64,000 nt of DNA. Source: a virus. Its lineage: Duplodnaviria > Caudoviricetes. Location of the stretch: the IMG/VR virus record IMGVR_UViG_3300032232_001415, positions 1 to 64,000 of that record. The stretch is one strand, 5' to 3'. The notes beneath the pieces were generated by a model that was not told where the DNA came from, ran no database searches, and saw nothing but the letters and a program-made list of their open reading frames with translations. Positions 1 through 64,000 of this stretch are shown in pieces. The translations under genes were made by a program, and so were the position numbers. How positions within the stretch are numbered: position 1 is the stretch's first letter; every line of letters begins with the position of its first letter.

Positions 1-93
1 TATGGTAAGAGAAATAATGCTGTATGGGTTGAGACTATGGATAGTGATAAGGTTGATTTGTTTAAGATCCAATTGAGTAGTTTGATTAAGTAA
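1..93 (+). CDS. 3' end of a gene entering the window (possibly rIIA by synteny)
   Basis: Frame 1 is open to TAA at 91-93 (YGKRNNAVW...LSSLIK*) and lies directly upstream of rIIB. The identity is only a positional guess. Confidence 0.4.
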   Translation, partial: YGKRNNAVWVETMDSDKVDLFKIQLSSLIK

Positions 94-129
94 TTCACAA
101 GGTAACTAAAAACAATAGGAGTTTATATT

Positions 130-990
130 ATGAGTGTTCCGTTTATGTTTGTCGATGGTAATCTGACGGTTGTGCTGAACAATAAGAGTTTTCAAGTTCT
201 GCCCGACCATCTTAACTACAAGATGATTCTAGAGGCATTGCCCTCTGCAACATCTGACGAGTTGCTTGAAATGATTGATATTGAGAAGGCAGTTGCTACT
301 TTTAGCGACGGTCTTGTTGAAATCAAGAATGGTCAGGTAACTTATGAGGGTGAGGTTGTTCATGGGTCGATTAGCAAGAGAATTCTGGAGTTTATGAGCA
401 AGGGTCTGCCTTTTCAGCCTCTTGTTAATTTCCTGAATAACCTGATGGAGAATCCTAGTATGCAGAGTCAAAAGGAACTGTATGATTTCCTTGAGCATGA
501 GCATCTGCCTATTACTGAGGATGGTTATTTCCTTGCTTATAAGGCAGTCAGAGCAGATTACATGGACAAATATCGCGGAGTATTTGATAATCATGTTGGT
601 AATGTTTGTGAAATGACCCGATCAAAGGTTGATGATGATCGTGGCCGAGGTTGTTCTAATGGGCTTCATGCTGGTGCATTGAATTATGTGGCCGGTTATG
701 GTAGTCTTGAAAATGGAGATAAGATCGTTATCGTTAAGATTAATCCTGCTGATGTTGTGAGTGTTCCTAGTGATTGTAACTATGAGAAACTTCGCACTTG
801 CCGATATGAAGTTGTCGGAGAGTATCAAGGCGAACTTCTCAAGCCTCTTTATTCATCTGTCTTTAGTGAGGATGATTACGAGGATGAGGATGAAGATTAT
901 GATAATGATTATGATTGGGGATGGAATGAGGATGATGACGAAGAGGCTTATGCTGAAGATGATGAGGAAGATTACGACGATTATAACTGA
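130..990 (+). CDS. rIIB: rIIB-like protein with acidic C-terminal tail
   Basis: Motifs ITEDGYFLAYKAV, CSNGLHAG and VKINPADVVSVPSD..KLRTCRYEVV are typical of T4 rIIB homologues. Confidence 0.85.
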   Translation: MSVPFMFVDGNLTVVLNNKSFQVLPDHLNYKMILEALPSATSDELLEMIDIEKAVATFSDGLVEIKNGQVTYEGEVVHGSISKRILEFMSKGLPFQPLVNFLNNLMENPSMQSQKELYDFLEHEHLPITEDGYFLAYKAVRADYMDKYRGVFDNHVGNVCEMTRSKVDDDRGRGCSNGLHAGALNYVAGYGSLENGDKIVIVKINPADVVSVPSDCNYEKLRTCRYEVVGEYQGELLKPLYSSVFSEDDYEDEDEDYDNDYDWGWNEDDDEEAYAEDDEEDYDDYN

Positions 991-1003
991 TTAATAAAAA
1001 TAA

Positions 1004-1089
1004 AGTGGAGTCTGGTGACTAAGATAATAGCCTCTGGTTGGGAAACTCAACAAACGCTATTTGAGAGAGGTTCAATTCCTCTCCCGCTA
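1004..1089 (+). ncRNA. tRNA-like structured element lacking an anticodon loop
   Basis: T-arm GAGAGG-TTCAATT-CCTCTC; D-like arm AGTC-TGGT-GACT; acceptor-like pairing 1004-1008/1084-1088; long central arm closed by a GAAA/AAA loop; no encoded CCA. Confidence 0.5.
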
Positions 1090-1093
1090 TTTT

Positions 1094-1130
1094 ATATCGC
1101 TAATGATAGTAGAGGTTGCTATCCCGATAT
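1094..1130 (+). other. Stem-loop in the leader of the primase-like gene
   Basis: ATATCG/CGATAT and GATAGTAG/TTGCTATC pairings. Confidence 0.5.
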
Positions 1131-1168
1131 TGGTTTGGGTTGTTTACAATTACAGGTAATGGTGAAAT

Positions 1169-2347
1169 ATGTTTAAGATGGAACTTGGTTTTAATCCGTA
1201 TGATAAGGCTAACAGCAATACTGGAAAGCGTCACGTTAATTCGTGGAGTAGACTACAGCAGCAGTTTCTAGATTCCTTTAATCTAAATGCTGGGCATATC
1301 TTTTGCTACAATGGAGATCCTCGTAGAAAGATTAGTAGTATGAAGCATACAAGTGATCTAAACGAGGTACATGACGCTAACGAGAATAGCAACTCTGATG
1401 CTTACTTCTACGTTAATGGAGGACGTAAACAGTATGCTATCAATACCATTGCTTGTTGCTTTGTTGATATTGATGCTGGTCGAGACTCTAACGGAAACTA
1501 TCTGCCCTCAAAAGAGGTTATGAAGTTTAAGCAGTCCTCTCTTGATAAGATCAATAATTTTCCTGTTAAGCCAAGTTGGGTAGTAGATACTCGTAACGGT
1601 TATCAGATTTATTGGATTATGGATGATCAAAGTCGAACTCTGATTAATCAAACCACATGGAATGGTATTCAGAAGAAACTGGTAAATTACTTTGGTGGAG
1701 ATGCACGAGCCATAAAGATCAATCAGATTTATCGAGTTCCTTATACTTGGTGGCGTAAGTGCTGGGAAAAGAAGGCGTCTTACTTTACCAGTATTCTAAA
1801 TGGCTCAACTGGTCAAAGCGTTAATGTTCAAGATTTAATCTCTGCATTAAATGGTCAACCAGCAACAGTAACTATTGTTCCTAACGCTACTAGTGATGCT
1901 TGGTTTGAACAGTGGAGAAAAACCTATAAGAAGTCTGATGCTAATGGGCTTCCTGTGACGGTTGATGCTGCTGCAAAGATTCTGAACGAACTTAATAGTC
2001 AAAGAGCAACCTATACAAATAGTAGTGCCGATTATTGTGGTCAAAAAAACTCTATGAGTAGTGCTTGGGCGTCTTATAATCAGACTCCAGATAGTTATAA
2101 TGAGGATCTTTCAAAAACTTACAACAACAAGTACGAAAAGGCTTATGGTGATCCGTCGCCAGTGTTGCCTTCTCATGCTGGTGACAGTGGTTTAGTTTTG
2201 AGTGGGGAGCAGGCCAAACTTTTAAAAACGGTGGTCGAGTACCTCAACCAAGCATCCACAGCGTTGTATTTCAGCAACAACCGATTTCTTTCTGGTGCTG
2301 CCAGAGACTTGGCAAGCCAGATTAGCGATAAGTTTTGTGTTGGTTGA
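1169..2347 (+). CDS. RepB-type (AEP superfamily) DNA primase-like protein
   Basis: CFVDID (DxD), PSWVVDTRNGYQIYW and D..I.QIYRVP match the RepB primase pattern. The usual His of GxHxYW is Gln here. Confidence 0.65.
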   Translation: MFKMELGFNPYDKANSNTGKRHVNSWSRLQQQFLDSFNLNAGHIFCYNGDPRRKISSMKHTSDLNEVHDANENSNSDAYFYVNGGRKQYAINTIACCFVDIDAGRDSNGNYLPSKEVMKFKQSSLDKINNFPVKPSWVVDTRNGYQIYWIMDDQSRTLINQTTWNGIQKKLVNYFGGDARAIKINQIYRVPYTWWRKCWEKKASYFTSILNGSTGQSVNVQDLISALNGQPATVTIVPNATSDAWFEQWRKTYKKSDANGLPVTVDAAAKILNELNSQRATYTNSSADYCGQKNSMSSAWASYNQTPDSYNEDLSKTYNNKYEKAYGDPSPVLPSHAGDSGLVLSGEQAKLLKTVVEYLNQASTALYFSNNRFLSGAARDLASQISDKFCVG

Positions 2348-2353
2348 TTAAAA

Positions 2354-2399
2354 CCGGATCAGTCGGGGGATGCTTGTTGTGTCCCCCGATTGTTTCTGG
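2354..2399 (+). terminator. Strong GC-rich hairpin (terminator or processing/initiation signal)
   Basis: CAGTCGGGGGATGC pairs with GTGTCCCCCGATTG, extended by CCGGA/TCTGG. The T tail is short. Confidence 0.6.
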
Positions 2400-2416
2400 A
2401 CTAGGAGGAATAAATT

Positions 2417-2689
2417 ATGGGAAGACACACAAATAAACTATTACAGCATTTACTAGATAATGAATCTTCTAGAAAATATTTTATCGCATTAGTTCAAAAA
2501 ACCAGTAACAATTGGGACGTGGCTAAACTTCTGCAAGAAGGCAAGTTTGAGAACATAAAATGGTATGTTAGTGGTCAAACAGTTGGTAATATTATGAAAC
2601 GATTAGGGTATGAAGGTAAGCGTGGACGTAAACCAACTCGACCTCATGTAATTGATAATACTGGACCAAGATGGTCTGAAAGAGTTTAG
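2417..2689 (+). CDS. Small basic protein, possibly DNA-binding
   Basis: AGGAGG RBS; helix-turn-helix-like segment and an AT-hook-like KRGRKP. Confidence 0.5.
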   Translation: MGRHTNKLLQHLLDNESSRKYFIALVQKTSNNWDVAKLLQEGKFENIKWYVSGQTVGNIMKRLGYEGKRGRKPTRPHVIDNTGPRWSERV

Positions 2690-2696
2690 GTAAATT

Positions 2697-3110
2697 ATGA
2701 ATAATCAAGAATATCCAGAAGATAATGATCCTTACAAGTTCTACTTTCAGATAGATACTGAATGGGTCAAGAAATATATGGATAGTCTGATTAATAAGAT
2801 AGAATATAAATGGATAAGTAAGGAGGCTATAGAAGATGCGTTGAAGAACCTATCTAACTATAATACTCCGTTACTTCCAGATGGATTTTCTCCGATTGCG
2901 TTACCTGTGAATAGTTCGTTCTCCAGTACAGCGGACGATAAAAAGTCCCTGTACTTGGGGAACAACTATTGGAACGAAGGAATGTGGAAAATAAAATACT
3001 TTATATATAATAAACTCCAAAAAGAATACGAACTACATTTACAGGCTCATGCTAAACATGTGGTTAGTCAGCCAAGATATTATGAATCTTTATTTGAAAT
3101 ACTTAATTAG
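2697..3110 (+). CDS. Hypothetical protein
   Basis: Tightly packed ORF with RBS-like AGGT. Confidence 0.6.
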   Translation: MNNQEYPEDNDPYKFYFQIDTEWVKKYMDSLINKIEYKWISKEAIEDALKNLSNYNTPLLPDGFSPIALPVNSSFSSTADDKKSLYLGNNYWNEGMWKIKYFIYNKLQKEYELHLQAHAKHVVSQPRYYESLFEILN

Positions 3111-3118
3111 GAAAATTT

Positions 3119-3547
3119 ATGAAGAAGAATAATAGTGATGACTGGTTTATAATTAAAGATTTTGATGGATTCGTAGAAGCCACAAGAGCATTAGTCTTTA
3201 ATTCTTTTGGTGCAGAAATCGAGGAGAAAGACGATTTTATTGTGTCTGTAACAGATAAAGATAAACAAGAACTAGATAAGATATTATCCTATGATGAGTC
3301 ATTTGCTATAATAGTAGGTTTTCTAAAAAAAGAAAAAAATAAAACTACTTCTAAAATAAGATATCTAGTAAACGATGATGCTTATATGAAGATAGTATAT
3401 TCTTTAAATGATAGAATGACTAGCAATATATTAAATGGATTAGTTAACAAAGGATTAGTTGAAACGGCGTATGATTCTGAATCTAACGACTTTATTTTTT
3501 GGGTGAAAGATGATAACAAAAAAGAAGAAAAACCAGAAACCGACTGA
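3119..3547 (+). CDS. Hypothetical protein (possible C-terminal winged helix)
   Basis: ILNGLVNKGLVETAYD resembles a wHTH recognition helix and wing. Confidence 0.55.
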   Translation: MKKNNSDDWFIIKDFDGFVEATRALVFNSFGAEIEEKDDFIVSVTDKDKQELDKILSYDESFAIIVGFLKKEKNKTTSKIRYLVNDDAYMKIVYSLNDRMTSNILNGLVNKGLVETAYDSESNDFIFWVKDDNKKEEKPETD

Positions 3548-3926
3548 GATAAGTGCATCTTTCAAATATACTTGTCCAAATACTGATTGTGGATTTAACT
3601 ATTGGTTATTTTTGAGAGAAGTTCAAACTAAAAACTTCAAAATAGTATGTGATTGCGGAACTATTTTTAAGCCTAAATTAATTAAAAAAATAAAGATAGT
3701 CTACCATGCCTCCGATCCAGTTAAAGAAACACTGGACAAAGCAGAAACGTCTGATAAAATAAGAACCAGCCAAGCCCTAATAAATAGTGCAATAAATACT
3801 ATGGTGGGTTTGGGATACAAAAAACAAGAAGCAAAAGTTTGTATTGAATTAGTGTGTGAATCTGAGATATTTGTTGATCATTTTTTAATTGTTAAAAAAG
3901 CTATATCAAAAATTGGAGGACTATAA
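3510..3926 (+). CDS. Zn-ribbon plus RuvA C-terminal (domain III)-like protein
   Basis: CPNTDC...CDCG, followed by SAINTMVGLGYKKQEAK...IVKKAISKI, which resembles RuvA domain III (A..AL..LGY...EA). Abuts ruvB. Confidence 0.6.
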   Translation: MITKKKKNQKPTEISASFKYTCPNTDCGFNYWLFLREVQTKNFKIVCDCGTIFKPKLIKKIKIVYHASDPVKETLDKAETSDKIRTSQALINSAINTMVGLGYKKQEAKVCIELVCESEIFVDHFLIVKKAISKIGGL

Positions 3927-4831
3927 TGTCTAAGGCTATGCGACCATCATCATTTGATGAAATTATTGGGCAGGATACTGTGATTAAGCGTTTGCGTGTT
4001 TCTGTGGCGGGTTGTAAAAACAGTGGTGGGTCGATGCCTCACGTTTTAATAGACGGCCCTCCTGGCCTTGGAAAGACTACCATAGCAAGTGCCATAGCAA
4101 ACGAGTTGGGAGTGAACCTATACACAACAAACGCAGCGACCATACGAAGTGTAAAAAATATTATGCCATATATTATGGGAATGTCTCCAAGATCAGTTTT
4201 GTTTATTGATGAAATTCACAGATTGCCTAAGATTGTGGAAGAATTTTTATATCCGGTCATGGAAGATTTTGTTCTTAATATCACTGTAAAAGATGATGAA
4301 GATAAAGAGAAACCAGAAAGTATTGATTTGCCAGTATTCACAGTTGTTGGTGCTACAACTAGTGGTGGAAGTTTAAGTCAACCATTTTATGATCGTTTTA
4401 CAATTAAAGAACATCTTTCTTTTTATGATGAGAATGATCTAGCTAAACTAGCAAGGTTGAATTGCGATAAATTAGGAATAGTCATAGATGATTCAGACCT
4501 TTTGGAAGTAGCAAAAAGAAGCAAGGGAACTCCTAGAATTCTTAATGCTAGATTACAATGGTACAAGAACTATAAGTCTTGTTATAATGACAATACAAGT
4601 ATTAATGATATTTTTAATGTTCAGGGAATAGATGAGAATGGATTTGATGTGTATGATAGGATGTACTTAAATATCCTAAAAAAATCTAAAGGCACTCCTC
4701 TTGGTCTAAAATCAATTTCATCAATGACAGGCATCGCTATTGATACTATAGAGAATAGTATTGAGCCATATCTGGCAAGAAAAGGTTATATTCTTAGAAC
4801 TCAAAAGGGGCGAATTATAGGAGACATATGA
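3926..4831 (+). CDS. ruvB: Holliday junction branch-migration AAA+ ATPase RuvB
   Basis: MRPSSFDEIIGQ, GPPGLGKTT, LFIDEIHRL, YPVMEDF, GATT, SKGTPR, IEPYL..GYILRTQKGR. Confidence 0.95.
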   Translation: MSKAMRPSSFDEIIGQDTVIKRLRVSVAGCKNSGGSMPHVLIDGPPGLGKTTIASAIANELGVNLYTTNAATIRSVKNIMPYIMGMSPRSVLFIDEIHRLPKIVEEFLYPVMEDFVLNITVKDDEDKEKPESIDLPVFTVVGATTSGGSLSQPFYDRFTIKEHLSFYDENDLAKLARLNCDKLGIVIDDSDLLEVAKRSKGTPRILNARLQWYKNYKSCYNDNTSINDIFNVQGIDENGFDVYDRMYLNILKKSKGTPLGLKSISSMTGIAIDTIENSIEPYLARKGYILRTQKGRIIGDI

Positions 4832-5154
4832 AAATATTTGGTATAGATCTTAATGTTAAGTCTAAATTTTTTAGATTTGCAACAAGATCACCCAAATGGT
4901 CTACTATAAGAAAAATTCACCTTAAAGATAACCCAAGATGTGCTGCTTGTGGGAGAGATTCCAAATTAGAAGTTCATCATATAGAACCAGTTCATAAAAA
5001 TCCAGATAGAGAATTAGACCCATCTAATTTGATTACATTATGCGATAATCCATGTCACATAGTATTTGGACATCTACTGAACTATAAGAGTTGGAACTCT
5101 GATGTTGTTGAAAATTGTAAACAATATTTAGAAAAAATAAAAAATAGACCATAA
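4828..5154 (+). CDS. HNH endonuclease
   Basis: CAACG..LEVHHI.P...NLITLC...CH. Confidence 0.85.
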   Translation: MKIFGIDLNVKSKFFRFATRSPKWSTIRKIHLKDNPRCAACGRDSKLEVHHIEPVHKNPDRELDPSNLITLCDNPCHIVFGHLLNYKSWNSDVVENCKQYLEKIKNRP

Positions 5155-5158
5155 TATT

Positions 5159-5184
5159 AAGGGACTTTTGTCCCTTTTTTATTT
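5159..5184 (+). terminator. Rho-independent terminator
   Basis: AAGGGAC-TTTT-GTCCCTT followed by a T run. Confidence 0.85.
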
Positions 5185-5191
5185 ATATGGT

Positions 5192-5197
5192 GGTGTA
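5192..5197 (+). promoter_or_regulatory. GGTGTA putative phage-specific promoter motif
   Basis: Directly after a terminator and ~20 nt before an RBS/ATG. Recurs at 6559, 12164 and 24421, and on the minus strand at 45930-45935. Confidence 0.45.
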
Positions 5198-5216
5198 CCT
5201 TATCATAGAGGAAACT

Positions 5217-5531
5217 ATGGAAGATACTATACATATTATATTGATTATATTAATACTATTGAATATAGTATTTTTCTTTTTAGGATATATCATTGGTAAA
5301 TTAACTAATAGTCAGACAACTATTGAGAGTCAGCCAAATTCATTTTTCAAAAAAGATATTAAAGAAAAAAAAGATAAGATAAAAACTAAATTGATAATAG
5401 ATGAAAGTAAATACGTGACTGATATTAAAACTTCTGATATGGAAAAAAAATACGAGAATCTTGGTGAAACAAAAAAAACTAATGAAAATATAGAGTCATC
5501 AATTAACAAACTCAAAAATTTAAAAGGGTAA
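5217..5531 (+). CDS. Single-pass membrane protein with charged cytoplasmic tail
   Basis: Hydrophobic N-terminal helix IHIILIILILLNIVFFFLGYIIG. Start set at ATG 5217 after GAGG. Confidence 0.7.
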   Translation: MEDTIHIILIILILLNIVFFFLGYIIGKLTNSQTTIESQPNSFFKKDIKEKKDKIKTKLIIDESKYVTDIKTSDMEKKYENLGETKKTNENIESSINKLKNLKG

Positions 5532-5535
5532 TATC

Positions 5536-6537
5536 ATGGGTAAAGGATTGGATGTGGGCACAAGTTTTATAGTATTATCTCAAGATTCATCTGATGGAGT
5601 AGTTTATAAAGATTTTAGAGATGCGTTTTATATAATAAAACCTACAACACCAGTAGCTACAAAAATGATTGAGAAAGGATTATCTGGAAAAATATTCATA
5701 AAGGATACTGATGGATCTTTTGTAATACTAGGAAAAGATGCTATTGAAAAAGCAATCGAGAGAAATGATAATGCCAAAAGACCCATGAGCAAAGGGGTTG
5801 TATCCGCCAAAGAAAAGGACGCAAAGCGTGTTCTAGCCTTTATTTTAAAAGAAGTGGCCGGTCAGGCATCAGAACAAAATGAGAAACTCGTATTCTGTGT
5901 TCCTGCACAACCAGTTGATCAAGAAGATGAAGACTTTGATGTTGGATACCATGAAGATGTAGTAAAATCTATTTTAGCAGAATGTGGTTATGATGCTAAG
6001 GCTATTAACGAAGCAGAAGCATTGTGTTATGCAGAACTAGGAGATGAGGATTATACTGGTATAGCAATATCATGTGGGGCCGGAATGACTAATGTTTGCG
6101 TAATGTTAAATGGAGAACCAACTGTAGTATTTAGCACAACTAAATCTGGTGATTGGGTTGATCGTATGAGTGCGGTAGCCACTGGAGAAAAAGATAGTGT
6201 TGTTCAAGCAGAAAAAGAAGGTGGTGGATTTACTATTGGAGAAAGTAATGAAAATCCGGTTTTATCTGCGGTTTCTTCGTATTATGAAAGATTAATTGAC
6301 TATACCACAAAACAGTTAGCATTTGCATTATCTAGTCATAAATCTTTACCAAAATTTAAAAATCCACTAACAATAGTTGTTGCTGGAGGAACGTCTCAGG
6401 CAAAAGGATATATTGATATTTTTACTAAAAAATTATCAGAAAATAACTTTCCTTTACCTGTCAAAATTGTTAAACACGCTAATGATCCACTACATGCGGT
6501 TTCAAAAGGGTGCTTGATAGCAGCAAAAGTTCTTTAA
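5536..6537 (+). CDS. Actin-fold ATPase (MreB/MamK superfamily, volactin-like)
   Basis: Phosphate-1 GLDVGTS, connect-1 INEAEA, phosphate-2 ISCGAGMTN, adenosine VVAGGTS, connect-2 PLHAVSKG. Confidence 0.85.
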   Translation: MGKGLDVGTSFIVLSQDSSDGVVYKDFRDAFYIIKPTTPVATKMIEKGLSGKIFIKDTDGSFVILGKDAIEKAIERNDNAKRPMSKGVVSAKEKDAKRVLAFILKEVAGQASEQNEKLVFCVPAQPVDQEDEDFDVGYHEDVVKSILAECGYDAKAINEAEALCYAELGDEDYTGIAISCGAGMTNVCVMLNGEPTVVFSTTKSGDWVDRMSAVATGEKDSVVQAEKEGGGFTIGESNENPVLSAVSSYYERLIDYTTKQLAFALSSHKSLPKFKNPLTIVVAGGTSQAKGYIDIFTKKLSENNFPLPVKIVKHANDPLHAVSKGCLIAAKVL

Positions 6538-6558
6538 ATCCAATAGTCAGCCATATAT

Positions 6559-6564
6559 GGTGTA
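6559..6564 (+). promoter_or_regulatory. GGTGTA putative phage promoter motif
   Basis: Intergenic, upstream of the GGAGG RBS of the protease gene. Confidence 0.45.
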
Positions 6565-6597
6565 CTAATAATAGCTATTTTATTATTGGAGGTCCAT

Positions 6598-7344
6598 ATG
6601 CTAAAGGACAAAAAGAATATAGTTGTGCTATTACTTATACTGTTAGCAGCATCAGTTTATGGTGGAACTAGAGATCCAGACACATCTGATGAAAAATATA
6701 CAGAATTTGGTAAAAAATTTATATACATATATAAAATATGCGGAACATATGAAAATAATGAAAACTTTTGTGCTTCAGCTGTTGCTATAGACAAAAATCA
6801 TTTATTAACAGCGGCTCATGTTGTTACCGGATCAAGGATATGCAAAATAATAGAAGATGAAAATATATATATAGTAAATAAAATAGTATGTCATAAAGAT
6901 TTTAAGAAAGAAAATTTTGGTTTCTACGATATAGCAATACTGAGAGTAGAAGAAAATTTAAAAATAGATGGATTCCCTGAACTTTATACTGATTCAGATG
7001 AATTAAATAAACAATGCACAATATCTGGATATGGAATTACTGGAACATTTGAAACTGGAATAATTACATCAGATGGCAAAAGAAGAGCAGGGTCAAATAC
7101 TATAGATAAAATAGAGAACGATTTACTAATATGCTCTCCTTCAAAAGAAAATAAAACTAAATTAGAATTCCTGATAGGGAGCGGAGATAGCGGTGGTGGG
7201 CTTTTTATAGGAAATAAACTAGCCGGAATAAATTCTTGTGTTATGACAATGGATAAAAAAACAAATTCAGATTACGGAGACGAAAGTGGCCATACAAGGA
7301 TAAGTAATCACTATGAATGGATAATAGGTCAACTGCATGAATAG
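6598..7344 (+). CDS. Secreted trypsin-like (S1) serine protease
   Basis: Signal peptide; LTAAHV, DIAIL and GDSGGG triad intact. Start ATG 6598 after GGAGG. Confidence 0.9.
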   Translation: MLKDKKNIVVLLLILLAASVYGGTRDPDTSDEKYTEFGKKFIYIYKICGTYENNENFCASAVAIDKNHLLTAAHVVTGSRICKIIEDENIYIVNKIVCHKDFKKENFGFYDIAILRVEENLKIDGFPELYTDSDELNKQCTISGYGITGTFETGIITSDGKRRAGSNTIDKIENDLLICSPSKENKTKLEFLIGSGDSGGGLFIGNKLAGINSCVMTMDKKTNSDYGDESGHTRISNHYEWIIGQLHE

Positions 7345-7419
7345 TATTATCTACCCAGCTGCATAAGTTATAATATGTTTTTCATTACAAGTCAAGTATA
7401 AAACTTTTTAAATACAGTC

Positions 7420-7447
7420 TTGACCGAGCCAACTGGTCGCGTATAAT
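7420..7447 (+). promoter_or_regulatory. Sigma70-type promoter
   Basis: TTGACC-N16-TATAAT followed by an AGGAGG RBS. Confidence 0.7.
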
Positions 7448-7472
7448 GAGTAGGAGGTTGTGAGAAAAAAAA

Positions 7473-7664
7473 ATGAGCAATGAAGATCAAGAAAATCGAA
7501 AAGAAGTAAGAAGAAATAATTTCAATAAAAAGAAATGCTTGGATAAGTCCAATAGTGAATTTGAATCTAAAGATATTAATAAAATGAGAAAACAGTTCAA
7601 AACAAAAAAAGAATATCTTAGACAAGAAGAGCTATGGGAAGAATGGCAAGATGAAATACATTGA
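7473..7664 (+). CDS. Small charged hypothetical protein
   Basis: First ORF after the promoter; overlaps the next ORF. Confidence 0.6.
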   Translation: MSNEDQENRKEVRRNNFNKKKCLDKSNSEFESKDINKMRKQFKTKKEYLRQEELWEEWQDEIH

Positions 7665-7899
7665 AGAGTTATCAATTGGATGTTTCTTTATCCATAGAAG
7701 TGAATCTTTTATATTGACAGCGGATTTTAGACAGAACAAAAACAGTAAAAAATACATGTGTATTAATATTGATAATGGAATGTCTAGATGGCTAAATGCA
7801 GACGATCCTGTTGATTTGCTTGATCTCTACAAAAGAGACAAAGAAGGAAACATACTTCCGCTTAAAGAATATATAGATGAATATAAAAAATTTGCATAA
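7651..7899 (+). CDS. Hypothetical protein
   Basis: Packed ORF; the N-terminus (EELSIGCFF) loosely resembles 61900..62085. Confidence 0.6.
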   Translation: MKYIEELSIGCFFIHRSESFILTADFRQNKNSKKYMCINIDNGMSRWLNADDPVDLLDLYKRDKEGNILPLKEYIDEYKKFA

Positions 7900-8137
7900 A
7901 ATTAAAACCTTTATTAAGTCTTTATTTTTTCATATTTACTCAGGATTTCCAAAGAGCACTAAAGAAGAAATAAATTATAGATATAATATTTGCTTGAATT
8001 GTGATATGTATAGCGAAAAAATGTCTCAGTGTATGGTTTGCGGATGTAATATTAACAATAAAAAAATATTCATGAATAAACTAGCCTGGGCCGATCAAGA
8101 ATGCCCAAATGGTAAATGGTCAAAAATATCGAGGTAA
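7877..8137 (+). CDS. Small Cys-rich putative Zn-binding protein
   Basis: R..ICLNC...QCMVCGC...K......CPNGKW, a pattern common in phages. Confidence 0.65.
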   Translation: MNIKNLHKIKTFIKSLFFHIYSGFPKSTKEEINYRYNICLNCDMYSEKMSQCMVCGCNINNKKIFMNKLAWADQECPNGKWSKISR

Positions 8138-8685
8138 AAATGTCTATCAAAACAAATAAGATAAACTATAATAAGTTTGCATTTTTAAAAAATACAAATA
8201 TCTTTGAACAAATCAATCAAAGAATTAAGTCAGGTCAAAAAGGGTCCACAGTTATAGTTCCTCATGTATGTAACAATGTTAATGCTTTTGGTGCAGGATT
8301 TGCTGGTGAAGTTTCAACATTATATCCAACAGTTAAAGCAAACTTTCATATGTTAGGGTCAAAATCAAAACTAGGACATACTCAGTTTGTTAACGTTGCG
8401 ACAGAAGAGAAATATAAACATAGTATAATATTTGCAAATATGATAGCTCAAAATAAACTTCTTAGTCATGATAATAAACGACCACTTAACTATGGCGCTT
8501 TAGTATATTGTATGAATCAAGTTAGAACCCATATTAAAGATCTAGAATCGAATACCGAAATGTCTAGAATTGAAATTCACGCACCTAAGTTTGGTAGCGG
8601 ACTGGCTGGAGGACATTGGAACTTTATAGCAGATTTAATTGATGATATATGGTATGATATACCAGTATTTATCTACACATTATGA
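8116..8685 (+). CDS. Macrodomain protein (Poa1p/TARG1/DarG-like)
   Basis: IVPHVCNNVNAFGAGFA, ANMIAQ, IHAPKFGSGLAGGHW. True start may be the ATG at 8140. Confidence 0.8.
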   Translation: MVKNIEVKMSIKTNKINYNKFAFLKNTNIFEQINQRIKSGQKGSTVIVPHVCNNVNAFGAGFAGEVSTLYPTVKANFHMLGSKSKLGHTQFVNVATEEKYKHSIIFANMIAQNKLLSHDNKRPLNYGALVYCMNQVRTHIKDLESNTEMSRIEIHAPKFGSGLAGGHWNFIADLIDDIWYDIPVFIYTL

Positions 8686-8695
8686 AAGTATAAAA

Positions 8696-8833
8696 ATGTA
8701 TTATGTATATTGGCTATGTATTTTTATTGGAATTTATAATGCTTATCTAAAAATTTCTTACACAAGACGTTTTGGAAATGGTTATCCAGAAAGAGACAAT
8801 CTTGTAGACTTTCTTTTAAATAATTCAAAATAA
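8696..8833 (+). CDS. Small membrane peptide
   Basis: MYYVYWLCIFIGIYNAYL hydrophobic stretch; fills the gap between neighbouring genes. Confidence 0.4.
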   Translation: MYYVYWLCIFIGIYNAYLKISYTRRFGNGYPERDNLVDFLLNNSK

Positions 8834-9363
8834 TGAATAGACTATATAATCAAAGAGTTTATCTTGCTGGTGCTATGGACAGAGTACCAGATAGAGGCAC
8901 AGGATGGAGAGACGATATAACTCCTTTCTTGGAACAACTAGGAATTGTTGTATTCAATCCTATTAAAAAACCAACATGTATTGGTCTTGAAGATACATCA
9001 ACACACGAACTAAAACAACAATTAAAAATAAATGAAAAATATGATGAATTATCAAAAATAGCGAAAACTATTAGATCTGTTGATCTTAGATTGGTAGATA
9101 TTAGTGATTTCTTAATAGTCAATCTAGATCTAAATATCCATCCTTGCGGAACATATGAAGAAATTTTTTGGGCTAATAGACAGAAAAAACCAATCTTAAT
9201 ACATATGATGCAAGGCAAAAAGAATACTCCTGACTGGTTATTTGGAACAATTCCTCATGATATGATTTTTTCATCGTGGGATGAAATTAAAAACTATTTA
9301 ATAGATATAAATAATAATAGCAGTATTGATTGTCATAGGAGATGGTATTTTTTTAATATCTAG
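8833..9363 (+). CDS. Nucleoside 2-deoxyribosyltransferase/Rcl-like protein
   Basis: VYLAGAM, VFNP, DLRLVDISD and GTYEEIFWA (catalytic Glu). Confidence 0.8.
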   Translation: MNRLYNQRVYLAGAMDRVPDRGTGWRDDITPFLEQLGIVVFNPIKKPTCIGLEDTSTHELKQQLKINEKYDELSKIAKTIRSVDLRLVDISDFLIVNLDLNIHPCGTYEEIFWANRQKKPILIHMMQGKKNTPDWLFGTIPHDMIFSSWDEIKNYLIDINNNSSIDCHRRWYFFNI

Positions 9364-9365
9364 AT

Positions 9366-9566
9366 ATGGCAAAATATTATGTAAAGTCCGGTCAGCTTAA
9401 ATTTATTATTGATTGTACTTCTCATGAATGTGCCATATTAGCAGCCTTGCGTCACTACAAGGGTAGAGGTATAATGACTGGGCCTAAAATCTGTGTTAGT
9501 GAAACTGGATTTGAGGATTTTAAAAAATGGAAATGTTACGATACCGATAAATACTTAAGAGATTAA
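9366..9566 (+). CDS. Hypothetical protein
   Basis: Packed ORF. Confidence 0.6.
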   Translation: MAKYYVKSGQLKFIIDCTSHECAILAALRHYKGRGIMTGPKICVSETGFEDFKKWKCYDTDKYLRD

Positions 9567-9568
9567 TT

Positions 9569-10018
9569 ATGTCAGAAACTAAAAAAAATAAAATTGATTA
9601 TTTTCAATCTAAAAAAATTATTATTAATAACTCTGAAATACATTTTCGTGGAGTTTTTGCTACAGAAGATATAGAGTCAGAAGAACTAATAGAAAGATGT
9701 CCTATGGTTCCATTAGCGTTTAGATCCAGATACCAGTCTGATCCACAAATTTGGGATTATCTATATTCTCAAAAAACATGCGAATGTAATGAATGCAAAA
9801 AACATGGATTTTTATTTTATATGGTTCTAGGTTATGGAATGATATATAATCATCAAGATACCCCAAACACAAAATGGCATTTTGATTATAATAATCTTGT
9901 TGCTGATGTTATATCTCAGCGTAAGATACTAAAGGGTGAAGAAATTTTCGTGTCATATGGAACTAACTACTTTAAAGATAGAGAAAAAATAGATATAGAT
10001 TATGCAAAAAATAATTAA
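9569..10018 (+). CDS. SET-domain protein lysine methyltransferase
   Basis: RGVFATEDI, YNHQDTPN and GEEIFVSYG SET motifs. Confidence 0.85.
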   Translation: MSETKKNKIDYFQSKKIIINNSEIHFRGVFATEDIESEELIERCPMVPLAFRSRYQSDPQIWDYLYSQKTCECNECKKHGFLFYMVLGYGMIYNHQDTPNTKWHFDYNNLVADVISQRKILKGEEIFVSYGTNYFKDREKIDIDYAKNN

Positions 10019-11123
10019 TGAAATAAAGCTTGATTTTGATGATGTTCTTATTCGCCCTAAAAGATCAACTCTTAATAGCAGATCTGAAGTGTGTCTTAGT
10101 AGAAATTTTTCTTTTAAGTATTCGCCAAGAGACTTATTATCTGTTCCTATTATGGTAGCTAATATGGATACTGTTGGGACGTTTAATATGGCTAAATCTT
10201 TATCCAAACACCAAGCGATAACATGTTTACATAAGCACTATAAACCAAATGAATATGTTGCTTTCTACACAGATCCAAGCATTGTAAATAAACACTTAGT
10301 TTTTTATTCTGTTGGAACAGGACAGAAGGATTTAGAAAAATTAACAGAAGTGTTTAATCAGATAAGAAAATTTAATTGTCCATTACCAAATATTTGTATT
10401 GATGTTGCCAATGGTTATACAGAACAATTTGTAAAAATAATAAGTAATATTCGCAAATTATATGAAGAAATTATAATTATGGCCGGTAATGTTGTAACTC
10501 CAGAAATGACAGAGGAATTAATAATTCATGGTAAAATTGATATAGTCAAGGTTGGTATAGGGTCAGGAAGTGTGTGTACCACTCGTTTAAAAACAGGTGT
10601 TGGATATCCTCAATTGAGTGCTGTGATGGAATGCTCAGATGCCGCACATGGTCTTGGGGGTCATATTTGTTCTGACGGAGGATGTAAAGTAGTCGGAGAT
10701 ATTTGTAAAGCATTTGGCGGCAATACAGATTTTGTGATGTTGGGTAGTATGCTTGCTGGTACTTGTGAATGTGAAGGAGAATGGAAGTATGAATATCTTA
10801 CATCTCAAGGATTTTGGCAACCATTAGATCCAGAATATGATTTTGATTGTGAAAAAAGGAAAATATCACTTCAATATTATGGTATGAGTAGTAAAAATGC
10901 TATGGATAAACACCATAACGGAGTAGCAAAATATCGAACATCTGAGGGGAAATGCGTTACTGTTCCATACAAGGGTAAAGCTGAAGAAATTATCCAAGAT
11001 ATTTATGGTGGAATAAGAAGTGCATGTACTTATATTGGAGCTAATAAAATAAAAGATTTTGGGAAAAAAACAACCTTTATACAAGTAAATAATACTCATA
11101 ATAAAATATATGAAAAAAATTAA
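10002..11123 (+). CDS. guaC: GMP reductase
   Basis: KLDFDDVLIRPKRSTLNSRSEV, ANMDTVG, CIDVANGY, KVGIGSGSVCTTR, YYGMSS, SACTYIGA. Confidence 0.92.
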   Translation: MQKIINEIKLDFDDVLIRPKRSTLNSRSEVCLSRNFSFKYSPRDLLSVPIMVANMDTVGTFNMAKSLSKHQAITCLHKHYKPNEYVAFYTDPSIVNKHLVFYSVGTGQKDLEKLTEVFNQIRKFNCPLPNICIDVANGYTEQFVKIISNIRKLYEEIIIMAGNVVTPEMTEELIIHGKIDIVKVGIGSGSVCTTRLKTGVGYPQLSAVMECSDAAHGLGGHICSDGGCKVVGDICKAFGGNTDFVMLGSMLAGTCECEGEWKYEYLTSQGFWQPLDPEYDFDCEKRKISLQYYGMSSKNAMDKHHNGVAKYRTSEGKCVTVPYKGKAEEIIQDIYGGIRSACTYIGANKIKDFGKKTTFIQVNNTHNKIYEKN

Positions 11124-12180
11124 TCTATACGCCCCTATTTGTGGAACAGGATATGGAGTTGCATCTATCAATATACTCAAAGAACTTGATAAGATCGTAG
11201 ATGTTTCTCTATTTCCAATAAGCCATCCAAGCTTAGAGAATTCAGAAGATGTATCTATAGTAAAAAAAACAATAAATAACCAAGACTTTTTTTATTACAA
11301 TGCACCTTGTTTAAAAATTTGGCATCAATTCGATCTTGCTTCAAGAATTGGTAAAGGCAAATATTACGCATATCCTTTTTTTGAATTAACAAAATTTACA
11401 GATAAAGAAAAACATAATTTAAAATTTCCAGATGAATTATTTGTATCATCACTATGGGCAAAAAATATAATACATTCTAATGGTATTGATAGTCAGACAC
11501 ATATTGTGCCACTTGGTGTTGATACCAATATTTTTAATTATGAAAAATATAAAGAAAATAATAAATTATCTGATAAAGTGATTTTTGCAACCATAGGAAA
11601 ATGGGAAAAACGTAAATCTCATGATTTAATATTGGAATTATTTGATAAAGCATTTGATATCAACGATAATGTTGAACTATGGATGGTAACAAGTAATCCA
11701 TTTTTAAATGAGAAACAACACAATGAATGGCTATCAATGGTAGATAATTGTAAATTAAGACAAAAAATTCGTGTTTTTCCTAGAATAGCAAATCAATATG
11801 AATTAGCTGAATTAATTAGTCATATTACTTGTGGTATTTATATATCAAGATCAGAAGGATGGAATCTTGATTTACTTGAAACCATGGCAATGGGAAAGCC
11901 AGTAATAGTAACAAATTATTCTGCACATACAGAATTTTGTAATGAAAATAATTCTATGCTTATAAATATAGATTCTTTAGAAGACGCTAATGACAATTGT
12001 TGGTTCAATGGATTTGGTCAGTGGGCAAAAATAGAAAATAATCAAAAAGAACAAATTATATATTATATGAGAAAAATTTATCAAAATGAAAATAAACCAA
12101 ATATTGAAGGTATCAAAACGGCTAATCATTTTTCCTGGAAAAATACTGTTGACCAAATTTTAAGGTGTATGAGTACATAA
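11110..12180 (+). CDS. GT4 glycosyltransferase
   Basis: TGYG, IGKWEKRK and SRSEGWNLDLLETMAMGKPVI (EX7E). Confidence 0.85.
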   Translation: MKKINLYAPICGTGYGVASINILKELDKIVDVSLFPISHPSLENSEDVSIVKKTINNQDFFYYNAPCLKIWHQFDLASRIGKGKYYAYPFFELTKFTDKEKHNLKFPDELFVSSLWAKNIIHSNGIDSQTHIVPLGVDTNIFNYEKYKENNKLSDKVIFATIGKWEKRKSHDLILELFDKAFDINDNVELWMVTSNPFLNEKQHNEWLSMVDNCKLRQKIRVFPRIANQYELAELISHITCGIYISRSEGWNLDLLETMAMGKPVIVTNYSAHTEFCNENNSMLINIDSLEDANDNCWFNGFGQWAKIENNQKEQIIYYMRKIYQNENKPNIEGIKTANHFSWKNTVDQILRCMST

Positions 12181-12190
12181 GGAGTCTCAT

Positions 12191-12733
12191 ATGCCAATAC
12201 CTAATAAAAAATCAAACGAAGATAAACAAAAATTTGTTTCTAGATGCATGGGCAATGAAACAATGAAAAAAGACTACCCCGATGTAAAACAAAGAGTTGC
12301 TATTTGTTTAGGTCAAACAAGAAAAAAGGGTCAGTCTTCTCTTTTGGAAGAAGTTCATGATAATTTACTAGCATCAAATTGTAGTTGGGATGATGATTGG
12401 AATGAATTCATATGGGAGATCGATGCTACTTTTATCTATGATGAAAATGAAAAAATTATAGCAGAAGAAAAAAATGGTAAAAAAGTAAAATTAAATAAAC
12501 CCACAAGAACTCCTAATGGTCCAAAAAAATTTAGTGTTTATGTCAAAAATGATAAGGGCAATATTGTTAAAGTAAATTTTGGTGATCCGAATATGGAAAT
12601 CAAAAGAGACGATCCTGAAAGAAGAAAATCTTATAGAGCCAGACATAATTGTGATAATCCTGGTCCTAAATGGAAAGCAAATTACTGGAGTTGCAAAATG
12701 TGGTCAACACCAAACGTATCAGATCTAACTTAG
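12191..12733 (+). CDS. Modular basic phage protein (possible head/internal protein)
   Basis: N-terminal FVSRCM...YPD..QRVAIC module and C-terminal KVNFGDP...RRKSYRARHNC...ANYWSC module. Confidence 0.55.
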   Translation: MPIPNKKSNEDKQKFVSRCMGNETMKKDYPDVKQRVAICLGQTRKKGQSSLLEEVHDNLLASNCSWDDDWNEFIWEIDATFIYDENEKIIAEEKNGKKVKLNKPTRTPNGPKKFSVYVKNDKGNIVKVNFGDPNMEIKRDDPERRKSYRARHNCDNPGPKWKANYWSCKMWSTPNVSDLT

Positions 12734-12742
12734 GAGAATATA

Positions 12743-13300
12743 ATGAGTAATAATAAGTCTATAAATGATTTGCTGGAAAAACAAAACCAAATCTATATAG
12801 CTGAATCTGATACACAGGCTCAAGAAGTTTCTGGTTATACTTCTGATAGTGTAATTGAATTGCTAAAAAAATCTCTCAATATTCATTGGCAGCAAACAAC
12901 ATCATTAACTGCGCAAGCAGAGCATCTTGAAAGATGGGGTTATAAAAAATTAGCAGAAATTATTAAAACAGATTCTAGACAAGAGCAAGAACATGCTTCT
13001 ATTAACATTAAAAGACTTGAATTTTTTGATGCCGATTATCAACCATTGATAGTAAGTCCTCCCTCTTGGAAAAGGCATGATATGATTGCTATGATTGAAT
13101 ATAATCTTAATTCAGTTAGAGAAGCATCTGCTACCGAAAGAGCAACAATTATTGCTGCTAGATCAGTTGGAGATGAAATAACAGCTAATATGATGATTCC
13201 ATTACTACAAGGTAGTGAAGACGGTATCGAATTATATGAAGGATATTTAAAGCTTATTGAGCAAATGGGTCTTGATAATTTTTTAAGCATCCAAGTGTGA
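12743..13300 (+). CDS. Bacterioferritin-like protein with degenerate ferroxidase centre
   Basis: ERWGYKKLA, EQEHA, RLEFF, GDEITA and IEQMGLDNFLS parallel Bfr; most metal ligands appear substituted. Confidence 0.75.
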   Translation: MSNNKSINDLLEKQNQIYIAESDTQAQEVSGYTSDSVIELLKKSLNIHWQQTTSLTAQAEHLERWGYKKLAEIIKTDSRQEQEHASINIKRLEFFDADYQPLIVSPPSWKRHDMIAMIEYNLNSVREASATERATIIAARSVGDEITANMMIPLLQGSEDGIELYEGYLKLIEQMGLDNFLSIQV

Positions 13301-13304
13301 AAGA

Positions 13305-13958
13305 ATGATAAACAATAAATTATTATTTCAAATTAATTCAGTAATAAATACTACTAATATAGATAATATTAAATATACTACTGAGATAGTAGAAGATCAA
13401 AAAATTTCACAGGTAATTGATTTTGACTACAAATCTATACTAGATAGCCCTACCAAAAATAGTAGCATTTCTACATTAGAAGAATTAATCTATATATCCA
13501 AAATCACTCATAATAGGACAGATAAAGATATCGAATTTGTTAATAAAATAGATAAAAATCCAGCAACTCTAGTTATAGATTTTTGTAAAAACAAAAATAT
13601 TATTTTCCCAAAAACTGATTTTGATGATTTATATACCATTATTAAACCTCTTATACTTAATACTAAATATTATTTTAATAGAGCAAGACCATATCAATTA
13701 GCTAAATTTTATGGACTAACAATCAATATTGTAGAAACAGATACTCATCAAACTCCGTCCTATCCGTCTGGACATACGGTGTATGCTAGATTAGCAGCAA
13801 ACTTTATATTAAAATCTAATCCAGAATTCAAATATGAATTAGATCAAATTGTAGATAAGAGTGCTTATGCTAGAGTTTTACAAGGTGTACATTATCCATC
13901 AGATAATAAAGCGTCAATAATCTTCACGGACTATATTTTTAAAAAAATAATGAGGTAA
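13305..13958 (+). CDS. PAP2/acid phosphatase family protein
   Basis: KYYFNRARP, PSYPSGH, ARVLQGVHYPSD. Confidence 0.88.
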   Translation: MINNKLLFQINSVINTTNIDNIKYTTEIVEDQKISQVIDFDYKSILDSPTKNSSISTLEELIYISKITHNRTDKDIEFVNKIDKNPATLVIDFCKNKNIIFPKTDFDDLYTIIKPLILNTKYYFNRARPYQLAKFYGLTINIVETDTHQTPSYPSGHTVYARLAANFILKSNPEFKYELDQIVDKSAYARVLQGVHYPSDNKASIIFTDYIFKKIMR

Positions 13959-13963
13959 ACAAA

Positions 13964-14671
13964 ATGGATCGTATACATAATTTATTAAACAGTATTCAAG
14001 AATCTTTAGCACAAAAAATACAAAACGAAACGAAGCACACTATAGATAATTCAGTTGCTGCATGTAAACTAAAAGCTGGAGATAAAATTAAAAATATTAA
14101 TAATGCTTGTACTCACTATGGAAGCGAAGGCATAATAGATAAAATAGAAGCGATGCCAGAAAATATGGGTTATATTATCGGATATGTAACCACCAATGCT
14201 GGACCATCATGGACAGTTGGTCAATATTTAAAAAAGACAGAAGATCAATTAGCAATAATGGATCCTTTTGATAATTATGAACTAGCAGAAGAACTAGAAG
14301 AACCAGAAAATGAACTAGATGAATATAAAGAAGATTTTTTTGAAATGAGTGTCGGATCCTTGAGAGCCATTGCACAACACTCAAAAAATATACTCGATGC
14401 TCTTGACAAGCCATTAGTAAAAGAAAATTTGACAGAAAGTTGGCTGCAGGGTAAAATCGCAATAACTGAGGACTACATGAGAACAATTCACGATTTTGTC
14501 ATGTATGTATCAGATTCTGACGATACTATATCTGCTGGAGACAAGCCAGGGCTATGGGATAATATTCGCAAAAAGAAAGAAAAAGAAGGAAAAAATTATC
14601 GCCCATCTAAGCCAGGAGAGAAAGACAGACCATCACCAGAAATGTGGAAAAAATTGACTAAAGATAAGTAG
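13964..14671 (+). CDS. Modular hypothetical phage protein
   Basis: SH3-like segment, WLQGKIAITEDY helix and KPGLWDNIRKKK basic module. Confidence 0.6.
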   Translation: MDRIHNLLNSIQESLAQKIQNETKHTIDNSVAACKLKAGDKIKNINNACTHYGSEGIIDKIEAMPENMGYIIGYVTTNAGPSWTVGQYLKKTEDQLAIMDPFDNYELAEELEEPENELDEYKEDFFEMSVGSLRAIAQHSKNILDALDKPLVKENLTESWLQGKIAITEDYMRTIHDFVMYVSDSDDTISAGDKPGLWDNIRKKKEKEGKNYRPSKPGEKDRPSPEMWKKLTKDK

Positions 14672-14688
14672 TTAATAATTTTAAATCT

Positions 14689-14723
14689 TAAGAACTAAGA
14701 ACCAATAAATAAGGACTAAGGAA
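14689..14723 (+). repeat. In-phase heptamer repeats upstream of the sigma factor gene
   Basis: TAAGAAC TAAGAAC CAATAAA TAAGGAC TAAGGAA, then TTATA-ATG. Confidence 0.6.
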
Positions 14724-14728
14724 TTATA

Positions 14729-15313
14729 ATGGATAAAGAATATGACGATATGCTCACTTATATTACTCTTGCAAAAAAGATAATATCTAAATTTGCTCCA
14801 AATTTTTATTCTTCATTAAGAAATGAGCTTTTATCAAATGAAGATGCAATAGCAGATATAGCGTCCTCACTAATGTTCGCAGATTGGAGATGGGACGAAA
14901 ATAGAAAAGGATTTAATGGTAAATCAAAAACAAAATATTCTTACAGGAATCAATGTGGAATATGGGCTATAAAAACATATCTTTCCAATAAGTATAAAAA
15001 AAGTAATCAATCATACTCAATTGATAATACAGACATAAATAATACAATGTCTTTTGCTGAAAATATACCCTGTTCTGATAGTTATGATCCTGCATTGATA
15101 ATAGAAGAAAAAGAACATCAAGAAAATTTAAAACAAACCATAGATATCCTATTCTCTTCATCAATAATATCAGATAAACAAAAAGAGCAAATTAAACAAT
15201 ATTATTTTGATGATAAAACATTATCAGAAATAGGTAAAAGTTTTGGAGTAACAAGAGAAGCAGTTAGACAAAACATTCAAAAGGGTTTGTCAAAAATTAG
15301 AGAATATGTTTAA
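14729..15313 (+). CDS. Phage RNA polymerase sigma70-family factor
   Basis: Region-4 HTH KTLSEIGKSFGVTREAVRQ; region-2-like ADWRWDENRKG..KYSY. Confidence 0.8.
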   Translation: MDKEYDDMLTYITLAKKIISKFAPNFYSSLRNELLSNEDAIADIASSLMFADWRWDENRKGFNGKSKTKYSYRNQCGIWAIKTYLSNKYKKSNQSYSIDNTDINNTMSFAENIPCSDSYDPALIIEEKEHQENLKQTIDILFSSSIISDKQKEQIKQYYFDDKTLSEIGKSFGVTREAVRQNIQKGLSKIREYV

Positions 15314-15653
15314 TATATATATTTATATTTACTTATTTGATTTTTATTCATCTAAAGATTTTCAATATTTAATTTCATCTCATCCTAGTATTTTCAAACC
15401 ATTGATATATAAGCTCAATACTGAAGATGAGTTATTCAGTGATGCAATAAATAATCTATTAGACACATATACTTCAATCAAGCCTAATTCTATTAGACTA
15501 ATGAATATTGATATATCTAAAAATAAAGAAGATATAATAATTTATTATACTAGTAAAATCCCAGCTGGTACTAAAATGTTTAACTGCTATAATATAAGGT
15601 ATCAGAACTGCATGAATGATCCCATAGCCAGAAAAGCATTAAAATATGTTTAA
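15306..15653 (+). CDS. Hypothetical protein
   Basis: Overlapping-packed ORF. Confidence 0.5.
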   Translation: MFNIYIYIYLFDFYSSKDFQYLISSHPSIFKPLIYKLNTEDELFSDAINNLLDTYTSIKPNSIRLMNIDISKNKEDIIIYYTSKIPAGTKMFNCYNIRYQNCMNDPIARKALKYV

Positions 15654-16038
15654 ATTTCTTAAAAATTTTTACAAGAAAAAGCAAAATACAGAAAATGCTA
15701 ATTTTCTTTGTAGTGTAAATTTTCAACTAAATCATGATAACACACTTAATATAACTTATTTTTGGCCAGAATTCAATGAAACAAATGTTCATAAGATGGA
15801 CAAAATATCTAGTGAATTTGGTAATTTATTATACATGATCAATGGTGGTTATATGAGAAAAGATTGCATAGAAGTTCTTACTAAATTATTGGATGATGAT
15901 AAAAATGTTTATGATAGTACTTTTGTAAATTTATTATTAATTAAATGGTTAGATAATTTATCTTCAGAAATAAAAAATAATGATTACTATGAACAACCCT
16001 TAATTAAACCATCTAATGTGTTTAAACAATACAAATGA
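15646..16038 (+). CDS. Hypothetical protein
   Basis: Overlapping-packed ORF. Confidence 0.6.
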   Translation: MFKFLKNFYKKKQNTENANFLCSVNFQLNHDNTLNITYFWPEFNETNVHKMDKISSEFGNLLYMINGGYMRKDCIEVLTKLLDDDKNVYDSTFVNLLLIKWLDNLSSEIKNNDYYEQPLIKPSNVFKQYK

Positions 16039-16454
16039 AAAATGCATATCAAGAAGATTCGCTCATCATTTGGCAAAAATGGTTTGATCCTTTTGGATCT
16101 GATGACCATCAGCAGATAGAAAAAATTGATGATGAGATAGACGATGAGTCTGAAGATAAAGAATTCTATTCAGATGAATCAATTAGTAAGATTCCGATGA
16201 GGGCAATTGCTACTCCAATGGGCGTAATACCATATACAGAAAATACTGCATCTGGTAAAATATTTAATTTTTGGATTGGTCATACTAATTTTAATGTGTC
16301 TGAAGCTATAGCAACAATTATAGAAAATACTGATGGTGTAGAAATATTGGATATCTTTACAAGATACAGATTCAGAATAGCTATTGGGAAATCATTTGAT
16401 AGCTCAAAAGTCATGAAAGAAATAAATGATAATGTTTATCATTTCCTAGAATAG
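16035..16454 (+). CDS. Hypothetical protein
   Basis: Conserved-looking FWIGHTNF and GVEILDIFTRYRFRIAIGK; ATGA overlap. Confidence 0.65.
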   Translation: MKNAYQEDSLIIWQKWFDPFGSDDHQQIEKIDDEIDDESEDKEFYSDESISKIPMRAIATPMGVIPYTENTASGKIFNFWIGHTNFNVSEAIATIIENTDGVEILDIFTRYRFRIAIGKSFDSSKVMKEINDNVYHFLE

Positions 16455-16462
16455 GTAAAATA

Positions 16463-17140
16463 ATGGTATCTCATATAACTAATGATAGTGATATATATAA
16501 TCTTCATACATTTAATATAGATATTAAAAACAGAGAAATATTTTTACATTCTCATGTAGATGGTGAAGACGAAGGTGGTGTAGATTATAGATCAGCTATA
16601 TCTTTTGAAAAAAACATTAGATATCTCAACTTAATATCAAGTGATCCAATACTTATCCATATGCATCTTCCTGGCGGAGATTGGGAAGATTGTTTAGGTA
16701 TATATGATACTATTAAATATTCAAAAGCTAAAACAATTATATTAGCTTATTCAAAGGTTCAGTCTGCTAGTAGCATAATTTTCCAAGCATCAGATATGAG
16801 AATATTAATGCCTAATGTTAATATTTTAATACATTATGGATCTATTAGTATTGATGATGAACATAAAGCAGCAATTAGCAGTCTTCAATGGAGCGAAAAA
16901 GAATCTTCTAAAATGATCGACATCTTTGTAGATAAATGGATGACCTCTCCGATGTCAAAAGAAAAAAACTGGAAAAAACCATTTGTAAAAAAACATATCC
17001 AAAGTCAATTAGCTAATAAGACCGATTGGATCTTAACAGCTGAAGAATCAGTTCATTATGGATTCGCTGATGGTGTATTAGGTAGTAAACAGTTTCCAAA
17101 TGTTGAATATCTAAAATCACATAAAAAGATTAATAAATGA
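16463..17140 (+). CDS. clpP: ClpP-like protease
   Basis: REIFL, HLPGG, QSASS (Ser), LIHYG (His), DWILTAEESVHYGFAD (Asp). Confidence 0.85.
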   Translation: MVSHITNDSDIYNLHTFNIDIKNREIFLHSHVDGEDEGGVDYRSAISFEKNIRYLNLISSDPILIHMHLPGGDWEDCLGIYDTIKYSKAKTIILAYSKVQSASSIIFQASDMRILMPNVNILIHYGSISIDDEHKAAISSLQWSEKESSKMIDIFVDKWMTSPMSKEKNWKKPFVKKHIQSQLANKTDWILTAEESVHYGFADGVLGSKQFPNVEYLKSHKKINK

Positions 17141-17793
17141 TAACAGAATATTCTCTTTATGACATTTCAATGTCAGATGAAGAGGTTAGGCAAAATTTAA
17201 AAAAAGCTGCTGATTTTGAAATATCTTCAGTTTCCGTATTTAATAATCATATAAAACTTGCTAAAAATATTTTTAACGATAATGTTAAAATTTCTACTCC
17301 AATAGACTATCCATTAGGGATATTAGACTCAAAAACTAGAATAGCATCTATAGAATCCGCTATTAAATCTGGAGCAGATATTATAAATATAACAGCATGT
17401 CCATATTTATTATGCAATAGAAGGTATGATAAATTTAGAGAAGATATAAAAAATAATTTAGAATTAGCTCAAAAATATCAGATATCAATAAGATATATTT
17501 TAGAATATCGGGTTTTTACTTATGAATTATTATATAAGGTAGCTCAAATACTTATTAATGGCGGGATTGATACTATATATCCATCAACAGGATATTTATT
17601 AGATGATATCCATGATAACATCCTGGCATCAGCCCTGATTAATAAAAAAGTACCAATGATTAATATCATATGTAATGGAAATATATGGAATATCGGTCAA
17701 ATTCAAAATATTTATAAAACCAATCTTTATGGAATTAAAGTCAATTCTATTAATGCTTTAAAACTTTTACAAGAAAATAAGCTAAAATCATAA
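17137..17793 (+). CDS. Deoxyribose-phosphate aldolase (DeoC)-like protein lacking the catalytic lysines
   Basis: IDYPLG and AIKSGADII match DeoC, but KTSTG is YPSTG and KVIxE is RYILE. Confidence 0.75.
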   Translation: MITEYSLYDISMSDEEVRQNLKKAADFEISSVSVFNNHIKLAKNIFNDNVKISTPIDYPLGILDSKTRIASIESAIKSGADIINITACPYLLCNRRYDKFREDIKNNLELAQKYQISIRYILEYRVFTYELLYKVAQILINGGIDTIYPSTGYLLDDIHDNILASALINKKVPMINIICNGNIWNIGQIQNIYKTNLYGIKVNSINALKLLQENKLKS

Positions 17794-17839
17794 TTTTAGG
17801 GTATATCATATTAGTCACCCTTTTAACATGGAGATAAAA

Positions 17840-18388
17840 ATGGCCACAAATAAAACAAATGGTAATGTTTATTCAGTCCCACCAAATGTAAAATCTAGCG
17901 GATCAAATAATAATCGTGGCGTTGTAGCTCGTGGAGGTTCAGTTGCTTCCGGTAAACTAACTAATGTTGGCGTTAGCAGATATAACTCAACTGTTTTTGC
18001 TTCAACTGTTGTTGATAATGCTTCAGCAGACAAAGCTTTAAGTTCTGGAACATTTTCTTATCAAAATAATAAACCTGTTGCACAAAGACTAACCTCGACA
18101 ATTTCTGGAGTAGCTAATACCACTCTGCGTAGTGGAGCAGATATTCCTGGCCAAATTAGAGGTATTAATTCTAGAGTGGTATATAGAAATCGTCTTGATA
18201 CAACAGCTTTCAGAGCTGGATATTTTAATTTATATACAGGCAAGTATTCTCCAACACCAACTGTTTATGTAGATAGTGTAGGCACAGACGAAGCAGCAAC
18301 AGTTTCAAGATCATCACCTGGAACATTAGCTTATAAGGGTGGTGCTCTAAATCCTGTTCAGAAAGCATATCCTGCCAAAACAAACTGA
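17840..18388 (+). CDS. Ser/Thr/Gly-rich hypothetical protein (possible virion protein)
   Basis: GGAG RBS, small-residue-rich composition, followed by a hairpin. Confidence 0.6.
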   Translation: MATNKTNGNVYSVPPNVKSSGSNNNRGVVARGGSVASGKLTNVGVSRYNSTVFASTVVDNASADKALSSGTFSYQNNKPVAQRLTSTISGVANTTLRSGADIPGQIRGINSRVVYRNRLDTTAFRAGYFNLYTGKYSPTPTVYVDSVGTDEAATVSRSSPGTLAYKGGALNPVQKAYPAKTN

Positions 18389-18417
18389 TCAATTTAATTA
18401 ATATCATTTTTTTTAAT

Positions 18418-18459
18418 CAATAGACCAGGGGTATAACAATATCGCTGGTTTATTGCTTT
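18418..18459 (+). terminator. Hairpin, probable terminator
   Basis: CAATAGACCAG...CTGGTTTATTG stem followed by CTTT. Confidence 0.6.
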
Positions 18460-18512
18460 AATAGTGTGTATATATAGTTATATATTATATTTTTGTATAA
18501 AGGTAGGTTATC

Positions 18513-18830
18513 ATGAATGAAACTATTATCCATTTTTGGGAAAATTTAGCAACTACTAGTCTTGGTATCATAATTACTATGATTGGATTTTGGTTTACGC
18601 TTGGTAAAAATATGGCAACTAAAGCTGATGTTACAGATATGATAGAGACTAAATCACCATACCTACAAGATAGACAGTTTATCATGGAAAGACTAGCCAT
18701 AAATAAAGAAGCACAAGCTGCTCTAACAAATATGCTACAAAGAAATACAGAAGTTATGAATGAACTAAAAGTACAAATTGCCATGTTAGGTAAAACACTA
18801 GAAGCACTAGAAGACAGAATAGAAAAATAA
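18513..18830 (+). CDS. Membrane-anchored coiled-coil protein (holin/antiholin-like)
   Basis: One N-terminal TM helix followed by a heptad-rich C-terminus. Confidence 0.6.
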   Translation: MNETIIHFWENLATTSLGIIITMIGFWFTLGKNMATKADVTDMIETKSPYLQDRQFIMERLAINKEAQAALTNMLQRNTEVMNELKVQIAMLGKTLEALEDRIEK

Positions 18831-18856
18831 CATTAATTTAAATAACGGAGAAAACT

Positions 18857-19108
18857 ATGTCAAGACCATTCACGGGTATACAAGCCTCTATCTCTGGTAA
18901 TCCAGTTAAAAACGGATCTATTGTTATGGGGACAACATTAACAGGAGAGTTTGCGACTAATTCTCCAGGAGTTACCACATATGGTACTGGTGTTATTAAT
19001 TATGATTCAAGAATAAAAACAACTCCAACAATATCTACTATTGCTAGTAAATATGGAAATAGATTTTATAATGGTATTTTTGTTAATGTTCTACCCAGCG
19101 GGAGCTAA
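18857..19108 (+). CDS. Hypothetical protein
   Basis: GGAG RBS. Confidence 0.6.
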   Translation: MSRPFTGIQASISGNPVKNGSIVMGTTLTGEFATNSPGVTTYGTGVINYDSRIKTTPTISTIASKYGNRFYNGIFVNVLPSGS

Positions 19109-19134
19109 AACCTAAAACTTTATTGGAGATATAA

Positions 19135-19482
19135 ATGGTAAAACCAGGCTATAAAACTAGTGAATTTTGGTTTACTTTAGTAAGTTTTCTTTTTAGTGGA
19201 GCTTATTTAGTTGGATTAATAGGGGATAGTACTCAAAAAGAAGATTTGATTCAAGAAACTAGTAGGGGTTTAGAAGCAACAATTCTGATTATTGGACAAT
19301 TAACTGTACTATTTAAATACATTAAAGGACGCACAGATTTAAAAAAGACTTGGTGGAGCACCGCAAATCCAGAAGAAAGAATAGAGGCCAATAAAAAAAA
19401 TAGAGGTATAAAAAATGAATCTACAAGAAATACTAAAACCAGAACTAGAAAAACTAATAAGTCAAGCAAAAAGCTCTCTTAA
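19135..19482 (+). CDS. Holin-like two-TM protein
   Basis: KPGYKTSEFW start, two hydrophobic helices and a highly basic tail. Confidence 0.55.
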   Translation: MVKPGYKTSEFWFTLVSFLFSGAYLVGLIGDSTQKEDLIQETSRGLEATILIIGQLTVLFKYIKGRTDLKKTWWSTANPEERIEANKKNRGIKNESTRNTKTRTRKTNKSSKKLS

Positions 19483-19843
19483 TGAAGTTCAAAGAATAGC
19501 TTTAGCACAAGCATGGAAAATACTACAATTAGCTATTGTAGCAACTATAAAAATAATAGAAGATAATAGTCCTGAATTAAATGGAAAAGATAAAAAAACT
19601 ATAGCTATGGAAACATTATCAAAGTTTTATGATAGTGTTTTTATTGTAGTGGATGTTCCCTTTGTTCCTAATGTTATAGAGCCTATAATACATAAGTACA
19701 TAAAAACATTTTTGATGGTTCTGGTTGGATCATCTATTGATGCTATGGTAACAACTTTTAGAAACCTAGGAATTTTTGAATATCCACCAGTATCAACATT
19801 GGATCCACAGCTAGATTCTTCACCAAAAATATCAGACAAATGA
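19415..19843 (+). CDS. Hypothetical helical protein
   Basis: G.DKK..AM..L motif followed by an amphipathic C-terminus. Confidence 0.6.
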   Translation: MNLQEILKPELEKLISQAKSSLNEVQRIALAQAWKILQLAIVATIKIIEDNSPELNGKDKKTIAMETLSKFYDSVFIVVDVPFVPNVIEPIIHKYIKTFLMVLVGSSIDAMVTTFRNLGIFEYPPVSTLDPQLDSSPKISDK

Positions 19844-20232
19844 AAGGTTATGCTATGAATTATACAGAAAGTTTTGATCAGTTTGCATCAAGAGTAAGCA
19901 CGATGGATCTTGCTTTATATGCTGGAGTTGGTTTGATTTTATGGATTCTTTTTAAAGATAAATTAAATCCAGTTCAAAAAGTTATTAAAGATATAATTAA
20001 TAAATTTAATAATAAACCTTCAGATAGTCTATCTGCTATTTCTATTCCTTCTTCTGTGGTAGCTTCAAGTAAGACAGAAATTGAATCAAGCGATTTGTTT
20101 TTCAAACTAGTAGCATCTTGGAAACAAACAAGAGATTTGGCAGTTCAAATGAATTGTTCAGAAGCAATAAAAGTTGCTGATGAAATGTTTCCATTTTTAA
20201 GTCCAAATGTTTGTGGAAAGGAAATAAAATGA
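19840..20232 (+). CDS. Membrane protein
   Basis: TM helix LALYAGVGLILWILF. Confidence 0.6.
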   Translation: MKGYAMNYTESFDQFASRVSTMDLALYAGVGLILWILFKDKLNPVQKVIKDIINKFNNKPSDSLSAISIPSSVVASSKTEIESSDLFFKLVASWKQTRDLAVQMNCSEAIKVADEMFPFLSPNVCGKEIK

Positions 20233-20711
20233 ATAATAAAATTATTTTAATTATTGCTGGACTATTAATACTTATTGGTTTACTACAACCTAATTTTGGT
20301 GGACTACTTTCTAGACCCCAATCAATTGATAGTGTTGTTTTAGTGGAACCAAATGAGTCATTGAAACCTGCCGTATCTGCTATTGTTGATGCTTTATCGA
20401 CTGATAGCGATAGGAAAGTTGATGGTAAAAGACTAGCTAGTATAGCTAATGATATTTCTACTTTAATAGCTTTAGATGGTGAAAATGAAGCTATTAAAAA
20501 TACAGAAGAAATTAGACAAATTAATAAGTTGGTTGGACCAATGCTAAAATTAGATATCAAGGGAAAGTATCCAGAACTCGCCAAAGCCTCTCAGGATTTA
20601 ATAGTTTCTGCCATAGGCGACGATGTGCTTCTTTTAGATAAAGACCTTAGAATCAAAGCCTCAGAGGCTTTCAAGGCACTAGCATGGGCATACAATGAAG
20701 GAGCCAAATAA
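20229..20711 (+). CDS. Secreted or membrane-anchored helical protein
   Basis: Signal-like MNNKIILIIAGLLILIGLL; ATG 20229 overlaps the upstream stop. Confidence 0.6.
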   Translation: MNNKIILIIAGLLILIGLLQPNFGGLLSRPQSIDSVVLVEPNESLKPAVSAIVDALSTDSDRKVDGKRLASIANDISTLIALDGENEAIKNTEEIRQINKLVGPMLKLDIKGKYPELAKASQDLIVSAIGDDVLLLDKDLRIKASEAFKALAWAYNEGAK

Positions 20712-21637
20712 TGCCACGATACTCGCCGCAAGAACTATATAATAATTATCGCAAAGGTTTTAGTGGATGTCTTTGGGAAAAGCATGTTTTTGATAATTTA
20801 ATGGAGAATAGTAAATATCCATTATTTGGAGCTGCTAGTAAAAAAATTAAAAGTAGTGGTAAAGGCAAATTATCAACACCATACAAGAGTGTGCTCAAGT
20901 TTGATAAGAATCCATATAATGAAAGACAAACTACTGGAGATTGTGTGTCCCATGGAACACGAAATGCTTGCGATGTTAGTAGAGCAGTAGAAATAGATAT
21001 AGGTGGCGAAAGAGAAGCATGGATAGCTAAAGGAGCAACAGAAGCAATATACGGAGCAAGAGGACACGGCGGAGAAGGAATGAGTTGCTCTAGAGCAGCA
21101 GAATTTGTTAGCAAGAATGGTGGAATAGTGTTGCGCCAAAACTACAAGGGTGTTGCTGACTTTACTAAATATAATGGTAATCTAGGTGCCGGTTGGGGCG
21201 GACGAGGATTACCAGATCCTGTTATTGATCTTGCTAATGATCATCAAATTAAAACCACATCATTAGTTAGAACTATTGAAGAAGCCCGCGATGCTCTTGC
21301 TAACGGCTATGGTTTAGCGGTATGTTCTAACTATGGGTTTTCTAATAAAAGAGATAAGAAGGGAATTGCTAATACTAGTGGTAGTTGGGGCCATTGTATG
21401 GCTTGGATAGCATGTGATGATACTGGTAGTGAGCCATTATTTCTTGTGCAAAATAGTTGGGGTAAATGGAATGATGGCGGTCATCCAGAATGGGGTCCAA
21501 TTCCTGACGGTAGTTTTCTTATTCGTGCTGAAGTTGCTGCTGGAATGTTAGCTCAAAATGGTAGCTATGCTTTTAGTAATTTTGATGGATTCCCACTTCA
21601 AAAACTTCCAACTTATGGATTTGAAGATTACTTATGA
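20711..21637 (+). CDS. Papain-like (C1) cysteine peptidase, triad intact
   Basis: Q..GDCVSH (oxyanion Gln and Cys), GHCM (His), VQNSWG (Asn). Confidence 0.85.
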   Translation: MPRYSPQELYNNYRKGFSGCLWEKHVFDNLMENSKYPLFGAASKKIKSSGKGKLSTPYKSVLKFDKNPYNERQTTGDCVSHGTRNACDVSRAVEIDIGGEREAWIAKGATEAIYGARGHGGEGMSCSRAAEFVSKNGGIVLRQNYKGVADFTKYNGNLGAGWGGRGLPDPVIDLANDHQIKTTSLVRTIEEARDALANGYGLAVCSNYGFSNKRDKKGIANTSGSWGHCMAWIACDDTGSEPLFLVQNSWGKWNDGGHPEWGPIPDGSFLIRAEVAAGMLAQNGSYAFSNFDGFPLQKLPTYGFEDYL

Positions 21638-24489
21638 CCTATTGTCTGCGAAGTCAAAATTCTAATTACTTCGTCAGATATAAGGATGGTATACCATATA
21701 TATACTATACAGAATTCCAGCCTAATCCACCATCAGATGAATGCGGCATAAATCTACGTTTTTTATGTTATGATTTTTATGATACTAATACATATTATAA
21801 TCTAAATTGGAATCCAGATACTTGCGATAATGGATATACTCATATAACACAAATTCCAGTTAATAGTTATTTATATCCGCAACTTAGAAATCCACCAGTC
21901 GGATCCTATAATTTATTATGTGGAAATAATTATGATATTAGAATATCTGATAAAATTAAAATTAGTATTCCAGATGACCCAATTTTTAGTGGAACCTATG
22001 TATTTGATTATGTTCCGGGTGGTGGCGACTCGGATTTATTTTCATCTAATTGGATTTTAAATTCAGTAGAAAGTAATCATAATCTTAGTTCATATAATCA
22101 TCCTGATAGTGCAGCTAATGGAAAACTTTTAGTGTCACTATGTAATAGTGATTTTTCAGCTAGTGTTTTTGGATATCCAGGATATATGGAAATTAAAACA
22201 TCATATTATAATGATGATAATAATGCCGCAGCTAGACAATTAGAAGATGTTTTTGCTTTTCCTGCTGAATTTATTTTTACTGCTGTTCAACCTCCATGTC
22301 CTTGTACCGGTATTCCTGATGTAGATTATATTGGAACGTCTGGCATAGGTCATAGAGTAACAGTTGCTCTTGCGGCCCCTATTAGATGGAGACATCCATA
22401 TAGAGACTGGATATTAGTTGATAAAGTATCTCATACAATAGATAATTCTATTATTAATTATGCTACTGGAACCTTATTTAATGATGGAGCATTATATGTT
22501 AATCGTGATATCTATTTGTTAAATAGTAAATATATCAAATATACCAAATCTTATGTTCCTGGTACTGCTAATACTGTTATTGGTGATGGATACATCAGCA
22601 TAGCACCTAACGATTATGATGGCTTAACTTCTATAGTATGTACTGGTATTCCTGATCTAGGAATTGCTTTTAGATCATCTGCTTATGGACTAGGAATAGA
22701 TAGAGGTCAGACTTACTATTTTGATTCTACTGCTAACATACAAGGTATAGGTGGATTTCAAGAATTTACTAGGAATGTTGTTGATAACTGGGACTTTATT
22801 ATAAAAGACGAAAGACCATTTTTTGATAGTAAGATACCAATCAAAGCTAATGTAGAATTTATATATTCATGCCGACCAGGATTACCGTGTTTTAATATTA
22901 CTCCATCAATAATAAGTCCAGTAACTGGAACAGGAATTGGCTGCATAGTTGATTACTATACCTCAATAAATATAGATTATTTATGTGGAGAATACGACGG
23001 CAAGCCAGACGATGCCTATTGGATAAATAATAATATCACATCAACAAATATTATATATTCTGGAATATCAGGTCTTTTACCCACATTATATAAATATGGA
23101 GGAGGAGGATGGACAGATAACATTGTTTATGAAGCTTATATTACTAATGATGAAAATCCAGTAATATCAATTCCTTATACTGGTTATTCCAAACCTAGTT
23201 CGGTCAGAGATTGGATTAATAGAGAATTAAGACTTGTTTATTTTGGTCAGGATGCAAATGGCAATCTTGATATTAATAATATTTCTTCTACTAATCCTGT
23301 CGTAGATTTACATTGGAATATTGTTGGAAATAGTGCAACGGCTTATATAGTACCAAGTGATGAAGATGCCTACACCAGTATAGCTCCTCAATTAATGCTC
23401 ATTAATGCAGGAACATCGGATGTTAATGGAAAATATATATGGGATAAATATTCTAATCAATTTTACCAGCAACCGAATAATGGTTTTTCTATCAGGCTTT
23501 CATATGACTTAAATGATACAATTAATAACTATAACTATGGTTGGCGAGTGGGTAGATTTGATATTAATACTAATGGTTGGGTTCCATACTACAAAGTATC
23601 CGGATTTATTAATCTAATAGATAGAACAAATTCATCTTATATTAATTCAAATTGGATCATACCAAATAATTGCTATAGTGGTCTTTATCCTCCTCCGAAT
23701 AGCATTACCGATCCCTCTGGAGATCATAAGTATATTTATGTTTCCGAGGCAGAGTCTGTTCTTAATGGATACTACTATTTAAATGCTCAAACCGGATTCT
23801 GGACTTCCATTCAGAATCCGAATGCTCAAATACGACTAATTGATTCTAATTATTTTATTGGTATAGTATCTAATAATATTTATAATATATATTATATGTT
23901 ATACAACGGATATGCTCAATTTTTGGGTAGTGAATTAATTTATTATGGTAATAAAATAGGAAATACACTTAGTTTAAATATAGACGCCCATCCTAATTGC
24001 ATATTAGATATATCTCCTCCAGAAACTATTACTATAAAACCGTGTTCAATAGGTACTGGGCTAGCAACATTAAGATTTTGGAGAAATATATATTCAACAT
24101 GCAATTCTGTTGATGGAACAGGAGTTGCGAACCAAACAATAAATATAAGCTGTGCTAGTGGATCAATAGGTGTTAATAATGACACCCTTAATGCTGGATC
24201 TTCTAAAATATATAATACTATACCTTTCGATTCAGCCAATGGCACAGTAACTACTAGTAATGCTGGCATAAATAACCTTATATTTATACAAGGATTAACT
24301 ACGGATGCTGCATTTTCAGGAAATGCCATATTAAACTGGAATAATAATAGGGATCATGATTTATATGGACAATTAACTTTATCATCATATATTGGACAAA
24401 TTAATTCATCTAGTCCAGTTGGTGTATGGATAAGTAATGGGCGTTATTTGGGTAATGCAAATCCTAGCTCAAAAATGGAAATATTTTAA
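21634..24489 (+). CDS. Large beta-rich Tyr/Asn/Gly/Cys-rich protein (possible virion appendage or adhesin)
   Basis: 951 aa, with repeated modules such as AGTSDVNGKY / AESVLNGYY; no enzyme motif recognised. Confidence 0.55.
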   Translation: MTYCLRSQNSNYFVRYKDGIPYIYYTEFQPNPPSDECGINLRFLCYDFYDTNTYYNLNWNPDTCDNGYTHITQIPVNSYLYPQLRNPPVGSYNLLCGNNYDIRISDKIKISIPDDPIFSGTYVFDYVPGGGDSDLFSSNWILNSVESNHNLSSYNHPDSAANGKLLVSLCNSDFSASVFGYPGYMEIKTSYYNDDNNAAARQLEDVFAFPAEFIFTAVQPPCPCTGIPDVDYIGTSGIGHRVTVALAAPIRWRHPYRDWILVDKVSHTIDNSIINYATGTLFNDGALYVNRDIYLLNSKYIKYTKSYVPGTANTVIGDGYISIAPNDYDGLTSIVCTGIPDLGIAFRSSAYGLGIDRGQTYYFDSTANIQGIGGFQEFTRNVVDNWDFIIKDERPFFDSKIPIKANVEFIYSCRPGLPCFNITPSIISPVTGTGIGCIVDYYTSINIDYLCGEYDGKPDDAYWINNNITSTNIIYSGISGLLPTLYKYGGGGWTDNIVYEAYITNDENPVISIPYTGYSKPSSVRDWINRELRLVYFGQDANGNLDINNISSTNPVVDLHWNIVGNSATAYIVPSDEDAYTSIAPQLMLINAGTSDVNGKYIWDKYSNQFYQQPNNGFSIRLSYDLNDTINNYNYGWRVGRFDINTNGWVPYYKVSGFINLIDRTNSSYINSNWIIPNNCYSGLYPPPNSITDPSGDHKYIYVSEAESVLNGYYYLNAQTGFWTSIQNPNAQIRLIDSNYFIGIVSNNIYNIYYMLYNGYAQFLGSELIYYGNKIGNTLSLNIDAHPNCILDISPPETITIKPCSIGTGLATLRFWRNIYSTCNSVDGTGVANQTINISCASGSIGVNNDTLNAGSSKIYNTIPFDSANGTVTTSNAGINNLIFIQGLTTDAAFSGNAILNWNNNRDHDLYGQLTLSSYIGQINSSSPVGVWISNGRYLGNANPSSKMEIF

Positions 24490-24650
24490 TGAGACTCTTA
24501 GATAAAATTGCTCTGAATAGATTAATTAGTATACTTACTAATTTTATACTTGGATTAATAAAGGCTTTTTCTCCAAAATCGATTGATGAAATAGAGCTAC
24601 CAAAACCAAAACGTAAAAAAATATTACCATGGAGAAATTCAGATGAATAA
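24489..24650 (+). CDS. Small 53-aa amphipathic/basic protein (missing from the ORF track)
   Basis: MRLLDKIALNRLISILTNFILGLIKAF...PKPKRKKILPWRNSDE*; overlaps both neighbours and fills the gap exactly. Confidence 0.65.
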   Translation: MRLLDKIALNRLISILTNFILGLIKAFSPKSIDEIELPKPKRKKILPWRNSDE

Positions 24651-24969
24651 AACTATAGTTTCCTTACTAATAGGATCGTCACTTCTCTTTGGTTCATATG
24701 GATATAACGGATCAACAACTGCTGCTATAACAGCTATTGGTGGCATAATAAAAGCACAACATGTAAATGTAGAAAAAAAATATAAAAGAAAAGATTGTCC
24801 AGTTTGCAAAGGCAAAGGATTCTATATTAGTGGAGACGGTATTAGTAAAGTAGATTGTGGATATTGTGAGCCAGAAAAACAACAGTCATCGAAAGTAATA
24901 GTTCATCCTCCAATAACAATAAAACAAAATTGTCCAGATGGTAATTGTTCTGCTCCTAAAATAAATTAA
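24643..24969 (+). CDS. Secreted Cys-rich protein with DnaJ-like CxxCxGxG motif
   Basis: Signal peptide, CPVCKGKG..CGYC and C-terminal CPDGNC. Confidence 0.65.
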   Translation: MNKTIVSLLIGSSLLFGSYGYNGSTTAAITAIGGIIKAQHVNVEKKYKRKDCPVCKGKGFYISGDGISKVDCGYCEPEKQQSSKVIVHPPITIKQNCPDGNCSAPKIN

Positions 24970-24980
24970 AGGTAGTTAAT

Positions 24981-25370
24981 ATGAACAATGAAAAATTAAA
25001 AAAAATAGCAGAAAAAATTTTACAAAAAGCTAATATTAATGATGATCAAAAATTTGGTAGTGTTATAGCCATTTTAATGGTAATAAGCATTATATTAACA
25101 GTTGTAAGAATTTTGCAAGAATGTAATAAAAATAAAACACAAGATATGACATCTCAGGATAAGTCTATAGTTTATGGAGAGAATATCAGATCATATAGTA
25201 AAAAACGCGGGTGGTTTACAAGAATGAGAATCAAAAAAATTGTTAGAAGAGAACTCACACCCGAAGAATTTAATCAATATGGTATTAAGTTAGTAGAATC
25301 AATGTTAGATATAGGAGAAAACCTCACGGATGATGAAGCATGTACACTAGTGGAGGCGGCAAATGTTTAA
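24981..25370 (+). CDS. Membrane protein
   Basis: TM helix FGSVIAILMVISIILTVV. Confidence 0.6.
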   Translation: MNNEKLKKIAEKILQKANINDDQKFGSVIAILMVISIILTVVRILQECNKNKTQDMTSQDKSIVYGENIRSYSKKRGWFTRMRIKKIVRRELTPEEFNQYGIKLVESMLDIGENLTDDEACTLVEAANV

Positions 25371-25614
25371 TATATTAGTATGGTGTGTTTATGGTATATT
25401 TGTTGGAGCTATAGCTAAAAGTATAGTTCCTGGAGAAGAAAATTTTGGATTCGTTAAAACAGTGGCACTTGGCGTTGCTGGTTCATATGTTGGTGGAGCC
25501 CTATTATATTTACTAGGTAGTTCGTCAGCAGTGTCTCCAGCTGGATTATTCATGGGGGTAGTTGGCGGTATTATATCGCTAGTAGTTTATAATAAACTAT
25601 CAGAAAGAAAATAA
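25363..25614 (+). CDS. GlsB/YeaQ/YmgE (transglycosylase-associated) membrane protein
   Basis: W...GIFVGAIAKSIVPG...TVALGVAGSYVGG; three TM helices. Confidence 0.85.
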   Translation: MFNILVWCVYGIFVGAIAKSIVPGEENFGFVKTVALGVAGSYVGGALLYLLGSSSAVSPAGLFMGVVGGIISLVVYNKLSERK

Positions 25615-25620
25615 TGAATA

Positions 25621-27234
25621 ATGTTAAGTCCAAAGGAACTATATTACTGGTATACTACTGAACCATGTGAGGATGGTGGTAGAGTTTTTGGACAAAACGA
25701 AGGATATATTGGTAAAGGAACTCCGTATGATTTACCAAGATTATCTAATTTTCTAAAGCAAGTCAAGTATCCTTGTTATCAAAAGGCCCCTTATTCTGCT
25801 GTAACACCCTTTAGTGATCCATCTGGAATTTTGGATACTGGAAAAGATCAATTAGCACTACCATATAAATTTCTAACAAGACTAGATTTAGAAGCATTTA
25901 AAGAAATACAGCCAACAATCAATAGTGGAACATCACACGCTATAAGAAATGCTTGTGATGTAATGAGAGCTTGCAGTCTTGAATTAACAAAAGGATATGA
26001 TCTTTGGGAGAATAGAACAGCAACAGAATATATGCAATATTTTGCATCTTATAATGATGCTGGAATAATGTCTCATGATGGTAATCATATTGTAAAATGT
26101 CTTATGGCTTTAGGTCCAGACCTTGTTCCCTCTGGAATTGCTTTAAAAAGAGGAACAGGTTGTGGAGATATGAACTGCCTACCATCATCGAACAAATTTG
26201 GATCTTCGGCACTAGGAGCTTCTTTTGGTTGTCAAGAAAAAGAAACTGGAAGCGGTAAAGAATGTACATCTTGTGAAAAATGCGAAAAAGATCCAAAAAC
26301 TGGAAAAGCAATATCTGGATCTGATGAATGCTGCGAAGCCGCTAGTTGTGAAGACAAGGTAAATTTTTGTTGTGGGGATATTACTGGGGATAGAAGCGTA
26401 TGGCTTTTCAAAGAAAGCTCATCTGATGTTTCAGATAATAGTCCTCCAATATCTTATCCAATAAAACATATAGGAATTTTAAAAAGAAAATCATATGGTG
26501 GTTATGTCAATTTAATTAATAATAGTGGTCCAAATATGTATGCGTGTCCAGGAGAATTATTATTAAAATATTTTCAACAAAGAAACAATTATAATTATGA
26601 AACAAATTCATACTCTAAAACACCAGATACCACAACTAATATTATTGATAGAGTTAGAACTATTTCTATGGTAATTGATCCAACATTAAATTCTATTAAA
26701 GATTTAATATACAATGGATATGGTGTTGTTTTAATGACTAACGTTGGATTTCCAAACTCTAGAGATTCTACGGGATTATCTTATCCTGATAGAATTTGGT
26801 ATCATACATATCCTATTATTGCTTATGATGACAGAAAAATAGACTATAATGAATGTGTATTTTTATTAGCTAATAGTTGGGGAAAATGGAATGATGGAGG
26901 ACATCCTAAGTGGGGTCCAATACCAGAAGGAAGTTTTCTAGTAACAGAAACTCATTTAAGATGCATGACAAATTTATTTAGAACCGATAAAAGAGGTTGC
27001 AGAAAAAAAACATCCATAATTCCCGATCCGTTGAATCCTGATGATCCAGCGTGTGACGAGGATACCCCATGTTCTCCTTATGAATGTGGTAAAAATCAAA
27101 AAGCAATGGGTATGGTTTTTGCACTATCACTAAATGATGGATTTCCAAGACAAATATTAGATTATTCTCAATTCTACAAAGAAAAAGAAAATCAAACAGA
27201 AACTAATTTTATTGCATACCTAGATAACAGCTAA
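25621..27234 (+). CDS. C1 peptidase paralogue lacking the catalytic Cys, with Cys-rich inserts
   Basis: QPTINSGTSHAIRNACDV versus QTTGDCVSHGTRNACDV; shared NSWGKWNDGGHP.WGPIP.GSFL. Confidence 0.8.
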   Translation: MLSPKELYYWYTTEPCEDGGRVFGQNEGYIGKGTPYDLPRLSNFLKQVKYPCYQKAPYSAVTPFSDPSGILDTGKDQLALPYKFLTRLDLEAFKEIQPTINSGTSHAIRNACDVMRACSLELTKGYDLWENRTATEYMQYFASYNDAGIMSHDGNHIVKCLMALGPDLVPSGIALKRGTGCGDMNCLPSSNKFGSSALGASFGCQEKETGSGKECTSCEKCEKDPKTGKAISGSDECCEAASCEDKVNFCCGDITGDRSVWLFKESSSDVSDNSPPISYPIKHIGILKRKSYGGYVNLINNSGPNMYACPGELLLKYFQQRNNYNYETNSYSKTPDTTTNIIDRVRTISMVIDPTLNSIKDLIYNGYGVVLMTNVGFPNSRDSTGLSYPDRIWYHTYPIIAYDDRKIDYNECVFLLANSWGKWNDGGHPKWGPIPEGSFLVTETHLRCMTNLFRTDKRGCRKKTSIIPDPLNPDDPACDEDTPCSPYECGKNQKAMGMVFALSLNDGFPRQILDYSQFYKEKENQTETNFIAYLDNS

Positions 27235-27252
27235 TATTATAAGAGATTTTAT

Positions 27253-30216
27253 ATGGAAATAGATCCTGGTGGCAATTGGTGCAAATTACCATTTTGGTAT
27301 GAAGATGAATCATTAAAAAATTCTAGAATAAAACTACCAACAACACGCTCAGATCTTATTGTAACAAGGCCGCCAGATGTTCTTATTGATTCAGCGGTCT
27401 GGTCTGGAATTAAAGGATGTATTAGACCACCACCTAATGCCCCTAATTTATTGGGAATAGGATCTTTGACCGTAAGAAGAAGTTTAACTATACAAAATAG
27501 TACAGATGATCAACCTTTTGAAAAAGTGCAGTTTGGAGGAATAACTGTTCCCCAACTTTACCTTAGAGAATGTAATTTAGAACCTCAGGATCAAAAAATT
27601 GCTCCAACTATGGATGTTAACTGTAATTTAATTTTTAGGGCAGAAAATTCAAAAATTGGATTCTCCACAAATGGATATAGACCAATTGATATTAATGTTA
27701 ATAACAGTGGATTTTTTGCTTCAGATACAAAAATAATGAGTTCTTGTTCAATAACATCCCCATCATCAGAATTAGAGTCCAATACAGAAAATTATGGGGA
27801 TATATATGGATCATGCTATTTAAGAAATTCAAAAAATTTTGGAAAATTATATGACGAAAGCATATTTGAAATATCATCTAATGAATCATCTGGCATTTGC
27901 TATAATAAAACTCAATTTTTAACTTTCTCAACAAACAAGGGACAGTTATTTGGAGAAGCTTTATTTAGTGGCACAAGCATAAACGAAAATAGTGCTAAAA
28001 TATTTTCTAATTCTAAATTTATGAATTCTAGTATTAATAATAGTATTTTAGTTGGAGACGCTTTATTTTTAAACAACTCAATAAATAATGGAACAATTTC
28101 TGGATCGTCTACTTTTATCTCTGGATGTGAAAATAATGGATCAATTTTTGGAGCATCTATTTTTACACACGGATCGGATAATAATGGAAAAATAAGTGGA
28201 TCTATTATTATGTCTGAAGGCATTAATGATGGTCGTATAATTGGATTTGGAAATTTTACTAATTCTACTAATACAGCATATATATCAGGAAATACATTAT
28301 TTTTTGGATCATCTAATGAAGGAAAAATTATTGGCAACTCAATTTTTACTCTGGATGAAGAAAATAATCCTAGTTATAATAATAATGATGGTACGATTTT
28401 TGGAAACTGTATTTTTGATAGTGGATGTTCGAACAGCGGACCCTTGTATTATGGAACGTTTGAATTTAATGACGCAACAAATTTAGGTTATTTAATTGGA
28501 AAAAGTATTTTTAATGGTTTATCAAACAATCTTGGTAATTTAACTATTGATGCATTATTTAATGATAATTCTATAAATAATTATGGCATAGGAATATTAT
28601 GCAATCAATTAATTTTTAATAAAAAATCTATAAATAATGGTGATATCAATATTTTAAGTGGCATAGTATTTTTTAATGATAAATCTCAAAATAATGGATA
28701 CTTATATTCTGGCATATTTAATGGATCGTCTATGAATATGGGTGAGGCAGATCTTGTTGAATTCAAAACGACTTCAATAAACAAGGGATCTGTTGGTTCT
28801 GGATCTTTTTATGATAATACAGTTCAGGGTGGAGATGCAAATATTGCTACTTTATTAGATAGCTCTATAAATTCAGGAAATATAATATATGCATATTTAT
28901 TTAGTAGTTCAAAAAATAAAAGTAATATTATAAATGCAGAATTTAATGGTTCTAGTATAAATCATTTTTTTGGAACAGTTGATATTGGACTTTTTAACGA
29001 ATCATCAGTAAACGAAGGTACTGTTCACAATGGAACATTTATGGCCTCGTCACTTAATAAATACCACTGTGATACTCAAGCAATATTTGAAGGAGGATCA
29101 ATAAATGATAAGTCTGGAATATGTAACAAAGCTATTTTCCAACAATCTTCTATTAATAAAGGAATGATTTCTACTAGTGGAACTTTTACTGATAATAGCA
29201 TTAATCATAAAGATGGAATAGTGCAGAAAGCTGTATTCTATAAGTGGGCTATTAATCGTGGACAAATACTTTCATCACAGCCGGAATTTCATGACTATAG
29301 CATGAATAATTATACTGGTATGTTATATAGTCCAAAATTTTATGATAGCGGAATTAATAATGGACCGGTTACATCTCCAATTTTTTACGATAAATCAGTA
29401 AATAACTATTTGATAGGAGATGGTAATTCTAGGTTTTTAGATGGTTCAATAAATAATGGAACTATTGTTTCTGTTGGTAATACTATTTTTTCAGGATCTT
29501 TACTCTTTAATGACTATGGAGAACCAGATTTAAATTTTAAACCTATAAATAATGGTAATATAGCATATCTTACCAACTTTAGTTGTGCCATAAATAATGG
29601 AAATTTGGGGAGTGGTTCTGCGCATATCTTCACACAATCATCTTATAATTATGGACAAATATATAATGCTACTTTTAATAATAGTTATAACTATGGAACA
29701 ATATTAGATAATTGCTCATTCAATAATAAATCAATAAATTATTCTAATGTTAAATCAGCTTTATTTGATGATTCAATAAACTATGGAACTATAGAAGGAA
29801 CTTTTTTTGATAATAATTCAATAAATTATGGTAATATAAACTATGCAGATTTTTATTATTCTATAAATTATGGAAGAATAAATAACATAGGATCTTTTAG
29901 TAGTGATAGTCAGAATAGTGGCACTGTTCTTAGTTCTGGTGTTTTTACTATGAATGCAATAAACTCATCAATAGTAAATGGAGGATGTCTTTTTACTCAT
30001 ACTTCAGAAAATAAATCTAGTGGCATAGTAAATGGAAATACTCAATTTTATGAGGATTCTAAAAATTATGGACAGATAAATGGAAATGCTCTATTTTTTG
30101 GCAATAGTATTAATTATGGAATAATTAATGGTAATGCAATTTTTTATGATAACGCTATGAACACAGGTACTGTTTTAGGACAATGTAGTGGAGTAGGGTG
30201 TCCGCTCATCATATAA
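27253..30216 (+). CDS. Asn/Gly/Ser/Phe repeat beta-solenoid protein
   Basis: Dozens of ~14-17-aa repeats of the form S-x-N-x-G-x-I-x-G-x-x-x-F. Confidence 0.75.
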   Translation: MEIDPGGNWCKLPFWYEDESLKNSRIKLPTTRSDLIVTRPPDVLIDSAVWSGIKGCIRPPPNAPNLLGIGSLTVRRSLTIQNSTDDQPFEKVQFGGITVPQLYLRECNLEPQDQKIAPTMDVNCNLIFRAENSKIGFSTNGYRPIDINVNNSGFFASDTKIMSSCSITSPSSELESNTENYGDIYGSCYLRNSKNFGKLYDESIFEISSNESSGICYNKTQFLTFSTNKGQLFGEALFSGTSINENSAKIFSNSKFMNSSINNSILVGDALFLNNSINNGTISGSSTFISGCENNGSIFGASIFTHGSDNNGKISGSIIMSEGINDGRIIGFGNFTNSTNTAYISGNTLFFGSSNEGKIIGNSIFTLDEENNPSYNNNDGTIFGNCIFDSGCSNSGPLYYGTFEFNDATNLGYLIGKSIFNGLSNNLGNLTIDALFNDNSINNYGIGILCNQLIFNKKSINNGDINILSGIVFFNDKSQNNGYLYSGIFNGSSMNMGEADLVEFKTTSINKGSVGSGSFYDNTVQGGDANIATLLDSSINSGNIIYAYLFSSSKNKSNIINAEFNGSSINHFFGTVDIGLFNESSVNEGTVHNGTFMASSLNKYHCDTQAIFEGGSINDKSGICNKAIFQQSSINKGMISTSGTFTDNSINHKDGIVQKAVFYKWAINRGQILSSQPEFHDYSMNNYTGMLYSPKFYDSGINNGPVTSPIFYDKSVNNYLIGDGNSRFLDGSINNGTIVSVGNTIFSGSLLFNDYGEPDLNFKPINNGNIAYLTNFSCAINNGNLGSGSAHIFTQSSYNYGQIYNATFNNSYNYGTILDNCSFNNKSINYSNVKSALFDDSINYGTIEGTFFDNNSINYGNINYADFYYSINYGRINNIGSFSSDSQNSGTVLSSGVFTMNAINSSIVNGGCLFTHTSENKSSGIVNGNTQFYEDSKNYGQINGNALFFGNSINYGIINGNAIFYDNAMNTGTVLGQCSGVGCPLII

Positions 30217-30227
30217 GAATAAGGACA

Positions 30228-30256
30228 TTGCCAACCAAGCCCTATGTCTTTATTAT
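30228..30256 (+). promoter_or_regulatory. Sigma70-type promoter for the glycan island
   Basis: TTGCCA-N17-TATTAT. Confidence 0.55.
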
Positions 30257-30274
30257 ATCACAAAGGGAAAATCA

Positions 30275-30913
30275 ATGATATCATATGCCATAACCGTTTG
30301 CGACGAATATCCACATATAAAAAATCTTATTGAACATCTAGTGTTGTATACAGACTTAACAAAAGATGAAATAGTTGTTCTTTGTGATTCATCAAAAAAA
30401 AGCTATCAAGTACAAGACTTTTGTGAGAATTATAAAAATAAAGGATACATAAAATTTTATCAAGCAGAATTTAATAATGATTTTGCAGAATGGAAGAATC
30501 AGTTCAAATCTCTTTGTTCTCAAGAATATATATTTCAAATAGACGCTGATGAAATCCCAAATCCCTATTTATTACAAAACCTACATGAGTTTTTATCAAT
30601 GAATAGTGATATAGAGTTGTTCTGGGTTCCAAGAGAAAACTATGTATTTGGATACGAACAAAAACACATTGATCTTTGGAACTGGAAAATAGATGAAAAA
30701 AATAGAATTAATTTTCCTGATTATCAACCAAGACTATTTAAAAATTTACCAAATATTAAATGGATGAATAAAGTTCACGAGACTATTACTGGAACGGATA
30801 AGTATGCGCCATTACCAGAAATTGAAGAATTTTGTTTAATGCATAAAAAGACTATTGTAAAACAAGAATCTCAAAATGAATTTTATGATAAACTAATAAA
30901 GAAACTAATATGA
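30275..30913 (+). CDS. GT2 glycosyltransferase
   Basis: ISYAITV, FQIDADE, FPDYQPRLF, VHE. Confidence 0.85.
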   Translation: MISYAITVCDEYPHIKNLIEHLVLYTDLTKDEIVVLCDSSKKSYQVQDFCENYKNKGYIKFYQAEFNNDFAEWKNQFKSLCSQEYIFQIDADEIPNPYLLQNLHEFLSMNSDIELFWVPRENYVFGYEQKHIDLWNWKIDEKNRINFPDYQPRLFKNLPNIKWMNKVHETITGTDKYAPLPEIEEFCLMHKKTIVKQESQNEFYDKLIKKLI

Positions 30914-32058
30914 ATAAAAAAATATGGTATGCTCCTAATAAATTCGAGTCATACGGCGAAGAAGAAATATCCGCTGTTAATTCATGCTTAAGAGATGGGT
31001 GGCTAGCAGGATTCGGGCCAAAATCAATAGAATTTGAAAATAAAATATCTCATATATTTGGTAAAAAATATGGTGTGTTAGTTAATTCTGGATCATCAGC
31101 ATGTTTATTAGCACTAGCTAGTCTACAACTTCCAAAAGGAACAAAAGTAATAACCCCGGCTTGTACATTCTCAACAACCGTTGCCCCAATTATTCAATTA
31201 GGACTAGAACCAATATTTTGTGACGTTGAATTAGACACTTATGTACCATCTATTAAATCTATATTAGATATAATTACAAGCGATGTAAAAGTCATTATGC
31301 TTCCTAATCTTATAGGAAACAAACCAAATTGGCAACTATTAAAAGCTGAATTAATTAAAATTAATAGAAGCGATATAATAACTATAGAAGATTCAGCAGA
31401 CACTATTACATATACTGAAGAATCAGATATAAGTACAACTAGTTTTTATGCTAGTCATATTATAACCGCTGCTGGTTCTGGTGGTATGGTTATGTTTAAT
31501 GATGAAAAACTTAGAGATATTTGCTTACAATTTAGAGACTGGGGAAGAATAGGGGATAATTCAGAAGAGATGTCAGATAGATTTAACCATATGGTTGATG
31601 GAATACCATATGACTACAAATTTTTATATGGTGTTCTTGGCTATAACTTTAAGAGCTCAGAAATAAACGCAGCCTTCGGTCTTGTTCAATTAAAAAGATT
31701 TGATGATTTTCAAAAAATCAGAAGAAATAATATTGAAAGATATATAAATAATTTACAAGAAATCAAAGAAATAACACTACCTGATGATTCTTTAAAACCA
31801 AATTGGCTGGCGATACCTTTACAATACGAAAATAGATATGATCTTTTACATTACTTAGAAAACAATAATATTCAAACTAGAGTAACTTTTGCTGGAAATA
31901 TCACAAGGCATCCAGCGTACAGAGAGTATTTACAAGCTTTTACCAATGCTGATACAATAATGAAGAATGGATTTTTACTTGGCGCTCATCACGGAATGTT
32001 ATCTGATGACGTTGACTATGTTTGCTCTACTATCAAGCAATATTTTTTAAATAAGTAA
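30910..32058 (+). CDS. DegT/RfbH/ColD-family PLP enzyme, His-type (probable NDP-4-keto-6-deoxyhexose 3-dehydratase)
   Basis: LVNSGSSA and PNLIGN; SFYASHIIT has His in place of the Schiff-base Lys. Confidence 0.8.
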   Translation: MNKKIWYAPNKFESYGEEEISAVNSCLRDGWLAGFGPKSIEFENKISHIFGKKYGVLVNSGSSACLLALASLQLPKGTKVITPACTFSTTVAPIIQLGLEPIFCDVELDTYVPSIKSILDIITSDVKVIMLPNLIGNKPNWQLLKAELIKINRSDIITIEDSADTITYTEESDISTTSFYASHIITAAGSGGMVMFNDEKLRDICLQFRDWGRIGDNSEEMSDRFNHMVDGIPYDYKFLYGVLGYNFKSSEINAAFGLVQLKRFDDFQKIRRNNIERYINNLQEIKEITLPDDSLKPNWLAIPLQYENRYDLLHYLENNNIQTRVTFAGNITRHPAYREYLQAFTNADTIMKNGFLLGAHHGMLSDDVDYVCSTIKQYFLNK

Positions 32059-32064
32059 CTGACA

Positions 32065-32949
32065 ATGAAAAAAAATAAACCATTCGTTATAAGTACAGGA
32101 TCATTCGATTTAGGCATTGGTGGAATCAAAGTACTACATAAACTTTGTGATTTATTAAATAGGTCTAATATTGAAGCATATATTATTGGAGCAGAAGACT
32201 CTGGTAAAAAAACATCAGATCATACTAATTTTTTTATATATGATCAATATAAAACACCTCTAGCACCACAAGAACTTTTAAATCATAAAAATGATTTTAT
32301 AGCCATATATCCAGAAAGCTGGTATGGTAATCATCTAGGATGTAATAATGTTGTTAGATGGATTTTAGGTCCAACAAGCGAGGATCATATAAAAACTTGG
32401 TCAAATAAAGATCTTTGGTTTTGGTATATACCAATGTTTCAAAACAAAGAATATAATAAACAATTACAAAATATTGAAAATCAATTATATGTTGGAGAAT
32501 TTCATAGAGACGTATTTAAAAATAATCATTTAGATAGATTCACTACATGCTGGGCGCTCAGAAAAGCAGAAACAGAAAAAGACAAGGTGAGATTAATACA
32601 TCCTTCTGATGGTCAATTTATACCATATCAAGCTGCCGGTCAAATATTAAAATTATCAAAATTGTTCAACGCTAGTACTCATTTTTATTGTTATGATACT
32701 TATACTTTTTTGCCAATACAGGCTTTAATGTGTGGTTGTTTATCTATAGTTATTCCTAAAAATAATATATCATATGACGATTTTATGAATGGTTTTAAAT
32801 TATGTAAATATATAGCATATGGGGAAGAAGATCTGCCAAGAGCCATAACTATCCAGAATGAGCTATATCAAGATATAGATGCCATAGAAAATGAAACTAA
32901 ACAACAAATCCAAAATTTTGTGGAAAAATGTTATGATTACTTCCGATGA
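32065..32949 (+). CDS. Glycosyltransferase-like (WavQ-like) protein
   Basis: GGIKVLHKLCDLLN, IYPE, NVVRWIL, YDTYTF...ALMCGC. Confidence 0.6.
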   Translation: MKKNKPFVISTGSFDLGIGGIKVLHKLCDLLNRSNIEAYIIGAEDSGKKTSDHTNFFIYDQYKTPLAPQELLNHKNDFIAIYPESWYGNHLGCNNVVRWILGPTSEDHIKTWSNKDLWFWYIPMFQNKEYNKQLQNIENQLYVGEFHRDVFKNNHLDRFTTCWALRKAETEKDKVRLIHPSDGQFIPYQAAGQILKLSKLFNASTHFYCYDTYTFLPIQALMCGCLSIVIPKNNISYDDFMNGFKLCKYIAYGEEDLPRAITIQNELYQDIDAIENETKQQIQNFVEKCYDYFR

Positions 32950-34009
32950 TTTTAGCTTTTTAATAGTCACGCCAGCTAAAGACCCACTAAGACTTATAGC
33001 GGTTATTAAACAAATAAGAAATTATTATCCAAATAATGAAATAGTTATTGTGTATGATAATATTAAATTTCAATTAAAAAAATACATACAAACTCATAAT
33101 ATAAAAGAAATCTATCCAAACAAAAGAGTTTATATCGGTGGCGGATATAATTTAGCATTAAAAAATGCTTCAAATAAATGTTTTGCATTTCTTCATGATG
33201 ATACTTATATATATGAAAATTTTATAGAAAATCTTCTTGAATATATTGATGAAACAACATTTGCTAATTTCTCTTTAATAGAACCAAATTTATATAATAA
33301 TAGACAAGACTCAATTCTTAATCCTATAAGAAATTTTGGACGAGATAGTATAAGTTTTGATTATACATCATTTGAAAAATTTTGTAAACACCACATACAA
33401 TCCATACCACCAGATAAAATAACTGCACCTTCTATATTTGGTGGATTTTTTATGTGCGGATTTATTAAGCCAATACTTGATATAGGCGGTTTTGATGAAT
33501 ATATAACGCCATATTTTAGCGAAGATGCTGATTTAATACTGCGTATGATTCTTAAAGGATATAAATTTATTCATATTACAACCAGTCTAGTATATCATAT
33601 GGGTAGTTTAACATCAAGATCGGATAAAGAAGAATACGTATTGTCCGAAACAACAACAAAAAATAAATTTCTCAAAAAATGGCGAGTACCATTTGAGCTG
33701 ATAAAAGAAAATACTATTAAAAATCAAATACCATTAATTAAATTTAATGTAAAAATTGATACAACGAATATTAAAGATTATTATATAATTAATTATATTA
33801 ATAATATATCAGATAATATGAATTATACTGTTGATCACAGCACAGTAACTATAGAATCAGATCTGGATGAAAATGATATGGCAAATTTAAATGTTTTACC
33901 ATATATAGCAACACTGAATAAAGATAAACCAATAGTTACAATAGGAAATCTAACAATAAATATTAATCCAAAATCTTTTTCTCCATATCAAATAATGGCA
34001 AATATATGA
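32891..34009 (+). CDS. GT2 glycosyltransferase
   Basis: FLHDD, GGFDE, EDAD, VYHMGSLTSR. True start is probably near 32933. Confidence 0.8.
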   Translation: MKLNNKSKILWKNVMITSDDFSFLIVTPAKDPLRLIAVIKQIRNYYPNNEIVIVYDNIKFQLKKYIQTHNIKEIYPNKRVYIGGGYNLALKNASNKCFAFLHDDTYIYENFIENLLEYIDETTFANFSLIEPNLYNNRQDSILNPIRNFGRDSISFDYTSFEKFCKHHIQSIPPDKITAPSIFGGFFMCGFIKPILDIGGFDEYITPYFSEDADLILRMILKGYKFIHITTSLVYHMGSLTSRSDKEEYVLSETTTKNKFLKKWRVPFELIKENTIKNQIPLIKFNVKIDTTNIKDYYIINYINNISDNMNYTVDHSTVTIESDLDENDMANLNVLPYIATLNKDKPIVTIGNLTININPKSFSPYQIMANI

Positions 34010-34953
34010 AAACATTATATATAACAGGATGCTTAGGCTTTATAGGCTCTTATGTTACAATCGAATGCCTAAATAGAGGCTGGTTTGTAAAAGGTGTTGA
34101 TAAAATAACATACGCTGCCAATAAAACTTTGTTAGATAAATTTAAAAAATACACTAATTTTTCATTTATTCATTGTGATATTAATGATATTAAATTTTTA
34201 TATGACTGTGACTATGTAATAAATACTGCTGCGGAAACACATGTAGGAAATTCTATAGCAAAAAGTGAAGACTTTGTTAGTTCAAATATTAATGGAGTAT
34301 ATAATATATTAGAACTATTAAAAAATTATAGACAAGAAACTACAAATTTTCCTACGCTTATACACTTTAGTACAGATGAAGTTTATGGAGATATATCATC
34401 TGGTCATCATTTAGAGTCAGACATACTAAAACCTAGTAATCCATATTCCGCTACAAAAGCTGCCGCAGATATGTTAATATTAGCTTGGGCAAGAACATAT
34501 AAATTACCATATATTATAGTCAGGCCAACTAATAATTATGGAATTGGTCAATATGTAGAAAAATTAATACCAAAAACTTGTAAATATTTGAATTTAAATA
34601 GGAGGATACCACTTCATAATAATGGAACACCAATAAGAAATTGGCTCCATGCACAAGATACCGCCAAAGCTATAATGACAATTATTGATAGTAATATTAA
34701 AAATGAAATATATAATGTCTGTGGAGGATTTGAACTATCAAACATAGATGTTGTCAGATCTATCATAGAACTCGTGCATAAAAATAATGACTATCAAAAA
34801 TATATTGATTTTTCTGTAGAAAGACCAGGACAAGATGTTAGATACTCTTTAGACGATTCAAAATTAAGATCATTAGGATGGCAACCAGAAAAGATTTTTG
34901 CAGCAGAACTTCCATCTATAGTATCGTATTACAAGGATAAATTTATATGGTAA
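34006..34953 (+). CDS. rmlB: dTDP-glucose 4,6-dehydratase
   Basis: TGCLGFIG, DKITYA, AAETHV, STDEVYG, YSATK, RPGQDVRYS. Confidence 0.9.
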   Translation: MKTLYITGCLGFIGSYVTIECLNRGWFVKGVDKITYAANKTLLDKFKKYTNFSFIHCDINDIKFLYDCDYVINTAAETHVGNSIAKSEDFVSSNINGVYNILELLKNYRQETTNFPTLIHFSTDEVYGDISSGHHLESDILKPSNPYSATKAAADMLILAWARTYKLPYIIVRPTNNYGIGQYVEKLIPKTCKYLNLNRRIPLHNNGTPIRNWLHAQDTAKAIMTIIDSNIKNEIYNVCGGFELSNIDVVRSIIELVHKNNDYQKYIDFSVERPGQDVRYSLDDSKLRSLGWQPEKIFAAELPSIVSYYKDKFIW

Positions 34954-35561
34954 ATGAAAGAAAATATAGCGTCGATTGGTTCAGTCATAATATACCAATA
35001 TGGAATGAAGTTTTTACTAAAAATAATATTATTGGTAAAGATAATTTAAGATTTTTAGAAATTGGTTGTTTTGAAGGTTTAGCAACTAATTATATGTTAG
35101 ATAATATCTTAACTCATGAAACATCAAAAATTGATATTATTGATACATTTCTTGGCTCAGTTTCAGAAGCTGGGATGTCTGGACATACTCATAATGATAC
35201 AGGATTTAAAGAACTATATAATATTTTTATGTCTAATACTCTAGATCATAAAGCAAAATTAAATGTTCATATCGGACAATCAAATGATATATTAAGAACT
35301 TTTCCTAATACTCCAACGTTCGATTGTATTTATATAGATGGATCCCATAAAGCTTTTAATGTTTTAGAGGATGCCGTTTTATGTAACTCCTTGCTTAAAA
35401 CTAATGGGATTTTAATTTTTGATGACTATGAATGGAAAGATAGCAACAACCCAGAACCATATAATTCACCTAAAATAGCAATAGATTCCTTTATATATAA
35501 CTTTGCTCCATTTTATGGACTTATCAATAAAGGATATCAGATTATAGTTAAAAAATTATGA
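34947..35561 (+). CDS. Class I SAM-dependent methyltransferase
   Basis: LEIGCFEG, IYIDGSH, LIFDDY. Confidence 0.85.
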   Translation: MVNERKYSVDWFSHNIPIWNEVFTKNNIIGKDNLRFLEIGCFEGLATNYMLDNILTHETSKIDIIDTFLGSVSEAGMSGHTHNDTGFKELYNIFMSNTLDHKAKLNVHIGQSNDILRTFPNTPTFDCIYIDGSHKAFNVLEDAVLCNSLLKTNGILIFDDYEWKDSNNPEPYNSPKIAIDSFIYNFAPFYGLINKGYQIIVKKL

Positions 35562-35851
35562 TTATCTATATAGATATAGATGAAACAATATGTAATAGTC
35601 CAGATGCTCCAGATTATACCACTAGTGTTCCGATATGTGAAAATATTAAAAAGGCCAATTTACTATTTGATCTTGGACATACTATAATATACTGGACGGC
35701 TCGTGGCAATAGGACAGGAATGGACTGGAGAGAATTAACAGAAAAACAGTTTAAGCATTGGGATGTCAAGTATCATGATTTAAAATTTGGAAAACCATCG
35801 TACGATCTTTTTATAGATGACAAAAATATGAATACTATAGACTGGAAATAA
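35558..35851 (+). CDS. Small HAD-family phosphatase (capsule-biosynthesis type)
   Basis: DIDETI, WTARG, GKP, FIDDK. Confidence 0.8.
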   Translation: MIIYIDIDETICNSPDAPDYTTSVPICENIKKANLLFDLGHTIIYWTARGNRTGMDWRELTEKQFKHWDVKYHDLKFGKPSYDLFIDDKNMNTIDWK

Positions 35852-35870
35852 AACTAATTATAGGTATACT

Positions 35871-36671
35871 ATGAATAATAGAGAAGTTCAATGTGTAACA
35901 ATACTTTCAGACTTAATAGAAAATGAAGGATTAATTGGAATTAAAACTTCTTTTGAGGATGAGGGGGCATCTTTCAACGAAACTATACGCCTTAAAGAAA
36001 TTTGTAATCAAGCTAATACCAAAATTACACTCAAAATTGGGGGACCAGAAGCTATTAGAGATATAAAGGATTCCTTGATCATAGGAGTTAAAGGACTTGT
36101 TGCTCCTATGGTAGAATCAGCTTTTGGACTTCAAAAATTCGTCCAAGCAATTGATAAAAATATTCCTGAGACTTCACTATCTACTATCAATTTAAATATC
36201 AATATTGAAACTATAGGTGCTATTCAAAATTTAGAAAAAATATTAAACACAGATGAGATAAATAAACTATATGGCATAACTATCGGTAGAGTTGATTTGG
36301 TTTCTTCATTTGGTAAAGATAGAACTTTTGTGGATAGCGATGAAATATATTTGATTGTAAAAAATGCTTTTATTAAAATTAAAGAAAAAGGACTAAAATT
36401 ATGTTTAGGAGGAGCAATATCTATGGATTCTTTGGTTTTTTTAAAGAAATTACATTCTGAAGGATTATTAGATAAATTTGAAACAAGGTACGCCATATAC
36501 GACCCATCAATTGCTTTAAAAAATTTATCAAGATCCCTTACTAAGGGACAGCTATTTGAATACGAATGGCTACAATATAAACATGAATATTATATGAATT
36601 TTGCTAATCAAGATATCAAAAGAATACAAATGATACAAGATAGAATCAATCAGTCGCTACAAAAGAGGTAA
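35871..36671 (+). CDS. HpcH/HpaI aldolase / citrate-lyase-family protein
   Basis: KIGGPEA, APMVES, INIET, GRVDL. Confidence 0.75.
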   Translation: MNNREVQCVTILSDLIENEGLIGIKTSFEDEGASFNETIRLKEICNQANTKITLKIGGPEAIRDIKDSLIIGVKGLVAPMVESAFGLQKFVQAIDKNIPETSLSTINLNINIETIGAIQNLEKILNTDEINKLYGITIGRVDLVSSFGKDRTFVDSDEIYLIVKNAFIKIKEKGLKLCLGGAISMDSLVFLKKLHSEGLLDKFETRYAIYDPSIALKNLSRSLTKGQLFEYEWLQYKHEYYMNFANQDIKRIQMIQDRINQSLQKR

Positions 36672-36682
36672 AAATTAAATAT

Positions 36683-37081
36683 ATGACAACATACTCTAAT
36701 TTAGTAAAAGAAGAAGAATCCAATATAATTGCTATAGATTTTGATGGCGTAATTCATAGCTTTGAATATGGGTTTCATGATGGAACAATCTACGGAACAC
36801 CAATAGAAGGGTCAATCGATGCCATTAAAAGAATAGCTGCGGCCTATAAGATTGTCCTGTTCACTGCAAAAGCAAGATCAGATAGACCATTAATCAATGG
36901 CAAAACTGGAAAAGAACTAGTATGGGAATGGCTAAAAAAATATGATATATCGCAATACATATTTGATATAACAGCAGAAAAACCCAGATGTATTTGTTAT
37001 ATAGATGATAAAGCTATAAATTTTAAAAATTGGACCCAGGCACTAAATGACTTGAAAGATTTTATAAATGAAAGTGTCTGA
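36683..37081 (+). CDS. Small HAD-family phosphatase
   Basis: IAIDFDGVIH, FTA, EKP, YIDDKA. Confidence 0.8.
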   Translation: MTTYSNLVKEEESNIIAIDFDGVIHSFEYGFHDGTIYGTPIEGSIDAIKRIAAAYKIVLFTAKARSDRPLINGKTGKELVWEWLKKYDISQYIFDITAEKPRCICYIDDKAINFKNWTQALNDLKDFINESV

Positions 37082-38813
37082 TATAGTAATTCAATTTTTA
37101 GAATCAAAAAATATTGAACATGTATTTACTGTTTCTGGTGGCGGATGCATACACCTAATAGATTCTTTAGGTAAATCAAAAAGAATACAATATGTTTGCA
37201 CACATCATGAACAATCAGCAACTATGGCCACTGAAGGATATTTCAGACTAAGTAATAAGATTAGTGCATCCATTGTCACAACAGGGCCGGGAGGAACCAA
37301 TGCTCTTACTGGAGTGTTAGGATGTTGGTTAGATAGTATACCATCAATCATAATCTCTGGACAAGTTCCATCAAAACAATTAAATATTGGTACTGGTTGC
37401 AGACAAATCGGCGATCAAGAATTCAATATTATAGATTGTGTTAAGTCAATGACCAAATATGCAGTTGTGCTAGATAAACCAGAGAATATATTATATGAAT
37501 TAGAAAAAGCATATCAATATGCTACTACTGGCCGTCCTGGTCCAGTGTGGATAGATATTCCATTAGATTTTCAGGGGGCGGAAATCGATATAGAAAATAT
37601 TAATAAATATCAAAGCAATAATATTGATTACAAAATATCTAATGATGAATTATTAAAATTTAAAAATTTGCTAGAACAAGCTAAACAGCCATTGATTGTA
37701 GCTGGTAATGGCATTAGAATTTCTAATAGTATTAAATTATTAGATAAGTTTATTAAAAAATATAATATTCCAGTTGTTACTGGAATTCATAGTGGAATAG
37801 ATAGCGTAGATAACGAATATGCATTTTATTGTGGAAGAATTGGTATTCTAGGACAAATAACTGCTAATGAAATAATTCAAGAAGCTGATTTATTAATTGT
37901 TCTAGGTAGTAGACTAAGTGTTAAGATGTCAGGATACAATATTACTGAATTTGCTCCAAAAGCTAAAAAAATTCAAGTAGACATAGATCCTGCAGAAATT
38001 AATAAGCATAAATTTTTAATAGATCTTAAAATAATTACAGATTTGACACAATTTTTAAATATTATAAACAAAAAAAAATATAACATACAAATAGATCCAT
38101 GGAAAAATCATGTTTACGAAATAAGAAAACAACAAAAATATTTTTATGCAAAACATGAGAATATGCAAAACTATGTTAGTATCTATTATTTTATGAGTAT
38201 ACTTAAAAAATATGCATATAATTATCCAATAATAACTAGTGATGGCTCGGCACATGTTGTAACATTACAATCGTACAATCTTATAAAAGATCAAATATGC
38301 TTTACTAATGTTGGGTGCGCAAGTATGGGATATGGATTACCAGCATCTATCGGGGCATGCTTTGCAAATAATAAAGAACCCGTTATTTGTATGGAAGGCG
38401 ATGGAAGCATACAGATGAATATTCAAGAACTACAAACCATTATTCATCATAAACTACCAATAAAAATATTTGTAATAAATAATCAAGGATATTTATCTAT
38501 TAAAATAACACAAGAATCATTTTTTGGTGGAAACGAGGTCGCATCTGGCCCAGATAATGGAGTTAGTTTTCCTAATTTAGAAAAAATTAGTAATGCTTAT
38601 GGCATCAAATACTATAGTATTAATAATAATAAAAATATAAATACAATATTAAATGATGTATTTAGTTATGATGGACCATTAATTTGTGAATTATTTGGAT
38701 ATCCTTATGAGAAGCACGAACCAAAAGTCACTCATAAAGGTATTGATAAAAATGGAAATATTATTCCTGGCAATTTAACCAATATGACTATCTCTGATTC
38801 ATTTAACTTATGA
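37068..38813 (+). CDS. Thiamine-diphosphate enzyme (acetolactate-synthase fold, YerE-like)
   Basis: HHEQ, TTGPGGTN, GRPGPVWIDIP, ASMGYG, GDGSIQMNIQEL...NN; sits in a sugar-biosynthesis cluster. Confidence 0.88.
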   Translation: MKVSDIVIQFLESKNIEHVFTVSGGGCIHLIDSLGKSKRIQYVCTHHEQSATMATEGYFRLSNKISASIVTTGPGGTNALTGVLGCWLDSIPSIIISGQVPSKQLNIGTGCRQIGDQEFNIIDCVKSMTKYAVVLDKPENILYELEKAYQYATTGRPGPVWIDIPLDFQGAEIDIENINKYQSNNIDYKISNDELLKFKNLLEQAKQPLIVAGNGIRISNSIKLLDKFIKKYNIPVVTGIHSGIDSVDNEYAFYCGRIGILGQITANEIIQEADLLIVLGSRLSVKMSGYNITEFAPKAKKIQVDIDPAEINKHKFLIDLKIITDLTQFLNIINKKKYNIQIDPWKNHVYEIRKQQKYFYAKHENMQNYVSIYYFMSILKKYAYNYPIITSDGSAHVVTLQSYNLIKDQICFTNVGCASMGYGLPASIGACFANNKEPVICMEGDGSIQMNIQELQTIIHHKLPIKIFVINNQGYLSIKITQESFFGGNEVASGPDNGVSFPNLEKISNAYGIKYYSINNNKNINTILNDVFSYDGPLICELFGYPYEKHEPKVTHKGIDKNGNIIPGNLTNMTISDSFNL

Positions 38814-39940
38814 AAAAATGTAATTTTTGCAATAATATTCTAGAACATATATATACTCCTTATAATTCTAAAATTAATTTAGAAATTTTCATATGCGTCG
38901 AGTGCGGATTGGTTCAGAGCGATTATGATCAGGCATTGTACGAAGAATCTAATGTATGTAAAAAAATAAAGTTTGATCATTTAGGTTGTGATGCAAATTA
39001 TTCTGATATTAGAGTTGGCAAACAACAAATGGTCAAATATATTTTTGATATTTTTGATAATTTAAAATTAAAACATCCTATTAAAAAAGTGCTTGATATG
39101 AGATCGGCCAGAGGTCATTTTGCATTAAGAGCATTAGACTATTTTAATATAGATAGCATAGATTGTATAGAAGAAGATATTTATATGCTAGATAACTATA
39201 AAAATAATTCTAAAATTAATATCATTAATACTAAATACCATCAACATATTAATTATGATTATGATTTGATATATTCTTGTCATAGTTTAGAGCATTATCA
39301 AAATCCTTCTAAATATTTAAAGTTTGTTAGAACTCTTTTAAATATTAATGGATATTTTTATATAGATGTTCCTAATTTAAACAATATTAATCATCAAAAT
39401 AATATAGATGAATTTTTTTATGATAAACACTTATATTATTATGATGCAATTACATTAATAAATTTTATAGAGAATATTGGATTTGAATTAGTTACACAAA
39501 AAATTTCAAATCAAAATATTGGGCTTTTATTCTATAAGTCCGATAATATTAATCTTTCTATTAAAAATAATCAATACATAAAAAATAAAAATTTAATAAG
39601 GTCTTACACATATAACATAAAACAAAATAGAAATAAACTTAGTAATATTAGTGTAAATTTTAATTCTGGAAATAATATTATTTTTGGTTGTGGTCGTCCT
39701 CTTGATGCTCTTGTCAAATATGCAAATTTAAATCTAAATCAGTTCAATTTTTTAGTAGATGATTTTTTATCAGAAATTACGGATACAATATATAGTAAAC
39801 CACTATATAATAGTAGCATATTAAAAAATAATAATATTGATAATATGTTATTAATGGTTAAAGAACCAGATATGTTATTAACAAAATTTAAAAACATTCC
39901 TAATATATTAACTTTATCTAGATTATTACATAATGAATAA
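38810..39940 (+). CDS. SAM-dependent methyltransferase with N-terminal Zn-binding motif (sugar C/O-methyltransferase-like)
   Basis: CNFC...CVECGLVQ, HSLEH, YIDVPN, H.YY. Confidence 0.75.
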   Translation: MKKCNFCNNILEHIYTPYNSKINLEIFICVECGLVQSDYDQALYEESNVCKKIKFDHLGCDANYSDIRVGKQQMVKYIFDIFDNLKLKHPIKKVLDMRSARGHFALRALDYFNIDSIDCIEEDIYMLDNYKNNSKINIINTKYHQHINYDYDLIYSCHSLEHYQNPSKYLKFVRTLLNINGYFYIDVPNLNNINHQNNIDEFFYDKHLYYYDAITLINFIENIGFELVTQKISNQNIGLLFYKSDNINLSIKNNQYIKNKNLIRSYTYNIKQNRNKLSNISVNFNSGNNIIFGCGRPLDALVKYANLNLNQFNFLVDDFLSEITDTIYSKPLYNSSILKNNNIDNMLLMVKEPDMLLTKFKNIPNILTLSRLLHNE

Positions 39941-40784
39941 AATTATTATTTTAAGTCCACCAAGAAGTGGTAGTTCTATTCTAGCTAAACTAATAGAATC
40001 AGCTGGATATAAAAATTTTATTTCAAAAAATTCATTCCTACTATCTGGATCAGAATACAATAAAGATGGATATTTTGAGGATATTGCAATAACACTATTA
40101 AATGATCAACTTATTCGTATGTGCTACGGAAGCGACTATAGTTTTTTACATACTCCATCATTTGATTCATACAAAAAAATTAATTTACACAATAATATAT
40201 CATTTAAATATAATTTAGAAAATTTATTTATACCTAGTCAATATAAAGAAAAAATATTTGAGTATACTGGGAATACTTGGGATTCGTGGGGCATTACCAG
40301 AATGCTTGAAGGAGAAAAATGGCATAAGTGCTATAATAGATATAATATAGATAATTATACTAATATCATAGATGCTTTATCTGAGATAGTAACATCTTTC
40401 AATAATAATAACCAAAACATAATTATTAAAGATCCAAGACTTGCTTTAATAATGCCAGTATATAAGTTTGATCAAAAAATAAAAATTTTATATATTAAAC
40501 GTCAATATAAAAATATAAAAAAATCAATTTTAAAACACTATGGACCTAATTTATTCACCAAAAAATATATTTTTGATACTAAATATTGTTCAAATTATTT
40601 TAATTATTTAATTAAATATCAAAGCTTTAGATACTATATAAAGACATATAATAAAATTATTGAAGAGTCATTGAATAAATATGAATCATTGACTATAGAT
40701 TATGAAAAATTAAATAAAAAATCTACAATTGATAAAATTAATTACTTTATTGGTTCCTCAATAGACTCTACTCTGATTAAATAA
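39933..40784 (+). CDS. Sulfotransferase-family protein
   Basis: PPRSGSS PAPS-binding loop, N.DGYFED, IKDPR. Confidence 0.75.
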   Translation: MNKIIILSPPRSGSSILAKLIESAGYKNFISKNSFLLSGSEYNKDGYFEDIAITLLNDQLIRMCYGSDYSFLHTPSFDSYKKINLHNNISFKYNLENLFIPSQYKEKIFEYTGNTWDSWGITRMLEGEKWHKCYNRYNIDNYTNIIDALSEIVTSFNNNNQNIIIKDPRLALIMPVYKFDQKIKILYIKRQYKNIKKSILKHYGPNLFTKKYIFDTKYCSNYFNYLIKYQSFRYYIKTYNKIIEESLNKYESLTIDYEKLNKKSTIDKINYFIGSSIDSTLIK

Positions 40785-40794
40785 AAAAATACTT

Positions 40795-41598
40795 ATGAAT
40801 AAAAAAATATTAATAACAGGAGGAAATGGATATCTTGCAAAAGAAATAAAAAAATATTTCCAAGACTGTTATGATGTAGTCTCAATTTCAAGATCAGATT
40901 TTGATCTTTCGTCTTATGATGAAACTAAAAAATGGTTTAATGATAAATATTTTGACATAGTAATACATACTGCAATTTCTGGAGGTAGCAGACTTAAAGA
41001 AGACGGACCCGATATACTAGATAATAATATTCGAATGATATATAATCTAATAGATAATAAAAATAAATTCAATAAATTTGTAAATTTTAGTTCTGGTGCT
41101 GAGATTTTTAAACCAAATGAACCATATGGACTTAGTAAAAGAGTCATATCGAATATTCTGCCAACAGCATTTGATAATTATTTAAATATAAGAATATATG
41201 CTATTTTTAATGAAAATGAAATAGAAACAAGATTTATTAAATCTAATATAATAAGATATATTAAAAAAGAACCAATAATAGTTCATATCAATAAAATTAT
41301 GGATTTTTTTTATATAACTGATTTATTAACAATAATAAAATTATATATTAAAGATGAATTAAATTGCATCAAAGAAATAGATTGTACATATAGTCAAACA
41401 TTATGCTTACTTGATATAGCAGAAATAATAAATAATTTATCTTCACATAAAGTAAAGATCATATTAGAAAATGATAAAAATATGCAATCTTATAATGGAA
41501 ACTATAATTATATTTTAGACTCTATTCCTATTATTGGATTAGAACAAGGAATCAAACAAACATATTCTAAACTAGAAAGACTATATGAAACCAATTAG
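40795..41598 (+). CDS. NAD-dependent epimerase/reductase (SDR)
   Basis: ITGGNGYLA, SSGAE, YGLSK. Confidence 0.85.
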   Translation: MNKKILITGGNGYLAKEIKKYFQDCYDVVSISRSDFDLSSYDETKKWFNDKYFDIVIHTAISGGSRLKEDGPDILDNNIRMIYNLIDNKNKFNKFVNFSSGAEIFKPNEPYGLSKRVISNILPTAFDNYLNIRIYAIFNENEIETRFIKSNIIRYIKKEPIIVHINKIMDFFYITDLLTIIKLYIKDELNCIKEIDCTYSQTLCLLDIAEIINNLSSHKVKIILENDKNMQSYNGNYNYILDSIPIIGLEQGIKQTYSKLERLYETN

Positions 41599-42889
41599 TT
41601 TTTGTATACCAACGGCAAAAAATGAAAAAGATTATATCTTTTTATTATTAAAATCACTAACAGATAATATTGAAATTTCATCACATGAAATTATTATTTT
41701 TATAGATACTGATAATCAAAATTCTTATGAAGAATTAATGCAATTTAAGAAAGATAAACCATATATTAAAATTTGTAAAAATCCACATCCTTATATGATT
41801 GGGGCTCAAATAAACATGACAGTAATGTTTAATGAAGCTAAAAATGATATAGTTTGCTACTTGCAATCTGACATGGTAGTGGGTAAGGATCTTGATAAAC
41901 ATATATTAAATAATATAGATGAAAATACCGTGTTGTCTTGCACCAGAATAGAGCCTCCACTGCATCCACAATCTCCAGAAAAAATAGTTGAAAATTTTGG
42001 AGTTAATCCAGAAGAATTCCGCTATGATGACTTTAATAAATATGTGGCTAAAATACAATCAGAGAATAGGGCCGACACACAGTTTTATTTTGCGCCATTT
42101 GCCATATTTAAAAAGACATGGTTCGATGTGCTTGGGGGATTTGATACGCAGTTCAGATGCTCAAGGGAGGACTCTGACATTCAATTAAGGATGCAGATCG
42201 CCGGGTTAAAAATAGTTCAAAACTGGCAAGCTTGCGTTTATCATTTCACATGCGTATCATCAAGAGGTAAGAATTGGTTCAAACCGGACAAAGCTGGTAA
42301 AATTCAAAATATACTACAACAAAATGCCGACAATGAAGAAATGAAAAGGTTTATTAGGAAATGGGGCTATTATGGTCCAACCTCTAAGTCTTCCTATGAT
42401 ATTGGCCTATATATTGAAATTGATCAATTTGTGGATTTTCAATTCTTAGAATGGATAGAAATATATTTTAAAACACTATATCTAAATGAAAAATATCTTT
42501 GCGATGAATTGACGCATAGAATTAAATTTAATAGTAAATATTATTGTAATATGAGATGGAGCTATCCAGACGAATACTGGGAGTCTAAGAGATATCTATT
42601 CAATCAAGATTCTTTAGACAACCATGTTCAATATGTAACAAATCCTGATAAAATTACAAACGACATCGTAATTCAATGTAAATATTCTGATATCATTACA
42701 GACTTTGATCAAAATAGAAAAAATTTCATAGAAAATATAAGCTCAATTATTGAAATAAATGATATTGGACAGTATAATGTAGATATATTTCAATTAAATA
42801 TTAAACAAAAAAATGATTTGAGTAAATCATATATAAAAACTAATAATACAAAAATTTTACTTTCAGACAAAACCCTTATATTTAAATAA
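41585..42889 (+). CDS. GT2 glycosyltransferase
   Basis: YLQSDM, RIEPPLHP, GGFD, EDSD, VYHFTCVSSRG. Confidence 0.85.
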   Translation: MKPISFCIPTAKNEKDYIFLLLKSLTDNIEISSHEIIIFIDTDNQNSYEELMQFKKDKPYIKICKNPHPYMIGAQINMTVMFNEAKNDIVCYLQSDMVVGKDLDKHILNNIDENTVLSCTRIEPPLHPQSPEKIVENFGVNPEEFRYDDFNKYVAKIQSENRADTQFYFAPFAIFKKTWFDVLGGFDTQFRCSREDSDIQLRMQIAGLKIVQNWQACVYHFTCVSSRGKNWFKPDKAGKIQNILQQNADNEEMKRFIRKWGYYGPTSKSSYDIGLYIEIDQFVDFQFLEWIEIYFKTLYLNEKYLCDELTHRIKFNSKYYCNMRWSYPDEYWESKRYLFNQDSLDNHVQYVTNPDKITNDIVIQCKYSDIITDFDQNRKNFIENISSIIEINDIGQYNVDIFQLNIKQKNDLSKSYIKTNNTKILLSDKTLIFK

Positions 42890-42893
42890 TACT

Positions 42894-43355
42894 ATGAGAC
42901 CAAACGATTGGACTTCTTATTACATCGGATTAGCGCATATTGTTTCAAAAAAAAGTCACGATACCCAAACTCAGCATGGATGCATTATTACAGACAGAAA
43001 AAATAGAGTTCTTGGCTTAGGGTATAATGACTTTCCCCGTGGTTTAAAAGACGATAATCTTCCAAATACAAGACCAGATAAATATCCTTGGATGATTCAT
43101 GCTGAACGTAATGCTTTAGCTAATTGCGTAGTAAGACCAGATGGAGGAATAGCATATGTTACAGGACAGTGCTGCAATGATTGTATAATGAGCCTATGGC
43201 AGGAAGGCATAGAAACAGTGATTATGCATAATGCTCATGGTACTCATTTATTTGATACTAAGCAAAAAGAAATATTTGATAAATTTATATCAATGAGTAA
43301 AATAAAAATAGATTATGTAAATCCAGATCTATCTTGGTTAAATATCAATATTTAA
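42894..43355 (+). CDS. dCMP deaminase
   Basis: GYN, HAERNA and CNDC zinc motifs. Confidence 0.88.
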   Translation: MRPNDWTSYYIGLAHIVSKKSHDTQTQHGCIITDRKNRVLGLGYNDFPRGLKDDNLPNTRPDKYPWMIHAERNALANCVVRPDGGIAYVTGQCCNDCIMSLWQEGIETVIMHNAHGTHLFDTKQKEIFDKFISMSKIKIDYVNPDLSWLNINI

Positions 43356-43901
43356 TAATTTTAAAACAGCATCGCTGATTTCTTTTGGCGATATTTTATC
43401 TATCAGTCTAAAATTATCATCATAAGAATAACTTGGTCTTATATCTTTATATGATGATTCTAATATTATAATATCTTCATCTTTTGAAAAATATGGTCCA
43501 CTATTTTTTGCCAAATAGGAATAGATTGCAACTATCTTGGTTTGGAAATGAGAAGCCAAATGTACAGGGAGGCTATCATAGCCCAAATGCAAAGATGCAT
43601 TATGAACTAAATATGCTAGTTCATGATAATTAGTTTTTTCTAAATAGTCAACACTTGCACCATAGTCAATTCCGTCGTGCTCTCCTATTTGTATTATGTC
43701 ATAGTCAGATATAAAACTATTATTATTTTTTAAATTAATAATTACATCTTTCCAATAGGAATATTTTCTAGCATTTCCTTTAGAATGAACAGGATGAAAA
43801 GTTATATATTTTTTAGATGGCAGAGATATTTCTTTTTCTTTTATCCAGCTTTGTCCGATTCTTGCTCCGCTCACGAGAGAATATGTTTCAAGTAAATGCA
43901 T
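43338..43901 (-). CDS. GT9 (heptosyltransferase-like) C-terminal domain
   Basis: YITFHP, RKYSYW, IIQIG, LGYDSLPVHLAS. Confidence 0.75.
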   Translation of the reverse strand: MHLLETYSLVSGARIGQSWIKEKEISLPSKKYITFHPVHSKGNARKYSYWKDVIINLKNNNSFISDYDIIQIGEHDGIDYGASVDYLEKTNYHELAYLVHNASLHLGYDSLPVHLASHFQTKIVAIYSYLAKNSGPYFSKDEDIIILESSYKDIRPSYSYDDNFRLIDKISPKEISDAVLKLLNIDI

Positions 43902-43904
43902 ATA

Positions 43905-44342
43905 TCATCCTAATTCAAAGTATTGTGTTGTTAATTCTTGTCCATAATTTTTAGTCTTAAAAAATACTGATCTGTCTCTTCCATTCCTTGTGTAGTTAGT
44001 TATTGCAGATTGTGTTAATATACCAGCATTGATACTAATGTCGAATATTCCTGGCCAATCACCCTGACCTTCCATTCTCCAAAAATGCATCATTTCGGGA
44101 TGAAAATCTATAATTTTATATATATACGGATTATCTTCTAATATCTGAGCAAAAACAGAACTACATGCAAAGTATATATCAAATTCTGGATACAGTTCTT
44201 CTTTTAGGCTTTTCAATAAACTTGTGGCTAAGAATATATCCCCAGCGCTAGATGGTAATATAAATAATAATGTTGGTCTATTATTTATTCTGCTGTCCCT
44301 TGTCTGATCAAAAATTCTTTTAGCAAAATCTTTATTGCTCAT
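43905..44342 (-). CDS. GT9 (heptosyltransferase-like) N-terminal domain
   Basis: SSAGDIFLATSLLKSLK..YP..DI and ILEDNPYI. Confidence 0.7.
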   Translation of the reverse strand: MSNKDFAKRIFDQTRDSRINNRPTLLFILPSSAGDIFLATSLLKSLKEELYPEFDIYFACSSVFAQILEDNPYIYKIIDFHPEMMHFWRMEGQGDWPGIFDISINAGILTQSAITNYTRNGRDRSVFFKTKNYGQELTTQYFELG

Positions 44343-44731
44343 TTAATAGATCCTAAAATATTTGTTGTTGATAAATTTTTTATTTTCTGAAAAAATACTA
44401 TATTATCTACGATATCTTGACCAACAACTCTCTTATATTTATAATCGTCACCGATAACAATTGTGTCAATATGATTTTTTATTAATTGATTGCACAAGTC
44501 CTCTTCGCTGCTAAATATTACTACTTGATCTATATATTTAATACTCAATAAAAATTCTAACCTATTTTTTTCATTATTTATAGGTCTACTATTTCCTTTT
44601 AATTCCTTTACTCTGCTATCACTGTCAATGCCAACGGTTAATTTGTTTCCTAGAGCTTTTGCATATTCGAATAATTTAATGTGACCTATATGTAACACAT
44701 CGAAACATCCGTTAGTCCATATATTATTCAA
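44339..44731 (-). CDS. Heptose-1-phosphate adenylyltransferase (RfaE domain II/HldC-like)
   Basis: TNGCFDVLHIGH, LKGNSRPIN, GDDY, STTNI. Confidence 0.9.
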   Translation of the reverse strand: MNNIWTNGCFDVLHIGHIKLFEYAKALGNKLTVGIDSDSRVKELKGNSRPINNEKNRLEFLLSIKYIDQVVIFSSEEDLCNQLIKNHIDTIVIGDDYKYKRVVGQDIVDNIVFFQKIKNLSTTNILGSIK

Positions 44732-45504
44732 GGAACTACCACTCCAAACTTACTTACTACTATTGAGGCGCATTCATTAGCGTATATAATAGATTTTTTT
44801 ATATCATTGGTTTCTATATATTTAACAACAAGTCCAGCTAAAAATGTGTCACCAGCCCCACACACATCTCTTAGAGATACTTTTTTCGTATTAAAATATT
44901 CAGCCTCTGATTTATTATCCTTGTACAAGACTGCTCCATCTTCCCCTTTGGTAACTATAATGGATGTATGGTTTAATATTTCTTTTATATTAACATTTAC
45001 AATATTTTCTTTGTATTCTTTATCATTAATTTTTAAAAAATCAACATCAACAACAGTATCACTATCTAATTTTTTCTTAGTATCCATAAATACTATACAA
45101 TTTTCTTTTTTTTGACTACAAATATTTTTTATGTCTGATTGTGAAATAAACCCTTTGCAATAATCTGATATTATGATATAATCATATGTATTAAATTTAT
45201 ATTGATCTAATATTATTCTAGAACAATTATCATTAATATCTTGTCTAAATACAATAGTATTATATTTTGTATCTACAAATCTTCTTTTAATAATCTTACT
45301 TTTGGGTGTTATATGATCTATAATTAAGTTTGAATTTAATGAAATAATATTATTATATACATTAGCAGACATTCCTAAATTTTCATTAAATGTTCCATTG
45401 TCTTTGAAACACATAGCAGCAGCCTCTGGACATACTCTATCGCATGATCCATAAACATACTGGTCTATACAACTTTCTCCAATTATAGCTATGTTTTTTG
45501 TCAT
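44728..45504 (-). CDS. Heptose-7-phosphate kinase (RfaE domain I/HldA-like, PfkB)
   Basis: R.CPEA, ISDYCKG, TKGEDGA, DVCGAGDTF. Confidence 0.88.
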   Translation of the reverse strand: MTKNIAIIGESCIDQYVYGSCDRVCPEAAAMCFKDNGTFNENLGMSANVYNNIISLNSNLIIDHITPKSKIIKRRFVDTKYNTIVFRQDINDNCSRIILDQYKFNTYDYIIISDYCKGFISQSDIKNICSQKKENCIVFMDTKKKLDSDTVVDVDFLKINDKEYKENIVNVNIKEILNHTSIIVTKGEDGAVLYKDNKSEAEYFNTKKVSLRDVCGAGDTFLAGLVVKYIETNDIKKSIIYANECASIVVSKFGVVVP

Positions 45505-45560
45505 ATATTATATTTTTTCTATAAAACACATATTTGGCGCATCTGCTATTTTATGTGAGA

Positions 45561-45923
45561 TTAAATACTTTCTATAATTCTATAAGAATCATTATCATCA
45601 TGGTGAGTAGATATCTCAATAAAATCGCATGGGACATTAAGATTACTTGTGAATCTATGAGCAACCATTGGTTCTAAAGTTATAGAATCTCCTTCTTTTA
45701 AAACTATTGCATTTATGTATTCTTTATTCCAATACTCGATATCTAACACAGTTGAATATTGAATCTTCAACTCTCCTTTAATAATATAAAAAGTTTCTTT
45801 TTTATTTTTATGATAATGAACCGAACACCATTTTTGTGGAACAACATGCAAATGTTTGCCACAGTACAATTGGTTATTTTCTATCCACAGCTCATAGCCC
45901 CATCGTTTCATTACTGTAATCAT
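45561..45923 (-). CDS. Cupin sugar isomerase-like protein
   Basis: KRWGYE, YCGK, SVHYHKNKKETF, HRF, EIST..D.DSYR. Start set at the ATG at 45923. Confidence 0.8.
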   Translation of the reverse strand: MITVMKRWGYELWIENNQLYCGKHLHVVPQKWCSVHYHKNKKETFYIIKGELKIQYSTVLDIEYWNKEYINAIVLKEGDSITLEPMVAHRFTSNLNVPCDFIEISTHHDDNDSYRIIESI

Positions 45924-45929
45924 TTTGTG

Positions 45930-45935
45930 TACACC
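45930..45935 (-). promoter_or_regulatory. GGTGTA motif heading the minus-strand cassette
   Basis: Reverse complement of TACACC, 6 nt before the cupin ATG. Confidence 0.45.
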
Positions 45936-45948
45936 GAAAAAACTTTTG

Positions 45949-45976
45949 TTGCAACTTTCTGACGCCATCCTATAAT
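45949..45976 (+). promoter_or_regulatory. Sigma70-type promoter for nrdJ
   Basis: TTGCAA-N16-TATAAT, followed by an imperfect hairpin at 45986-46023. Confidence 0.6.
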
Positions 45977-46079
45977 AGGGGATCCAGACTACAAAACAAG
46001 ACTTTTATCTTAGTTTTCAGTCTATAGTGTATAATGTATTATTAAAATCAAACTTCTTAAAGAAAAATTACCAATAAAT

Positions 46080-49000
46080 ATGTCAGCATTACAGGAACTT
46101 CAGAACTATACATTTGTTAGCAAATATGCTCGTTGGATCGAAGACAAAAACAGAAGAGAAACTTGGAAAGAGGCTGTTGAGCGTGTGAAAAATATGATGC
46201 ACACTCAGTACCCAAACGTAAAAGAAGAAATCGATTGGGCATATGACATGATGTACAAAAAGAAAGTTCTTGGAAGTCAAAGAGCTCTCCAATTTGGTGG
46301 AGACCCCATTCTAAAAAGACATGCAAAAATATATAATTGCACAAGTTCGTATTGTGACAGATTAAGGTTTTTTCAAGAATGTTTCTGGCTATTGCTTTGC
46401 GGAAGCGGTACTGGGTTTAGCGTTCAAAAACACCATGTTTCCAAATTACCAACATTAGAACACGATGTTCCGAACAATAATGAAGGAATAAAGTATGTAA
46501 TAGAAGACAGTATAGAAGGCTGGGCTGATGCTCTTGGCGTACTATTAAGTTCATATTTTAGCAAACCAATTGAAGAATTCAAAATATATAAAAATACCTA
46601 TGTAGTTTTTGACTATTCTAATATTAGACCAAAAGGATCATCATTAGCTAGTGGTGTAGGAAAGGCTCCTGGATTTGAACCATTACAAAATGGACTAGAA
46701 AAAATAAGAACTCTACTAGATCGTTGTGTGGCTAATGGCCAAAAGAAACTACGACCAGTTGACGCCTATGATATTGTTATGCATAGTAGCGATGCTGTTT
46801 TAAGCGGAGGGGTTAGACGTAGTGCTAGTCTTGCTTTATTTAGTCATGATGATGAAGAAATGGCAAAAGCAAAAACTGGCAATTGGTACATAGATAATCC
46901 ACAAAGAGCACGAAGTAATAATTCTGCACTTCTACTTAAAAACGAAACAACCCTTGAAGAGTTTCAAGAACTAATGGAGAGCGTCAAAGAATTCGGAGAA
47001 CCCGGATTTATCTGGAGCGACTCAACAGAAATGACATTTAATCCTTGCGTTGTAGCAGATTCAACTGTGGTCACCGATTGCGGAATAAAGTTAGTCTCTG
47101 ATCTCATTGACAAGCCGTTCAACGCAATAGTTGATGGAGTATCATATCCTAGTTATAAAGGCTTTTGGAAAACCGGCACAAAACAAGTAATCGAGCTGCA
47201 ATTTAAGTCTGGTAGATCATTAAAAGTAACTCCTAATCATAAAATAATGACAACAACAGGCTGGAAAGAAGCTGGAAATATTAATTTTGGTGAAAATGTA
47301 GTTATTAATAATCATAGAGGAGTTACTAACGGAATAGCAAAATTTAGTCAATCGGATAATGATTGGAAAAAAGGGTATTTACTTGGTTTGTTTTTAGGCG
47401 ACGGAAACCACACTAAGGGTTCGGCACAACTAAAGTGGTGGGGCGAATCAAAAGAGTCTTATAGACAAGAAGCATATCAAATGCTCTCAGACGTTGGTTT
47501 TATAAATAATCACAATAAGTCAGAACAAAATTCTGTTGCTGTTTATAGCTCTATAGAATCTAAAAAGCTCATGCAGTTTGCAATTGATAACGATTGTATG
47601 ATTGGAACATCCAAAATATTAAGTAAAAAATCTATCTGTGGATCGTGGGGTCATATTTCTGGTTTAGTCGCTGGTTATTTTGATGCCGATGGAACGGTAT
47701 TAGTCAATAATATTAAAGGATCTTCTTTAAGAATCTCTTCTGTTCAGTTAGACAATTTACAAAATCTACAAATAGCGCTCAATTCTCTAGGGATTTATTC
47801 TAAAATCTATAAGAACCGAAGACCGGAGGGTGACAGAGTTATGCCAGATGGCAATGGTGGAACTAAAAGCTATTTCTGTCAAGCTTCGCATGAGCTTGTT
47901 ATCAGTAGCGATAGTATAACTAGATTTGCAAAATACATTCCTATTAAAAATACTGACAAAGCGAATAAAATTCAAACAATAGTTAATAACTATCAAAGAA
48001 TGCCAAATAGAACTAACTTCGTTGATAAGCTTATTAATAAAACTATAGTTGGGGAATTAGATGTATACGATTGCACAGTCGAAGATATTCACGCATTCGA
48101 TAACGACGGCGTTTATGTTCATAACTGTGTGGAAGTGGGTATGTGGCCAGTCGATGAAGAAACTGGAAAGAGTGGATGGCAAGGATGTAATCTATCTACT
48201 ATTAATTGCTCTTCTATTGAAGATGAAGATGATTTTTATGAAAGATGCAAAGCTGCTGCTATTATAGGAACTTTACAAGCTGGATTCACTAAGCTAGATT
48301 ACCTTGGAGAGATCACTTGCAGAATTTTCGAAAGAGAAGCTTTGCTCGGAGTTTCATTAACTGGAACAATGGAAAAGCATGATCTTGTTCTTTCAGAAAA
48401 AGTTCTTCGTGCTGGTGCAAAAATTGCTGTTGAAACTAATAAGGAACTTTCAAAGAAAATTAAGATTAATCAAGCTGCAAGAGTGACTTGTTTAAAACCA
48501 GAGGGAACAAGTAGCAGTATGCTTGGAACAAGTTCTGGTATACACCCACATCATGCAAAAAGATATATTCGTCATGTACAAGCTAACGTTCTTGAAGCAC
48601 CGTACCAACACTTCAAGAAGATAAACAAACAAGCCTGTGAAAAATCTAGTTGGTCAGCAAATAATACAGATGAGGTAATTAAATTTCCAATAGAAGTACC
48701 AGATGGTGCAAAACTAAAGAATCAATTACCAGCTGTCGAGATGCTATCAATTGTAAAAGATACTCAAAAGAATTGGGTTCAAAGTGGGAAAAATAGATCA
48801 TTATGCACCCAAGAATACTTAAGCCATAATGTTAGTAATACGGTAACAGTAAAACCAGACGAATGGGATGATGTTACTAAGTATATTTATGACAATAGAA
48901 AGTATTTTGCTGGAATTAGCCTTATTCCTCAAAGCGGAGATAAGGACTATACACAAGCCCCATTTACTACTGTTTATACTAGTCGTGAAATTGTAAAAGA

Positions 49001-49349
49001 ATACGGTGATGCTGCATTATGGTGCTCAGGACTTATTGAATTGGGTTTAAATGCATTTAATAATAATCTATGGGCAGCTTGTGACTATGTTAGTATGAAT
49101 CAAGCAAAAGAGAATGATGATCAAGAAAAATTACTATTTATTACTAAGATGAAAAATTTTAGTGGTAAATATTTTAATGGAGATATCAAACGTCTTACGT
49201 ATTGTATGAAAGATGTTTATAATTGGAAAATTTATTGTGATTTATTTAATAGTTTCAAGAAGGTTGATTATACACAACTATCTGAGACTGAGGACAATAC
49301 TACTGGTATAGAGGAAATTAGTTGTGCTGGCGGCGCGTGTCTAATTTAA
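46080..49349 (+). CDS. nrdJ: Class II (adenosylcobalamin-dependent) ribonucleotide reductase, intein-containing
   Basis: YNC, GSGTGFSV, GGVRRSA, NP|C.E, CNL, KPEGT and C-terminal CAGGAC. Confidence 0.92.
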   Translation: MSALQELQNYTFVSKYARWIEDKNRRETWKEAVERVKNMMHTQYPNVKEEIDWAYDMMYKKKVLGSQRALQFGGDPILKRHAKIYNCTSSYCDRLRFFQECFWLLLCGSGTGFSVQKHHVSKLPTLEHDVPNNNEGIKYVIEDSIEGWADALGVLLSSYFSKPIEEFKIYKNTYVVFDYSNIRPKGSSLASGVGKAPGFEPLQNGLEKIRTLLDRCVANGQKKLRPVDAYDIVMHSSDAVLSGGVRRSASLALFSHDDEEMAKAKTGNWYIDNPQRARSNNSALLLKNETTLEEFQELMESVKEFGEPGFIWSDSTEMTFNPCVVADSTVVTDCGIKLVSDLIDKPFNAIVDGVSYPSYKGFWKTGTKQVIELQFKSGRSLKVTPNHKIMTTTGWKEAGNINFGENVVINNHRGVTNGIAKFSQSDNDWKKGYLLGLFLGDGNHTKGSAQLKWWGESKESYRQEAYQMLSDVGFINNHNKSEQNSVAVYSSIESKKLMQFAIDNDCMIGTSKILSKKSICGSWGHISGLVAGYFDADGTVLVNNIKGSSLRISSVQLDNLQNLQIALNSLGIYSKIYKNRRPEGDRVMPDGNGGTKSYFCQASHELVISSDSITRFAKYIPIKNTDKANKIQTIVNNYQRMPNRTNFVDKLINKTIVGELDVYDCTVEDIHAFDNDGVYVHNCVEVGMWPVDEETGKSGWQGCNLSTINCSSIEDEDDFYERCKAAAIIGTLQAGFTKLDYLGEITCRIFEREALLGVSLTGTMEKHDLVLSEKVLRAGAKIAVETNKELSKKIKINQAARVTCLKPEGTSSSMLGTSSGIHPHHAKRYIRHVQANVLEAPYQHFKKINKQACEKSSWSANNTDEVIKFPIEVPDGAKLKNQLPAVEMLSIVKDTQKNWVQSGKNRSLCTQEYLSHNVSNTVTVKPDEWDDVTKYIYDNRKYFAGISLIPQSGDKDYTQAPFTTVYTSREIVKEYGDAALWCSGLIELGLNAFNNNLWAACDYVSMNQAKENDDQEKLLFITKMKNFSGKYFNGDIKRLTYCMKDVYNWKIYCDLFNSFKKVDYTQLSETEDNTTGIEEISCAGGACLI
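47046..48125 (+). mobile_element. Intein (360 aa) with LAGLIDADG homing endonuclease
   Basis: Begins CVVADSTV; block B VTPNHKI; LLGLFLGDG and VAGYFDADG; ends VYDCTVED.H....GVYVHN followed by Cys. Confidence 0.95.
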
Positions 49350-49371
49350 CTCTATAGCTAAAGGGTAAAAA

Positions 49372-50103
49372 TTGAGAAAAAATACTAAAGGTAAGAAGAA
49401 AAAAGTAATTGATGCTACCAAACCATTGGTAAATGAAAATAGTGGACATGCTTATAGAAATAGGCTAAAACCACGCACAGACAATCAAAAAGAATATATT
49501 CGTACCATAGCTGAAAATACCATCACCTTTTGTCAAGGACTAGCGGGAAGTGGAAAAACTCATATTGGTATTGGTATGGCAATAGAGTATTTATTAGATG
49601 CAAAAGTAAAAAAGATTGTAATAACTAGACCAGTTATTGAGGCTGGTGAAAAAATTGGATATTTGCCAGGAACCGCAGAAGAAAAACTTCATCCTTATCT
49701 ATTACCGATAATAGATGAAATACATCATTTTATTTCTCCTGCTCATTATGCTAGTTTAAAACTGAATAATAAAATAGAAGTTGTTCCACTCGGTTTAATG
49801 AGAGGTCGTAATTTTCATGATTGTTTCATAGTTGCAGACGAGTGCCAGAATGCATCATATGAACAACTAAAAATGTTAATAACAAGAATAGGTAAAGATA
49901 GTAAACTAGTATTAACTGGAGATGTGGGTCAATCAGATTTACATAGACACATACAGGGTGGATTCATTGAAATGATTAACAATCTGAATGATATAGATGG
50001 AATAGGAATTTCTAAATTAGAATCTTCTGATATTGTTAGAAATCCTATTATTGCAAAAATTTTACTAAGACTAGAATCTTATGAGAACGGAAATACAAAA
50101 TAG
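49372..50103 (+). CDS. phoH: PhoH-family ATPase
   Basis: GLAGSGKT, ITRP, GYLPG, MRGRNF, DECQN, TGDVGQSD, VRNP. Confidence 0.93.
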   Translation: MRKNTKGKKKKVIDATKPLVNENSGHAYRNRLKPRTDNQKEYIRTIAENTITFCQGLAGSGKTHIGIGMAIEYLLDAKVKKIVITRPVIEAGEKIGYLPGTAEEKLHPYLLPIIDEIHHFISPAHYASLKLNNKIEVVPLGLMRGRNFHDCFIVADECQNASYEQLKMLITRIGKDSKLVLTGDVGQSDLHRHIQGGFIEMINNLNDIDGIGISKLESSDIVRNPIIAKILLRLESYENGNTK

Positions 50104-50662
50104 TAAATGTCTAGTACTAAATGCTGACTACACGCCATTAAAAGTAATAGATTGGCAAAAAGCAATCTTATTATCTGTAAAATGTTCTATAACATCAAAA
50201 TGTAGTGTTGAAATTATTGAATACTATAATGATAGGCATATTCATGGTGTTTGTGGAAAAGTGTATAAGTTACCCAAATTAATAAGAACCACCAAATATT
50301 TTAACTTGTATAATAAACCAATGAATTTTTCTAGAAAAAATTTGTTTATAAGAGATAAATATACTTGTCAATATTGCGGGATGCAACATGCTACTAATCA
50401 TTTAACATATGATCATATTATACCAAAATCCAGATTTAAAGGACAAAAGCACCATTGTACGAATTGGGAAAATATAGTTACGGCATGTATAAAATGTAAT
50501 CATAAAAAAGGCAACAGAACACCGTCCGAAGCCAATATGAAATTAATAAAATCTCCAATTAGACCAAATTACTCTCCAGAATACTTGCCTTGGGTGGATG
50601 ATCTCGATACTATAAAAGACGATGATGAAATCATGAAACTCTGCAGACCATACCTAGGATAA
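50081..50662 (+). CDS. HNH endonuclease
   Basis: LVLNADYTPL, RD.YTCQYCG, DHIIPKS, WENIVTAC..CN..K. Confidence 0.9.
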   Translation: MRTEIQNSKCLVLNADYTPLKVIDWQKAILLSVKCSITSKCSVEIIEYYNDRHIHGVCGKVYKLPKLIRTTKYFNLYNKPMNFSRKNLFIRDKYTCQYCGMQHATNHLTYDHIIPKSRFKGQKHHCTNWENIVTACIKCNHKKGNRTPSEANMKLIKSPIRPNYSPEYLPWVDDLDTIKDDDEIMKLCRPYLG

Positions 50663-50670
50663 TATACATA

Positions 50671-51084
50671 ATGAAAAAAGAAAATATATTCCAAATAAAT
50701 CATGCTGTTGAAAATAGTGATAAATTTTATACACTATTAGGATTAGAATCATTTGTAGATGATCTAGGATTTCCAAGATTAAATGAGAATGACGATAATA
50801 TTTTTGCAAAAGTAATATATAATAAACCAAGAAAAAATATCAATAATAATCAACAGCATCCAAGATTCTATATTAAAACAGATCCACAGAAAAATATACA
50901 TAATCCAATTAAGCTTTTTTCTTCACCAAACCATAATACTAAATCTATGCCATACATTAATAAAGTATGTAAAGATCCTTTAAAATTTACAGAAGTTACA
51001 GAATCTGTATTTACTAAATACATTAATTTCCTTAAAACTAAGAATATTACATGGTTAACTAATGCTCAAAGGGATATAATATAA
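50671..51084 (+). CDS. Hypothetical protein, paralogue of 51398..51835
   Basis: Shared TL.G.E.FVD, IFAK, NP, VC and YI.FL..KNI.WL.NA.R. Confidence 0.7.
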   Translation: MKKENIFQINHAVENSDKFYTLLGLESFVDDLGFPRLNENDDNIFAKVIYNKPRKNINNNQQHPRFYIKTDPQKNIHNPIKLFSSPNHNTKSMPYINKVCKDPLKFTEVTESVFTKYINFLKTKNITWLTNAQRDII

Positions 51085-51441
51085 ATGCCAGAGTATACTT
51101 TTGAGTGTGAAAACTGTAAAAATAAATTTGAAATAGTATGTTCAATAAAAGACTACACAGATAAACAGTCGTGCCCAATGTGCAAAAGCTCATCAACATC
51201 TAGATCATATATAGATGATTGCATGAATATATCTGGATCGGTTAAAAAGTCTGATAGTGAACTTAAAACATTGGGTGATTTAGCAAATAGAAATAGAGAT
51301 AGATTAAGTGATGATACAAAAATAGCATTACATAAAAAACATAATGAGTATAAAGATGTAGCTTTCCAAAAAGAGCTACCTAAAGGAATGTCTAGAATTG
51401 AAAAACCTAAAACCAAAACGAAATGGACAAATGATGGATAA
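51085..51441 (+). CDS. FmdB-family zinc-ribbon protein
   Basis: MPEYTFECENC...FE...CPMCKS. Confidence 0.8.
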   Translation: MPEYTFECENCKNKFEIVCSIKDYTDKQSCPMCKSSSTSRSYIDDCMNISGSVKKSDSELKTLGDLANRNRDRLSDDTKIALHKKHNEYKDVAFQKELPKGMSRIEKPKTKTKWTNDG

Positions 51442-51835
51442 TTATATGTTTAAGCCTAAAAGTGTCTTTGATAAAAAAGATAAAGATACAGATCCAGAAC
51501 AAGAACTATTTACTTTAATAGGAATGGAAGATTTTGTTGATGAATCATCCTTAGCCAGAATAAAAGATGAACTATCTCAAGATAAAATTTTTGCTAAAAA
51601 AATTATAAGAAAAAATGGTAGTAATAAATATATGATTAGATTAGCAAACAATGCTAAATTATATAATCCACTATCTATATATAATAAAGAAAAAATTAAT
51701 GTATTTTTAGATAATGTTTGTAGATCTGATAAAAAATTCAAAGAAGTAAATGAAAAAACTTTTAATTGGTATATTAAATTTTTAAATAGTAAGAATATTT
51801 CATGGCTAAATAATGCAGAAAGAGAGAGTGAATGA
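51398..51835 (+). CDS. Hypothetical protein, paralogue of 50671..51084
   Basis: See paralogue. True start is probably near 51431-51434. Confidence 0.7.
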   Translation: MKNLKPKRNGQMMDNYMFKPKSVFDKKDKDTDPEQELFTLIGMEDFVDESSLARIKDELSQDKIFAKKIIRKNGSNKYMIRLANNAKLYNPLSIYNKEKINVFLDNVCRSDKKFKEVNEKTFNWYIKFLNSKNISWLNNAERESE

Positions 51836-52164
51836 TGGCATCGTTGACAAAAATGAATAAGTATGCTATACTGTGGTTGAATTCTCAGGGATACTCAAAT
51901 GAAAATATCTCAAAAGAATTAGATATATCTATTAAACAAATAGACAATTTAATAAATAAAAATTCACCACAGCTAAAGACATCTTCCGGACCCGTAAAGA
52001 AATATCCATCTAAAGAATTAATGATAACAGAATCTGCTAATAAGAAAAATAGAGTTTCTATTATGACAAAAGAGTCTTCTGCTATTAATGATGAAAAAAG
52101 AAAAAATACTCAAACTAAATCATCAAAATTAGAAAAAGGAATATTTAGACCATATGGAAAATAA
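51832..52164 (+). CDS. HTH-containing protein
   Basis: QGYSNENISKELDISIKQI. Confidence 0.6.
   Translation: MMASLTKMNKYAILWLNSQGYSNENISKELDISIKQIDNLINKNSPQLKTSSGPVKKYPSKELMITESANKKNRVSIMTKESSAINDEKRKNTQTKSSKLEKGIFRPYGK
51844..51872 (+). promoter_or_regulatory. Near-consensus sigma70 promoter inside an ORF start
   Basis: TTGACA-N17-TATACT with an extended -10 TG. Confidence 0.65.
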
Positions 52165-52597
52165 TTATGAGATAGAAGATTTACTAGAATTAGGCATTGA
52201 TTTAACAGATGAAGAAAGAGCCATTATCGAAAAACTTGATAAAAAAATATCATCTATTTTAGAAAAAAAAAGAGAAGAGTATTACGAAAATATAGATGAC
52301 AATTTAGGAAAGCATTTTAATGATAAACATCCAGGAATAGCTCCTCCAAAAGGAGTGACCCAGTGTCAACATGAAATCAGAATAACTACGATTGGTCAAG
52401 TTTACGAGGTTGATGAGAATGGATATGTATCACAGACCAAAGAAATGTATAGAAAATTTTATCATATTCCTGTTGGCGTGGGATCGGAGCATTATGAGAC
52501 ATATATTGAAAAATTCTTCAATACTTTTGAAGAAAAACTAACATCAACTTGTAAAGAATATATAAAAACAGAAGAGAAGGATCAAGAAAATAATTAG
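52154..52597 (+). CDS. Hypothetical protein
   Basis: Packed ORF. Confidence 0.6.
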   Translation: MENNYEIEDLLELGIDLTDEERAIIEKLDKKISSILEKKREEYYENIDDNLGKHFNDKHPGIAPPKGVTQCQHEIRITTIGQVYEVDENGYVSQTKEMYRKFYHIPVGVGSEHYETYIEKFFNTFEEKLTSTCKEYIKTEEKDQENN

Positions 52598-52598
52598 T

Positions 52599-53018
52599 AT
52601 GGAAGAATATATATCAAAGTATTCTAATGGCAAAGTTGTATCAGCAGCTCAATACATTACAGAAATAATATGTGAGAGAAAAGCACTGATCAATAAAGAA
52701 GATTTACATTATAGATTTTGGCTTCAGTCAAAATGGGAAGTTTTTTATAGAAATCAAATTGGTTCAGCACATAAGCTATTAAAAAAATATTCTTCAAAAT
52801 CTATTATAAGAGCACTTAATACAGACAAGGGGAAGAAAATATATTCTTTGCGAGCACCCCACCTTCCTCCTATCATAGAAGAACAAGAAGTGGTTCTAAA
52901 ATCAGAAAATCAGAATCTAAATCTTAATTTGCAAAGGAAAGAGAATGTTAGTTTTCCTACAAATAAAGCTACAAAAAATATAATTTCAAAACTAAAAGGA
53001 TTAGATTATGAGTCTTAA
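52599..53018 (+). CDS. Hypothetical protein upstream of recA
   Basis: Packed ORF. Confidence 0.6.
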   Translation: MEEYISKYSNGKVVSAAQYITEIICERKALINKEDLHYRFWLQSKWEVFYRNQIGSAHKLLKKYSSKSIIRALNTDKGKKIYSLRAPHLPPIIEEQEVVLKSENQNLNLNLQRKENVSFPTNKATKNIISKLKGLDYES

Positions 53019-54027
53019 AGAAGATGTAAGAAAAAAATTTGGCGATGATATAATGTTAACAGCAAATGCTGTAATTGATAAAAATTTAATAACCATCCCA
53101 GTAAGCCCAGCGTTGGATATAGTTCTAAATGGTGGTATTCCAGAAGGGTCGTTCGTTATTCTTACTGGACAACCAAAATGTGGCAAAACAACTACATCAT
53201 TAGATTTCTGTGCTACCGCACAAAGACCAGAATATGCCTATGGTTCCTTTAAAGAAGGAAGGGAAGTGTATTACCTAAACATAGAAGGTAGATTGAAAAA
53301 GAGAGACCTAGAAGGAATACCAGGATTGAATTTAGAAAAATTTAATATTATAGGTTCTCAAGAGGGCAAGATACTTCATGCTGAAGAATATCTGCAAATA
53401 GCTGAACGAATTATTAATGAAATTCCAGGATCTGTAGTAATAATAGATTCATATTCAGCCCTTTGTACAGAGGCTGAGATCACATCCGATATGGATAAAA
53501 TGCAAAGAGCAGACGGAGCAAAGCTATTAGCAAAATTTTGTAGGAAAGTAGCAAATGTTATTCCTGTAAATAGGAATATAGTCATAGGCATAACACATTT
53601 GATGGGAAATCCAGGTTATGGTACATCCGAATGGAAAGAAAAAAGTGGACAAGCCATAGCATATCAAACTGATATAAAACTTAAAGCAAAGTTTTTTAAA
53701 AAATGGAATCTTAGTGATGATAGTCCCCAAATAGGACAAGAAGTTGAATGGGAAGTATTATGTTCTGCTTTGGGGCCTCCGGGTGGTAATATTACAAGCT
53801 ATATAAGATATGGTCAAGGAATAGACAGGCAAATGGAATTGCTTACTTTAGCTGTTGATCTTGGATTCATTCATAAGGGTGGAGCTTGGTATACTATGAG
53901 TTCTGTCGAAGATAAACCAAAATTTCAAGGACTGGAAAAAACAAGACAATATTTAGTAGATAATCCAAAGGTTTATGAAGATTTGTTGCTAAAGGTCAGA
54001 GATACTATGGGAATAAAATGCAAGTGA
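53008..54027 (+). CDS. recA: RecA/UvsX-like recombinase
   Basis: LDIVLNGGIPEG, GQPKCGKTT, IIDS, YGQGID, GGAWY, KFQG. Confidence 0.9.
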   Translation: MSLKEDVRKKFGDDIMLTANAVIDKNLITIPVSPALDIVLNGGIPEGSFVILTGQPKCGKTTTSLDFCATAQRPEYAYGSFKEGREVYYLNIEGRLKKRDLEGIPGLNLEKFNIIGSQEGKILHAEEYLQIAERIINEIPGSVVIIDSYSALCTEAEITSDMDKMQRADGAKLLAKFCRKVANVIPVNRNIVIGITHLMGNPGYGTSEWKEKSGQAIAYQTDIKLKAKFFKKWNLSDDSPQIGQEVEWEVLCSALGPPGGNITSYIRYGQGIDRQMELLTLAVDLGFIHKGGAWYTMSSVEDKPKFQGLEKTRQYLVDNPKVYEDLLLKVRDTMGIKCK

Positions 54028-54425
54028 TAGATTTGGATGGAAATTCATATAATTGGCAACTTATTGGGAATATTGCTCATGGTATGGTAAATAAAAAATC
54101 AAGCCTTCATTTAAAAGCTAGAGAACTAATACATTCATGCTTCCCAACATTACAAGTATTGGAAGAAGTTCCAATACAAATTAGAAGAGCAGAAACACTA
54201 TATCTAGATTTTTATCTTCCATTAACAAAAAAATGCATAGAGGTTCATGGAGAACAACATTATTCTTTTAATAGATTTTATCATAATACATTATTGGGTT
54301 TCATTAAACATCAAAAAAGAGATAAAGAAAAAAAGGAATGGTGTGATATGAATAGTTTAAAATATATAGAATTACCTTTTAGCGAAACTATAGATCAATG
54401 GAAAGAAAGAATAACCAATGATTAA
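54018..54425 (+). CDS. PD-(D/E)xK-like (Vsr/DUF559-type) endonuclease
   Basis: LYLDFYLP, IEVHGEQH, RD..K..WC. Confidence 0.7.
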   Translation: MQVIDLDGNSYNWQLIGNIAHGMVNKKSSLHLKARELIHSCFPTLQVLEEVPIQIRRAETLYLDFYLPLTKKCIEVHGEQHYSFNRFYHNTLLGFIKHQKRDKEKKEWCDMNSLKYIELPFSETIDQWKERITND

Positions 54426-54906
54426 AACAACAAAAGAAGAAATATCTGAGTGGGATAAATTATTAGACGAATATGAAAATAGTATAGGGCTATCTCAATA
54501 TAATCCGTCTGGTCTTTCTGATACTGAACTAAATAGTTATTTAACGATGAATAGAGATGAACTAGAAAAATTAACACCAGAAGATTGTGCTCAAATTTCT
54601 TATAGACTTGGACAATTTTCTTTTCATATACAAAGAACTATTAATAGAGAAATAGCCAGATTAAATTGGGCTGAAGAAAATATTAAAGAAGTAATAGCAG
54701 ATGAAATTAATAACTATAAAGGATATGGCTATATAGAAAAATCTTATCAGGCTATTAAGCACAATGATAGGGCGCAGTCATTAAATAAAATAAAAAAATA
54801 TGCTAAACAAAGAAGTGATAGACTTTCATATTTAGCTAATGGAACTAAAAATTTAGCAGATATTTTATTGTCTATTCAAAAAATAAAGGTACTAAAAAAT
54901 GGATAA
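54418..54906 (+). CDS. Helical hypothetical protein (possible recombination mediator)
   Basis: Coiled-coil character and position near recA; function inferred from context only. Confidence 0.5.
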   Translation: MIKTTKEEISEWDKLLDEYENSIGLSQYNPSGLSDTELNSYLTMNRDELEKLTPEDCAQISYRLGQFSFHIQRTINREIARLNWAEENIKEVIADEINNYKGYGYIEKSYQAIKHNDRAQSLNKIKKYAKQRSDRLSYLANGTKNLADILLSIQKIKVLKNG

Positions 54907-55297
54907 TTTATCTCCAGAACAAATTCAAACAATGATTTCTATGTTACAGGCAATGCTTCCTCAAACCGAGGCAGTATCGAAGAAAAAAAAGGATGCCATA
55001 CACAGCTCCCCCGCTAAAAAAACTAAGAAATTATTACCATCGACATCAACAAGAAATAAAAATAAATCAGTCAGGACTAATAAGTTTGTTGATATGCCAG
55101 AGAAAGCTATGCACAAAGAAGATGTAGCAATAGATAAAAAACTGTCTGTAAGACCTCCGGTCCCCAGAGCCCGATCTTTTAAACTGGTCAAAGTAGTATG
55201 CAGAGTTTGTGGAAAGAGAGAAGAAGTCAGTCCTGGACTTATCCACGAATCCATCGATAGATATAAGTGTAACAAGTGTTCGACCTCCAGCGGGTGA
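54899..55297 (+). CDS. Basic protein with C-terminal Zn finger
   Basis: CRVCG...YKCNKC. Confidence 0.6.
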   Translation: MDNLSPEQIQTMISMLQAMLPQTEAVSKKKKDAIHSSPAKKTKKLLPSTSTRNKNKSVRTNKFVDMPEKAMHKEDVAIDKKLSVRPPVPRARSFKLVKVVCRVCGKREEVSPGLIHESIDRYKCNKCSTSSG

Positions 55298-55300
55298 AAA

Positions 55301-56767
55301 ATGATTTTATGTGATCCTTCTGCCGAAAGGGCAGTATTGGCGGGAATTTGCAGTTACGGCGATGACGCATATTTGGATATTGCTGACATAGTTCAAGAAA
55401 CTTCTTTTACTATAGATAGCAATATTGTGATATATAAATGCTTAAAAAAGCTTTGTGAGCTAGATACAAAAACAAAAATAGATATAGCATCAATATACTC
55501 TATAGCTCAAGAGCTTGGCCTCGATCATATTCTTTCTAAAAAAGAAGAAACTCAACACCTAAAAGCTATTATGGATTTTCCTGTAAGTCAGGAAAATATA
55601 AGAAGATTTGCAGCAAAAATACGTAAGCTAGAAATAGCAAGACTATTAAGACAACAGCTAGAATTAGCTCAGAATAAAATTTTAGACGTTACGGGAAGCG
55701 AGTCCATATCATCTATAATCGGTCTTGCCGAAGACACGATCTTTAATTTTACGTCTTTGCTTAATGATGGAGATAGTGGACCAGAAAAAATTGGTTCAAC
55801 AATAGAAGAGTATATTAGAGATCTAGAAGAGAACAAAATTGATCAAGTTGGCATACCAACAGGATTTCCTATTTATGATCAATCAATTGGAGGAGGATTA
55901 AGAAAAGGTACTATTAACGTTATCGGAGCTAGACCAAAAACTGGAAAAACTCTTTTATCAGATAATATGGGTCAAAATATAGCTAAACTTGGTATTCCAG
56001 TTTTAAATATGGATACCGAAATGAATAGAGAAGACCATATTCATAGACTATTAGCTATGATGACAGAAATTGAAATCAATGCAATTGAAACTGGTAAATT
56101 TGCTGATTCTCCAGATACTAAAAATAAAATATCAAAAGCGGCACTTGATATCAAGAATATGAATCTGTATCATAAAAGTATAGCCGGAAAACCTTTTGAG
56201 GATCAATTAGCAATAATGAGAAGATGGTTAGTAAAAGAGGTTGGATTAAATGATGACGGAACTGCAAAAGATTGTGTTATATTTTATGACTATTTAAAGC
56301 TAATGGATAGTGCGGGAATCTCTCAGGATATGAAGGAGTATCAAGTATTGGGATTCATGATGACAAGTCTGCATAATTTTGCTGTTAGATATAAAGTTCC
56401 AATCGTGGCATTTATACAGTTAAATAGAGATGGCATAACCAAAGAAAGCACAGACTCTGCCAGCGGATCTGATCGTATAATATGGTTATGTAGTAACTTT
56501 ACAATTTTTAAAAGAAAGAGTGATGAAGAAATAGCGGAGGATGGTCTTACAAATGGAAACAGAAAATTAGTTCCTCTTATTAGTCGTCACGGCGGTGGAC
56601 TAGACGATAATGATTATATAAATTGTTATATGAAGGGCTGGTGTGCTAAGATAACAGAAGGCAAAACAAGATTAGAATTACTGAATAAAAAATCAAAGGA
56701 TGATGAAGGATTTATATTAGATAATGAAAACTCAAATAATGATGAAGAAGAAATTCCATTCGAATGA
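55301..56767 (+). CDS. dnaB: DnaB-like replicative helicase
   Basis: AERAVLAG, GIPTGF, GARPKTGKT, DTEM, DYLKLM, QLNR, SGSD. Confidence 0.92.
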   Translation: MILCDPSAERAVLAGICSYGDDAYLDIADIVQETSFTIDSNIVIYKCLKKLCELDTKTKIDIASIYSIAQELGLDHILSKKEETQHLKAIMDFPVSQENIRRFAAKIRKLEIARLLRQQLELAQNKILDVTGSESISSIIGLAEDTIFNFTSLLNDGDSGPEKIGSTIEEYIRDLEENKIDQVGIPTGFPIYDQSIGGGLRKGTINVIGARPKTGKTLLSDNMGQNIAKLGIPVLNMDTEMNREDHIHRLLAMMTEIEINAIETGKFADSPDTKNKISKAALDIKNMNLYHKSIAGKPFEDQLAIMRRWLVKEVGLNDDGTAKDCVIFYDYLKLMDSAGISQDMKEYQVLGFMMTSLHNFAVRYKVPIVAFIQLNRDGITKESTDSASGSDRIIWLCSNFTIFKRKSDEEIAEDGLTNGNRKLVPLISRHGGGLDDNDYINCYMKGWCAKITEGKTRLELLNKKSKDDEGFILDNENSNNDEEEIPFE

Positions 56768-57890
56768 TCAGGCCAAACTTAAAATAGTTTGCGATGATCT
56801 TTGTGATAATATTGAACTGCTATTGGAGACCTTAGATATAAAATATATCCTAAGATCTAAAATGGCCACTATGGCATGTCCGATACATGATGGAGATAAC
56901 GCGTCGGCCTTAAATATATATACTGAGGGTGATACATACAGAGGAAATTGGAAATGCAGAACACATAATTGTGAAAAAATTTTTAAGGGATCAATTATAG
57001 GTTTTGTTAGGGGTGTCATCTCTAATAGAAAATATAAATGGCAAAAAGATGGAGATGATACCTGTTCTTTTAATGAGGCTTTAGATTTTTGTCTATCATT
57101 AATCAATAAAGACTTAAAAAATATTAAAATTTCTAAAACTGATAGAGATAAGAAAAATTTCACGAATATAGTATCTAACCTTCAGACAAATCATTCATCT
57201 AAGGTTGTTAATAAAGTTAGTAGAGAAAAAGTCAGATCAACATTATCTATTCCATGTCAATATTTCGTTGATAGAGGATTTTCTAAAGAAATATTAGATA
57301 AGTACGATGTTGGTCTATGTGATAATCCAAATAAAGAAATGTTTAACAGGGGTGTTGTTCCAATCTATGATAATGATTATCAATATTTAGTAGGATGTAC
57401 TGGAAGAAGCATTTTTGACAAATGCCCTAAATGTAAAAGTCACCATAAAAATATAGACAATTGCCCAATAGAGTCCGACCTTTGGAAGCATCCAAAATGG
57501 AAACATAATTTTGATTTTAAGAGTCAAAATCATCTTTATAATTTTTGGTTTGCTAAAGAGCATATCTTGAAAAGTGGCACAGCAATAATAGTTGAAAGCC
57601 CAGGAAATGTTTGGAGATTGGAAGAAAACAATATACATAATAGCGTAGGAATTTTTGGATCATCATTAAGCGATAGACAAAAAATTATTCTTGATTCTTC
57701 TGGCGCTATGAACTTAGTGATACTCACAGACAATGACGAAGCTGGTAAAAAAGCTGCTATTCAGATTAAACAAAAATGCCAAAATACGTACAGAGTTTTC
57801 ATATTGAATATTACCAAATCTGATGTTGCCGAAATGAATAGTTCAGATATTGATTCAGAAATTAAATCCTATTTAGAGAATATTAAATGA
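56724..57890 (+). CDS. dnaG: DnaG-like primase (Zn-binding plus TOPRIM)
   Basis: CPIHDGDN..WKC...C, GRS, IIVES, DNDEAG. Confidence 0.88.
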   Translation: MKTQIMMKKKFHSNDQAKLKIVCDDLCDNIELLLETLDIKYILRSKMATMACPIHDGDNASALNIYTEGDTYRGNWKCRTHNCEKIFKGSIIGFVRGVISNRKYKWQKDGDDTCSFNEALDFCLSLINKDLKNIKISKTDRDKKNFTNIVSNLQTNHSSKVVNKVSREKVRSTLSIPCQYFVDRGFSKEILDKYDVGLCDNPNKEMFNRGVVPIYDNDYQYLVGCTGRSIFDKCPKCKSHHKNIDNCPIESDLWKHPKWKHNFDFKSQNHLYNFWFAKEHILKSGTAIIVESPGNVWRLEENNIHNSVGIFGSSLSDRQKIILDSSGAMNLVILTDNDEAGKKAAIQIKQKCQNTYRVFILNITKSDVAEMNSSDIDSEIKSYLENIK

Positions 57891-58459
57891 CAAAAATAAT
57901 AGCATTCGCTGGACGAAAACAATCTGGAAAAACTACATGCTCTGAATTTTTATCACAAAATTATAGTGGTAGTTCAAAGATTTATAATTTTGCTGATCCT
58001 CTCAAAAAAGATATTTGCATGGGAATATTAGGTATGAGCTATAATCAATGTTATGGGTCAGATGAATATAAAAACACCCTTACTGAATGCTATTGGAATA
58101 ATAAGCAGATGACAGCAAGAGAAGTCATGCAATTTGTTGGTACTGATCTTTTTCGTCAGATGAAAAATGACGTATGGGCTAGTGCTACTATAAATAAGAT
58201 TATTATAGAAAAACCAGAATTGGCTATAATTGCGGATTGCAGATTTCCAAACGAAGTTGAGTCAGTAAAAGATGCTGGTGGAATAGTTATAAAACTTATG
58301 CGCAATCCATACAATTCTAACCATCTGAGCGAAATAGCATTAGATATAGAGAATTATAACCCTGATAATTTTGATTTAGTTGTAGATAATACATCTATGA
58401 ACATAGATGAACAATATCAGTGCATACATTCATTTTTATTACAGAGGAATATACTATGA
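57887..58459 (+). CDS. Deoxynucleoside monophosphate kinase
   Basis: AGRKQSGKTT, FADPLK, TAREVMQFVGTD, DCRFPNE, HLSE. Confidence 0.9.
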   Translation: MTKIIAFAGRKQSGKTTCSEFLSQNYSGSSKIYNFADPLKKDICMGILGMSYNQCYGSDEYKNTLTECYWNNKQMTAREVMQFVGTDLFRQMKNDVWASATINKIIIEKPELAIIADCRFPNEVESVKDAGGIVIKLMRNPYNSNHLSEIALDIENYNPDNFDLVVDNTSMNIDEQYQCIHSFLLQRNIL

Positions 58460-58986
58460 GCGAAACAAAAAATATAAAACATTTAGTATCAGATTTCTGT
58501 GTTGGTTTAGGCATAGATATAGGATGCGGTGGCGACCCGGTTGCGCCAGATGTTCTTAGGTTTGATTTAAAAACACCATACACCCAGGAGAACAATTATC
58601 CGGCACAATTTATACTGAAAGAAAAACCAATATTATACTATATAAACAATAATTCTCTAGACTATATCTATAGTAGCCATCTAATAGAAGATTTTTTTTA
58701 TGAGGAACTTAAAGTCATAATAGCAGATTGGTTTCGAGCTTTAAAAGTTAATGGAAAACTCATATTGTGTGCCCCTGACCAAAAAGAATATATAAGACAT
58801 AACGAAGAAGTTTTAGGTATAAATAGATTCGACCATAGAGTTAATCAAGCTCATAAAGAGCAAGATTTCTCTATTGATACTTTTATAAATAATGTGTTAT
58901 CTCATATATCTATACAATATAATACAATCTTATCAATTCCGTCCATCAAACCATACTCATGGATTTTAATCCTAGAAAAATTATGA
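58456..58986 (+). CDS. SAM-dependent methyltransferase
   Basis: IDIGCG, SSHLIED, W.RALK..G.L....PD. Start ATG 58456 overlaps the upstream stop. Confidence 0.8.
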   Translation: MSETKNIKHLVSDFCVGLGIDIGCGGDPVAPDVLRFDLKTPYTQENNYPAQFILKEKPILYYINNNSLDYIYSSHLIEDFFYEELKVIIADWFRALKVNGKLILCAPDQKEYIRHNEEVLGINRFDHRVNQAHKEQDFSIDTFINNVLSHISIQYNTILSIPSIKPYSWILILEKL

Positions 58987-60026
58987 TTATTACCTATCTA
59001 AGAAGTAGTTCATACGGTACGCACTCGATGTGTCCTCAACAATATTTTTTTGAATATGTTCTAGGATGGAAATCTCCATCTAATAAAAAAGCTGATAAAG
59101 GCACAATTTGCCACAAGGTCTTAGAAATTTTAGCACATATTAAACTTTGTTCTCAAAATAAAGAAAAAATATATACTGATGATATACTTGGCGATATAAA
59201 TATCAAAAAATATGATATAGTAGATATATCTAACAGAGTTTACGAATATTATACCAGCCTTTTCACTCATCATGTGTGGGAGAATAAAGATCTAAAAGAT
59301 TGTATACTGTGGGTTAATAAGGCATTAACAGAGCATAATGGAACATTCGATCCAAGGAACAGGGATATTCTACAACCCGAACAAAGATTTGACATAGTAA
59401 TAGAAAAGCCGTGGGCTAAATTCAAATATAAAACACCAACAGAGAATCTGGAAGGTTATTTGGCAATAAAAGGAACTATCGATCTAATAACAAGAGTTAA
59501 TGAAGATACCATAGAAGTTATAGATTGGAAAACAGGAAGAAGATTAGACTGGGCTACTGGTGAAGAAAAAACACTAGCTAAGCTACAAGACGATCCTCAA
59601 CTAAGAATATACCACTATGCTGTTAGCAAACTATATCCTGATATAAATCATATTATGATAACGATAAATTTTATTAATGACGGTGGAGCGTTTACTATCT
59701 GCTATGATAAAAAAGATTTATCGAAAACCGAAGATATGATAAGACATAAGTTTGATAAAATAAAAAACACAAAAACTCCAGAATTGAATAAATCGTGGAA
59801 ATGTAATAAACTTTGTCATTTTGGAAAAACAACATTTGAAAATACAAATATTCTTCCAATATTAGAGTATCGTGGTGGACAATTAGTTCAAGTCGATAAG
59901 CCTATGACCAAATGCGAACAAGTTAAGCATGATATCGAACTCAAAGGAATAGACAATGTGATTGACCAATATACCGTCTCAGGATACAATATTGGTAGTT
60001 ACAAACCCCCAGGAAGTGCAGAATAA
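58983..60026 (+). CDS. Cas4/AddB-like PD-(D/E)xK exonuclease
   Basis: CPQQY, KGTICH, GTIDL, IDWKTG, QLRIY and C..LC...C Fe-S ligands. Confidence 0.85.
   Translation: MIITYLRSSSYGTHSMCPQQYFFEYVLGWKSPSNKKADKGTICHKVLEILAHIKLCSQNKEKIYTDDILGDINIKKYDIVDISNRVYEYYTSLFTHHVWENKDLKDCILWVNKALTEHNGTFDPRNRDILQPEQRFDIVIEKPWAKFKYKTPTENLEGYLAIKGTIDLITRVNEDTIEVIDWKTGRRLDWATGEEKTLAKLQDDPQLRIYHYAVSKLYPDINHIMITINFINDGGAFTICYDKKDLSKTEDMIRHKFDKIKNTKTPELNKSWKCNKLCHFGKTTFENTNILPILEYRGGQLVQVDKPMTKCEQVKHDIELKGIDNVIDQYTVSGYNIGSYKPPGSAE
59962..59990 (+). promoter_or_regulatory. Sigma70-type promoter for the dnaE operon
   Basis: TTGACC-N17-TACAAT, ending 35 nt before the dnaE ATG. Confidence 0.65.
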
Positions 60027-61897
60027 TGAATTATATTCCTCTCCATTGTCATTCCATGTTTAGTCTGTTGGATGGATTATCAAAACCTTCGCAGATTGCT
60101 GATAGGTGCCTAGAAATCAATGCGACCTCATGTGCATTAACCGATCATGGAAATATAGCTGGCGCTATCAAGTTTTATACTGAGATGAAGTCACGCGGCA
60201 TAAAGCCAATTCTTGGTTGCGAAATATATCTGTGTGAACAAGATCCAAAAATTCAAGAAAAGTCCAACAAAGATTTGACACATTTTATAGTTTTGGCCAA
60301 AAACTACCAAGGATGGAAAAATTTAATCAGGCTAGTGTCTGAGTCCAACAGACCAGACTTTTATTATCACAAGCCACGCCTCAATCTGGAGTCTCTGGCA
60401 GCATTCTGTGACGGTAACCTAATAGGATTTTGCGGCCATCTAGGATCACTCTTGGCAGATAAAATTATTGACCAGAATAAAATAATTGAGGATTGGCAAA
60501 ATGTTGGAGTGGAGATAATAGCCAAATTAAAGAAAATATTTGGTGAAGATAATTTTTTTCTAGAAGCTCAGTTAATGGATTGTGAAAATACCCCAATACA
60601 AAAAGAATTAACAGATATAATAAGAAAGTTGGGAAAAATAACCCACACTAAAGTAATATGCACACCAGACGCTCACTACTGTAAAAAAGAAGATGCTAAT
60701 GATCAAAGAATTTTATTATGCAATAATCTAAAAACAACATTTCCTGATATTAGTAGAAAAATCAGTAACGATGAAGATGTTCCGTTATCCTGTTTTTTTA
60801 CTTCTGATAATTTTCATATTCTCTCACAAGAAGAAATGAGAAACTTGCACACAGAAGAAGAAATTGCTAATACTAATTATGTAGCATCTTTATGTGAAGA
60901 ATATAATATTCTTAGTAAACCAAAATTACCACCATTCAAATGTCCTGAAGGATATAATCCAGATGAATACCTAAGACAACTTTGCAGAAATGGCTGGAGA
61001 GATAAGATAGCTAATAAAATCAAACAAGAAGATCAACAAATATATATTGATCGCATAAAATACGAATTAGATGTTCTACAGGGCGCTGGGCTGTCAAGTT
61101 ATTTTCTTATTGTTCAGGATATTGTTGATTATGTCAGAAAAAATAAATGGCTACCCGGACCAGGAAGAGGAAGCGCAGCAGGATGTCTGGTATCATACTT
61201 AATAGGCATAACTAGTATAGATCCGATTAGATATAATCTATTATTTGATAGATTTTATAATGCTGGAAGAAATACTGCTGATCGTATTTCAATGCCAGAT
61301 ATTGATGTTGATGTGCCAATAGATAAAAGAGAAATTATAATTGATTACATTAAAAATAGATATGGTCATGACAAAGTATCTCAAATGGTCACATTTAATA
61401 CCATTAAGGGACGAGGGGCCTTAAAGGATGTTTTAAGAGTTTATGGTAATATATCATTTGATGAGATGAATAAAATTACAAAAAATATTCCTGATGAAGC
61501 AAAAATTGCGGATGAACTCCAAGAGATGAAAGATGAGACGGGCGAGGCATCTATCATAAGATGGGCTTTGGAAAATAATCCAGAAAAATTAAAAGAATGG
61601 TGTTTTATCGACGAAAATAACGAATTACAAGGACCACTTGCAAAAAGGTTCGAGCAGGCTATAAGATTAGAGGGCACAAAGTCCAACCAATCCAAACATG
61701 CTGCTGGTATAGCCATTAGTGCAGAGCCGCTGAACATAACTTGCCCAATGGTATATGATGCAAAAAATGAACAATCTATAGCTGGTATGGAGATGCAAGA
61801 CTTGGAATCAATAGGTATTATAAAATTTGATATTTTAGGTGTAGCAATGTTGGACAAAATAATGACTATTCAAGATATTCTTAAAAATGGAGGATAA
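60026..61897 (+). CDS. dnaE: DNA polymerase III alpha, N-terminal half (PHP, palm, thumb)
   Basis: LHCHSMFSLLDG, TDHGN, GPGRGSAAG, MPDIDVD, HAAG; ends after KFDILG. Confidence 0.93.
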   Translation: MNYIPLHCHSMFSLLDGLSKPSQIADRCLEINATSCALTDHGNIAGAIKFYTEMKSRGIKPILGCEIYLCEQDPKIQEKSNKDLTHFIVLAKNYQGWKNLIRLVSESNRPDFYYHKPRLNLESLAAFCDGNLIGFCGHLGSLLADKIIDQNKIIEDWQNVGVEIIAKLKKIFGEDNFFLEAQLMDCENTPIQKELTDIIRKLGKITHTKVICTPDAHYCKKEDANDQRILLCNNLKTTFPDISRKISNDEDVPLSCFFTSDNFHILSQEEMRNLHTEEEIANTNYVASLCEEYNILSKPKLPPFKCPEGYNPDEYLRQLCRNGWRDKIANKIKQEDQQIYIDRIKYELDVLQGAGLSSYFLIVQDIVDYVRKNKWLPGPGRGSAAGCLVSYLIGITSIDPIRYNLLFDRFYNAGRNTADRISMPDIDVDVPIDKREIIIDYIKNRYGHDKVSQMVTFNTIKGRGALKDVLRVYGNISFDEMNKITKNIPDEAKIADELQEMKDETGEASIIRWALENNPEKLKEWCFIDENNELQGPLAKRFEQAIRLEGTKSNQSKHAAGIAISAEPLNITCPMVYDAKNEQSIAGMEMQDLESIGIIKFDILGVAMLDKIMTIQDILKNGG

Positions 61898-61899
61898 TT

Positions 61900-62085
61900 A
61901 TGGCGATCAAAAAATTTATGGATTTGTCTATTGGTGATAAATTCAAATTAAATGGTATTAATTATGTTAAGATTCAAGAAGAGAGAATTAGTTGTTGTCA
62001 GGTTATAAATGCCTCACAAGAAGATTTACCTAGTACCAGAATACAGGTTACTCCAATAACGGAAGTGGAAACAGATATTAACTAA
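61900..62085 (+). CDS. Small hypothetical protein between the dnaE halves
   Basis: GGAGG RBS; 61 aa; SH3/KOW-like LSIGDKF...YVKI. Confidence 0.65.
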   Translation: MAIKKFMDLSIGDKFKLNGINYVKIQEERISCCQVINASQEDLPSTRIQVTPITEVETDIN

Positions 62086-62786
62086 TGATAAACTATAATA
62101 AAATATGCGTTTTTGATTTTGAAACAGACGGTTCTGACCCGTCCGTGTGTAGTCCCGTTCAAATGGCTGCTGTAATTGTTGATCCAATAAAATTGGAAAT
62201 AATCCCAAAATCAGAATTTAATATCTTTTTTAAACCAGAAGTATTGGCAAAAGACGATAATTATGTATATGAAACTGACATTCTAGATTTTCATTCTAAG
62301 GTTAGAGGATGCTCCAAGGATGAGATTCTAGAAACTTGGAAAAAGTATCCATCACAAGATCAGTCGTGGAAAATTTTTACTAATTACCTTGAAATGTATC
62401 ACACAAGAGCGTCTAAGAAAAGCCAATTTAGTGCTCCAATAGCCGCTGGATATAACATTAATAGGTTTGATTTGAGAATAATTAATAGATTAAGTAAAAA
62501 ATATGGTAATGTAAATAAAGAAGAAAATTCAGATATTTTTTTTCCAAGAGATGTTTTAGATATAATGAATTTGGTTTTTTATTGGTTTGAACACAATGGT
62601 GACTTAAAAAGCTATTCACTAGATACTTTAAGAGATTATTTTGGTATTTCAAAAGAAGGTGCTCATGATGCTCTTAAAGACGTTAAAGACTGTGCAAATA
62701 TAATGATAAGATTTCTTAAGCTACATAGAAGCCTATCAAATAAAATAAAATTTAAAGATTCATTTTTGGAAGCTATTGATAAATAA
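62085..62786 (+). CDS. dnaQ: DEDDh 3'-5' exonuclease (DnaQ/epsilon-like)
   Basis: FDFETDG, GYN..RFD, AHDALKD. Confidence 0.85.
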   Translation: MINYNKICVFDFETDGSDPSVCSPVQMAAVIVDPIKLEIIPKSEFNIFFKPEVLAKDDNYVYETDILDFHSKVRGCSKDEILETWKKYPSQDQSWKIFTNYLEMYHTRASKKSQFSAPIAAGYNINRFDLRIINRLSKKYGNVNKEENSDIFFPRDVLDIMNLVFYWFEHNGDLKSYSLDTLRDYFGISKEGAHDALKDVKDCANIMIRFLKLHRSLSNKIKFKDSFLEAIDK

Positions 62787-62796
62787 AAATAAATAT

Positions 62797-64000
62797 ATGA
62801 CAAAAGAATTTTGTTATCCATGCGGATGTTCTTTCAAAGTCTTGGAAGAAACTAAAGATTTTCCTAGGCTAGAATTTACCCCTATAATAGAAGATATTAA
62901 TTTAGAATGTTCAAAAACATGGGAACTAATATCTGATGGTAACACCAAGGGATGTTTCCAATTAGAAAGCAGACTAGGTCGATCAATAGCTAAAAAACTT
63001 AAACCAGAGAATGTTGAACAACTATCAGCGTTGATTAGTATTTTAAGACCAGGATGTTTGGAAGCTATACGAGATGGTAAAAGCGTAACAAATCATTATA
63101 TAGATAAAAAAAATGGTAAAGAATCCATAGACTACTACCATCCTGCTCTAGAACCAATACTAAAGACAACATACGGAGAAATGGTATATCAAGAACAAGC
63201 AATGGAAATTGCAAAAGTTATTGCTGGATTTAATTTACAAGAAGCAGACATGTTAAGAAAAGCCATCGGTAAAAAGAAGCCAGAAGAAATGGCAAAGGTA
63301 AAAGAAAAATTCTTGTCTGGTGCTAAATTAATAGGAAAGGTTTCAATAGATGAGGCAGAAGAAATTTTCGGATGGATAGAAAAAAGCCAAAGATATTCAT
63401 TTAATAAGTCCCATTCTGTTAGTTATGCTATAAATGCATATTTATCTGCTTATACTAAAGCACATTTTCCTAAAATATTTTTTGCTTCATATCTAAGATT
63501 TGCAAAAGATAAGATTGATCCAAAAGCAGAAATAAAAGAATTAGTCCAAAATGCAAGCGAAATGGATATAAATGTTTATACTCCTGATATCAGAAATATA
63601 AATAAATTATTCATCTTAAAAAATAATGGTATATATTTTGGCTTAACGGATATCAAGGGTTTTGGTAATTCTGTATACGATAAATTATTGGCTATTCTAG
63701 ATAAAAAATCAATAGAAATAGAAAAGCTTAATTGGATACAAATGCTCTGTCTTGTATTACAGGATATTAATTCTACAGCAGCAAAAGCCCTCATAAAGTC
63801 AGGTGCTCTATCGTATATAAAAAAAACAAGAAACTCGATGTTATTTGAATACGAATTAATCAGCCAGCTAACTAAAAAAGAATTAGAATATATCAATAAA
63901 AATATATATGGATATGAAACACTCGATCAAGCATTATCTAGTCTAATAAAGCTAGGAAAGATCAATAAAAAAAGATTAATAAATGTTCAAAATATATTGT
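62797..64000 (+). CDS. dnaE: DNA polymerase III alpha, C-terminal half (fingers, HhH); runs off the window end and is missing from the ORF track
   Basis: Translated by hand: INLECSKTWELISDGNTKGCFQLES, LISILRPG, TYGEMVYQEQ, ADMLRKAIGKK, YSFNKSH, IYFGLTDIKGFG. Confidence 0.92.
   Translation, partial: MTKEFCYPCGCSFKVLEETKDFPRLEFTPIIEDINLECSKTWELISDGNTKGCFQLESRLGRSIAKKLKPENVEQLSALISILRPGCLEAIRDGKSVTNHYIDKKNGKESIDYYHPALEPILKTTYGEMVYQEQAMEIAKVIAGFNLQEADMLRKAIGKKKPEEMAKVKEKFLSGAKLIGKVSIDEAEEIFGWIEKSQRYSFNKSHSVSYAINAYLSAYTKAHFPKIFFASYLRFAKDKIDPKAEIKELVQNASEMDINVYTPDIRNINKLFILKNNGIYFGLTDIKGFGNSVYDKLLAILDKKSIEIEKLNWIQMLCLVLQDINSTAAKALIKSGALSYIKKTRNSMLFEYELISQLTKKELEYINKNIYGYETLDQALSSLIKLGKINKKRLINVQNIL

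Follow-up and report, generated by a model that had tools for sequence, protein, structure and literature searches.

The RuvB motor of an uncultured jumbo phage is coupled to a small protein that joins RuvA domain III to a Zn ribbon

An uncultured jumbo phage has its own RuvB motor, which is always coupled to a small protein consisting of a RuvA domain III homologue and a Zn ribbon. We analysed positions 1 to 64,000 of IMG/VR record IMGVR_UViG_3300032232_001415, a stretch of 64,000 nucleotides referred to here as the window, in which an acidic gene (o142), the small gene (the mini-RuvA adaptor) and ruvB form a translationally coupled operon (Table 1). The reading that we favour, and consider probable, is that these three genes make up a virus-specific, cut-down RuvAB system in which domain III is set on a new Zn-ribbon anchor.

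Table 1. Features of the ruvB operon and its downstream flank, in window coordinates.
Feature	Position	Strand	Basis
o142, conserved acidic 142-aa protein; 3′ end overlaps start of mini-RuvA adaptor	3119..3547	+	
Mini-RuvA adaptor (138 aa), made up of Zn ribbon, linker and RuvA domain III	3510..3926	+	
Basic four-cysteine Zn ribbon, adaptor residues 10-66	3537..3707	+	
Flexible linker, adaptor residues 67-86	3708..3767	+	pLDDT
RuvA domain III homologue, adaptor residues 87-138, three-helix bundle	3768..3923	+	profiles, fold
ruvB Shine-Dalgarno GGAGGA, within last adaptor codons	3915..3920	+	read from sequence
RuvB AAA+ motor, 301 aa	3926..4831	+	Pfam, NCBIfam
RuvB presensor-1 hairpin region	4271..4348	+	alignment with Acinetobacter and Streptococcus RuvB
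Free-standing HNH endonuclease, mobile insertion outside the unit	4828..5154	+	PF01844
Intrinsic terminator closing ruvB operon	5159..5185	+	7-pair stem, then T-run

The ruvB ATG has one base in common with the TAA stop of the adaptor, and adaptor stop and ruvB start overlap in 72 of 77 loci, a gene order and overlap like those of bacterial ruvA-ruvB. An earlier note on this DNA, made from its letters alone, had placed the adaptor directly ahead of ruvB, and a neighbourhood check across viral loci agrees: in all 77 IMG/VR loci that reach far enough (IMG/VR being the source of all neighbourhood counts given here), the gene directly 3′ of the adaptor is ruvB, mostly overlapping it.

On the other side of the adaptor, o142 is found upstream in 80/80 loci, with an overlap of 23-74 nt in 78 of them, and is a possible third component of the unit; it had been overlooked in the sequence-only reading. 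The protein is acidic (mean net charge -10, pI 4.7) and its AlphaFold model has a pLDDT of 83.5 and a pTM of 0.71. Searches of Pfam, PHROG and NCBIfam gave no match, and fold searches no clear one (VIA Z below 5; weak Foldseek rows to SarA/MarR). The idea that o142 might be the half of RuvA that binds DNA, split off as a separate gene, was weighed and rejected, given the protein's acidity, the lack of any HhH or OB signal and the weak fold matches.

The motor gene itself is intact, as the earlier note had it. Pfam recovers the three-domain architecture with every domain over its cut-off (RuvB_N, E = 2.6e-48, 164 bits; AAA_lid_4, E = 3e-8, 33.8 bits; RuvB_C, E = 5.3e-18, 65.2 bits), and the NCBIfam equivalog NF000868 is passed (302.4 bits against a cut-off of 282), with TIGR00635 just below its cut-off (279.2 against 299). 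Alignment with Acinetobacter and Streptococcus RuvB shows all ATPase motifs to be kept, namely Walker A GPPGLGKTT, Walker B FIDEIHR, sensor 1 GATT, the DRF arginine finger and sensor 2 GTPRI, along with the R-x2-K-G-R basic hairpin of the head domain. RuvB identity is 63-87% across the 77 loci, and RuvB matches in GenBank phage records are at most 40% identical. These GenBank “phage” matches are largely bacterial DNA, one of them, for example, having purL, ruvA and tolQ as neighbours.

The C-terminal bundle of the adaptor is a homologue of RuvA domain III. Searched against the PDB, an adaptor-family profile of 47 sequences finds 1ixs_A at E = 0.0053 (7 of 8 rows being RuvA) and one of 143 sequences finds it at E = 2.9e-4 (7 of 10 rows), the RuvA rows aligning end to end on domain III. 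Two fold searches that are independent of each other both rank RuvA domain III first: every Foldseek row through rank 23 is RuvA, and among 48,161 chains searched with VIA, RuvA domain III takes ranks 1-5 (Z of 8.4-7.7 and 6.0; 48-51 residues superposed at an rmsd of 1.2-2.0 Å), with the next unrelated row at Z 5.9. RuvA_C is the commonest Pfam match in the adaptor family (18/143 members, best E 3.2e-5; 21.2 bits in one relative) and occurs in 50% of the members of a viral sister cluster in the ESM Atlas, and the sole NCBIfam match of the adaptor is ruvA, at positions 137-187. With a length of only about 50 residues, the domain gives single E-values that are all modest. The window protein taken alone is sub-threshold (RuvA_C, E 0.013, 16.4 bits against a cut-off of 24; TIGR00084 for RuvA, 17.5 bits against 85), and the resemblance to RuvA that the earlier note had seen in this C-terminus becomes convincing only with the family profiles and the fold, where profiles, Foldseek and VIA all pick domain III. 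When the family was compared by hhalign with a single Acinetobacter RuvA, the match lay on domain III but was weak, with E 0.029 and a probability of 1.7%.

Three-helix bundles of this type are widespread, the fold lists contain UBA domains at lower ranks (VIA Z 4.2-5.3), and conservation is far higher in the Zn ribbon than in the bundle, all of which would suit a generic UBA-like module unrelated to RuvA function; the ruvB neighbourhood would then reflect a shared replication operon only, and the ribbon would be the functional part, for instance of a small DNA-binding or regulatory protein. We think this unlikely, as the sequence profiles are specific for RuvA domain III and bring up no UBA protein, the best UBA rows trail the RuvA rows by about 2 Z units, the bundle keeps the RuvB-contact motif, and gene order and overlap mirror bacterial ruvA-ruvB.

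That motif, LxxLGYxxxEA, takes the form M98-x-x-L101-G102-Y103-x3-E107-A108 in the window. E. coli L167 aligns to family position 98 (L in 42, M in 10) and L170 to position 101, where 39 members have Y, 10 have L and 3 have F. G171 falls on G102, which is invariant, Y172 on F/Y103, and E176 on E107, conserved in 50/52. According to PMC2628435 (citing Nishino 1998), alanine mutants of L167 and L170 abolish RuvB activity in vivo and leave junction binding unaffected. Domain III binds RuvB at helix alpha-3 as well as at the presensor-1 hairpin, and in RuvAB it is a nucleotide-exchange factor, an ATPase activator and the former of the fulcrum (PMC9477746). The conserved contact motif and the gene coupling offer indirect support for a predicted binding of the adaptor to RuvB and stimulation of its ATPase. 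We infer this physical binding, as well as the Zn ribbon target and the substrate proposed below.

On the RuvB side, the strands of the presensor-1 hairpin are kept and its tip is altered. The acidic stretch KDDEDKEKPE that the earlier note had singled out is indeed present in the window, at the hairpin tip (RuvB residues 122-131), but it marks a subclade and is not a trait of the family: the long acidic class accounts for 17 of 47 distinct RuvBs, and the remaining 30 belong to a short class with 4 residues less than bacterial RuvB. The short hairpin accompanies a YGF motif in the adaptor in 47/51 loci, and the bacterial-like adaptor motif LG[YF] occurs only with hairpins of bacterial length, a pairing that gives a hint of co-variation confounded by phylogeny. 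Because the hairpin tip and helix alpha-3 of phage RuvB differ from those of bacterial RuvB, the interface with domain III may have changed.

These motifs also bear on whether the adaptor might be aimed at the host, its domain III module binding host RuvB or competing with host RuvA and so disabling host RuvAB in the course of infection, with the phage RuvB acting alone. The LGY motif of the window subclade is near-identical to that of bacterial RuvA (VGLGYKKQEA against VALGYKPQEA in E. coli and Salmonella), and RuvA and RuvB cross-complement between species (PMC9477746). A decoy would nevertheless have no need of a conserved Zn ribbon and linker, most of the adaptor family has diverged to YGF along with the shortened phage RuvB hairpin, and in 72/77 loci translational coupling ties the adaptor to the ruvB of the phage itself; we hold such a role to be improbable.

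The adaptor is modelled as two domains (mean pLDDT 81.9), with just 66 ordered residues ahead of the linker, forming the Zn ribbon (pLDDT 93-95). Its cysteines C22, C27, C47 and C49 make up a CPx3C...CxC pattern, and the CxxxxC...CxC ribbon reported in the earlier note is kept across 143 family representatives, C22, C27 and C47 being invariant and C49 present in at least 90%. The ribbon is basic (net charge +7, pI 9.3) and its Pfam matches are to generic Zn ribbons only (IBR, L37ae, SprT, TFIIB, OapC). Across the family the linker can be as short as 13 or as long as 60 residues, and residues 71-83 of the window linker have a pLDDT below 50. The ribbon is also the best conserved part of the adaptor, its identity to relatives being 63%, where domain III reaches 23% and the linker 11%. 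Of the folded parts, domain III is therefore the one that has changed most, even though RuvB is 75% identical; that the ribbon rather than domain III is most conserved counts against the cut-down RuvAB reading.

At 50% identity the adaptor family comprises 436 clusters (E <= 1e-3), almost only viral, the best 150 of which are 80-184 aa long and nearly all match across both domains. An alignment-based scan of IMG/VR with the adaptor yielded 168 relatives and a single-sequence scan none; tblastn had no match at E <= 1 among 50,697 GenBank phage records, and a scan of 185,579 species genomes gave a single one, on a 1.1 kb contig from a MAG of a freshwater Alphaproteobacteria member. Longer, fused forms of 287-2000 aa were sought without success, which is weak evidence, the BFVD viral-structure search returned no meaningful match, and we found no description of a Zn ribbon joined to RuvA domain III in the literature searched. 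Our analysis puts a name to a family so far annotated only as hypothetical.

The absence of OB and HhH domains from the adaptor, likewise claimed in the earlier note, holds for the window protein and for 143 relatives, none of which matches RuvA_N (OB domain I) or HHH_5 and HHH (domain II), the Zn ribbon standing at the N-terminus instead. Beyond the adaptor, four complete relatives (178-224 kb, CheckV 100% complete) contain exactly one RuvB each, and no RuvA_N, HHH_5 or RuvC over the cut-off; the RuvA core and RuvC are absent from them, and gene coupling is strict. Three of the four have endonuclease VII, and tblastn with the relatives' proteins found none within the window (best E 0.24). The window contains a phage RecA gene at 53008-54027. 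The earlier note had proposed a rewired RuvA adaptor, to be given up if the C-terminus lacked RuvA similarity or if a full-length ruvA lay elsewhere with this gene not conserved beside ruvB. Given the domain III similarity, the conservation beside ruvB and the absence of a full-length ruvA in the four complete relatives, that identity stands: the adaptor is a RuvA derivative with domain III kept and domains I-II replaced by a Zn ribbon. The further proposal of the note, that such an adaptor would load RuvB on a different DNA or protein target, is plausible.

Downstream of ruvB lies an HNH gene (PF01844, 31 bits against a cut-off of 21.4, E 2.8e-7; PHROG HNH families to 1.3e-15), whose start overlaps the ruvB stop as ATGA, and beyond it a terminator hairpin at 5159-5176, a T-run and a conserved GGTGTA motif at 5192-5197; both the overlap and the closing terminator had been correctly read before, and the terminator is kept in relatives. 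The accompanying suggestion that HNH is the cutting partner fares differently. In a three-part nuclease machine of that kind, the adaptor would load RuvB and HNH would be the dedicated cutter in place of RuvC, which would suit the ATGA overlap, the use of the same terminator and an identical arrangement in two further loci (L056 and L057). Those are, however, the only 2 of 77 loci in which HNH adjoins ruvB, and in the others it follows an actin gene or is absent. In L002, L007 and L017, ruvB is followed directly by the terminator without HNH, and an equivalent GC hairpin, T-run and GGTGTAAT (with the GGTGTA motif) lie downstream. In L063 and L065 a different HNH gene, in the opposite orientation, is inserted between o142 and the adaptor, a further one lies at 50081-50662 of the window, and relatives have endonuclease VII as a resolvase. 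Synteny therefore largely refutes the nuclease machine, which we regard as very improbable; HNH is an unrelated homing-type mobile insertion between ruvB and its conserved terminator.

The adaptor's C-terminal domain descends from RuvA domain III and, if the three genes are a cut-down RuvAB system, would play towards RuvB the part known from RuvAB, promoting nucleotide exchange, activating the ATPase and tethering the motor. The tetrameric junction-clamping core (OB plus HhH) has been lost, and the flexible linker ties domain III instead to the strongly conserved basic Zn ribbon, which would supply an anchor; this could be DNA or a partner protein of the phage, for example the acidic o142. Recombination or fork processing of the phage is the probable task of the complex, in concert with phage RecA and, in relatives, endonuclease VII. 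That a junction would have to be held, and a fulcrum formed, without a tetrameric core counts against this reading. More tentatively, and at somewhat less than even chances, a single basic Zn ribbon, possibly with o142, may replace junction recognition by the RuvA tetramer in a virus-only minimal RuvAB and retarget RuvB to something other than the classical Holliday junction; forks, D-loops and the protein-DNA complexes of the phage replisome would be examples. Were this true, domain III and any tether would suffice to run the RuvB motor.

RuvA is usually described with a fixed three-domain architecture, and in current models of the RuvB motor cycle its domain III is a regulator as well as a fulcrum (PMC9477746). 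The adaptor family is a natural experiment on that architecture, in which a large and diverse viral group keeps domain III only, on a different anchor; it lets the sufficiency of domain III and a tether for activating and positioning RuvB be tested directly, and could show what RuvB does when unclamped from the four-way junction. Compared with bacterial RuvAB (E. coli, Thermus thermophilus, Streptococcus/Salmonella; PDB 1IXR/1IXS, 7PBL-7PBT, 7X7Q), the phage system shares a RuvB motor in which every ATPase motif, the presensor-1 hairpin and the winged-helix head are present, an upstream partner gene overlapping ruvB, and a partner ending in a linker-joined domain III with the contact motif L-x-x-L-G-Y-x3-E-A. 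It differs in that the partner has a Zn ribbon instead of OB domain I and HhH domain II, and therefore no tetrameric junction clamp and no acidic pin; in that phage RuvB is short of about 15 N-terminal residues, with a shortened or acidic hairpin tip; and in that the phage lineage is without RuvC (in the complete relatives) and the family almost exclusively viral. The isolated domain III of RuvA employed in structural studies of RuvB (1IXS_A, 7X7P_A) is likewise a stand-alone RuvB-binding module of about 50 residues (rmsd 1.2-1.7 Å to our model), but those forms are laboratory truncations, whereas the phage form is natural and tethered to a new domain. UBA-like three-helix domains (UBA, the EF-Ts N-terminal domain, NAC) share only the small three-helix fold class, with fold-search Z of 4.2-5.3 against 8.1-8.4 for RuvA domain III, and are not found by profiles. 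With the recombination kits of jumbo phages, which include RuvC, endonuclease VII or RusA resolvases and in which phage RuvC is uncoupled from any RuvB-like ATPase (Iyer et al. 2021, PMC7824862), the window lineage has in common its own RecA and, in relatives, endonuclease VII. It differs from them in having a true RuvB and a RuvA remnant and no RuvC, which corrects the view of jumbo phages as being without a RuvB-type motor.

The C-terminus of the adaptor (a 138-aa mini-RuvA) is homologous to domain III of RuvA, a resemblance already remarked on in the earlier note; family profiles and fold searches settle the matter, the window protein alone matching weakly (RuvA_C, E 0.013; NCBIfam ruvA, E 0.0025, model positions 137-187). 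Searches gave 63 close clusters of the family, and 436 clusters at 50% identity. A 47-sequence profile matched RuvA in seven of eight PDB rows, spanning the entire domain III (1ixs_A, E 0.0053), and with 143 sequences the E-value improved to 2.9e-4, with RuvA in 7 of 10 rows. RuvA_C is the commonest Pfam match of family members (18/143, best E 3.2e-5), reaching 21.2 bits in one relative. In the AlphaFold model (mean pLDDT 81.9), a Zn ribbon at residues 10-66 (pLDDT 93-95) is joined by a disordered linker to a three-helix bundle at residues 88-135. Foldseek ranks 1-23 with this model are all RuvA (TM-scores 0.77-0.85 against stand-alone domain III chains; rmsd mostly 1.2-2.0 Å), and VIA-align, which is independent of Foldseek, places RuvA domain III at ranks 1-5 among 48,161 chains (Z 8.4, 8.2, 8.1, 7.7 and 6.0; UBA domains, 4.2-5.3).

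The arrangement of the genes was also as first described: the adaptor ORF, with Zn-ribbon cysteines C22/C27/C47/C49, directly precedes ruvB, sharing one base between its stop and the ruvB ATG (GGAGGA lies 5 nt upstream of the latter), the HNH gene overlaps the ruvB stop as ATGA, and a terminator follows. RuvB is intact, matching all three RuvB Pfam domains, passing the NCBIfam equivalog NF000868 (302.4 bits, cut-off 282) and keeping Walker A, Walker B, sensor 1, arginine finger, sensor 2 and the basic head hairpin; phage RuvBs lack about 15 N-terminal residues.

Features of the window and related loci (window positions unless stated)
Feature	Position	Strand	Remarks
Terminator-like hairpin, predicted	1065-1083		region 1004-1130
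Primase-like protein, 392 aa	1169-2347		PHROG DNA primase 4e-4; Pfam RepB_primase E 0.07
Acidic 137-aa protein	2697-3110		function unassigned
o142	3119-3547	+	acidic, 142 aa
o142/adaptor overlap	3510-3547		38 nt
Adaptor	3510-3926	+	138 aa
RuvB	3926-4831		
HNH	4828-5154		
Terminator	5159-5176		
GGTGTA(AT) motif	5192-5197		directly after terminator
Membrane protein and actin-fold pair	within 5187-6537		
Actin-fold ATPase	5536-6537		Pfam Volactin, full length, E 7.8e-65
HNH endonuclease gene	50081-50662		HNH_5 1.6e-10; neighbour PhoH-like gene
RecA	53008-54027		replication/recombination set
DnaB-type helicase, Toprim protein, PD-(D/E)XK nuclease	within 55301-56767 and 58959-63999		same set
PolIII-alpha, split in two genes	60026-61897 and 62776-63999		the two separated by an RNase T-type exonuclease gene
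HNH-type gene, 200 aa	L063 2902-3504	minus	between o142 and adaptor; also in L065
RuvC-like match	L081 (G002 contig) 88008-88184		E 0.003, below cut-off

An alignment-based IMG/VR scan returned 168 adaptor relatives, and in the 80 loci fetched the neighbourhood, whose comparison across phages had been proposed as a check, proved to be conserved: ruvB directly follows the adaptor in all 77 loci extending far enough (identity 63-87%), and 72 of these have the adaptor stop overlapping the ruvB start. Upstream, o142, which had gone unnoticed in the earlier note, is present in 80/80 loci and overlaps the adaptor start in 78; its product (-10, pI 4.7) has a confident predicted fold (pTM 0.71), and searches for homologues of its sequence or fold gave no clear match. 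The conserved order is rIIB, primase-like, o137, o142, adaptor, ruvB, o114, actin, peptidase (o137 and o114 being further ORFs of the region). In the o142/adaptor overlap, each of the two reading frames encodes a conserved peptide: EKPETD at the end of o142, and KNQKP near the adaptor N-terminus (K10 and P11 invariant in the 47-sequence alignment); the o142 tail is altered in locus L063, where an HNH insertion parts the two genes. Conservation within the adaptor is highest in the Zn ribbon (63% identity; basic, +7, pI 9.3), whose database matches are to generic Zn-ribbon families only; linker length ranges between 13 and 60 residues.

E. coli RuvA domain III comprises residues 155-203, preceded by a 15-residue flexible linker, and L167A and L170A, as that source relays from Nishino 1998, abolish RuvB activity in vivo with junction binding unaffected (PMC2628435). 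Using HMM alignment to a Salmonella RuvA chain and family column counts, we equated L167 with family position 98 (L in 42 sequences, M in 10), L170 with 101 (Y 39, L 10, F 3), G171 with the invariant G102, Y172 with 103 (F or Y) and E176 with E107 (50/52). Judged from these conserved equivalents, the putative RuvB-binding hydrophobic face is therefore kept, the remainder of the domain drifting (23% identity to relatives). The acidic stretch reported in the RuvB presensor hairpin is present in the window, but is not a family trait: of 47 distinct RuvBs, 17 have an acidic tip and 30 a hairpin four residues shorter than in bacterial RuvB, with the hydrophobic hairpin strands retained by both classes. 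In domain III, the motif YGF accompanies the short hairpin in 47/51 loci and LG[YF] is found only with long hairpins, which hints at co-variation, confounded by descent.

The suggestion that HNH is the cutting partner of RuvB did not survive this comparison, and we reject it: HNH adjoins ruvB only in loci L056 and L057, and in the others it lies between actin and peptidase, or is missing. In L002, L007 and L017, the roughly 100 nt after ruvB contain a GC hairpin, then a T-run and GGTGTAAT; this terminator and motif recur in the window, where HNH is inserted ahead of them. L063 and L065 carry a different HNH gene on the opposite strand, a second independent invasion of the cassette, and HNH genes here are mobile and homing-type. 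The GGTGTA(AT) motif, which also follows the ruvB terminator in L002, L007 and L017, could be a promoter element, specific to this lineage, that serves the following unit. A small membrane protein lies ahead of the actin-fold ATPase, and most related loci keep both (70-94% identity); GenBank phage matches are confined to two uncultured huge phages (34% identity).

A full-length ruvA elsewhere, which in the earlier note would tell against its reading if the ORF were also not conserved beside ruvB, did not appear: in four relatives of 178-224 kb (100% complete by CheckV), no RuvA_N, RuvC or HHH_5 match exceeded the cut-off, each genome has exactly one RuvB, and three of the four have endonuclease VII. 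The weak RuvC-like match in L081 sits in a giant gene, with a 5,392-aa open frame, of a 223 kb relative. Members of the adaptor family are almost exclusively viral (ESM Atlas neighbours form clusters 94-100% viral), and a scan of 185,579 cellular species genomes returned one 1.1 kb contig, RFNS01000222.1, binned in a freshwater (Lake Lanier) Alphaproteobacteria MAG. Together with the window's GC of ~30%, this contig points faintly to an AT-rich alphaproteobacterial host; alternatively, it may simply be a mis-binned phage contig.

The lineage is one of uncultured jumbo phages: the longest contig in the adaptor's protein cluster has 225,812 bp, and polymerase identity to the nearest isolated phages is at most 35%. 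Coding is nearly all on one strand, ARAGORN found no tRNA or tmRNA in the whole window, and products include rIIB-like and primase-like proteins. Conservation extends to the genes just before the cassette, those for the 392-aa primase-like and acidic 137-aa proteins, which may form one replication-recombination module with it.

RuvA domain III is a nucleotide-exchange factor and ATPase activator of RuvB and, via its link to the RuvA core, a fulcrum for DNA pulling (PMC9477746). Beyond the established homology, we infer that the phage domain III would retain the exchange and activating roles, that the basic Zn ribbon would supply the anchor, bound to either DNA or a phage protein, and that the system may serve recombination or fork processing beside the phage RecA. 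RuvC in jumbo phages is, according to one survey, not coupled to a RuvB-like ATPase (PMC7824862), which makes the pairing of a phage RuvB with a RuvA remnant unusual.

What the first reader, a model, noticed from the sequence alone, without database searches (positions are those of the whole stretch)
5192..6537. Phage-encoded volactin-like actin with a dedicated membrane partner
Seen: after a terminator and a GGTGTA motif there is a two-gene unit: a single-pass membrane protein, then a 333-aa actin-fold ATPase with all five motifs. From recollection, not a search, the sequence (MGKGLDVGT, RPMSKG, PAQPVD, YH, GYDAKAINE, ELGDEDYTGIAISCGAGMTNVC, GDWVD, YYERLIDY, HANDPL) is collinear with haloarchaeal volactin rather than MreB, ParM or FtsA. 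Known: volactin forms membrane-associated dynamic filaments; described phage cytoskeletons are mainly PhuZ tubulin and the actin AlpC with adaptor AlpA. Inference: a membrane-anchored actin system for positioning phage DNA or capsids, or reshaping the host cell.
Basis: partly seen in the sequence, partly recalled or inferred. Interest (0 to 1): 0.8.

Follow-up and report, generated by a model that had tools for sequence, protein, structure and literature searches.

The report
Jumbo-phage volactin actin with membrane adaptor
An uncultured jumbo phage (relatives have 204-238 kb genomes) carries a true actin of the "volactin" family next to a small membrane-spanning partner that is always gained or lost with it, so the phage probably builds membrane-tethered actin filaments in its host, which no paper I could search describes.

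Summary
ORF 5536-6537 (333 aa) matches Pfam Volactin PF25216 full length (E 8e-65, 220 bits; MreB 28 bits). It folds confidently as an actin (pLDDT 96.9) closest to MamK, BeeR, MreB and F-actin. ORF 5217-5531 is a single-pass membrane protein, N terminus outside and a conserved roughly 45-residue tail inside.

The pair behaves as one unit:
- The partner is present in 78 of 80 actin-anchored loci.
- In RuvB-anchored loci, 42 have both genes, 14 have neither and none has one alone.
- Complete ~155-kb relatives lack both, leaving RuvB and the trypsin gene adjacent.
- The actin is the most conserved gene locally (85% identity against 73% for RuvB and 47% for the partner; dN/dS 0.06).

Five protein clusters fuse a secreted trypsin to the partner's membrane helix and tail, which fixes the topology. 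A short C-terminal KLxxL(K/R) helix also ends the unrelated upstream partners of volactins in other phages and in planctomycetes.

Filament formation and tail-actin binding are inferred, not shown, and the cellular purpose is unknown. This scan has noted the same module before on other DNA (154 notes). I rate it a new variant of a known kind.

The parts
5159..5186 (+). Intrinsic-terminator-like hairpin plus T run after the HNH gene
   Evidence: 7-bp stem, 4 GC pairs, then TTTTATTTAT. Equivalent hairpins lie upstream of the partner gene in 13 of 50 unique related loci.
5192..5197 (+). GGTGTA promoter-like motif, 25 nt before the partner start codon
   Evidence: not enriched overall, but positionally conserved (GGTGTAA at -20 to -30) wherever relatives have an intergenic spacer. 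A second copy lies at 6559-6564, 27 nt before the trypsin ORF.
5217..5531 (+). Adaptor gene: 104-aa bitopic membrane protein (short acidic N terminus outside, TM at about residues 5-27, variable linker, conserved cytoplasmic tail)
   Evidence: AGAGGA ribosome-binding site at 5207-5212. Profile present in 78 of 80 actin loci. Pfam, PHROGs, NCBIfam and PADLOC give no meaningful hit.
5394..5528 (+). Conserved cytoplasmic tail of the adaptor (residues about 60-104: ID..K.V.DI.T...EKKY..LG..K.S.E.I..S.NKLKN.K), the proposed actin-docking element
   Evidence: Alignments. pLDDT 87-90 with a strand plus helix in the read-through model of relative L004. The KLxxL(K/R) end is shared with other lineages' partners.
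5536..6537 (+). Volactin-family actin-fold ATPase, 333 aa
   Evidence: Pfam PF25216 E 7.8e-65. AF2 pLDDT 96.9. VIA-align: MamK Z 28.2, BeeR 27.7, MreB 26.6. All family-invariant residues present. dN/dS 0.063.
6586..7344 (+). Secreted trypsin-like serine protease. A frequent neighbour, fused to the adaptor in some relatives; a core gene that does not depend on the actin
   Evidence: Pfam Trypsin E 1.9e-14. His, Asp and Ser motifs intact. Found in 55 of 80 actin-anchored loci, mostly within about 2 kb downstream of the actin. Fusions P0271-P0275. Present in actin-less genomes.
3926..4831 (+). RuvB, the conserved upstream anchor of the module
   Evidence: Pfam RuvB_N, RuvB_C. Precedes the partner gene in 75 of 80 loci.
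4828..5154 (+). HNH homing endonuclease, a mobile insert whose position varies between relatives
   Evidence: Pfam HNH. It lies downstream of the actin in most relatives and upstream here.

Best explanation
A two-gene accessory module of a jumbo-phage lineage encodes a phage-made, membrane-tethered actin system.

Shown:
- The 333-aa protein is a bona fide member of the volactin family of actin-fold ATPases, with all family-invariant nucleotide-binding residues.
- It is under very strong purifying selection.
- The upstream 104-aa protein is a bitopic inner-membrane protein, N terminus outside and C terminus inside.
- The two genes are gained or lost together.

Inferred:
- The actin polymerises with ATP into dynamic filaments, as VolA does in Haloferax.
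- The adaptor's conserved cytoplasmic tail (a short strand plus a terminal KLKNLK helix) docks on actin protomers, so filaments are nucleated at or anchored to the membrane.
- The N-terminal half of the adaptor is a swappable module. It is a bare membrane anchor here and a periplasmic trypsin in some relatives. Other phages and planctomycetes have coiled-coil or other domains instead.

Most likely purpose (speculative): to organise the infected cell, by positioning replicating DNA or assembling particles or by remodelling cell shape and envelope. The module sits among replication and recombination genes and usually follows RuvB directly.
For: Family membership:
- Pfam Volactin 219.9 bits, full length.
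- Separated from true MreBs with 100% support; the jumbo-phage clade itself has 98%.
- Invariant D6 G8 T9, R82 P83, H139, E159, G181 G183, G205 D206 D209, K227, G284 G285 and G325, plus near-invariant (at least 90%) S179, E228 and T286, are all present.

Fold:
- pLDDT 96.9, pTM 0.93.
- The 50 rows listed by VIA-align are MamK, BeeR, MreB, actins, actin-related proteins and models of complexes that contain them, at Z 24.8-28.2.
- VolA forms dynamic filaments that touch the membrane by their tips (PMC10869688).

Selection:
- Actin 84.7% median identity against RuvB 73.3% and partner 46.5% on the same loci; dN/dS 0.063.
- Inteins sit at or just after the phosphate-2 motif in relatives.

Pairing:
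- Partner present in 78 of 80 loci, usually 1-7 nt upstream.
- RuvB-anchored test: 42 both, 14 neither, 0 discordant.
- Complete genomes either have one copy of each, adjacent, or neither.
- Where absent, RuvB-(HNH)-trypsin remain in the same order at the same site, directly adjacent in L257.

Topology: five clusters fuse signal peptide, active trypsin, TM and tail.

Tail as docking element:
- The tail is the only conserved part of the adaptor.
- In a natural in-frame read-through model it scores pLDDT 87-90 with strand 84-88 and helix 93-99, while the linker scores 42-54.
- Upstream partners of volactins in other phages and in planctomycetes differ at the N terminus but end in the same KLxxL(K/R) helix.
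- Motif [KR]L[KRQ].[LIMAF] in the last 18 residues: 83 of 122 upstream ORFs against 16 of 2665 other ORFs.
- hhalign aligns only tail to tail (P 0.019).
- A planctomycete partner's N-terminal domain occurs fused to the actin in P0147 (E 2e-8).

No tubulin or PhuZ was found in four complete genomes of the clade.
Against: - No polymerisation or binding data exist for any phage member.
- The fold tool returns no contacts or PAE and no partner-alone control was possible, so the high tail pLDDT does not prove docking.
- Tail similarity to planctomycete partners is not significant by HMM (E 2.4 or worse) and hhalign probability is only 2.5%.
- The motif regex was written after seeing the data.
- The phosphate-2 Asp of classic actins is Ser here (SCGAG). 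This is family-wide, including lineages whose member polymerises.
- The module is dispensable: complete ~155-kb relatives lack it.
- The trypsin persists without it, so a protease-positioning role is at most facultative.
- The huge phages LR745208 and LR756511 have no membrane partner upstream.
Confidence: 0.55

Rival explanations
1. A static membrane scaffold like PilM-PilN or FtsA-FtsN. The actin-fold ATPase binds the cytoplasmic peptide of a bitopic membrane protein and acts as an assembly platform or switch for an envelope process. It would not be a dynamic cytomotive filament.
For: The architecture (actin-fold protein plus a short cytoplasmic peptide of a single-pass protein) matches PilM:PilN, which appears in the fold and profile hits (5eou, 5eoy, 3jc8). 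FtsA is also hit. The links to periplasmic hydrolases fit an envelope-machine role: trypsin fusions and a membrane amidase next to Desulfobacterota volactins.
Against: PilM and FtsA matches are much weaker (profile E 0.03-4e-6, TM 0.52-0.59) than MamK, BeeR and MreB (E 2.7e-16 to 3e-8, TM up to 0.75, Z 26-28). The model has the MreB/MamK-type domain layout. The only characterised family member forms dynamic filaments.
Confidence: 0.17
2. A ParM/AlpC-like DNA-positioning or segregation actin, in which the filament moves phage genomes and the upstream protein plays the part of the ParR/AlpA adaptor.
For: Phage and plasmid actins with an upstream adaptor are the known precedent (AlpC/AlpA, PMC4446434 and PMC5539076). 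The module lies among replication and recombination genes next to RuvB. Some bacterial volactins carry ParB-type HTH extensions (P0143).
Against: The adaptor here is a membrane protein with no DNA-binding domain in any library. No ParM hit appeared in the sequence or fold searches. The genomes have direct terminal repeats, and I did not look for plasmid-prophage or lysogeny genes.
Confidence: 0.08
3. The two genes are inherited together but do not touch. The actin acts on its own, for example by co-polymerising with or poisoning the host's MreB to change cell shape, and the small membrane protein has a separate role such as superinfection exclusion or lysis timing.
For: Direct binding is unproven. 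The pair can be separated by 0.6-5 kb inserts and both genes persist (GIY-YIG in L065, L073, L077 and L079; a cassette in L007-L009). The adaptor evolves much faster than the actin.
Against: Strict co-occurrence: 42 both, 14 neither, 0 discordant. The conserved part of the adaptor is exactly its cytoplasmic tail. The same tail motif ends otherwise unrelated upstream partners in other lineages. Partner-actin gene fusion exists in bacteria.
Confidence: 0.12

Closest known systems
Volactin (VolA, HVO_2015) of Haloferax volcanii with its neighbour HVO_2016 (CdpA-like membrane protein); Pfam PF25216
   Same: Same Pfam family, full length. VolA forms dynamic filaments anchored to the membrane by their tips (PMC10869688). 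Its gene lies next to a protein built as N-terminal membrane domain, disordered linker and small cytoplasmic C-terminal domain (PMC12126565). The phage adaptor has the same layout.
   Different: Identity to the sampled cellular members (Planctomycetota, Desulfobacterota) is 31-37%; VolA itself was not compared. The phage adaptor has one TM, not four, and shows no detectable sequence similarity to any Pfam family. The host is presumably a Gram-negative bacterium and the context is viral. VolA's role in disk shape need not transfer.
MamK (with MamJ/MamY) and BeeR bacterial actins
   Same: The best solved-structure relatives: MamK profile E 2.7e-16, Z 28.2, rmsd 2.9 A over 291 residues; BeeR Z 27.7. 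Both are filament formers, and MamK is tied to membrane organelles through adaptors.
   Different: Not a member. NCBIfam MamK scores 30.7 bits against a cut-off of 400, and BeeR 34.3 against 530. The adaptors are unrelated.
MreB-RodZ
   Same: A cytoplasmic actin coupled through a bitopic adaptor to periplasmic enzymes. The trypsin-TM-tail fusions give the same inside-outside logic.
   Different: RodZ has the opposite orientation (N terminus inside, HTH binds MreB). Pfam MreB_Mbl scores only 27.7 bits over a partial stretch. In the tree, true MreBs of volactin-bearing bacteria form a distant outgroup.
AlpC-AlpA of Corynebacterium prophage CGP3 and ParM-ParR
   Same: An actin encoded by a phage or mobile element with a dedicated adaptor gene just upstream. 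ParR binds ParM through a short C-terminal helix (own knowledge), as proposed here.
   Different: Those adaptors bind DNA, whereas this one is a membrane protein. They belong to different actin families, and no ParM hits were found.
PhuZ tubulin spindle of nucleus-forming jumbo phages
   Same: A jumbo-phage-encoded cytoskeletal NTPase (PMC8314001).
   Different: It has the tubulin fold. No Pfam Tubulin match was found in four complete genomes of this clade.

Membership tests
Volactin (Pfam PF25216) | Score above the curated gathering threshold, over the full length | tested here: met
   219.9 bits against a cut-off of 35; residues 1-330 on profile positions 1-321 of 321. Relatives in complete genomes score 203-216 bits.
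Volactin (Pfam PF25216) | Family-invariant residues, including the atypical phosphate-2 S-x-G-A-G | tested here: met
   All 17 invariant and the near-invariant columns of a 51-sequence family alignment are present in the window protein.
Volactin (Pfam PF25216) | Groups with family members apart from MreB in a tree | tested here: met
   The family is split from 5 true MreBs with SH-aLRT 100. The window lies in a 98% clade, sister to P0121. It was a quick search, and H. volcanii VolA itself was not among the rows.
Volactin (Pfam PF25216) | Forms dynamic filaments in vivo | not testable with these tools
   Known only for VolA (PMC10869688).
Volactin (Pfam PF25216) | Adjacent membrane partner homologous to the CdpA-like HVO_2016 | tested here: inconclusive
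   The layout is analogous (TM, linker, small cytoplasmic domain), but the Pfam scan of the adaptor gives no family at E 0.1 or better except a chance-level Flp1_like hit. The HVO_2016 sequence was not obtainable for a profile comparison.
MreB/Mbl | Full-length match above family cut-offs | tested here: not met
   Pfam 27.7 bits on residues 59-209 only. TIGR00904 scores 19 bits against a cut-off of 366.
MamK, BeeR, salactin (NCBIfam) | Score above the curated cut-off | tested here: not met
   MamK 30.7 against 400, BeeR 34.3 against 530, salactin 30.3 against 400.
ParM/AlpC-type segregation system | DNA-binding adaptor and centromere next to the actin | tested here: not met
   The adaptor is a membrane protein with no DNA-binding domain hit. 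Centromere repeats were not searched systematically.
Actin superfamily fold (ASKHA, filament-forming branch) | Four-subdomain actin fold with the nucleotide cleft | tested here: met
   AF2 pLDDT 96.9. VIA-align Z 24.8-28.2 to MamK, BeeR, MreB and F-actin over about 280-296 residues.

The most novel reading that the evidence does not exclude
Volactin-family actins use a universal plug-in system across phages, planctomycetes and probably other bacteria. A short C-terminal KLxxL(K/R) helix on otherwise unrelated, modular adaptor proteins docks cargo onto the filament. Jumbo phages would have captured this system to build a virus-encoded cytoskeleton anchored in the host inner membrane. In some lineages it would be wired directly to a periplasmic protease, giving a viral counterpart of the MreB-RodZ inside-outside coupling.
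Probability: 0.3. Interest if true: 0.8.

Novelty: new variant of a known kind. Interest (0 to 1): 0.66.

Why it matters
Known phage cytoskeletons are the PhuZ tubulin spindle and a few ParM-like actins that move DNA. This is a different actin family. It is carried by at least several hundred uncultured phage contigs (451 relatives of this clade alone in IMG/VR). It is more conserved than the phage's RuvB motor and is paired with a membrane anchor rather than a DNA-binding adaptor.

If it polymerises, it would be a phage-built, membrane-tethered actin cytoskeleton, and I found no paper describing one. It would also give a small, tractable two-protein system (333 aa plus a roughly 45-aa tail) for studying how volactin filaments, barely characterised even in archaea, are nucleated and anchored.

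The clean presence/absence polymorphism among related complete genomes offers a natural experiment on what the module contributes.

Tried and rejected
- Megablast of 25 kb of the window against GenBank phages gave no match. tblastn of the actin found only two unannotated huge phages at 33% identity.
- No whole genome is held for the window.
A scan of IMG/VR with them returned only this clade or nothing useful.
- Alignment-based scans of genome contigs failed twice for lack of a conserved block. The scan that worked used three sequences I had guessed to be haloarchaeal; they proved planctomycete. H. volcanii VolA and HVO_2016 were therefore never obtained.
- The phage adaptor HMM, full or tail-only, found nothing significant in the planctomycete, Desulfobacterota or huge-phage loci.
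- My first tail regex missed the jumbo clade because of a register error. It was replaced.
- GGTGTA as a general window-wide motif was rejected.
- BFVD fold search returned only Hsp70s and distant actin-fold proteins, with no viral volactin model.
- PADLOC gave no defence-system match for the actin or the adaptor.
- The idea that the filament exists to position the trypsin was weakened, because the protease is kept in genomes without the module and can lie 17 kb away.
- T4-type capsid Pfam Gp23 matched nothing anywhere, controls included, so it is uninformative.
- The host was not identified.
Full report
WHAT IS THERE. The window is AT-rich (about 30% G+C), with nearly all genes on one strand. 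It encodes rIIB, a DnaB-type helicase, a split family-B-like DNA polymerase and ribonucleotide reductase, plus RuvB and an HNH endonuclease. No whole genome is held. The actin protein lies on contigs of up to 226 kb. Close relatives in IMG/VR include complete genomes of 204,625 and 237,915 bp with direct terminal repeats, each with a single copy. It is therefore a jumbo phage.

At the stated place I find, in order:
- a terminator-like hairpin at 5159-5176 plus a T run;
- GGTGTA at 5192-5197 and an AGAGGA ribosome-binding site;
- ORF 5217-5531 (104 aa);

THE ACTIN.
- Family: Pfam Volactin PF25216 matches end to end (E 7.8e-65, 219.9 bits, cut-off 35). MreB_Mbl reaches only 27.7 bits on a fragment. 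NCBIfam models for BeeR, MamK, salactin and MreB all score 19-34 bits against cut-offs of 365-530.
- Family size: an exhaustive search of 1.84 billion representatives gives 941 clusters at E 1e-3 or better and 275 at 1e-30 or better.
- Invariant residues: a 51-member alignment shows the family invariants and near-invariants (D6 G8 T9; R82 P83; H139; E159; S179-x-G181-x-G183; G205 D206 D209; K227 E228; G284 G285 T286; G325). All are present here. The Ser in place of the classic phosphate-2 Asp is a family trait, not a defect of this copy.
- Fold: AlphaFold2 gives pLDDT 96.9 and pTM 0.93.
- Solved relatives by profile: MamK (E 2.7e-16), BeeR 8r2n (1.6e-10), MreB (about 3e-8) and FtsA.
- Solved relatives by structure: MamK Z 28.2 (rmsd 2.9 A, 291 residues), BeeR 27.7, MreB 26.6, F-actin 25.6. 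The 50 rows listed are MamK, BeeR, MreB, actins, actin-related proteins and models of complexes that contain them.
- Tree: rooted on true MreBs from volactin-bearing bacteria, the family separates with 100% support. The jumbo clade is monophyletic (98%). The two GenBank huge phages fall in two other clades and planctomycetes in a fourth, so phage volactins have several origins.
- Selection: against the window, median identity is 84.7% for the actin, 73.3% for RuvB and 46.5% for the partner on the same 75 loci. Pairwise dN/dS is 0.063.
- Inteins: in relatives such as P0122, P0131 and P0150, an intein with a LAGLIDADG endonuclease interrupts the protein at or just after the phosphate-2 motif. 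This is the kind of site inteins favour in indispensable motifs.

THE PARTNER. The 104-aa protein has four parts:
- a short acidic N terminus;
- one hydrophobic helix followed by Gly-Lys or Gly-Arg;
- a variable linker with a loosely kept S-F-F;
- a conserved tail of roughly 45 residues, ID..K.V.DI.T...EKKY..LG..K.S.E.I..S.NKLKN.K(R/G).

No library recognises it. The positive-inside rule puts the tail in the cytoplasm, and nature confirms this. A search for longer forms found five clusters (P0271-P0275, 365-382 aa). At least 47 member sequences belong to them, on contigs of up to 189 kb. In these proteins a signal peptide and a trypsin domain with intact His, Asp and Ser motifs are fused to the same membrane helix and tail, directly upstream of the actin.

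ARE THEY A PAIR?
- Anchoring on the actin, 78 of 80 loci carry the partner, usually 1-7 nt upstream.
- The exceptions to adjacency are informative. A GIY-YIG endonuclease sits between the two genes in four loci. A 5-kb opposite-strand cassette does so in three.
- Anchoring independently on RuvB, loci with at least 3 kb of room split into 42 with both genes, 14 with neither and none with only one.
- Two relatives rated 100% complete (153.6 and 157.7 kb) lack both genes anywhere. Complete 204-238 kb genomes have one adjacent copy of each.
- In the actin-less loci the same RuvB-(HNH)-trypsin order is kept, directly adjacent in L257, so the pair is a clean two-gene indel.

It also shows that the module is accessory rather than core.

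DOES THE TAIL TOUCH THE ACTIN? This is inferred. Four lines of evidence bear on it.
1. The tail is the only conserved part of a fast-evolving protein.
2. In 19 loci the partner and actin are in frame, so I folded the natural read-through of L004 (stop read as Gly) with a mixed alignment. The membrane helix scores pLDDT 90-98, the linker 42-54 and the actin 87-98 per ten-residue block. Tail residues 71-90 score 87-90, with a strand at 84-88 and a helix at 93-99.
3. In other lineages the gene just upstream of the volactin differs at its N terminus but ends alike.
   - Phages at 36-59% actin identity have 113-280-aa partners ending ...KVAKLRNILG...KVNKLKSLIG and similar. One of them has an N-terminal TM.
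   - Planctomycete partners of 218-560 aa end ...DKLAKLRxA or ...LNKLKAF.
   - The motif [KR]L[KRQ].[LIMAF] occurs in the last 18 residues of 83 of 122 unique upstream ORFs, against 16 of 2665 other ORFs. In other phages it is 6 of 14 against 5 of 285; in planctomycetes, 6 of 11 against 2 of 305.
   - The regex was written after looking at the data, and most 'misses' carry KLAQLKK-type variants.
   - hhalign of the two partner alignments aligns only tail to tail, in register, with P 0.019 but probability 2.5%. HMM searches are not significant.
4. The N-terminal domain of a planctomycete partner occurs fused in front of the actin in P0147 (E 2e-8). This is a Rosetta-stone link for the bacterial system.

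CONTEXT AND TIMING.
- The usual order is mini-RuvA, RuvB, partner, actin, (HNH), trypsin.
- Only 13 of 50 unique upstream regions have the terminator plus GGTGTAA arrangement seen here, with the motif 20-30 nt before the start codon. In the rest the partner gene abuts RuvB.
- The module is therefore probably expressed with replication and recombination genes, not as a late unit.
- GGTGTA is not enriched in the window. Even so, three plus-strand copies sit 25-27 nt before ORF starts (5217, 6586, 12191).
- No Pfam Tubulin match exists in four complete genomes of the clade.

LINK TO THE ENVELOPE.
- The trypsin gene lies near the actin in 55 of 80 actin-anchored loci and is sometimes fused to the adaptor.
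- It is nevertheless a core gene. It is present in genomes without the module and lies 17 kb from the actin in G001. Any coupling is therefore facultative.
- In five Desulfobacterota loci, the gene that starts 30 nt after the volactin encodes a bitopic protein with a periplasmic Amidase_2 domain. Its cytoplasmic N terminus contains KLRF(I/L).
- In Haloferax the neighbour is a four-TM CdpA-like protein (PMC12126565).
- Pairing of volactins with membrane proteins thus recurs across domains. Together with VolA's shape phenotype, this favours a membrane or envelope-related role.

LITERATURE.
- Volactin papers concern Haloferax only.
- Jumbo-phage reviews and comparative genomics do not mention a phage actin of this kind.
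- AlpC/AlpA is the characterised phage actin with a DNA-binding adaptor.
- Saltatorellin, a MamK-like actin of planctomycete relatives that forms filaments in E. coli, may or may not belong to PF25216.

PRIOR NOTES IN THIS SCAN. The same module has been reported many times on other DNA: 154 notes in at least 129 genomes. I re-derived the shared results myself: family assignment, co-conservation, the planctomycete tail, the inteins and the CdpA-like neighbour. As far as the summaries I could see go, the following may be new:
- the RuvB-anchored both-or-neither test;
- the actin-less complete relatives;
- the survey of trypsin fusions;
- the finding that the protease is independent of the module.

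VERDICT. My confidence differs by claim:
- volactin-family actin on a jumbo phage, about 0.97;
- dedicated, co-inherited membrane partner, about 0.85-0.9;
- tail-mediated membrane tethering of real filaments, about 0.55;
- cellular purpose, open.

Noticed in passing
L069:4848-5996 and L070; proteins P0271-P0275: A secreted trypsin-like protease (signal peptide, intact catalytic His, Asp and Ser motifs) is fused in one ORF to the adaptor's membrane helix and cytoplasmic tail, directly upstream of the actin. There are five 90%-identity clusters with at least 47 member sequences.
   Followed up: yes
L257, L261, L256 and 11 other RuvB-anchored loci; complete records G010 (153.6 kb) and G011 (157.7 kb): Related phages (RuvB 71-77% identical) lack both actin and adaptor. 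They keep the same RuvB-(HNH)-trypsin order at the same site (directly adjacent in L257), which is a clean two-gene presence/absence polymorphism.
   Followed up: yes
L134:4996-6360, and the same position in L131-L133 and L135: In Desulfobacterota, the gene starting 30 nt after the volactin encodes a bitopic membrane protein with a periplasmic N-acetylmuramoyl-L-alanine amidase domain. Its cytoplasmic N terminus contains KLRF(I/L), which resembles the docking motif.
   Followed up: partly
P0122, P0131, P0150 (695-716 aa): Volactin genes interrupted at or just after the phosphate-2 motif by an intein with a LAGLIDADG homing endonuclease.
   Followed up: partly
L065, L073, L077, L079 (about 0.6 kb) and L007-L009 (about 5 kb) between adaptor and actin: Mobile inserts split the pair. 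One is a GIY-YIG homing endonuclease. The other is a cassette of opposite-strand genes that look like sugar-modification or methyltransferase genes. Both flanking genes stay intact.
   Followed up: partly
window 4828-5154, compared with the HNH position in L010, L017, L026 and others: The HNH endonuclease sits upstream of the adaptor in the window but just downstream of the actin in most relatives, so it is a roving homing element.
   Followed up: partly
L119:3992-5146 and 5217-6770; L130:3977-5032 and 5111-6202; P0126, P0136, P0139: Planctomycetes often carry two volactin paralogues in tandem, and some proteins are tandem double actins of about 730 aa. The second L119 copy has an N-terminal zinc-ribbon extension.
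   Followed up: no
P0143, P0145, P0169, P0177, P0182, P0193; P0163: Bacterial volactins have N-terminal ParB-type HTH extensions. One 1160-aa protein fuses a volactin to Wzz/GNVR chain-length-determinant and ParA/MinD-like domains.
   Followed up: no
L069:7002-7928 and L069:4077-4451: In the fusion-type loci the actin is followed by a subtilisin-like S8 protease. An exported thioredoxin (signal peptide, WCPAC) lies between RuvB and the HNH gene that precedes the trypsin-adaptor fusion.
   Followed up: no
window 5192, 6559, 12164: Three GGTGTA copies lie 25-27 nt before ORF starts (adaptor, trypsin, ORF 12191-12733). This may be a phage-specific promoter element used by a small gene set.
   Followed up: partly

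Follow-up and report, generated by a model that had tools for sequence, protein, structure and literature searches.

Organization of the split dnaE locus

The window, that is, the whole stretch of DNA analysed, covers positions 1 to 64,000 of the IMG/VR record IMGVR_UViG_3300032232_001415 (Caudoviricetes). Close to its end, four consecutive genes lie on the + strand: dnaE-N (60026..61897), an ORF of 61 aa (61900..62085), a gene for a DEDDh 3'-5' exonuclease (62085..62786) and dnaE-C, which begins at 62797 and runs past the window edge at 64000. A first-pass annotation of this DNA had listed these four ORFs, and all of them are present where it placed them. Another assembly of the same genome contains the full-length dnaE-C of 541 aa (L087:10716-12341), with ssb located after it, and both halves share a replication module with the genes for DnaB, DnaG, SSB and RecA.

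The genes are tightly packed, with a spacing of 2-10 nt within the locus. The start of dnaE-N overlaps the stop of the gene upstream, which encodes a PD-(D/E)XK nuclease, and the stop of the 61-aa ORF overlaps the start of the exonuclease gene (TAATG in both cases). As read from the sequence, the codons for the terminal G-G of dnaE-N create a Shine-Dalgarno motif (GGAGGA, 61886..61891, + strand) 8 nt before the ATG at 61900, and none was found close to the ATG of dnaE-C at 62797. A promoter and terminator scan revealed no terminators between 55000 and 64000. The promoter proposed earlier to precede the unit proved to be a 10/12 consensus match (59962-59990) inside the nuclease gene, and the 54 promoter-like sites observed in the region, compared to 49.5 +/- 6.9 in shuffled sequences, are not above chance; we therefore do not retain it. 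The tight packing, in which each stop overlaps or closely neighbours the next start, and the Shine-Dalgarno motif within the last codons of dnaE-N suggest that dnaE-N, the 61-aa ORF, the exonuclease gene and dnaE-C are probably expressed together from one transcript.

The two halves of the polymerase

The 623-aa product of dnaE-N comprises the PHP, palm and thumb domains, and matches positions 1-572 of TIGR00594 (486.5 bits). The PHP domain (PF02811, residues 6-182, 128.8 bits) has conserved the metal-ligand histidines H41, H86, H138 and H217, and given these ligands it might itself proofread. The palm is complete (PF07733, profile positions 1-260/260, residues 314-605, 245 bits) and carries the catalytic aspartates D425 and D427 (61298-61306) in PDIDVD and D602 (61829-61831) in KFDILG, in motifs that align to those of Taq alpha. 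The protein can be aligned through residue 629 of Taq alpha and residue 564 of E. coli alpha, and terminates 21 residues past D602.

The product of dnaE-C contains the fingers (PF17657, profile positions 22-163), the HhH or beta-binding domain (HhH_6, PF14579) and an OB fold, and matches TIGR00594 positions 582-1022. Its frame is open from 62776, and we assign the start to the ATG at 62797 because all relatives begin with a methionine a few residues ahead of a CGC motif. The dNTP-binding motifs RKAIGKKK and YSFNKSH are present in the fingers. Modelled by itself with AlphaFold2, this half gave a confident fold (pLDDT 86.8) that could be superposed on residues 573-1075 of E. coli alpha (Z 20.2, rmsd 8.9, 467 aligned residues) and on residues 606-1099 of Mtb DnaE1 (Z 20.1, rmsd 4.5, 457 aligned residues), with the OB part matching at Z 11-12. 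The OB fold is the last domain of the protein, and its structural alignment halts at E. coli residue 1075, so that the absence of a tau-binding domain is judged by length and alignment. We considered SMLF as a clamp-binding motif but dropped it, since the structural alignment places the E. coli motif approximately 40 residues further on.

Taken together, the break removes only ∼9 positions of TIGR00594 (572/582), near residue 575 of E. coli alpha, which indicates that the two halves abut. The cut lies in a short linker past the helix following the third catalytic aspartate, at the boundary between palm and fingers; the clean division of the profile here confirms the site that the first-pass annotation had proposed. 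The usual Pol III alpha is a single polypeptide of ∼1000-1200 aa, whereas the window and its other assembly encode ORFs of 623 and 541 aa with two genes between them.

The C-half begins with a leader of ∼30 aa that is specific to it (62797..62910, + strand), identified by invariant columns and predicted by AlphaFold2 to be a structured beta hairpin within the C-half alone (strands 4-6 and 12-17, pLDDT 83-85). The leader had been noted earlier for the motif CYPCGC. In our alignments the CGC portion is invariant (C9-G10-C11, 62821-62829, in the hairpin turn), as is an additional C38 (62908-62910), but the first cysteine of the motif is not conserved. Contiguous relatives, a basal split form (L090) and the Rossellomorea phage phiT1 do not have the leader. 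The Cys-bearing hairpin is probably a docking or stabilising element gained after fission.

The genes between the halves

The 233-aa exonuclease was recognised by RNase_T (PF00929; 45 bits, cut-off 24) and by phrog_192, annotated as 'DNA polymerase exonuclease subunit' (E 1.4e-23). All of its motifs are intact, namely D11/E13 of ExoI, D129 of ExoII and H194/D199 of ExoIII (Hx4D). It is most likely the proofreading, epsilon-like partner of the polymerase, and the gene order suggests that it may be a subunit of the assembly. A role in repair or recombination instead is conceivable, because its resemblance to bona fide epsilon is weak (NCBIfam NF004964, 25.7 bits, below the cut-off of 236).

The 61-aa protein is conserved in ∼70 loci, with F15, K24, C32, C33 and V56 invariant; the Cys-Cys pair is encoded at 61993-61998. 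AlphaFold2 predicted an SH3-like, five-strand beta barrel (pLDDT 93.5), with weak fold matches to domain I of EF-P/eIF5A and to Tudor. We rejected an assignment to the theta/HOT family, a three-helix bundle, on the basis of this all-beta model. Searches of Pfam, PHROG and NCBIfam gave no match, and the ESM Atlas returned only viral clusters of 'hypothetical proteins'. Its position in the gene order suggests that the 61-aa protein may be a physical partner of the polymerase.

It had been proposed that the Cys-Cys pair of the small protein and the CGC of the leader form a metal clasp, an idea that found no support in either sequence or model. An HMM of the small protein gave no match in loci L076-L079, L082, L090, L091, L096 and L097, and the CGC leader is nevertheless present in L076/L077 and L091. 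In addition, no cysteine column in the N-half separates CGC-bearing from CGC-free forms, and the leader is predicted to fold on itself; all three observations weaken the clasp.

The split is conserved across a large clade

Recurrence of the split point and gene order in related phages had been suggested as a check, and we found both in ∼73 of 80 IMG/VR loci. Protein identities among these loci were 59-85% for the N-half, 57-83% for the exonuclease and 59-83% for the C-half, and the intervening genes are as strongly conserved at the protein level as dnaE itself. When the 150 best-matching representatives of 50%-identity clusters were compared, 140 ended at this site, and a phylogeny placed 146 representatives in one clade with a support of 100. 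The split, with the exonuclease gene between the halves, is therefore conserved across a very large phage clade. A search of 50,697 phage records by blastn gave no match, and the phage collection contained no cultured member of the clade, the best tblastn match having 35% identity.

Contiguous relatives, which the first-pass annotation had named as one part of a refuting condition, were indeed found at 45-50% identity. However, these six forms make up two small subclades nested within the split clade, a position that leaves the split unrefuted and indicates that they are likely to be re-fusions.

The halves behave as independent genes, with the content between them ranging from 0.9 to >3.8 kb of ordinary genes. 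In L040, five unrelated genes (3.6 kb) lie between the exonuclease gene and dnaE-C; in L091 the halves are separated by seven genes, among them those for UDG, the exonuclease and an ATP-grasp protein; and in L079 a gene for a Dcm methyltransferase is found directly 3' of dnaE-N.

A rival reading is that the halves no longer constitute one polymerase. One or both could have acquired separate roles, with the N-half acting, for example, as a phosphoesterase or a PHP nuclease. Alternatively, the locus could be decaying in phages that are replicated by the host polymerase. The apparent lack of a tau-binding domain fits such a reading, as does the failure to detect a beta clamp (PF02768) in five complete related genomes, although divergent clamps could be missed by this search. 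Against it, all polymerase motifs are kept in both halves across >140 clusters at 50% identity, and the halves stay in a replication module. Two lineages have probably re-fused the halves to an alpha of normal length, for which the only sensible reading is that the halves still work as one enzyme. We therefore consider a loss of joint function improbable.

No element for rejoining the halves

Natural split DnaE inteins are known, and the conserved cysteines of the C-half leader could point to a cryptic split intein, or another ligation, that joins the halves after translation as in cyanobacterial DnaE. Inteins also occur in N-halves of this clade: Intein_splicing, LAGLIDADG and Hint domains were detected at other sites in P0152, P0139 and P0185. 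The same scan, for which these served as positive controls, gave no Hint or intein match (Pfam) in the N- or C-half of the window, in agreement with the first-pass annotation, which had seen no intein at either end. Moreover, the 21 residues that follow D602 leave no room for an IntN of ∼100 aa, the leader is without the terminal HN plus Cys/Ser/Thr junction, and L090 and phiT1, which lack the leader entirely, share this break point. The earlier observation that the cyanobacterial split site is uninterrupted also held, as NF007079 and NF005616, which model the N and C parts of the cyanobacterial protein, meet at residues ∼193-200 of the C-half, around YSFNKSH. Protein ligation is hence very unlikely to restore a single chain.

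Splicing of an intron-like, ORF-bearing element from the RNA, restoring one dnaE frame, has precedent in phages, as the broken dnaE of Bacillus phage WH1 has group I introns (RF00028) in each of its two gaps; in phage Jayan, dnaE is divided at a different site. With WH1 as a positive control, Rfam gave no match in 59800-64000 of the window even at a permissive E<=1, and hence no intron signal. Intergenic spaces of a few nucleotides, intervening genes with dnaE-like conservation, their variable content, and the unrelated genes that can follow dnaE-N all argue against an intron, and the N-half tail and the C-half leader would also have to be removed. We give splicing hardly any credence. The locus also does not resemble the 'fractured genes' in which split intein halves flank a homing endonuclease gene (Dassa et al., 2009; PMC2677866), as neither an intein nor an endonuclease domain is present.

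In one relative, L071, the N-half is frameshifted. That frameshift and the metagenomic origin of the contig could suggest a chimeric assembly or an error in sequence or gene calling, but as four independent assemblies of this genome agree in their arrangement and dozens of diverged contigs show the same structure, where the intervening genes are complete and conserved, the probability of an artefact is negligible.

Discussion

We conclude that the locus probably encodes a non-covalent, two-chain C-family replicase, expressed together with an exonuclease that resembles epsilon. The data show how the genes are built, that this layout is conserved, that the catalytic motifs are intact and that intein and intron signals are lacking, and from these observations we infer the assembly. 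The replicative polymerase would be translated as two chains that associate without covalent joining, the N-chain contributing the PHP domain and a palm with three catalytic aspartates, and the C-chain the fingers, an HhH domain that would bind duplex DNA, and the OB fold. Neither chain has a complete active site by itself.

A more elaborate version of the two-chain replicase, which we regard as tentative and on balance unlikely, is that of an adapted architecture, beyond a gene fission that is simply tolerated, in which multiple chains are obligatory. Here, the Cys-knuckle hairpin (CGC...C) would dock onto the N-chain at the seam between palm and fingers, with the exonuclease built into this seam, together with the SH3-like CC protein in this subclade. 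Such an arrangement would be ancestral to a very large clade of big aquatic phages, and would have been reversed twice by re-fusion. If true, this would represent a third way to integrate proofreading in C-family polymerases, beside the insertion in PolC and the tethering of epsilon.

Pol III alpha is viewed as an enzyme of one chain, and in the only exception known from textbooks trans-splicing restores that chain. The present clade, which includes thousands of metagenomic sequences, keeps alpha in two chains, identifying the palm/fingers boundary as a natural and evolvable seam. It provides a ready-made system to study how fingers close on the palm and to build split or modular C-family polymerases, and prompts one to ask why the exonuclease gene has kept its place between them across such evolutionary distances. 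Current pipelines annotate the halves individually as 'DNA polymerase III subunit alpha' or overlook the C-half entirely, and surveys of viral replicases may therefore miscount these genes or discard them as fragments.

In cyanobacteria, alpha is likewise encoded by two genes, dnaE-n and dnaE-c, but that break lies inside the YxFNKSH motif of the fingers and is mended by protein trans-splicing. The break described here occurs ∼200 residues earlier, at the palm/fingers boundary, and is without intein parts. In PolC of Firmicutes, a DEDDh exonuclease is also embedded in the coding region of a C-family polymerase, though as an in-frame domain within the PHP domain of one polypeptide and not as a separate gene at the palm/fingers junction. 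Judged by its genes, the locus also resembles the E. coli Pol III core (alpha-epsilon-theta) in combining a polymerase with a DEDDh exonuclease and a small protein, except that alpha is in two chains and the small protein is predicted to be an SH3-like barrel, unlike theta.

Split phage polymerases are already known. In the T4-related Aeromonas phage 25, the two fragments of PolB, gp43A/B, purify together and are active, and the NrdA halves of Aeh1 assemble by means of terminal tails that are needed for function (PMC2988022, PMC3045599); the additional CGC leader may be analogous to these tails. Like the polymerase described here, the split PolB (T4-related phages 25 and 44RR) and Aeh1 NrdA are fragmented enzymes in two cistrons, but those splits are recent, lineage-restricted and tied to homing endonucleases or an untranslated spacer. 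The PolB enzymes also belong to family B and not C, whereas the present split extends over a very large clade, with a putative functional partner, the exonuclease, encoded between the halves. Group 2.2 jumbo phages have a minimal Pol III catalytic module divided into N and C proteins (Iyer et al., 2021; PMC7824862). That core is without PHP or further domains, its genes lie far apart, and the phages also have a family B replicase, in contrast to the full-length DnaE (∼1164 aa in total) encoded here in one replication operon. A full-text search of the literature, with incomplete coverage, turned up no report of a split DnaE that is free of inteins and has an exonuclease gene nested in it, and we have thus not found this layout described for the C-family.

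An isolated phage, phiT1 (PV767480), has dnaE divided at the same linker; its proteins of 573 and 469 aa flank a small ORF (gp20/gp19/gp18). This phage has no exonuclease gene between the halves and no CGC leader, and the small ORF, of 49 aa, shows no relationship to the 61-aa protein. phiT1 shares 34% identity and branches as a weakly supported sister of the clade, and the availability of an isolate with the same split site makes experiments feasible.

Organization of the split dnaE locus

The 3' end of the window carries four tightly packed plus-strand genes, namely dnaE-N, a 61-aa ORF, exo and dnaE-C. The start of dnaE-N (60026-61897, 623 aa) overlaps the stop of the preceding PD-(D/E)XK nuclease gene (TAATG), and its product contains a PHP domain (PF02811) and the complete palm/NTPase profile (PF07733, 1-260/260). 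The alignment of this half reaches residue 629 of Thermus aquaticus alpha and residue 564 of E. coli alpha. Its catalytic Asp motifs are PDIDVD (D425, D427) and KFDILG (D602), and the stop follows D602 by 21 residues. The final codons of dnaE-N, GGA GGA TAA, provide a Shine-Dalgarno sequence (GGAGGA, plus strand) for the 61-aa ORF (61900-62085), whose ATG lies 8 nt on and whose stop overlaps the start of exo (62085-62786, 233 aa). The exo product is a DEDDh exonuclease (RNase_T, 45 bits; motif residues D11/E13, D129 and H194/D199) that matches phrog_192, 'DNA polymerase exonuclease subunit', with an E-value of 1.4e-23.

dnaE-C starts with an ATG at 62797, ten bases past exo, and runs off the window; in L087, another assembly of the same genome, the full-length product is 541 aa and ssb follows. 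This half carries the fingers domain PF17657, the match to which begins at profile position 22, HhH_6, and the sequences RKAIGKKK and YSFNKSH. Its AlphaFold2 model (pLDDT 86.8), which has an OB fold at the C-terminal end, superposed on residues 573-1075 of E. coli alpha (Z 20.2, rmsd 8.9, 467 residues) and 606-1099 of M. tuberculosis DnaE1 (Z 20.1, rmsd 4.5, 457 residues). The NCBIfam superfamily model TIGR00594 is covered at positions 1-572 by N and 582-1022 by C, and the two proteins therefore abut. Judged by length and alignment, N and C together (1164 aa) amount to one normal alpha minus the tau-binding tail. A promoter had been proposed to precede the unit, but the match at 59962-59990 is at chance level for the consensus and lies within a coding region. 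Upstream of the replication module, an HNH endonuclease gene (50081-50662; PF14279/PF01844) adjoins phoH (49372-50103).

Conservation of the split and tests for inteins and introns

The arrangement was identical in four independent assemblies of the window's genome (JGI, JGI+NCBI, ENA and Logan), and the order N, small ORF, exo, C was found in ~73 of the 80 related loci obtained from a scan of IMG/VR. At these loci, N was 59-85% identical to its counterpart in the window, exo 57-83%, C 59-83% and the small ORF 32-64%. Among 1.84 billion cluster representatives searched with phmmer, 7,657 proteins matched at E<=1e-30, and the best 150 of them (39-73% identity) were inspected; 140 end exactly at the window's N-half end site, six are contiguous, two are truncated, and one has a cpYpsA SLOG domain in place of that end. 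The split dnaE with exo between its halves, as described in the first-pass annotation, recurs in related phages in both split point and gene order. In the homologue P0256, the N-half does not end at the split site and is fused at its C-terminus to a circularly permuted YpsA SLOG domain (PF12694, E 1.6e-35). At one related locus (L071:3211-4927), the N-half is in two frames (q2-422 and q457-622), which could be explained by a sequencing error, a frameshift or decay of this copy.

An intron between the halves would make the two genes exons of one. A permissive Rfam scan of 59800-64000 gave no match to introns or other Rfam families, and group I introns were matched in both gaps of the control, the interrupted dnaE of Bacillus phage vB_BceM_WH1. 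In this 230-kb phage (L081:4193-4806 and 5891-6215), the intron matches are to RF00028 (E 1.8e-4 and 1.5e-5); its record annotates three 'DNA polymerase III subunit alpha' CDSs, which are the exons around these two unannotated introns. Protein splicing fared no better. Neither half gave a Pfam match to a Hint or intein domain, as first read from the sequence, while the same scan found Intein_splicing, LAGLIDADG and Hint domains in the N-halves P0152, P0139 and P0185 (~1000-1400 aa) of the same clade. Their LAGLIDADG inteins are at the palm site GSAAG|C, with another in the PHP domain of P0185, and all three proteins nonetheless terminate at the split site. The cyanobacterial split DnaE is trans-spliced elsewhere: its N- and C-part NCBIfam models meet at C-half residues ~193-200 here, where the site, YSFNKSH, is uninterrupted, again as initially noted. 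A split intein at the N/C break was rejected, as the N tail cannot accommodate an IntN and the ~30-aa C leader is without an intein C-terminal junction. The two-gene DnaE with a nested exonuclease is genuine, strongly conserved, intein-free and intron-free. A literature search, incomplete in coverage, found no description of this arrangement; split phage replication enzymes are already known and, as far as we found within that coverage, this is apparently the first C-family case.

Split and contiguous forms

In a quick FastTree phylogeny of 150 N-regions, 146 representatives formed a single clade (support 100), within which the six contiguous forms were nested as two small subclades. The smallest strongly supported clades around them had 31 rows (support 100) and 30 rows (support 97). 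Parsimony favors an ancestral split followed by two re-fusions, a count that is provisional in a quick tree. The contiguous forms share the replication module (DnaB, DnaG, DNMK, PDDEXK, DnaE, SSB and glycosyltransferases), and their junctions are without the CGC element; in one of them, L097, the exonuclease gene precedes dnaE. More distant contiguous relatives occur in a gut phage (1153 aa) and in Bacillus phages (1034 aa).

A Cys-rich gene lies closely upstream of contiguous dnaE, abutting it, at L096:4331-5050 and L097:4985-6031, overlapping the dnaE start in the latter. The two products share the terminal motif DRID...GY.KDNIQI.HK and are HNH-like as read from this motif, which suggests endonuclease-driven rearrangement at these loci.

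The isolate Rossellomorea phage phiT1 (PV767480, L082:3989-7271) has, like the window, a dnaE split at the same linker, encoding gp20 (573 aa), gp19 (49 aa) and gp18 (469 aa). Unlike in the window, however, the exonuclease is not between the halves and there is no leader. phiT1 is a possible experimental model for split dnaE; gp20 and gp18 are both annotated merely as 'DNA polymerase III subunit alpha'.

The C-half leader and the 61-aa protein

The C-half leader has the consensus M-x-K-x-F-x-Y-x-C-G-C-x-F ... F-x-P-x-I-x-x-I-N-L-x-C-x-K-T-W, with invariant C9, G10, C11 and C38; conservation does not extend to the first Cys of CYPCGC in the window. AlphaFold2 modeled the leader as a hairpin with strands at 4-6 and 12-17 (pLDDT ~84), and structural alignment of the C-half to alpha starts only at residues 13-23. 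The leader is present in the split loci L076 and L091, and absent from the basal locus L090, phiT1 and the contiguous forms.

The 61-aa protein, which has an invariant Cys-Cys, is confined to the window's subclade, and its gene is single-copy in the genomes carrying it. Its model (pLDDT 93.5) is an SH3-like five-strand barrel with weak fold matches to EF-P/eIF5A domain I and Tudor domains. Identity with theta was rejected, the barrel being not theta-like. The metal clasp envisaged between this protein and the leader cysteines is unsupported: CGC is also found where the small protein is missing, and none of the N-half cysteines tracks it. A Cys cluster within the C-half, comprising C9, C11 and C38 with C87, C432 or C447, is possible.

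Predicted assembly of the polymerase

The best-supported reading, which we consider probable from the sequences, is that of two separately translated chains. N and C would meet non-covalently and restore the palm/fingers interface, with the complete active site present only in the two together and neither chain sufficing alone. Fragmented phage replication enzymes that reassemble non-covalently include the PolB gp43A/B and NrdA (PMC2988022, PMC3045599). exo is a putative proofreading partner, a role to which we give roughly even chances; that the 61-aa protein takes part in the complex is a guess, and a rather doubtful one.

The beta sliding clamp (PF02768) was not found in five related genomes (L080, L069, L028, L020 and L063) of 159-229 kb, rated 100% complete, two of them with terminal repeats. 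The C-half is apparently without a tau-binding domain, judged by its length and structural alignment.

Gene content between the halves

The dnaE halves are independent genes. At the related locus L040, 3.6 kb with five unrelated genes (FkbM methyltransferase, DUF1559/N-methyl protein, ThyX and two others) separate exo from dnaE-C (10734-14226). L091 (46% identity, 205-kb contig) has seven genes between the halves, including UDG, an exonuclease and an ATP-grasp protein; the order in basal L090 is N, UDG, a 150-aa gene, exo, C; and a Dcm methyltransferase gene is right after N in L079. These gene orders show that, to the depth at which the clade was sampled, exo keeps its place between the halves and the other content is variable. 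The uracil-DNA glycosylase family gene of the deeper-branching split lineages (L090:3648-4181 and L091:9498-10067) precedes exo. One protein of the L040 insertion has an N-terminal methylation motif and DUF1559 (PF07596, E 4e-41), a combination typical of Planctomycetota, and hints at a planctomycete host for the window's phage group.
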